DNA of 21,244 bases from an uncultured Gemmatimonadales bacterium (lineage in GTDB: Bacteria > Gemmatimonadota > Gemmatimonadetes > Gemmatimonadales > GWC2-71-9): the NCBI GenBank assembly GCA_963748815.1, contig CAVVKJ010000013.1:1-21244 (forward strand), given 5' to 3'. The position numbers were made by a program, and so were the translations under genes. Under the pieces are notes generated by a model, which worked only from the letters and a program-made list of their open reading frames with translations, made no database searches and had not been told where the DNA came from. Each line of letters starts with the position of its first letter. The first letter of the stretch is position 1. Positions 1 to 21,244 of the stretch are shown here, in pieces.

Positions 1-405
1 GGCCGCGATGATTCCGATTCGGGCGGGGCCGCTCGAGAGGGCCGGCGCAAACCACCCCAGATAGTCCACGAAGAGGTTGGTGACCGCGGCGAACCCGCCG
101 AGTTGGGTGACCCACATCAGCCACCCGACCTCGAATCCGACGGCGGGGCCGAACGTCTCGTATGCGTAGAGATACGGTCCACCGGTGTCCCCGAAGGCGC
201 TGCCGACTTCGGCAAAGCAAAGGGTAATCCCGAGCACCACGAGCCCGGCGAGGACGATGGCCCAGATGCTCCAGGGACCGACGGCGAGGAAGAGGACGGC
301 GGGGATGCCGAAGATGCCGCCGCCGATGACGCGGTTGACGGCGAACGCGGTCAGGTCGCGCCGACCGAGGGCGCGGACCAGCGTGGGGGTGGAGGGGGAA
401 GCCAC
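1..405 (-). CDS. APC-family amino acid permease, N-terminal part (runs off the window edge)
   Basis: Not in the ORF track. Manual translation from GTG at 405, with GAGG just upstream: MASPSTPTLVRALGRRDLTAFAVNRVIGGGIFGIP...CFAEVGSAFGDTGGPYLYAYETFGPAVGFEVGWLMWV. This has the APC IG(S/G)GIF and AE...GG.Y.Y...FG...GW motifs and stays open to position 1. Confidence 0.9.
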   Translation of the reverse strand, partial: MASPSTPTLVRALGRRDLTAFAVNRVIGGGIFGIPAVLFLAVGPWSIWAIVLAGLVVLGITLCFAEVGSAFGDTGGPYLYAYETFGPAVGFEVGWLMWVTQLGGFAAVTNLFVDYLGWFAPALSSGPARIGIIAA

Positions 406-441
406 GCCTCAATGTAGCGACGGGCGGGGCGACCGGGAGAG

Positions 442-891
442 TCAGGCCAGCTGCTGGTTGGTCAGGACCGTGATCGCGAGGAGGTCGGTGCGAGGCACCA
501 CGGTCGAAAGGACCGGCGCGGTCAGTCCGGCGCCGTCAGATCGGCGAAAGGTGATTTCGCGGTCGATGGCCGAGGGGAGTCCGTTGGCGTGGGCGGCAGT
601 GCCGAGGACGAGCCCCAGCTCACCGCCCAGGCGGATCAGTTCACCGGCGGAGCCGTAGCCGAGCAGTTCGACGAACGCGCGGTTCGCGAGGAGCGGCAGG
701 GCGTTGCTGTCGAGGAGGCAGAGCGGATGGGGAGCCTGGTCGAGCAGGGCGCGGAGCAGCTCGCGGTCGTGCCGCAGGGTGTCCTCCACCCGGCGACGCT
801 CGGCGGCGGCCTGTTTGAGGTCGGCCACCTGCTTGCGGAGGTCGGTGTTCTCGTTGATGAGTTCCTGCTTGCCTCGGTGCTGATCCCGCAT
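442..891 (-). CDS. Stand-alone PAS-domain protein with an N-terminal coiled coil
   Basis: MRDQHRGKQELINENTDLRKQVADL is a coiled-coil leader typical of PAS sensor proteins. It is followed by ERRRVEDTLR...LLDQAPHPLCLLD...ANRAFVELLGY (PAS S1 box). GGGAG lies upstream of the ATG. Confidence 0.75.
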   Translation of the reverse strand: MRDQHRGKQELINENTDLRKQVADLKQAAAERRRVEDTLRHDRELLRALLDQAPHPLCLLDSNALPLLANRAFVELLGYGSAGELIRLGGELGLVLGTAAHANGLPSAIDREITFRRSDGAGLTAPVLSTVVPRTDLLAITVLTNQQLA

Positions 892-973
892 GCGCGGCTC
901 CCGCTCGCAGTGGATGGTCTATCCATCGTGACGAGCGGGGGGGAGGGAATCGCACAGTCGCGTTCTGAAACGC

Positions 974-3232
974 CTAGGTGAGTTTCAATTTCTGGAGTAA
1001 TGCGGTGAATCGCGGATGCCCGCGCAGCGGTTCGAACAGAAACGACGCCTTGAGCCCGTAGAGCCCGCCGGATCCCTCGGCCAGTGCCTGCTCGAGGCAG
1101 TCGATGGCCTCGTCGTACTCGCCCAGGCCGGTATGGACGTAGGCGCGGTAGTAGGGCGTCACGTATTCGTCCTTCGCCCGTTCCGCCAGTCGCCGGAGGA
1201 CGTCCCGCGCCTTTTCGCTCTGGCCGGAGAGGGCGTACGCCTCGCCGAGTTGCCCGAGAAACATCGCGTCGTGCTGGGTCAGCTCCGCGCCCCGTTCGAG
1301 CTCCGCCAACCCCTCGTCCGTCCTGCCGACCTTCAGGAACGCCCAGCCGAGCGTGGCCCGGGCACGTCCATACTCCGGGTCCAGTTCGACCGCGTGCCCG
1401 GCGGCCACGACCGCCTCCTGGTAGCGGCCCGCCCGGAGAAGCGCCGATGCGAGGTCGGTCCGGTGCGAGAGCGGATCGAGCTCCTGCGCGCGGGCCTCCA
1501 TCCGGATCGCCTCGTCGTGGCGCTCCTGCGAGGCGAGCAGCCGGCCATAGAGATCGTGCGCATCCGCGCTTCCCGGGGACAGTTCGAGGGCGCGCTTGAA
1601 CTCCGCCTCCGCTCCCGCCCAGTCGAAGTCGTGAACGTACTTGAGAAAGCCGAGCATGCAGTGCGCCTCCCCAAGCGTGCTGTCGAGCGCCAGCGCCCGC
1701 GCCACCGAGTCGCTGGCGAGGGCGTAGGCCTCCCGCGGATGCATCAGCCCCACGCCGGAGGCGAGGGCGACCTCGAGATAGGCCTGCGCCAGGTCGGCAT
1801 GGGCGAGGGCAAATTGCGGGTCCCGCGCGATGGCACGGCTGAAGTAGTCGATCGCCTGACGCAATCCCTCCGCGGTGTGGCGAACGAACCAGTGGCGGCC
1901 CTGCAGGTAGAGCTGATAGGCCTGGAGATCCCGGGTGGGCTCCCGACGAATGCGGGACTGTTCGTCCGGGGAGAGCTCGGCCCGAAGCGCGGTCGCGATC
2001 TGGAGCGCCACGTCCGACTGAATGGCAAAGATGTCAGTCAACTGGCGGTCGTACGTTTCGGCCCACAGGTGCCGGTCGGTCTCCGCATCGATGAGCTGGG
2101 CCACGATCCGCACTCGGTCTCCCTCGCGGCGCACACTCCCGTCCAGGAGCGCCGACGCCGACAGCCGGGCGGCAATGTCCCGCATGCTCTGTTCGCGCCG
2201 CTTGAACATCATCACGGAGGTGCGCGAGATGACCGTGAGGGACTGAATCTTGGAGAGCTGGGCGATCACGTCCTCGGTGATCCCGTCCGCGAAATACTCA
2301 TTGTCCGGATTCGCGCTCAGGTTGAGGAACGGAAGCACCGCGACCGACTTGGCCACCGGGCGGACCGTGGCTGGACGCGACAGGGCAAGGGCGAACTCCT
2401 CGGCCGTCGCGAACCGGTCGGCAGGCACCTTCGCGAGCGCCGTCCGGATGGCCTCCTCCACCCCCTCCGGCACGGTGTCCCGCACTGTGCGAAGCCGCGG
2501 CACGGTCTCGATCGCCTTGCGGGCGTGGATCGCCTGCGCCGTGGCGCCGGTGTAGGGCGGGGTCCCCGCCAGCATTTCATAGAGCACACACGCCAGCGAG
2601 TAGAGGTCGCTCCTGGGATCCGCCGTCTCACCGACCGACTGCTCCGGGCTCATGTAGGTGGGGGTGCCGACGGCAAAGCCGGGGTCGGTGAGCCTCCCCG
2701 AGGCAGCGGCACTCAGGGCGGAGGCGATGCCGAAGTCGGTGACGACGGGATGGCCCGCCTGGAGGAGAATGTTCTCGGGCTTGATGTCCCGGTGCACGAT
2801 GCCCAGCCGGTGGGCATAGGCGAGCGCGTCCGCCACGGCCCGGGTGATGCGGAGCGCATCCTCGAGTGGCAGCTGTTTCTCGCGCGTCAGCCGATCGCGC
2901 AGGGACTCGCCCTCCACGAAGGGCATGACAAAGAACAGCAACGCCGGCAGGTCGGGGCCGCGAGGCCCCGCCTCCCCTGAGTCGTGGAGCGGCAGGATGT
3001 GCGGGTGGTTGAGCCCCGCGGCAATTTCAATTTCCCGGAGAAAGCGGGCCGAGCCGAGGGAACGGGCCAACTCCGGCCGGAGCACCTTGATGGCGACTCG
3101 TCGCCGGTGCTTGAGGTCCTCGGCAAGGAAGACGACCGCCATCCCTCCGTGCCCAAGTTCACGCTCGATCCGGTACCGTCCAGCGAGGGCGGTCCGCAGT
3201 TGTTCCAGCTCCGCAGGCGACATGGAGGCCAT
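974..3232 (-). CDS. Hanks-type Ser/Thr protein kinase with TolB-like and TPR domains
   Basis: Kinase motifs LGHGGMAVV, VAIK, HRDIKPEN, DFG and GTPTYMSPEQ are intact. These are followed by SVAVLPFLNLS...YFADGITEDVI (TolB-like) and TPR helices. The true start is 3232 (MASMSPAE) or 3223; the ORF-track extension to 3859 overlaps another gene. Confidence 0.93.
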   Translation of the reverse strand: MASMSPAELEQLRTALAGRYRIERELGHGGMAVVFLAEDLKHRRRVAIKVLRPELARSLGSARFLREIEIAAGLNHPHILPLHDSGEAGPRGPDLPALLFFVMPFVEGESLRDRLTREKQLPLEDALRITRAVADALAYAHRLGIVHRDIKPENILLQAGHPVVTDFGIASALSAAASGRLTDPGFAVGTPTYMSPEQSVGETADPRSDLYSLACVLYEMLAGTPPYTGATAQAIHARKAIETVPRLRTVRDTVPEGVEEAIRTALAKVPADRFATAEEFALALSRPATVRPVAKSVAVLPFLNLSANPDNEYFADGITEDVIAQLSKIQSLTVISRTSVMMFKRREQSMRDIAARLSASALLDGSVRREGDRVRIVAQLIDAETDRHLWAETYDRQLTDIFAIQSDVALQIATALRAELSPDEQSRIRREPTRDLQAYQLYLQGRHWFVRHTAEGLRQAIDYFSRAIARDPQFALAHADLAQAYLEVALASGVGLMHPREAYALASDSVARALALDSTLGEAHCMLGFLKYVHDFDWAGAEAEFKRALELSPGSADAHDLYGRLLASQERHDEAIRMEARAQELDPLSHRTDLASALLRAGRYQEAVVAAGHAVELDPEYGRARATLGWAFLKVGRTDEGLAELERGAELTQHDAMFLGQLGEAYALSGQSEKARDVLRRLAERAKDEYVTPYYRAYVHTGLGEYDEAIDCLEQALAEGSGGLYGLKASFLFEPLRGHPRFTALLQKLKLT

Positions 3233-3270
3233 ACCGAAGCATACTGCCGCGAACGCGGCTGTCGAGAGGC

Positions 3271-3813
3271 CTAGTTGGTCGGGCCGGTCATTCGGGCGAA
3301 CCGCTGGTGGTTCCCCGGCAGCCACGTCTGCCCGCCGTCGGTCGTGTACTCCATTTTCGACTCGAAGGCGTCGGCCGATACGTTGTACCGGGTGAAGCGA
3401 AGCTGGCCGGCCCCACCCTCCGCCGTCTTGAATTCCGGCGTGGTGCGAACCTCCCCGCCAAGCGGGCCGATCATCTCCCACAGCCGTCCGTCGGCGCCGA
3501 CCGACACCATCTCGATCAGCGACTGCTTCTCGTTGACGAAGAAGAGGATCCCGGCGGTTTGCTTCAGTTCGGGAATCTCGCTCTTGCCCGAGACGACGCG
3601 ATCGGGAACGACCCACTCGAATTCGTAGGTGCCCTCGACGGCCCGCGCGACGGCGCCATCCTCCTGGAGAAATTCGGTCGTGACCGCCCACCGGCCGACG
3701 GTGCTCCGCAGTTGTTCGACCGAGTGCTCCAGGGGGGTGGTTCCGGCTGAAGCCTGGGCCGAGGCGAGGGAGACCGGGCCGAGCAGGACCGCGGCGAGGA
3801 CGAGGGGGCGCAT
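3271..3813 (-). CDS. Secreted protein, DUF1579-like beta-barrel (tentative)
   Basis: Signal peptide MRPLVLAAVLLGPVSLASA. The VGRW...F and S.MEYTTDGGQTW patterns resemble DUF1579-like proteins. The ATG overlaps the upstream stop (TGATG). Confidence 0.7.
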   Translation of the reverse strand: MRPLVLAAVLLGPVSLASAQASAGTTPLEHSVEQLRSTVGRWAVTTEFLQEDGAVARAVEGTYEFEWVVPDRVVSGKSEIPELKQTAGILFFVNEKQSLIEMVSVGADGRLWEMIGPLGGEVRTTPEFKTAEGGAGQLRFTRYNVSADAFESKMEYTTDGGQTWLPGNHQRFARMTGPTN

Positions 3814-4079
3814 CAGGCGGTCTCCGGGCAAGGGGAGAAGGAGCGGGCCTCCGCGGCAATCAGCGTGCTGGCGATCAGGTCGTAGAGCAGGTGCACCACC
3901 ATCGCGAGCGCCAGTGTCCCGGTGAGGGCCACCAGGCCCTGCATCACGAGGCCGAAGCGGAAGACCCATCGGGCGCTCCGCCATCCCTGCGCCGCGTGGG
4001 CGAGGGCGCGCAGGGCATCGACGCGGACCAGCGCATCCGAGACCGCCTCGCGTCGGGCGGGGAGCATCTCAGCCGACAT
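3813..4079 (-). pseudogene. Truncated CPBP (CAAX/Abi) intramembrane protease-like ORF, 88 aa
   Basis: ALAHAAQGW...TGTLALAMVVHLLYD matches the two C-terminal His motifs of CPBP proteins, but the catalytic EExxxR motif is missing. The ORF overlaps both neighbouring genes. Confidence 0.5.
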
Positions 4080-4659
4080 GCTCCGGAGAGCTCTCCATGG
4101 TCTTGCGCACCAGGTCGATTTGCACGGCGTACGCCATCGTCGCGGCCAGGACGCCGTAGGCGCCCACCTCCCACTCGGGAAAGAACCCGGCGAGCACCAG
4201 CAGCGCGTTCGCGATGTAGACCGTCTGCAGGGTCAGGATGGGACCGAACGGGGTCCCCCGCCCCGCCGTGCAGCTCCGGAGATAGATCCACGCGCCGAAG
4301 CCCAGCACGAGCAGGGGCGCGATCAGGCTGATCCACTCGGTGAGCCGGGGCGGCAGCCCCCTGACGGCCAGGTAGTCCAGGAGCAGCACCGCCAGCCCCG
4401 CCCCGGCCAGGAGGTGACAGGCGAATCGCTCGGGCGGGGAGAGTCTTCCGGTCCCGAGCCACCGAATGGAGGCGAGCAGGATGAAGGGCGCCAGAAAGGC
4501 GGGGAAGGCGAGCCGCCACAGGTCCCCGTCGAGCAGGGCCTCGAGCGGCGTGGTACCCCAGGAAAAGGGGAGGAAGAGGGCGACAAGTCCCAGGCTGCCG
4601 AGGGCGGTCAGGGCGATGTGCGCCGAACGGCGGTGCGGATGATCCTGGGCAATGGCCAT
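4069..4659 (-). CDS. Hypothetical integral membrane protein (about 6 TM)
   Basis: 196 aa with several hydrophobic segments, GGAG upstream, co-oriented with its neighbours. Confidence 0.75.
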   Translation of the reverse strand: MAIAQDHPHRRSAHIALTALGSLGLVALFLPFSWGTTPLEALLDGDLWRLAFPAFLAPFILLASIRWLGTGRLSPPERFACHLLAGAGLAVLLLDYLAVRGLPPRLTEWISLIAPLLVLGFGAWIYLRSCTAGRGTPFGPILTLQTVYIANALLVLAGFFPEWEVGAYGVLAATMAYAVQIDLVRKTMESSPEHVG

Positions 4660-4689
4660 GGCATCTTCGCTCCGGTTGGAGTCGCCAAC

Positions 4690-5919
4690 CTACCGCTCGA
4701 CCACCTTGCCGTTCTTCATGACGAAGCTCACCTGCTTCAGCGTCTCGATATTGGTGAGCGGATTGTCCGGCGTGGCAATCAGGTCGGCGTATTGCCCGAC
4801 CTTCAGTGTCCCCCGGACATCATCCACCCCGAGGAGGCGCGTGGCGTTCGTCGTCATCGCCTTCAGGATGGCAGGGGCCGGGATGCCGGCCTCCACCCAC
4901 GGGTCGATTCCCGTCATCGCGTCCTGGCCCCGCGTCACCCCGGGCTTGAAGTCGATGGCGTCGGTCCCGTACACCAGCGTGACCCCTGCCTTGTAGGCGC
5001 GCGCGAGGCGGTCCACCCACTGGCGGTGATAGGCCGTGGTGTCGCCGTTGGCGAGGTACTCGGTGCCGACGAGCGCCACGCCGTTCTTCTTGGCCAGCAG
5101 GAGGTCGGCGTCGGTCATGTCGAACCCGTGCTCGATCGAGGCGACGCCGGCCGCCGCCGCATTGTGCGCCCCCGGCTCGGTCCAGGCGTGCGCCGCCAGT
5201 TTCATTCCTGCCCCGGCCGCCTGGGCCTTGAGGAACTCGATGTCCTCGGTTGAATAGATGTAGCGCTGGTCGTCGACCACGATCTTGATGACCGTGGCGC
5301 CGTAGTGGGCGTTCTCACGGACCGCCTTCACCATTTCGTCCCGCGTGTCGGCGAAGTAGTACTCCGGCTCCGCCAGCCCGGGCTTGTCCGGCTGCAGGTG
5401 AAATTGCCCGCCGTACGGCGCGATGATCCGCCCCGCAGTGATCATCGTCGGCCCCTCGACCATCCCCATCTGGACCGCGCGCCGCACCTGGACGCAGGCG
5501 TACCGCCCCTCGTTGCCGATGTCGCGCACGGCGGTGAACCCCGCCTGGAGCATGCTGCGGGCGTTCACCACACCCTGGATCGAGCGGAATGCGTCCGGAT
5601 CGCGCAGCGTCGTGTAGTAGTAGCTCCCCGCGTCGCGCTGCGGCTGGACCACCATGCACAGGTGCGTATGCGCGTCCACCAGGCCGGGGGAGACGGTGGA
5701 GCTCGAGAGATCGATGACGTTCGCGCCCTCCGGGATCGCTACGTTGCCACCGATGGCGGTGATCTTCCCCTTCTCGACGAGAATGACCTGGTTGGCCGCC
5801 GCCGTGCCGGCGTCTGGATCGACCACCCGGCCGGCGCGGATGGCGGTCACCTGGGCTGACGCCACGCTGGCGCACAGGGCCAGGATACCGGCGCAGGTCA
5901 CCATGACACGAGGGCGCAT
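4690..5919 (-). CDS. Secreted metal-dependent amidohydrolase (Xaa-Pro dipeptidase-like subfamily)
   Basis: Metal-ligand motifs PGLVDAHTH, AAHA, SIEHG and YGTD, plus G.LKVGQYADLIA. Start is ATG 5919 after AGGAG, with a signal peptide ending ASA-Q. Confidence 0.92.
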   Translation of the reverse strand: MRPRVMVTCAGILALCASVASAQVTAIRAGRVVDPDAGTAAANQVILVEKGKITAIGGNVAIPEGANVIDLSSSTVSPGLVDAHTHLCMVVQPQRDAGSYYYTTLRDPDAFRSIQGVVNARSMLQAGFTAVRDIGNEGRYACVQVRRAVQMGMVEGPTMITAGRIIAPYGGQFHLQPDKPGLAEPEYYFADTRDEMVKAVRENAHYGATVIKIVVDDQRYIYSTEDIEFLKAQAAGAGMKLAAHAWTEPGAHNAAAAGVASIEHGFDMTDADLLLAKKNGVALVGTEYLANGDTTAYHRQWVDRLARAYKAGVTLVYGTDAIDFKPGVTRGQDAMTGIDPWVEAGIPAPAILKAMTTNATRLLGVDDVRGTLKVGQYADLIATPDNPLTNIETLKQVSFVMKNGKVVER

Positions 5920-6030
5920 AGCATCTCCTAAGAGTATGGGACGGGCGCCACGGGACGGACCCACGGGAAGCCTAAACCAGAATCCGGCACCGCGCGAATG
6001 CGCGCCCTCCCGAACCGCACCGGAACGGCA

Positions 6031-6061
6031 CAACAAAGGGCCGGCAAACTCTGCCGGCCCT
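6031..6061 (-). terminator. Probable intrinsic terminator downstream of the lipoprotein gene
   Basis: Perfect 10-bp stem AGGGCCGGCA/TGCCGGCCCT (6037-6061) with a 5-nt loop, followed by TTGTTG on the minus strand, 25 nt after the stop at 6087. Confidence 0.75.
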
Positions 6062-6086
6062 CGTCGCGTGCGGGACTCCCGGTGCC

Positions 6087-6545
6087 TCAGGGCGTGCGGG
6101 TGGCCGTCCAGGTGCCGCTCTGCGTCACGCTGTCGGAGCCGGCCATCATCCACACCACCGTGCCGTTCCAGGTGTTGCCGGTCGCACGTCCGACGGCCTT
6201 CCACATCATTTGCGGGGCATCCGCCGCCGCGCCAATCGGCGTGAAGGGACCGCCGACCCAGGTGACGCTGTCACCCGAGATCTCGCCCACCATGGGGACA
6301 GCCATATCGGGCGCGGCCTGCTGGACGAGTTCCCCGACCAGGGCACCCTCGGCATTGGTCATCGCCATCGAGGTCCAGTAGGTGAGCGTGTCGGTGCCTT
6401 CCGCCATCGTCTGGCCAGTATAGTTGCCCACCACGTCGGCGGCGGTCAGGGCAGCCGGAACCGTCATGGCGGCGGTGTCCGCCGGGGGCGCCTTCTCGCC
6501 GGCGCAGGCCCAGAGGACCAGGGGAAGGAGCAGGAGCTTGCGCAT
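6087..6545 (-). CDS. Hypothetical lipoprotein
   Basis: MRKLLLLPLVLWAC lipobox-type signal, Ala/Pro-rich linker and beta-rich domain. GAGG RBS. Confidence 0.8.
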   Translation of the reverse strand: MRKLLLLPLVLWACAGEKAPPADTAAMTVPAALTAADVVGNYTGQTMAEGTDTLTYWTSMAMTNAEGALVGELVQQAAPDMAVPMVGEISGDSVTWVGGPFTPIGAAADAPQMMWKAVGRATGNTWNGTVVWMMAGSDSVTQSGTWTATRTP

Positions 6546-6640
6546 GAGGCCTCACAGGCACGGGGTGGGAGGGCGGCGAAAGTTAGAGTGACAATACACC
6601 TTCTGCGGGGAAGCACAAGTTCTTGCCCAGCTCCTCGCAG

Positions 6641-9600
6641 TCAGGCCTCTGGGGCGGGCCCCCGGAAACGGCGATGGATCAGCGCCACCGCGAGCACGCC
6701 GATCACCACGAACAGCCAGTTGACCCACGCCTCGAAGCCCCGTCTCGGCGCCGACGCCTGCCAGGCGTGGAGCACCGCCGCATCGCCGGCTGTGGCGAGA
6801 TCCGCTTCGGTGAAACCCCGCGGCCGTTCCGTCGATGCTCCGCTCCGGTAGCGCACATCCGCGAGGAGGAGGTCCTCGAGCCGCTCGTCGAGCTCGGCGT
6901 CGTAGGGCTTCCCCGACCCCAACCGTTCCGGCCAGAGCCGCGCCGCCGCGATGAGCGCCGTGGCCGAATCCCAACGCTCTTCCCGGATCGCCTGCACTGC
7001 CAGCATCAGCTTCGCCTGCCGGTAGAGCACCCGCCCGTCGTGGCGCCCCTCGTACGGCAGCACGTCGAGGGTGGCGAGCGCGGAGTCGGCCGCCGCGTAG
7101 TCACCGTTCGCGACGAGCGCCGTCGCCAGCGTGAGGCCGAGGATGTAGTTGTCGGGAAATCGGGTGGCATAGCGCCGCGCCACGGCGGCGGCGCTGGCAG
7201 AGTCGCCCGTTGCCAGGAGTCGTTCGCTCAACAAGCGTCCGTAGCGCCACTCCGCGGAGTCGAGCGCCGCCGCATGCTCGAGATCACTCCGCGCAAGGGC
7301 GGCCGGGCGCCCCGGGAAGGTGGCGCGAGCCGCATAGAAGGGCGCGTAGTCTGGGGTGTCGCCGAGCAGGGTGAGGAGGGAATCGGCCGCGTCTAGCCGC
7401 CCACTCCCCCAGTACGCCAGCGCCAGGTAATACCGCGATTTCCAATCGGGGGTCTGCGCCGCCGCCCACTGGAGCGACGGCATTGTCTCGGGGCGAAAGG
7501 GAAATGCAAAGCGCGGCGACTGGGCATTCGCCTTCCGGAGCAGCTCCTCGCCGGCCGACGTGCCCTCGAGCAGGTATGCTCGCCAATACAGCGCCTCGGG
7601 CACCTCACCCGCGGCCGCCAGCACCTGGGTGGCCACGGTCGTGTCGCCCACGTCGACATACCAGGCGGCGAGCTCGAGGAGCACCTGGTCCGGGAGTTCG
7701 CTCCGAATGCCGGCGGCGAGCGTGGCCGGCAACGCCGGGTCCCCCTGGGCCAGCAGCCGCTCCAGCCGTGCCTGGTGGCTGAGCGGATCGGCGGCTGCCA
7801 GGCGCGAGCGCCACGCGTCGGCCGCCCGCCGGTCACCTTTCCGCCTCGCGGCGACGACGTGGACGCCGAGGGCGTCCAGGTTGTCCGACTCGACCATCAG
7901 CGCCTTGTCGGCATAGGATGCGGCTGCCTCGGCGTCACCGGCGGCCAGCGACAGCCGGGCGAGTTCCGTCCATGCGGCGCCGCGATACGCTGGTGACAGC
8001 GTCGCGATCTCGAAGCCGTCCTTCGCGTCGGCCAGCTTCCCGAGCCGGCGGTTGGCGAGGCCGTAGTAGTAATTCGCGGCGCCGTCGTAGGTGTCGACCT
8101 GGAGGGCGGTCGTCGTGAACCCGAGGGCCGCCTCGTAGTCGGTGCTCCTGATCGCGAGCATCCCCCGGTCGGCGAGCGCCGGCACGAAGTAGGGGTCGCG
8201 CGCGAGCGCGCTGTCCAGGTACGCGGCGGCCGGCCCGTACTCCCGCTGCCGCAGCCACTCCTTGCCCCGCAGGTAGAGGCCGTACGCCGACTGCCAGTCG
8301 AAGTCCGCCGGGGCGTCGAGGGGCCGCGCGAGGTCGCCCGCGCGCGGATCGAGCCGGTAGGCGAGCCGATGGCCGCCCACGGTCACGCGCAGGCTGTCCC
8401 GAATCGCCCCGCCGACCGACACGGTGTCCACGAACAACTCACGCGGCGGGCGCCTTACGAACCGGGTGTACAGCCGGCGACTCCCTGCGTACACGACGAC
8501 GGTGTCCGCAAGCGGCTCGGCGGGAGAAAGCGCAATCACCAGCCGGTCTTCGAGCACCGTCACGTTCAGGGCGCCGAGCCGGCTCGCCGCGACGATGCCG
8601 CCGATGGCCCCGACGGGGTACCAGTATTCCGTCCACCGGTCGGCGACATGCGGCGTGAACCCGAAGTGCTTGAACGGGGTGAAGGTGCTCTGTTCCGCCG
8701 TCTGGTTGAAGAGCCGGCCCGACTGTACCTCGGCGTACTGCCCGTCGGTGTCGGTCAGCAGCTGCTCCCAGATCATTCCCTGCCGGGAGAGGCCCCAGAT
8801 CCAGATCTTCTTGCCGGCCTTCTCGTCGCGCGGCGCGTAGCGGACCATCCCGACGTCGTCGTCGTGCCAGTATGCCCCGAAGAAATCGGTCTCCCTCCCA
8901 AAGACGTGGTACGACTTGTATCCGCCGAAGTCGTTGTTCTCGTACCAGCTGAGGTCGCGGCCCGTGGTGTCGACGGGCCAGGGAGCGTGCTCTCCGGCGT
9001 GGCCCAGCCGGCCGGTGCCCGGGTAGGCGAACTGGAGATTGCCGCGCACCGGAATCCCGACGTTCATCCAGGAGTAGTAGGGCTGCTCCAGGTCCGAGGC
9101 GTTGTACCAGAAGGAGGTGGTGCTGAACGCCGCGTCGGCAGCGCCGAGCCGGATCTCGAGGCGCCACGGGGTGCGGGTGAGGAGATCGAGCGCACCGATG
9201 AAGCAGCTCACACTGCCGTCGAGGTTGGTGCGGGTGACGTAATCGACCGGCGTCGCGACATTCGGCGTGTGGCCGATGATCCCGTAATTGGCCTCGATGC
9301 CGCCGCTGGTCCACGGGCCGCGCATGGCGATGTCGCGGAACTTCACCACCTGGTTGAAGTAGATGAACGACCGGCCGGTCCGCTTGTCCACCGCATTCCA
9401 GATCTTGCCGCCGATCTCCGGCAGGATCCACACCTTGAGGTAGGCGTTCTCGAGCTCGACCACCTTCCACGCGCGCGGCTCAGCGACGTCGGTAAAGCCG
9501 TCGAAACGGAAATACGGGTAGATCCGGCCGACCACCGGGATCGGGTTCGGGTCGCTGAACGGGTAAGTGGGGAATACCCGGGTGAATTCCCGGACGGTGG

Positions 9601-9691
9601 CGCGCGGCGCCTGCGCGGCCAGCGGGGTGGCGAGGCAGGCGGTCGCGAGCGTGAGGCCGGCGACAGCGGATCGCATTCGAAGGAGCGGCAT
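6641..9691 (-). CDS. DUF5107 domain plus TPR protein with a signal peptide and a C-terminal TM helix
   Basis: IYPY...LENAYLKVWILPEIGGKI...SGGIEAN...PGKK-like (AGKKIWIWG) and YAEVQSG motifs, followed by TPRs. Start is ATG 9691 after GAGG. Confidence 0.85.
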   Translation of the reverse strand: MPLLRMRSAVAGLTLATACLATPLAAQAPRATVREFTRVFPTYPFSDPNPIPVVGRIYPYFRFDGFTDVAEPRAWKVVELENAYLKVWILPEIGGKIWNAVDKRTGRSFIYFNQVVKFRDIAMRGPWTSGGIEANYGIIGHTPNVATPVDYVTRTNLDGSVSCFIGALDLLTRTPWRLEIRLGAADAAFSTTSFWYNASDLEQPYYSWMNVGIPVRGNLQFAYPGTGRLGHAGEHAPWPVDTTGRDLSWYENNDFGGYKSYHVFGRETDFFGAYWHDDDVGMVRYAPRDEKAGKKIWIWGLSRQGMIWEQLLTDTDGQYAEVQSGRLFNQTAEQSTFTPFKHFGFTPHVADRWTEYWYPVGAIGGIVAASRLGALNVTVLEDRLVIALSPAEPLADTVVVYAGSRRLYTRFVRRPPRELFVDTVSVGGAIRDSLRVTVGGHRLAYRLDPRAGDLARPLDAPADFDWQSAYGLYLRGKEWLRQREYGPAAAYLDSALARDPYFVPALADRGMLAIRSTDYEAALGFTTTALQVDTYDGAANYYYGLANRRLGKLADAKDGFEIATLSPAYRGAAWTELARLSLAAGDAEAAASYADKALMVESDNLDALGVHVVAARRKGDRRAADAWRSRLAAADPLSHQARLERLLAQGDPALPATLAAGIRSELPDQVLLELAAWYVDVGDTTVATQVLAAAGEVPEALYWRAYLLEGTSAGEELLRKANAQSPRFAFPFRPETMPSLQWAAAQTPDWKSRYYLALAYWGSGRLDAADSLLTLLGDTPDYAPFYAARATFPGRPAALARSDLEHAAALDSAEWRYGRLLSERLLATGDSASAAAVARRYATRFPDNYILGLTLATALVANGDYAAADSALATLDVLPYEGRHDGRVLYRQAKLMLAVQAIREERWDSATALIAAARLWPERLGSGKPYDAELDERLEDLLLADVRYRSGASTERPRGFTEADLATAGDAAVLHAWQASAPRRGFEAWVNWLFVVIGVLAVALIHRRFRGPAPEA

Positions 9692-9766
9692 GAGCCTCGA
9701 CCGGGAGGGTGACAACGAACGATGGGTGGGGGCGGCGCGCGCCGCAACGCAGCGCCCCGTCTGGGC

Positions 9767-10171
9767 TCAGGCGGACGACTGCCCCGACCGCGCCAGGTAG
9801 ATCTTCCCGCCCAGCCAGCACTCCGGGATGGCCAGCACCATGAGCGAGATGGGGTACCAGCTCGGCCCCATCTCCCGTCCCCAGGTCGCCGCCACGCCGA
9901 GTCCGCCGAGCAGCGTGCCGAGGACCCCGAGGATCAGCGCGTGCTTCATCGGCTCCGATGGAGCCTTCGCGGCGGTCAGGTAGCCGGCGCCGATGGTGAT
10001 CAGGATGCGGTAGGAAAGGGCGATCCAGCTGAGCCGGTCGTCCAGGGGCGCGCCCATCGGCGGAAAGACCCCCACCACGTGGAGCAGTATATCGACCAGC
10101 GTGGTCGCCACGATGACGAGGAGCAGGCCGGCGCCGATGGCCCAGAGGTGTTGCCGGGTGAAAGATGTCAT
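9767..10171 (-). CDS. Uncharacterised 4-TM membrane protein (134 aa)
   Basis: C-terminal part of ORF 9767..11455. The real start is MTSFTRQ at 10171, after GGAG. Four hydrophobic helices, with GYLTAAKAP..PMKHAL and GP.WYP motifs. Confidence 0.8.
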   Translation of the reverse strand: MTSFTRQHLWAIGAGLLLVIVATTLVDILLHVVGVFPPMGAPLDDRLSWIALSYRILITIGAGYLTAAKAPSEPMKHALILGVLGTLLGGLGVAATWGREMGPSWYPISLMVLAIPECWLGGKIYLARSGQSSA

Positions 10172-10190
10172 TCTGGCTCCGCGCGGCTCG

Positions 10191-10293
10191 TGCACGTGAA
10201 GGCGCACCTCCCATCGTCGACGGCGAGGTGCATGAGGTTGAACGCCCTTCACACTACATCTCCCGGGGCGGAGCGCAACCTCCGCGTTCCGCC
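10191..10293 (-). other. Candidate structured RNA element in the leader of the 4-TM gene
   Basis: Three predicted stems plus a 7-nt loop-to-loop complementarity (see findings). No known family recognised. Confidence 0.35.
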
Positions 10294-10378
10294 ATGTCAG
10301 CCCCTCTTGACGGAGCGAAGAAATATTGCAACGATACTTGACCACGATCCCATCATCCTTGTCGGAGGTACGCCAGCC

Positions 10379-11797
10379 ATGCGGGTAGCCACCATGGACG
10401 GCCCCGAAGTCGAACTGCCGCAGGCGGCGCTCGACGGGCTCAAGCTGCGAGTGAAGGGTCCGGTGCTCCTCCCTGGAGACGCCGGGTACGACGATTCCCG
10501 GACGGTCTGGAACGCGATGATCGACCGACGTCCGGCGCTCGTGGTGCGCTGCCTCGGCAACGCCGATGTGATCGCCTGCGTGCAGTTTGCCCGGGAGCAC
10601 CGACTGCTCCTCTGCATGAAGGGCGGAGGGCACAACATCGCCGGGCTCGCGACTGCGGACGGCGCGCTGATGCTCGACCTTTCGCTGATGCGGGGGGTGT
10701 GGGTGGATGCGAAGAAGAAGGTGGCGCGGGCGCAGGGTGGGTGCCTGCTGGCGGATGTGGATCGCGAGACGCAGGTCCACGGCCTCGCGACCGTGCTGGG
10801 GTTTGTCTCCCTCACCGGCGCCGCGGGGCTCACCCTGGGCGGTGGTTTCGGCTACCTGACCCGGCGCTGGGGATGGACCACCGACAATGTGGTCGGGATG
10901 GAGATTGTGACTGCCGAAGGGGCGCTGGTGCGGGCCAACGCCAAGGAGAACCCCGATCTCTTCTGGGGACTGCGCGGTGGAGGCGGCAATTTTGGCGTGG
11001 TCACCAGCATCGAGTACGCGCTGCATCCCGTGGGGCCGGAAGTCGTCGGCGGCGTGGTGGCGTGGCCGGCGAGCCAGGCCCCCGGCGTGCTCAAGCTGTA
11101 CCGCCGACTCGCCGACAAGGCCTCGCCCAAGCTCACGCTCGTCACCTTCATGCGCCCGGCGCCGCCCGCTCCGTGGCTGCCGAAGGAGGTGCATGGCCAG
11201 CCGATCGTCGCCATCCTCGCCTGCCACAGCGGCAAGCCGGAAGAGGGCGAAAAGGCGGTGAAGGCCATCAAGAAGTTCGGGAAGCCGGTCGGCGATATCC
11301 TTGTACGGAGACCGTACACCCAGCTCCAGAGCCTCCTCGACGGCACCCAACCGAAGGGCCGCCGCTACTACTGGAAGAGCGAGTACCTGTCGGAGGTCAC
11401 TCCGGAACTGTGCGACCGGTTCATGACGCGTGCGGCCACGATTCCGTCCCCCCATTCAGCGGTCATCCTCTTCCAGATCGGCGGCGCACTCAACAAGCTG
11501 GCCAACGCCCACTCGCCGGTGGGCAATCGGGACGCGCGCTACGTCCTGAATATCGGCGGGTCGTGGGAGCAGGCTGCAGACGATCCTGCCAATCTTGCCT
11601 GGGCGCGGGACACCTGGAGCGACCTCAAGCGTTTTTCCACCGGTGGGAATTACATCAACTTCCTGACGGAGGACGAGGGCGCCGAGCGGGTCGAGGCGGC
11701 GCTTGGGGCAGGAATGGAGCGGCTCCGGGAGATCAAGGCCCGCTGGGACCCGCATAACTTTTTCCGGACCAACCGGAACATCGCGCCGAAGGAATAG
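10379..11797 (+). CDS. FAD-binding oxidoreductase, VAO/BBE family (6-hydroxy-D-nicotine oxidase-like)
   Basis: WNAMIDRRP, KGGGHN (covalent-FAD His), GLTLGGGFG, LFWGLRGGGGNFGVVT and the C-terminal BBE motif YINF...IKARWDPHNFF. GGAGG RBS before ATG 10379. Confidence 0.93.
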   Translation: MRVATMDGPEVELPQAALDGLKLRVKGPVLLPGDAGYDDSRTVWNAMIDRRPALVVRCLGNADVIACVQFAREHRLLLCMKGGGHNIAGLATADGALMLDLSLMRGVWVDAKKKVARAQGGCLLADVDRETQVHGLATVLGFVSLTGAAGLTLGGGFGYLTRRWGWTTDNVVGMEIVTAEGALVRANAKENPDLFWGLRGGGGNFGVVTSIEYALHPVGPEVVGGVVAWPASQAPGVLKLYRRLADKASPKLTLVTFMRPAPPAPWLPKEVHGQPIVAILACHSGKPEEGEKAVKAIKKFGKPVGDILVRRPYTQLQSLLDGTQPKGRRYYWKSEYLSEVTPELCDRFMTRAATIPSPHSAVILFQIGGALNKLANAHSPVGNRDARYVLNIGGSWEQAADDPANLAWARDTWSDLKRFSTGGNYINFLTEDEGAERVEAALGAGMERLREIKARWDPHNFFRTNRNIAPKE

Positions 11798-11814
11798 CCC
11801 CTTACCCACCTCTC

Positions 11815-11844
11815 TTGACGAACGCCCTGCTTTCGGTGTATGTT
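11815..11844 (+). promoter_or_regulatory. Putative sigma70-type promoter of the mutagenesis operon
   Basis: TTGACG (11815-11820), an 18-nt spacer and TATGTT (11839-11844) in an AT-enriched intergenic segment. Confidence 0.6.
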
Positions 11845-11874
11845 CGGTTTAAGCTACCGAACAAAAGCCGAAAG
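11830..11874. promoter_or_regulatory. Symmetric operator-like palindrome, candidate SOS/LexA site
   Basis: CTTTCGG-N4-TGTTCGGT-N7-ACCGAACA-N4-CCGAAAG, with perfectly symmetric arms overlapping the -10 and the expected +1. Confidence 0.7.
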
Positions 11875-11882
11875 AGGGCGCC

Positions 11883-12047
11883 ATGCCACCCACTCCCCCA
11901 CCGCCTCCGCGGCCGCAATACCCGTCCCCACGAGCCAATCCACTGGCCTACCCCCGCATACGGGTCTGCCCCGAATGCGCCGGTCCCGTCACCCATAACT
12001 CCGGCTGCGTCACCTGCCGGGCATGTGGATGGGGAAAGTGCGGCTGA
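11883..12047 (+). CDS. 54-aa Pro-rich, Cys-rich zinc-ribbon microprotein
   Basis: MPPTPPPPPRPQYPSPRANPLAYPRIRVCPECAGPVTHNSGCVTCRACGWGKCG. AGAGGG RBS upstream; the stop overlaps the next ATG (TGATG). Too short for the ORF track. Confidence 0.8.
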   Translation: MPPTPPPPPRPQYPSPRANPLAYPRIRVCPECAGPVTHNSGCVTCRACGWGKCG

Positions 12048-13030
12048 TGGCCGCGGGGCAGGGAGGCAGCGGGGCAGGTGGGCAGTCGGTCCAGCGCGGC
12101 TCCCAACTCTCGCTCCTGCCCTGCGGCCCCGCGGCCCCGCAGCCCCGCCTCGGCGTAGCCGACAGCCGCGGCGTCTCCTTCGAATCCGTCCCGACCCGCT
12201 CCGTGCTCAACAGCCCTGCGGCCACCCACATGCCGTTCTGGTCGGTCAATCCCTATATCGGCTGCGAGTTCGGCTGCACCTATTGCTATGCCCGCGACAC
12301 TCATCGATGGACGATGGAGAGGACTGAGGGCCGAGGACTGAGGACTGAGGGCGATGCCTTTGAGAAGCGCATTCTTATAAAAACCGACGCGCCGCAGATT
12401 TTACTGCGCACGCTCGATCCAGTTCGGATCGATGGTGCGCCCATCGTCATCGGCACCGCCACCGATCCCTATCAGCCCGCCGAGCGGCGCTTCCGGATCA
12501 CCCGCGGGCTGCTCGAGTCGCTCCTCCCGCACCGCGGGCTCCACCTCGGCATCATCACCAAGTCGCCGCTCATCACCCGGGACATCGACCTCCTGGTGCA
12601 GCTCGCCGAACGCCACACCGTGAGCATCCACATCTCGCTCGCCGCCCTCGAGGGGCGGCTGGTCCGGCGCATCGAGGCCCGCTCCCCCGCCCCGCACGCC
12701 CGGCTCCGTGCGCTTAGCCGCCTGGCCGCCGCCGGCCTCGACGTCGGCCTTCTCGTGGCTCCCATCATCCCCGGCGTCACCGACGGCCGGGCACAACTGA
12801 CCGCGCTCTTCCGCGCGGCGAAGGACGCTGGCGCCCGTCGCGTGGCCGGGGAGGCGCTCCGACTCGGCCCCGCGGCGCGGCGCCACTTCCTTCCGCACCT
12901 GGCCCGCGAGTTCCCCGACCTCGCCGCGCGCTACGCCCGCCGCTACGGACAGCGGCAAACCGCGGGAAAGGACTACACGGCGGCGCTGGCACGGAGGGTG
13001 GATGCGATTCGGAGGGAGGTTGGGTTATGA
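12047..13030 (+). CDS. SplB-like radical SAM protein (Rv2578c/PA0069-like DNA-repair-associated family)
   Basis: SVNPYIGCEFGCTYCYAR (CxxxCxxC), IGTATDPYQPAE, ITKSPLITRDIDLL and APIIPGVTD. Start placed at ATG 12047, coupled to the upstream stop. Confidence 0.9.
   Translation: MAAGQGGSGAGGQSVQRGSQLSLLPCGPAAPQPRLGVADSRGVSFESVPTRSVLNSPAATHMPFWSVNPYIGCEFGCTYCYARDTHRWTMERTEGRGLRTEGDAFEKRILIKTDAPQILLRTLDPVRIDGAPIVIGTATDPYQPAERRFRITRGLLESLLPHRGLHLGIITKSPLITRDIDLLVQLAERHTVSIHISLAALEGRLVRRIEARSPAPHARLRALSRLAAAGLDVGLLVAPIIPGVTDGRAQLTALFRAAKDAGARRVAGEALRLGPAARRHFLPHLAREFPDLAARYARRYGQRQTAGKDYTAALARRVDAIRREVGL
12053..12148. repeat. Inverted pair of degenerate 8-mer tandem arrays inside the radical SAM gene
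   Basis: GCGGGGCA GGGAGGCA GCGGGGCA GGTGGGCA (12053-12084) and TGCCCTGC GGCCCCGC GGCCCCGC AGCCCCGC (12117-12148). Confidence 0.75.
12319..12353 (+). repeat. 7-mer tandem repeat (GAGGACT)x5, degenerate, intragenic
   Basis: GAGGACT GAGGGCC GAGGACT GAGGACT GAGGGCG, encoding RTEGRGLRTEG. Confidence 0.85.
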
Positions 13031-14271
13031 CCCGCTCTGTCCTGTTCATCGACCCCCCCGCCTTCTGCACCACCGTGGAGGCGCTCGTGGCCCCCGCCCT
13101 CCGCGGGCGGCCCGTCGCCGTGGCAGCGCCCGGCGCCGACCGCGCCACCGTGCTGGCGCTTTCTCCCGAGGCGCAGGCGGCCGGTATCACCCGCGGCATG
13201 CCGGTGCGTCAGGCGCAGAAGCGCTGCCCCGATCTCGCCCTCCTGCCCCCCAACCCGAAGCTCTACGCCCGCGCCTCCACCGCGCTGCACGACATCTTCC
13301 GCCGCTACGCGCCGGTCATCGAGCCCCGCGGCTACGGCCACGCCTACCTCGACGTGACCGGCACCGGCGCCCTCTTCGGCCCGCCGGTGGATGTGGCGCT
13401 CCGTATCCATCGCGAGGCGCGCAACGGCATCCGGCTCCCTGTCACCATCGGCGTCGGCGCCAACAAGCTGGTGACCACCGTGGCCGCTGGACAGCGCGAC
13501 GCGGACCACAGCGGCAATCGCGACGCCGTCGTCCCCGTGCCCGAAGGAGGCGAGGCCGCCTTCCTTTCCCCGCATCGGGTCGCACTCCTCCCCGACATCA
13601 CGGACCGAATCCGTGAACGGCTCGACGACTACCAGCTCGAACTCATCGGCGCGGTCGCCGCGGTCGGCGCCCCCGCCCTCGGCCAGGTCTTCGGCCGCGC
13701 CGGCGCCGAACTCCACGCCAAGGCGCGCGGCATCGACGCCAGCCCCGTTCTCCCCCCCGCCGTCCGGCGGGAGTTTCGCGCCGCCCATACCCTGGCCACC
13801 GACACCAACGACCTCGGCGTGCTCTTCGCCCTCCTCCGCCGACTTACCGAGCGGCTCGGCTCCAGGCTCCGGACCCGACACCTCGTCACCCGCCGGCTCC
13901 GCCTCGATCTGGCCTACGCCGACTACAGCACCAGCGGCCGCATCGTCACACTCCCCGGCGCCGCACTCGACGTGGCGCTGCTCGATGCCGCCCGCCGCGC
14001 CTTTACATTGGCCAACACCAAGCGGATCGCCGTCCGCACCGTGGCTCTCGCGGCGGAACAGCTGGCGGAAATGGATGTGCAGCTAGGCTTGTGGGACGGG
14101 GCCAGCGGCGGGGAAGCGGGAAAGCGGGGAAGCGGGGAAGCAGGACAGGAGGTCGTGATCCAGGACGCCATCGACCAGATTCGTAATCGCTGGGGGGCGC
14201 CAGGCATCGCGAGGGGAACGGCAAGGGCGCGGCCCGATCCTGTAGCACGAAATTGCGTTATCGTGCGCTAG
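13027..14271 (+). CDS. Y-family (DinB-like) polymerase homolog, probably catalytically inactive with an ImuB-like role
   Basis: VLFIDPPAF, GMPVRQAQKRCP and IGVGANKL motifs. EPRGYGHAYLDVTG stands in place of EPLSLDEAYLDVT. C-terminal QLGLW and AIDQIRNRWG. ATGA overlap with the upstream gene. Confidence 0.88.
   Translation: MTRSVLFIDPPAFCTTVEALVAPALRGRPVAVAAPGADRATVLALSPEAQAAGITRGMPVRQAQKRCPDLALLPPNPKLYARASTALHDIFRRYAPVIEPRGYGHAYLDVTGTGALFGPPVDVALRIHREARNGIRLPVTIGVGANKLVTTVAAGQRDADHSGNRDAVVPVPEGGEAAFLSPHRVALLPDITDRIRERLDDYQLELIGAVAAVGAPALGQVFGRAGAELHAKARGIDASPVLPPAVRREFRAAHTLATDTNDLGVLFALLRRLTERLGSRLRTRHLVTRRLRLDLAYADYSTSGRIVTLPGAALDVALLDAARRAFTLANTKRIAVRTVALAAEQLAEMDVQLGLWDGASGGEAGKRGSGEAGQEVVIQDAIDQIRNRWGAPGIARGTARARPDPVARNCVIVR
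14108..14147 (+). repeat. 8-mer tandem repeat (GCGGGGAA)-type, intragenic
   Basis: GCGGGGAA GCGGGAAA GCGGGGAA GCGGGGAA GCAGGACA, encoding GEAGKRGSGEAG. Confidence 0.9.
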
Positions 14272-14292
14272 GGGTGGGCGTGAGCCCACCCC
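14271..14292 (+). repeat. REP-like perfect hairpin with a GNRA loop
   Basis: GGGGTGGGC-GTGA-GCCCACCCC immediately after the stop codon, with no U-tract. Confidence 0.6.
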
Positions 14293-14347
14293 GTCTGCCG
14301 GCGCCGACGCCCCCGACCGACCCTTAGACGGGCAAAACGGAGCAAAC

Positions 14348-14890
14348 ATGGCAACCACATATTGTGAAGCAGCACGCGGCCACGAATGGCACGGCCCCTA
14401 CCACGACACCGAGTACGGCGTCCCGCTCACCGACGAGTCGGCGCTCTTCGAGCGCTTGATCCTGGAAATCAACCAGGCCGGGCTGAGCTGGCTCACCATT
14501 CTCAAGAAGCGCGACGCCTTCAAGCAGGCCTACAGCGGCTTCGATGTCGAGACGATCGCCCGCTACGGCGCCCGCGATACCGCCCGCCTGCTGGCCGACG
14601 CCGGTATCATCCGCAACCGGCTCAAGGTCGCGGCCGCCATCCACAACGCCCGGCAAGTCCTGGCGCTCCGGACGTCGCACGGCGGCTTTGCCGCCTGGCT
14701 CGATGCGCACCATCCGCTCCCCAAGGAGGAGTGGGTCAAGCTCTTCAAGCAGACCTTCCGGTTCACCGGCGGCGAAATCGTCGGAGAGTTCCTCCTCAGC
14801 ACGGGCTATCTGCCGGGGGCGCATGCACCGGATTGTCCGGCGTACAAGCGGATTCTCAAATTGAATCCGCCCTGGAAGCGACCGATATGA
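14348..14890 (+). CDS. tag: DNA-3-methyladenine glycosylase I
   Basis: YHDTEYG, LFERLILEINQAGLSWLTILKKR and GIIRNRLKV motifs. Zn ligands are present: N-terminal C and H, C-terminal HAPDC. GGAG RBS. Confidence 0.95.
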   Translation: MATTYCEAARGHEWHGPYHDTEYGVPLTDESALFERLILEINQAGLSWLTILKKRDAFKQAYSGFDVETIARYGARDTARLLADAGIIRNRLKVAAAIHNARQVLALRTSHGGFAAWLDAHHPLPKEEWVKLFKQTFRFTGGEIVGEFLLSTGYLPGAHAPDCPAYKRILKLNPPWKRPI

Positions 14891-15047
14891 CAAGACATAC
14901 GATCGCGGGGCATTGAGGGAGGCGGTGTTCGTCGGCGCAGGCACCACCACAGGGGAGCGGGGCGGCCGGGTTCGGTGCTGCCGGAGCCGACGACCACGCC
15001 GACCGAAGCGACCGCAACGCCGAGAGCGCATCACCTGAGACACACCT

Positions 15048-18000
15048 GTGTTCACTCACCTGCACGTCCACACTCATTTCTCCTTCGGCTTCGGCGCCTC
15101 CAGCCCGGCAGCGCTGGTCGAGGCCGCCATCGCGCGCGGCTTCCGCACCCTCGCCTGTACCGACACCAACGGCGTATACGGAGCGGTGGAGTTCCAGCAG
15201 GCCGCCGAGTCGGCGGGCATCCGCCCCATCCTCGGCGCGCACCTGCAACTCGGTAACCAGGACGCAATCGCGCTGGCGACAGACGAGAAGGGCTGGGGGG
15301 CGTTGTGCCGGGCAGTAACACAGATCCACTGGGGCGGAGGCGGGGAAGCGGGGAAGCGGGGAAGCGGGGAAGTCTCGTTGGCCGAGATTGTCGCGCCTGA
15401 CCGGAACGGCCTGATCCTTCTTTCCCGCTCGATTGCGTTCCTCGAGCGTGTCCGTGCGCTGAGCGGACCCGGCGACCTCTACGCCGAACTGGTGCCGGGC
15501 CGCGAACGGCACGGCGTGCTGGCTGCCGCGCGGCGGGTGGGCCTGCCCGCCGTGGCCACCAACGCCGTCGCCTTCGCCAACCCAGAAGACTGGGCCCGCC
15601 ACCGGCTGCTGGTCGCAATCGGCAACAACACGACATTGACGGCGTTGGAGGCAGCACCGGCCCCGCTTCCCCGCTTCCCCGCTTCCCCGCCAAACTCTTG
15701 GCTTCGCCCGGCAAGCGACCTGTTCCACAACTTCCCCGACTGTCCCGAGGCCCTCACCGCCGCGGACGAGATCGCCGACCGGTGCCGCTGGCGCATTCCG
15801 CTCGGCCGAGTCGTGCCGCCGCGGATGACCGACCGCACCGATGCCTTCGAGCAACTCCGCGCGCTCGCCTATGCCGGCGCCGAGCGGCGCTACGGCACCG
15901 TGGCGCCCGTCACCCGCGACCGCCTGGAGCATGAGCTGGCCATCATCGGGATGAAGGGATTCTCGGACTACTTCCTCGTGGTGCACGACATCGTCGCCCA
16001 CGGCCCCACCCACTGCGGCCGCGGCTCCGTCGCCAATTCGGTGGTGAGCTACTGTCTCGGCATCACCCACGTGGAGCCCCTCGGCGCCGGGCTTCTCTTC
16101 GAGCGATTCCTCAACCCGGCGCGCACCGACCCGCCGGACATCGACCTCGACTTCCCCTGGGATGAGCGGGACCGCGTGCTGGCCTATGTCTTCCGCCGCT
16201 ACCCATTCCCCCGCGCGGCGATGGTGGCCAACCACAACTGCTTCCGGCTCCGCGGCGCGCTCCGCGAGGTGGCCAAGGTGCATGGCCGCCCCGCCGGCGA
16301 AATCCGCGAGGTCACCCGACGCATCCCCTGGTATCACGAGGGGGAACCGCTCGACAGCCTCCTCGCCACCCACCCGAATTTCCAGGGACTCGACCTGCCG
16401 AAGGCGTGGCAGGGCTTCGCGCGCGAGGCGGAACCGCTGGTCGGCGTGCCCAGGCACCTATCGCTGCATCCCGGTGGCGTGGTCATCGTGCCGACGGCGC
16501 TGACCGATCACGTGCCGCTGGAGCGTGCCGTCAAGAAGCTCGACGGTGCACCGGAACTGACCGTCCCCGTCATCCAGTTCGAGAAGGACGGCGCCGAAGA
16601 CGCCGGCCTCGTCAAGATCGATCTCCTCGGCAACCGCTCGCTCGCCGTCATTCGCGACGCCATCAGTGCGGTGCGTGCAAACACCGGACGCCAGATCGAC
16701 TATACCTCGCAGGACGCGGGCGACGACCCAGCCACGAAGGCGCTCTTCCGCACCGGGCAGACGATGGGCGTCTTCTACACCGAGAGTCCCGCGTCGCGGC
16801 AGCTCTGCGCCAAGTCCCGCGCCGATACCTTCGAGTTACTGGTGCTCAACACCAGCATCATCCGCCCTGCGTCGAACCGTTTCATCCGGCAGTACCTGTC
16901 GCGGCTGCACGGCGAACCCTATGAGCCGCTCCACCCCGTGCTCCGCGACACCCTGGCGGAGACCTTCGGGATCATGGTGTACCAGGAGGACGTGGTGCAC
17001 GTGTGCCAGGCGTACGCCGGGATGTCGCTGGCCGACGCCGATGGCCTCCGCAAGTCGCTGCAGAAGAAGCGCCCCGCCAAGCTGCTGGCGTCGTACGCGC
17101 AGGAGTTCCTCCGGGGCGCCCGCTCTCTCGGCCGGGACGACGCCGTCACCGAGCAGGTCTGGCAGATGGTGATGTCCTTTTCCGGCTACAGCTTCTGCAA
17201 GGGGCACTCGGCATCGTACATCCAGGTGGCGCAGCAGGCCTGCTACCTCCGCGCCAACTACCCGGCGGAGTTCATGGCCGCGGTGCTCGCCAACGGCGGC
17301 GGCTTCTATCACCCGTTCGCGTACGTGGCCGAGGCGCGGCGGATGGGCGTCACCATCCTGCCGCCGGACGTGAATGCCAGCGAGATCCGCACTACTGGCA
17401 ACGGGAACGAACTGCGGATCGGACTGCAGTTCATTACGAGCCTGTCGGCAAAGGGCGCCGAGTCAATCACATCGGCACGCTGCGTGGACGTCCCCCCTCT
17501 CCATATCATGGAGAGGGGGACAGGGGGTGAGGTGGAACAGCCGGGCAGGGAGGCCGGGAGGCAGGGAGGCGGCACGGAAGCAGGGACGAACAGCATGGAC
17601 CCCGGCTTTCGCCGGGGTGACAGCGCGCCGCGGAGAACGCCGTATCACGACCTCTCCGATCTCCACGTTCGCGCACGCCTGTCGCACGACGATCTCCGCA
17701 CGCTGATCAAGGCTGGCGCCTGCGACAGCATCGCCCACGGGATGACCCGGCCGATGATGTTGTGGATGGTGGACAGCGGGGAGGCGGGAAAGCGGGGAAG
17801 CGGGGAGGTGGAGTTCCTTCCCCGCATCCCCGCGTCCCCGCCTCTGCCCGATTACTCAGCGGAGCGCTGCCGCCAGGACCAGTACTCCGCCCTCGGCTTC
17901 CTCACCGCACATCATCCAATGGCGCTCTACGCGGACCGCTTGCGGCGCTTCCGGCTGGTGAAGAGCCCCGACCTGCCGAGGCACATCGGCCAGAGCGTCG

Positions 18001-18260
18001 TGCTGGCCGGGATGCTCACCACCGCCAAGCCGGTGCATACGGCCGCTGACGAACCGATGCAGTTCGCCACCTTCGACGACGGCGACGGACTGGTGGAGGC
18101 CGTGCTGTTTCCGGAGGTGTATCGAAAGCGGGGGCACGTGTTGTTCGACCAGGGCCCCTTCCTCATCCGCGCGAAGGTGGAGGAGGAGTTCGGGGCCATC
18201 ACCGTGACCGTGACCCACCTTGAACGGGTGGACCGGATGCTGGCCCGGCAGGGCGCCTGA
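15048..18260 (+). CDS. dnaE2: Error-prone DNA polymerase III alpha subunit (DnaE2-type)
   Basis: PHP domain HLHVHT...TDTNG with degenerate ATNAVAF. GRGSVANS, LLFERFLN, catalytic PPDIDLD, KIDLLG and YSFCKGHS, then an OB fold with a short C-terminus. Located in a damage-response cassette. Confidence 0.93.
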   Translation: MFTHLHVHTHFSFGFGASSPAALVEAAIARGFRTLACTDTNGVYGAVEFQQAAESAGIRPILGAHLQLGNQDAIALATDEKGWGALCRAVTQIHWGGGGEAGKRGSGEVSLAEIVAPDRNGLILLSRSIAFLERVRALSGPGDLYAELVPGRERHGVLAAARRVGLPAVATNAVAFANPEDWARHRLLVAIGNNTTLTALEAAPAPLPRFPASPPNSWLRPASDLFHNFPDCPEALTAADEIADRCRWRIPLGRVVPPRMTDRTDAFEQLRALAYAGAERRYGTVAPVTRDRLEHELAIIGMKGFSDYFLVVHDIVAHGPTHCGRGSVANSVVSYCLGITHVEPLGAGLLFERFLNPARTDPPDIDLDFPWDERDRVLAYVFRRYPFPRAAMVANHNCFRLRGALREVAKVHGRPAGEIREVTRRIPWYHEGEPLDSLLATHPNFQGLDLPKAWQGFAREAEPLVGVPRHLSLHPGGVVIVPTALTDHVPLERAVKKLDGAPELTVPVIQFEKDGAEDAGLVKIDLLGNRSLAVIRDAISAVRANTGRQIDYTSQDAGDDPATKALFRTGQTMGVFYTESPASRQLCAKSRADTFELLVLNTSIIRPASNRFIRQYLSRLHGEPYEPLHPVLRDTLAETFGIMVYQEDVVHVCQAYAGMSLADADGLRKSLQKKRPAKLLASYAQEFLRGARSLGRDDAVTEQVWQMVMSFSGYSFCKGHSASYIQVAQQACYLRANYPAEFMAAVLANGGGFYHPFAYVAEARRMGVTILPPDVNASEIRTTGNGNELRIGLQFITSLSAKGAESITSARCVDVPPLHIMERGTGGEVEQPGREAGRQGGGTEAGTNSMDPGFRRGDSAPRRTPYHDLSDLHVRARLSHDDLRTLIKAGACDSIAHGMTRPMMLWMVDSGEAGKRGSGEVEFLPRIPASPPLPDYSAERCRQDQYSALGFLTAHHPMALYADRLRRFRLVKSPDLPRHIGQSVVLAGMLTTAKPVHTAADEPMQFATFDDGDGLVEAVLFPEVYRKRGHVLFDQGPFLIRAKVEEEFGAITVTVTHLERVDRMLARQGA
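15340..15371 (+). repeat. (GCGGGGAA)x4 perfect tandem repeat in the dnaE2 PHP domain
   Basis: Four exact copies, encoding GEAGKRGSGE. Confidence 0.92.
15659..15690 (-). repeat. Same 8-mer array in reverse orientation in dnaE2
   Basis: GGCCCCGC followed by (TTCCCCGC)x3, encoding APLPRFPASP. Confidence 0.9.
17493..17532. repeat. REP-like palindromic element inside dnaE2
   Basis: CCCCCTCTCCAT-ATC-ATGGAGAGGGGG (12-bp perfect stem) followed by ACAGGGGGTGAGG. Confidence 0.8.
17540..17571 (+). repeat. Degenerate 8-mer array (GGGAGGCN) inside dnaE2
   Basis: GCCGGGCA GGGAGGCC GGGAGGCA GGGAGGCG. The GGGAGGCA unit also occurs at 12061. Confidence 0.65.
17596..17621. repeat. REP/RPE-like palindrome inside dnaE2
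   Basis: TGG-ACCCCGGC-TTTC-GCCGGGGT-GAC, an 8-bp perfect stem with a GAAA loop on the minus strand, encoding MDPGFRRGD. Confidence 0.75.
17776..17841. repeat. Head-to-head inverted 8-mer arrays in dnaE2
   Basis: GCGGGGAG GCGGGAAA GCGGGGAA GCGGGGAG, a 10-nt spacer, then TTCCCCGC ATCCCCGC GTCCCCGC. Confidence 0.88.
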
Positions 18261-18327
18261 CCGGGGTGCCGGAGGGCCGCGCCCGGCGTATCTTGGAGGC
18301 TGGCCCCTTCCCACTGCCGAGAGCCGG

Positions 18328-20790
18328 ATGCGCCACTCCCCGCTGACTTGTGCCCTGCTCCTGCTGACGCTGGCCGCCCCGGCAGCCGGCCAGACGTTGC
18401 CGACCGCCAAGACTTCCCCGCAGCCAGCCGCCGACACCCTTCCGCCGGCCGCGGTCCCGGTCCCGGAAATCCCGACCCGGGCCGCGGCGACGGAGGCCCG
18501 CCTCGATGAAATCTGGCAGACGCTCCCCCCGGATCGCACGATCACGCGCGTGGCCGCCGCCTATGAGGCGGCACGGGACACGATCAATGCGGTGCTGGAG
18601 CTGCAGAAGCGCCCCGGCCAGGAGCAGCCGACCAAGCGGACACTCACCGATTTGCACAACGAGTGGATTCGCCGGACCGACCAGATGCGCGCCTGGCAAC
18701 AATCGATCAGTGATCGCACCGGCACCATGGCCGGCATCCAGACCGAACTGATTCGCCGCGACAGCACCTGGCGCCTCACCCGGGCCGAGGCCAGGAAGGC
18801 CGAGGCCGCCCCGGACGTGATGGACCTGGTGGACAACATCCTGCAGCGCAATACGGTGCTGAAGGACACGGTCGAAGCGAGAATCGTCGCCGTGGTCCGG
18901 CTCCAGTCACAGATCACCCGCACGGTGGCCCTGTTGCAGCAGGAAGATGACCGAACCGCCGAGCAGTTGGCCTCCCTGCGACGCAACCTGCTCCGCCTCG
19001 ACTCGCCCCCGCTCTGGCGCAGCCTGGGCCGCGCCGACGGCGGGCCCGGACCGGAGCCCTCGCTCCGGGTAGGCGCGGCTCGCACCTGGCAGGAGCTGAC
19101 CTACTTCCACGAGGCGTATCGGCTCCCGATCTACTTCCACCTCGCGTCCACGCTTGGCATCCTGATCGCCGCGTTCTGGTTCCGCGGCAAACTTGACCGG
19201 CACACGACGGAGCAACCGGCGGCGAACGCGCGCCGCATCCTTGACCACCCCGTCGCGGGGGCGTGGCTGGCCGTCACGGTGGCCGCCCTCTTCCTCTATC
19301 CACGGGCGCCGCTCTCGGTCTACGATCTTGCGCTGGTCGCCGGGGTGCCGGCGCTGCTGGTTCTGCTGCCCGGCCTGCTCCCGCCATCCCTGATCCGCCC
19401 GGCCACCGCCTGGTCGCTCCTGTTCGCCGTCCAGCGGGTGGGCGTCCTGTTCGTGACGCAGTCGACGTACCAGCGGGCCGGCAGCCTGGCAGTTTCCGTG
19501 GTCGGCGCAGTCATCCTCCTTCGGCTGCTCCGCCCGGGCGCCCCGCTGCAGGCGCTGGGGGCCGACGGTTACGGCACGGCCGTGCGTCTGGCCGCGCGCC
19601 TCTCGGCGGGGACACTGCTGATCGCTGCGGGCTCCAACGTCCTCGGCAACACCTCGCTCGCCTTCTTCCTGACCTCGGGCACCGTGGCGAGCGCCTATCT
19701 CCTCCTCGTCGTCCTCGCAGCGGTGCAACTCTTCGACGGGATGTTGATCGTGGCGACCCTCTCCGAGGCCGCGGGGGCATCGCGGTTCGTGGCCCAACGG
19801 AAAGACAAACTGGTGCGGGACGGCGTTCGACTGGTCCAACTCGGGTCGGCGCTCGCCTGGGTCGTCATCACGCTGACCGTCTTCGACGTGATGGACCCGC
19901 TGTGGGCGTTCATGCGGCAGGCTCTGGGCGCCTCGCGTTCCCTGGGCGAGCTCCATCTCTCCCTCGGCGGCATCCTGGTGTTCGTCACCACGGTCTGGGT
20001 GAGCGTCCTGTTGAGCCGCGCCGTTGCCAGCGTGCTCGAAATGGACGTCCTCTCCCGGCTCGACATGCCGAAGGGACTCCCGAGCGTCATCGGGCGCCTC
20101 AGCCGCTACACCCTCATTGCCCTCGGGTTCATCTTCGCGCTGGCCGCGACGGGCCTCGACATCACTTCGCTGACCATCCTGGGTGGCGCCCTCGGCGTCG
20201 GCGTCGGATTCGGACTCCAGACCATCGTCAGCAATTTCGTGGCGGGCCTCATCCTGGCATTCGAACGCCCGATCCGGGAAGGCGACCTCATCCAGCTCGA
20301 AACGCTGACGGGCACGGTGCTCCGGATCGGTTTCCGCGCCACCGTGGTCCGGACCTTCGAGGGCGCGGAGGTCATCGTGCCGAACGCCTCGCTGATCTCC
20401 AAGGACGTCGTCAACTGGACCCTCTCCGACCAGCAGCGCCGGCTCACCGTCGCCGTCGGCGTCGCATACGGCACCGATCCGGCACAGGTCATGGGCATCC
20501 TCCTCGAGGTGCCCCACCAGTTCCCGTCGATCCTCAAGACGCCGGAACCGATCGCGCTCTTCACCGGTTTTGGCGACAGCGCCCTGAACTTCGAGCTGCG
20601 CTTCTGGACAGTGGACAGCGACCGGTTCGCCATCCTCCGGAGCGAGGTCACCACCGCGGTGAACAACGCGCTCGTCGCCGCCGGCGTCGAAATCCCGTTC
20701 CCGCAGCGCGACCTCCACCTCCGCAGCGTGGACGCGCCGGCCGCGGCCCAGCTGCGCAGCGCCCCGACCGACACCAGGGAGGCCACCTGA
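18328..20790 (+). CDS. Large MscS-family (MscK-like) mechanosensitive channel
   Basis: Signal peptide, periplasmic coiled coil and many TM helices. GALGVGVGFGLQTIVSNFVAGLILAFERPIREGD, VGVAYGTD and IPFPQRDLHLRS motifs. Start placed at ATG 18328. Confidence 0.93.
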   Translation: MRHSPLTCALLLLTLAAPAAGQTLPTAKTSPQPAADTLPPAAVPVPEIPTRAAATEARLDEIWQTLPPDRTITRVAAAYEAARDTINAVLELQKRPGQEQPTKRTLTDLHNEWIRRTDQMRAWQQSISDRTGTMAGIQTELIRRDSTWRLTRAEARKAEAAPDVMDLVDNILQRNTVLKDTVEARIVAVVRLQSQITRTVALLQQEDDRTAEQLASLRRNLLRLDSPPLWRSLGRADGGPGPEPSLRVGAARTWQELTYFHEAYRLPIYFHLASTLGILIAAFWFRGKLDRHTTEQPAANARRILDHPVAGAWLAVTVAALFLYPRAPLSVYDLALVAGVPALLVLLPGLLPPSLIRPATAWSLLFAVQRVGVLFVTQSTYQRAGSLAVSVVGAVILLRLLRPGAPLQALGADGYGTAVRLAARLSAGTLLIAAGSNVLGNTSLAFFLTSGTVASAYLLLVVLAAVQLFDGMLIVATLSEAAGASRFVAQRKDKLVRDGVRLVQLGSALAWVVITLTVFDVMDPLWAFMRQALGASRSLGELHLSLGGILVFVTTVWVSVLLSRAVASVLEMDVLSRLDMPKGLPSVIGRLSRYTLIALGFIFALAATGLDITSLTILGGALGVGVGFGLQTIVSNFVAGLILAFERPIREGDLIQLETLTGTVLRIGFRATVVRTFEGAEVIVPNASLISKDVVNWTLSDQQRRLTVAVGVAYGTDPAQVMGILLEVPHQFPSILKTPEPIALFTGFGDSALNFELRFWTVDSDRFAILRSEVTTAVNNALVAAGVEIPFPQRDLHLRSVDAPAAAQLRSAPTDTREAT

Positions 20791-21244
20791 TGCCACGATC
20801 CTTCCGCTCGCTCACCACCGCCACCGCGTGCCTCGGCCTCTTCCTGGTGTGCGCCGGCGACCCGCCGACCACGACGCTCCCGCCGGGCTCGGCCCAGGTG
20901 CGGCTGGAACAGGTCGTCACCGGTCTGAACATGCCGGTCCTCGTCACCGCGGCGCCAGGCGACACCAGCCGTCTCTTTATCGTGGAGAAGCGGGGTACCG
21001 TCAGGATCATCAAGAATGGCGTCCTGCTCACCACGCCATTCATTGACCTGAGCAGCCGGGTCTCTACGCAAAGCGAGCAAGGTCTCCTCGGCATGGCCTT
21101 CCATCCGACCGACGGCCGGGTCGTGCTGAGCTTCACGGTCCCCGGCAGCACCGGCGGCGGGACCAGCCGGATCGCCACGTTCACGACGGGCGCCGACCCC
21201 GACGTGCTCGACCCCGCCACGGAGCAGGTGGTCATCGAGATAAG
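20790..21244 (+). CDS. PQQ-dependent glucose/sorbosone dehydrogenase family protein, N-terminal part (runs off the window edge)
   Basis: Not in the ORF track. MPRSFRSLTTATACLGLFLVC...VVTGLNMPV...PGDTSRLFIVEKRGTVRII...PFIDLSSRV...EQGLLGMAFHP. GGGAGG RBS and TGATG overlap. Confidence 0.88.
   Translation, partial: MPRSFRSLTTATACLGLFLVCAGDPPTTTLPPGSAQVRLEQVVTGLNMPVLVTAAPGDTSRLFIVEKRGTVRIIKNGVLLTTPFIDLSSRVSTQSEQGLLGMAFHPTDGRVVLSFTVPGSTGGGTSRIATFTTGADPDVLDPATEQVVIEI

Follow-up and report, generated by a model that had tools for sequence, protein, structure and literature searches.

A frame of 54 codons at positions 11883–12047 on the forward strand of the DNA analysed here (the window, a 21,244-nucleotide stretch from an uncultured Gemmatimonadales bacterium) is a genuine protein-coding gene of Gemmatimonadales. 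It encodes a six-cysteine zinc-ribbon microprotein, recognized by its translation, an NCBIfam match, and its conservation. Sequence comparison supports the C-terminal 29 residues as a free-standing homolog of the six-cysteine zinc-finger tail of the class II ribonucleotide reductase (RNR) NrdJ, and supports the gene as the first cistron of a putative LexA-controlled (SOS) operon. More tentatively, the microprotein may work in trans, as a Zn-anchored dithiol module for the radical SAM enzyme encoded next in the operon.

The frame translates as MPPTPPPPPRPQYPSPRANPLAYPRIRVCPECAGPVTHNSGCVTCRACGWGKCG and has a Pro-rich N-terminus followed by C29-x2-C32-x9-C42-x2-C45-x2-C48-x4-C53-G and the stop codon. 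Residues 1–25 are variable and Pro-rich, with a PTxY...NPL motif; residues 26–54 form the conserved NrdJ-tail-like domain. A Shine–Dalgarno-like AAGAGGG, read from the sequence, is found at 11872–11878 (+), 4 nt 5' of the ATG, and GAGG-type stretches precede the ATG in most related loci. The TGA (12045–12047) overlaps the in-frame ATG of the radical SAM ORF at 12047, as TGATG. The sequence-only reading had described a hidden microprotein with an RBS, an ATG, a Pro-rich start, and a stop overlapping the radical SAM start, and was right in all of these elements.

Relatives of the microprotein are seen in 89 stretches of public genomes, of which 80, nearly all from Gemmatimonadales MAGs, were kept. 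The gene stands at the same place in these relatives, and its ORF is intact in 79 of the 80 loci; in the exception (L048) it is frame-shifted into the radical SAM gene. C29, C32, C42, C48, and C53 are invariant in 77/77 unique domain sequences, and C45 in 76/77. Third codon positions vary freely at invariant residues (G34 is encoded by four codons), and the codon comparison yields a mean pS of 0.56 and a mean pN of 0.16 (ratio 0.28), hence the cysteines are under purifying selection. Thirteen short homologs (44–67 aa) are present in the protein collection. Other assemblies already have the microprotein called as a gene, under the name of hypothetical protein or, wrongly, "ribonucleoside-diphosphate reductase alpha chain"; in the ESM Atlas it falls in unnamed "hypothetical protein" clusters and one viral cluster named for an IBR domain (11% of its members). 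A match to the microprotein profile is found in 121 of 125 sampled genomes of one Gemmatimonadales family, a count that includes NrdJ tails.

Given this pattern, the probability that the frame is no functional gene is practically negligible, whether it be read as an ORF arising by chance, as a uORF with a regulatory role, or as what is left of a decayed nrdJ 3' end. The ORF is indeed short, the Pfam scan of it gives no match, there being no Pfam family for it, and it has no RNA contig in four runs, a point that proves nothing. However, conservation over the 77 unique sequences is frame-specific, with synonymous changes at invariant residues, the ORF is intact nearly everywhere, and the gene callers of other assemblies predict it; the codon analysis rules out a chance ORF. 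As for a decayed nrdJ, the likeness is confined to the last 29 codons, with none upstream, and the preceding gene, which ends at 11797, encodes an FAD/BBE oxidase and is not RNR-related.

Contigs from RNA libraries, which may contain DNA, were considered over 11500–14400 in the same four runs. Near-identical ones are found over portions of the radical SAM gene and across its boundary with imuB (12602–13208); none covers 11883–12047, which carries no weight either way for the microprotein.

The NCBIfam scan of the microprotein (P0001) lists only two models. NF006417 (vitamin B12-dependent RNR) aligns residues 25–54 with profile positions 730–759 of 759 (E 2.7e-7), at 29.2 bits, far below the cut-off of 961 bits, as expected for a fragment-sized match. 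The other, NF041910 (HVO_0416 family zinc finger protein), was rejected at E 0.0048 and 16.8 bits against a cut-off of 80. The match at the extreme end of NF006417 bears out the resemblance to the C-terminal zinc ribbon of class II RNR claimed from the letters alone. A search with the microprotein profile yields 596 matches at E<=1e-3, a mix of free-standing 40–100-aa proteins and C-termini of NrdJ (776–1333 aa); longer fused forms were not seen in a word-based search, which is weak evidence. The AF2 model has three short strands with a domain pLDDT of about 77–81, and the best PDB matches in the fold search with this model are Zn ribbons, none of them significant (best E 0.51).

Most dimeric class II RNRs end in a six-cysteine zinc finger, whose motif and role have been described (Loderer et al. 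2017, PMC5704485; this and the other papers are cited here from part of their text). By this account, all six cysteines are needed and electrons can pass between subunits, as shown experimentally; the whole CRD, expressed separately, does not reconstitute truncated NrdJ in vitro; and the physiological reductant of the finger is still unknown (PMC5704485). In predicted structures of the NrdJ finger (Burnim et al. 2022, PMC9669993), four cysteines coordinate Zn and a pair of cysteines sits at the far end. By analogy, C29, C32, C45, and C48 of the microprotein would hold one Zn, while C42 and C53 would form a redox-active pair at the opposite end.

The microprotein shares with the NrdJ tails the six cysteines in the pattern C-x2-C-x9-C-x2-C-x2-C plus a last Cys at the chain end, and the extreme C-terminal position. 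The x4 spacing before the last Cys is also that of the NrdJ tail from the same genome; the tail of S. nassauensis NrdJ (Cys 920/923/933/936/939/945) has one residue more here (PMC5704485). The differences lie in the context. The NrdJ finger ends an enzyme of 830–930 aa and is preceded by an IscU-like part (PMC5704485, PMC9669993), whereas the microprotein has 54 aa in total, lacks the preceding 150–220-aa CRD body with its IscU-like part, and does not form the terminus of NrdJb or of an RNR alpha chain. Its Pro-rich N-terminus carries its own PTxY...NPL motif, lacking in the NrdJ tails compared here; its signature is CGWG(K/R)CG, against CG(F/Y/W)SKC in NrdJ tails; and its gene, part of an SOS operon, is on a different contig from nrdJ. 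In the split NrdJa+b of the Pseudomonas aeruginosa type, a class II RNR tail domain likewise has its own gene, which implies that the module can work in trans. NrdJb, however, is the whole CRD (IscU-like domain and Zn finger) and forms one enzyme with NrdJa (PMC5704485, PMC9669993), while the microprotein is the final finger only and is linked to the radical SAM/ImuB/DnaE2 operon.

Homology to the NrdJ tail, together with the experimental transfer of electrons between subunits (PMC5704485), is consistent with a microprotein that mimics this tail: made during the SOS response, it would deliver electrons to the NrdJ active site or vie for them there, and thereby adjust how much dNTP is available to repair and translesion synthesis. 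A NrdJ whose tail is complete occurs in 121/131 genomes of the same family (95/98 of the high-quality ones) and in all five genomes that have the microprotein and no radical SAM gene (see below); free-standing homologs also occur in a phage genome region (L120), where manipulation of host dNTPs would make sense. We nevertheless consider this role unlikely. In four genomes, G108 (98% complete), G341, G321, and G365, the microprotein is found (E 1e-17 to 1e-21) but NF006417 matches no RNR chain at E<=1e-5, the sole match in G365 being the tail of the microprotein itself; neither of the two sampled genomes of genus g26 has NrdJ. Moreover, the microprotein does not have the rest of the CRD, and it is only 34% identical to the tail of the NrdJ of its own genome, which ends ...CPDCSSQLEYAEGCMKCHVCGFSECG and whose gene is on a different contig, with no linkage between the two. 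The modulation of NrdJ in trans, proposed in the sequence-only reading, is weakened by the four genomes with the microprotein and without detectable NrdJ.

The region upstream of the gene contains a sigma-70-like promoter, TTGACG-18-TATGTT, at 11815–11844 (+), with one site found against 0.1 expected in shuffles; the TTGAC element of the -35 region is seen at the same place in related loci. A putative LexA box, the direct repeat TTCGG-N6-TTCGG at 11832–11847 (+), overlaps the -10 hexamer. Its inverted partner CCGAA-N6-CCGAA at 11857–11872 (+) forms with it an inverted repeat with 19-nt arms (11830–11848 and 11856–11874, 84% complementary). The box or its inverse is found no more than 260 nt upstream of the microprotein in 78/81 cases. 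In this genome it has 12 matches, including two in tandem before lexA and one before recA, whose products score 214.8 bits with TIGR00498 (LexA) and 554 bits with TIGR02012 (RecA). Since the box is common to the microprotein gene, lexA, and recA, the operon is likely to belong to the SOS regulon, in agreement with the earlier proposal that the microprotein heads an SOS operon. Neither this microprotein nor a LexA box of Gemmatimonadota was met with in our literature searches.

The microprotein is followed, in this order, by genes for a spore photoproduct lyase (SPL)-like radical SAM enzyme, an ImuB-like protein, Tag, and DnaE2. The SplB/SPL-like enzyme of the Rv2578c family (12047–13030, +) matches NF038135 (E 1.2e-69, 234.8 bits; cut-off 430) and PF04055. 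The ImuB-like Y-family polymerase homolog (13027–14271, +; IMS and IMS_C domains) has GYGHAYLD where active polymerases carry the catalytic Asp-Glu, which we take to be a loss of catalytic residues. The DNA-3-methyladenine glycosylase I (Tag)-like protein (14348–14890, +) matches TIGR00624 at E 4.7e-35, below its cut-off, and its gene is conserved in 18 related loci; the DnaE2-type homolog of the error-prone DNA polymerase III alpha subunit (15048–18260, +) matches NF004225 (E 7.1e-169, 564 bits; cut-off 939). The downstream part is an operon of a known kind, with a LexA-box-controlled SPL-like radical SAM gene (SplB-like, COG1533, Rv2578c/PA0069), an inactive Y-family homolog, and DnaE2, as in the known ImuA-less imuB-dnaE2 cassettes (PMC8565304, PMC3765255, PMC3919608). 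A small Zn-ribbon cistron before splB is not found in the cited parts of these three papers; here, it occurs in nearly all sampled genomes of one family.

The place of the microprotein and the radical SAM gene upstream of imuB might suggest that the microprotein functionally replaces ImuA in an ImuB-DnaE2 mutasome devoid of it, as was proposed earlier. The genome (86% complete) has no ImuA, the sole match to NF033429 being RecA, and among the 48 loci with at least 5 kb of downstream sequence, 37 contain an ImuB-like gene. The pair of the microprotein and the radical SAM gene is, however, found without an ImuB-like gene in 10 of these 48 loci, which weakens the reading, and in genome G102, which has the microprotein, the only Y-family homolog is 30% identical and no DnaE2 reaches the cut-off. 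ImuA and ImuA' have a RecA-like fold and are obligate companions of imuB-dnaE2, whereas the microprotein is a 29-residue Zn ribbon without this fold, and no ImuA or ImuA' model matches it in the NCBIfam scan. Substitution for ImuA is hence disfavoured, and we regard it as very improbable.

The link to the radical SAM enzyme is the best supported. This gene lies downstream on the same strand in 78/80 loci, and in 47/48 of those with at least 5 kb downstream; the homology to it begins at or before the microprotein stop in 24/79 cases and within 300 nt in 33 more. One fused product (P0044) is seen in addition to the frame-shift fusion of L048. Nineteen GTGA start/stop overlaps were set aside as evidence of coupling, since GTGA arises of necessity wherever a GGG glycine codon precedes the TGA. 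The pairing is facultative, not obligate. Five f1 genomes that are 95–99% complete (G102, G193, G038, G154, G227) have the six-Cys microprotein and no radical SAM homolog at E<=1e-5, with the LexA box seen before the microprotein in four of them; locus L073 has no radical SAM gene within 6 kb. Conversely, two f1 genomes (G039 and G078) have the radical SAM gene without the microprotein, as do 32/34 of the non-f1 loci examined (f2, f4–f9, and one f3 genome); in both groups the orthologs carry the same LexA box.

The cysteine pattern of the enzyme differs between these groups. In 59/59 aligned microprotein-linked enzymes, and in 3/3 further f1 and two f3 enzymes, only the cluster cysteines Cys73/77/80 are conserved, and none has a Cys at residue 155, 237, or 269. 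In the microprotein-less family f2, 16/22 enzymes have a Cys at both 237 and 269 and 2/22 at 269 only, while Cys155 is present in 5/5 enzymes of families f4–f7. Residues 237 and 269 are at matching positions on consecutive strands (E233–240 and E265–270) of the enzyme model (pLDDT 84). The nearest solved fold is that of spore photoproduct lyase (PDB 4fhc/4fhg; E 1.3e-5 for 4fhg, the best match, to 2e-5, TM 0.45–0.57); the relation in sequence is remote, and searching PDB sequences with a profile of the radical SAM alignment yields no match at E<=0.01. SPL relies on an active-site cysteine as hydrogen-atom donor, and the PDB titles of its structures list C140A and C140S mutants. The f1 enzymes, unlike SPL, have no conserved cysteine beyond the cluster ligands, hence the idea of a cysteine provided in trans. 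The complementarity is one-directional, as nine microprotein-less enzymes (four of genus g45, L102, L212, L213, L218, and L219) also have no extra Cys; and since the contrast maps onto few clades, it may reflect only one to three evolutionary events.

These observations are consistent with the following scheme. Upon DNA damage LexA would leave the TTCGG-N6-TTCGG operator, and the microprotein would be translated just before the SPL-like enzyme, often coupled to it. It may then act in trans as the cysteine module of this enzyme, i.e., as a hydrogen-atom or electron donor or a dithiol shuttle; the enzyme in this clade, with no conserved Cys beyond the three [4Fe-4S] ligands, would be served in this way. 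The redox or electron shuttle for the radical SAM enzyme, suggested in the earlier reading, remains the best-supported function, given the 78/80 linkage and the Cys pattern, while the implied link to the enzyme is not obligate. As the microprotein persists alone behind the SOS promoter, it may serve a second client too.

Rather than being a reductant, the microprotein could be the substrate or radical carrier of the radical SAM enzyme, i.e., a RiPP-like precursor or a mini glycyl/thiyl-radical domain. Classic RiPP loci have a small Cys-rich peptide beside a radical SAM gene, the RiPP maturase SkfB ranks seventh among the fold matches of the enzyme, and the C-terminal CGWG of the microprotein presumably resembles the Zn-finger-plus-glycine loop of class III RNR. 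The Zn fingers of class II NrdJ and class III RNR do look alike (PMC9669993). Still, this reading seems very unlikely. RiPP precursors and maturases (e.g., of the SCIFF type) combine SPASM or auxiliary cysteines with a conserved leader and a variable, modified core; here, the three conserved Cys in 59 enzymes imply no SPASM or auxiliary cluster, and the conservation is reversed, with a variable N-terminus and an invariant C-terminus. The nearest solved fold is a lyase for spore photoproduct, the neighbours are DNA-repair genes with no protease or exporter among the operon genes scanned, and the enzyme is widespread without the microprotein. A related variant of the trans-acting module, a detachable cofactor, would have the C42/C53 pair or else, as in the glycyl-radical domain of class III RNR, the glycine of the CGWG loop carry a hydrogen atom or radical for an SPL-like enzyme that lost its catalytic Cys. 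We consider it quite improbable; if true, two different 5'-deoxyadenosyl-radical enzymes would be served by one type of module, in cis in the case of NrdJ and in trans in that of the repair enzyme.

The facultative pairing also bears on whether the microprotein has a client in the operon at all. An SOS-induced Zn ribbon might have an independent role, e.g., in regulation, as a checkpoint factor, or as an adaptor that binds protein or DNA, and merely share the LexA promoter of the operon. The LexA box is the only near-invariant companion of the gene (78/81 cases) and is also present at the orphan copies L104, L105, L107, L111, and L073; the microprotein exists without the radical SAM gene and also without detectable NrdJ; the conserved N-terminal PTxY...NPL suggests a docking site of its own; and Zn-ribbon proteins are seen in other SOS neighbourhoods (PMC3765255). 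On the other hand, the microprotein keeps all six cysteines, also those two which bind no Zn in the NrdJ model; their spacing and the C-terminal end are identical as well. A purely structural ribbon is disfavoured, because it would not need all six, and in most genomes the gene tightly adjoins the radical SAM gene. An independent role is thus possible but rather unlikely, and the trans-acting dithiol module remains the reading we tentatively prefer.

To our knowledge, earlier descriptions of the six-cysteine finger of class II RNR all treat it as part of that enzyme. The free-standing copy under putative DNA-damage control suggests that the six-cysteine module is portable, and provides a small, tractable protein for studying the reduction and docking of the finger. 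TTCGG-N6-TTCGG becomes a candidate LexA operator for Gemmatimonadota, and the SOS regulon would gain an unannotated cistron. For the widespread, uncharacterised SOS-regulated SplB-like radical SAM enzymes, these results offer the hypothesis that they may need a cysteine donor, with Cys155, or Cys237 plus Cys269, acting in cis, or else the microprotein in trans.

The ORF at 11883–12047 (+) translates to MPPTPPPPPRPQYPSPRANPLAYPRIRVCPECAGPVTHNSGCVTCRACGWGKCG. An AAGAGGG stretch, the ribosome-binding site, ends 4 nt 5' of its ATG on the same strand, and its TGA stop shares bases with the in-frame ATG of the next ORF in a TGATG overlap (12045–12049, +), all as described in the sequence-only reading. 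The resemblance to the NrdJ tail noted there proves measurable: residues 25–54 align to the last 30 positions of NCBIfam NF006417 (vitamin-B12-dependent RNR) with E 2.7e-7; a Pfam search with the microprotein matched no family. The protein collection contains 13 homologs of 44–67 aa, and searching a single genome for each species yielded 89 relatives, 80 of which were kept; the source labels of the kept records are all of the Gemmatimonad kind except two, Actinomycetota (L016) and delta proteobacterium (L083). Of the 80 loci, 79 keep an intact frame; at L048, a frame shift carries it into the next gene. Conservation was analyzed in the 29-codon domain of these 80 sequences (77 unique). Here, C29, C32, C42, C48, and C53 are invariant, and position 45 is Cys in 76/77, with L079 as the exception. 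Codon choice at the invariant residues varies, with four codons used for G34 and both TGC and TGT for each Cys; mean pS is 0.56 vs. pN 0.16 (ratio 0.28). Hence the conservation of the ORF in relatives and the selection on its cysteines, which the sequence-only reading proposed to look for, are both seen: the gene is conserved, under selection, and homologous to the six-cysteine finger of NrdJ, and the chance that it is not a gene is practically negligible.

A decayed 3' end of nrdJ, the alternative raised earlier, was excluded: only 11958–12044 of the contig matches the RNR model, and the upstream gene encodes an FAD/BBE oxidase ending at 11797. The nrdJ of the same genome is on a separate contig (C10), and its tail is just 34% identical to the microprotein. 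This nrdJ (C10:854699–857195 (-); locus L003, 474–2985) is interrupted by a frame shift, which is due either to misassembly or to breakage of the gene: it is read as two overlapping ORFs (552 and 342 aa) that lie in separate frames, the nrdJ of relatives being one ORF of 830–930 aa. In public sources, the microprotein is named a hypothetical protein or mislabelled as an RNR alpha chain, and a literature search found no paper describing it.

Passages of Loderer et al. (2017; PMC5704485) describe a C-terminal cysteine-rich domain (CRD) ending approximately 70% of the NrdJ sequences investigated, with six conserved cysteines in the last residues, all required for TCEP-driven NrdJ turnover; the tail binds Zn, and the model given there has Cys 920/923/936/939 on Zn and 933/945 as the redox pair. 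The same passages report that thioredoxins and glutaredoxins failed to reduce the tail, and that in Pseudomonas the CRD is encoded by its own gene, NrdJb. As outlined in parts of Burnim et al. (2022; PMC9669993), the CRD consists of an IscU-like domain and a six-Cys finger, the latter similar to the class III RNR finger. By analogy, Zn would be bound by C29/C32/C45/C48 of the microprotein, with C42/C53 as the redox pair. Its AF2 model shows three short strands (domain pLDDT 77–81); the top PDB fold matches are Zn ribbons, none significant. The N-terminus (residues 1–25, window 11883–11957) is variable in both length and sequence but retains a PTxY...NPL motif, whose P20 is seen in 90% or more of 14 sequences. 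In a divergent subgroup (e.g., proteins P0033, P0073, P0090, and locus L111), the N-terminus instead begins M-(L/I/V)-(I/V)-S-(L/F/Y)-P-L-(L/I). Either N-terminus could be a docking motif.

A promoter, TTGACG-18-TATGTT (+), lies upstream of the microprotein, as do a TTCGG-N6-TTCGG box (11832–11847, +), 5' of the ribosome-binding site, and, 3' of this box, its inverse CCGAA-N6-CCGAA (11857–11872, +). In 78/81 cases, the 260 nt preceding the zinc domain contain at least one of the two box halves. The direct pattern has 12 matches in the genome vs. approximately six by chance (our own arithmetic, equiprobable bases). Two tandem copies precede lexA (C10:85463–85503; LexA identified by TIGR00498, 214.8 bits), and one precedes recA (contig C14:123043; RecA identified by TIGR02012, 554 bits); the remaining matches fall within coding sequence or precede gcvH or a kinase-like ORF. 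Outside f1, the window's own family, the box is upstream of the radical SAM gene in 34/34 loci examined (loci L092–L103 and L195–L214 listed for the box). Given these positions before lexA, recA, and the radical SAM genes, the box with its inverse can be read as the Gemmatimonadota LexA operator. In its period of 11, the box resembles GTTC-N7-GTTC, the repeat of alphaproteobacteria; a literature search found no description of this Gemmatimonadota box. Of the earlier claim that the microprotein heads an SOS operon, the box itself stands, being common to lexA and recA, and SOS control is putative, as judged from the motif.

The gene downstream encodes a radical SAM enzyme of the Rv2578c family (NF038135, E 1.2e-69, below the family cut-off), and the nearest solved structure to its AF2 model (pLDDT 84) is spore photoproduct lyase (SPL) 4fhg, E 1.3e-5. 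The following Y-family polymerase homolog (13027–14271, +) is probably ImuB-like and inactive, because GYGHAYLD, read by eye, replaces what we take to be the catalytic Asp-Glu of active Y-family polymerases. Farther downstream is a DnaE2-type polymerase (NF004225, E 7.1e-169, below cut-off). Between the two lies a Tag-like 3-methyladenine glycosylase gene (14348–14890, +; TIGR00624, E 4.7e-35), an unusual insert for a mutasome cassette, kept there in 18 related loci. A search for ImuA in this genome (86% complete) found only RecA matching the ImuA model. That the microprotein stands in for ImuA is very unlikely.

The radical SAM gene is downstream on the same strand in 78/80 loci, the exceptions being L024, where the contig ends, and L073; among loci with 5 kb or more of downstream sequence, 47/48 have it. 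In 24/79 cases, its homology region begins no later than the microprotein stop, and in another 33 it begins at most 300 nt beyond; other genes sit in between in 22/79. In one subclade (L018, L020, L021, L026, L027, L030, L036), one to four extra genes follow the microprotein; by eye, the inserted genes appear to encode DinB/YfiT-type, PEP-mutase/isocitrate-lyase-type, and ORF6N-type proteins. The database protein P0044 (partial, 194 aa, one cysteine replaced) is a microprotein–radical SAM fusion, and at L048 (6001–7206) the microprotein frame continues into the enzyme, with the frame shift before C48; both may stem from sequencing errors or be genuine, if rare, fusions.

The most telling evidence for a partnership is the cysteine pattern of the enzymes (residues counted from the ATG at 12047). 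In the 59 aligned microprotein-linked ones, in three further f1 enzymes, and in two of family f3, only the cluster cysteines 73/77/80 are conserved, and positions 155, 237, and 269 are never Cys. In contrast, among 22 enzymes of sister family f2, where the microprotein is absent, 16 carry Cys237 (INCMPVLPG) together with Cys269 (ACALRL), and two carry Cys269 only; enzymes of families f4–f7 have Cys155 (TRxCLE) in 5/5. Residues 237 and 269 occupy matching positions of consecutive strands in the AF2 model (E233–240, E265–270), which makes a cis cysteine pair plausible. A role of the microprotein as a substrate or radical carrier is hardly probable. Speaking against an obligate partnership, some enzymes lack both the microprotein and the extra cysteines: those of four f2 genomes of genus g45, of L102, L212, and L213, and of f1 genomes G039 and G078. 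Since the cysteine contrast follows clades, it reflects few independent events.

In the phylum sample of 301 genomes (tallies include G057, G097, G157, and G182, flagged unpublished, and, for NrdJ, also G308), the microprotein profile matched 121/125 f1 genomes, often twice, by the microprotein and the NrdJ tail; none of the individual claims depends on the unpublished genomes. In other families, most of the matches listed are in open frames of approximately 450 to 1,700 residues, i.e., NrdJ tails. The radical SAM family (E<=1e-40) is found in 103/125 genomes of f1, 43/69 of f2, 20/23 of f6, and 39/47 of f7. NrdJ is nearly universal in f1, with 121/131 genomes (95/98 high-quality ones) having it. 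Among 1.84 billion representatives, the profile had 596 matches at E<=1e-3, a mixture of NrdJ C-termini and many free-standing 40–100-aa proteins. A Lys-rich subgroup was traced in metagenomes to approximately 40 loci with free-standing copies (L115–L155); at L156–L194, 38/39 matches end an NrdJ-length or contig-cut NrdJ frame. The Lys-rich free-standing copies (...CPECGxxVIHESGCVxCPSCGWGxCG) come from anaerobic-digester metagenomes; L130 and L145 have two copies each, and in the one long locus examined (L120, 4953–5135) the copy is flanked by a ParB/MT-A70 methylase gene on one side and by phage terminase and portal genes on the other.

Five f1 genomes (95–99% complete) have the six-Cys microprotein and, at E<=1e-5, lack any homolog of the radical SAM enzyme; NrdJ is intact in 5/5, a close ImuB ortholog is found in 1/5, DnaE2 above cut-off in 2/5, and a LexA box before the microprotein in 4/5. 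Modulation of NrdJ by the microprotein is unlikely, as G108, G341, G321, and G365 keep the microprotein with no match of the RNR model to an RNR chain at E<=1e-5, the match in G365 being to the microprotein's own tail only. Thus, each candidate client is missing somewhere, and the LexA box is nearly always present; an independent SOS function of the Zn ribbon is less improbable, though still doubtful. Tentatively, we favor a trans-acting module providing a Zn-anchored cysteine or dithiol, which may serve mainly the co-transcribed SPL-like radical SAM enzyme.
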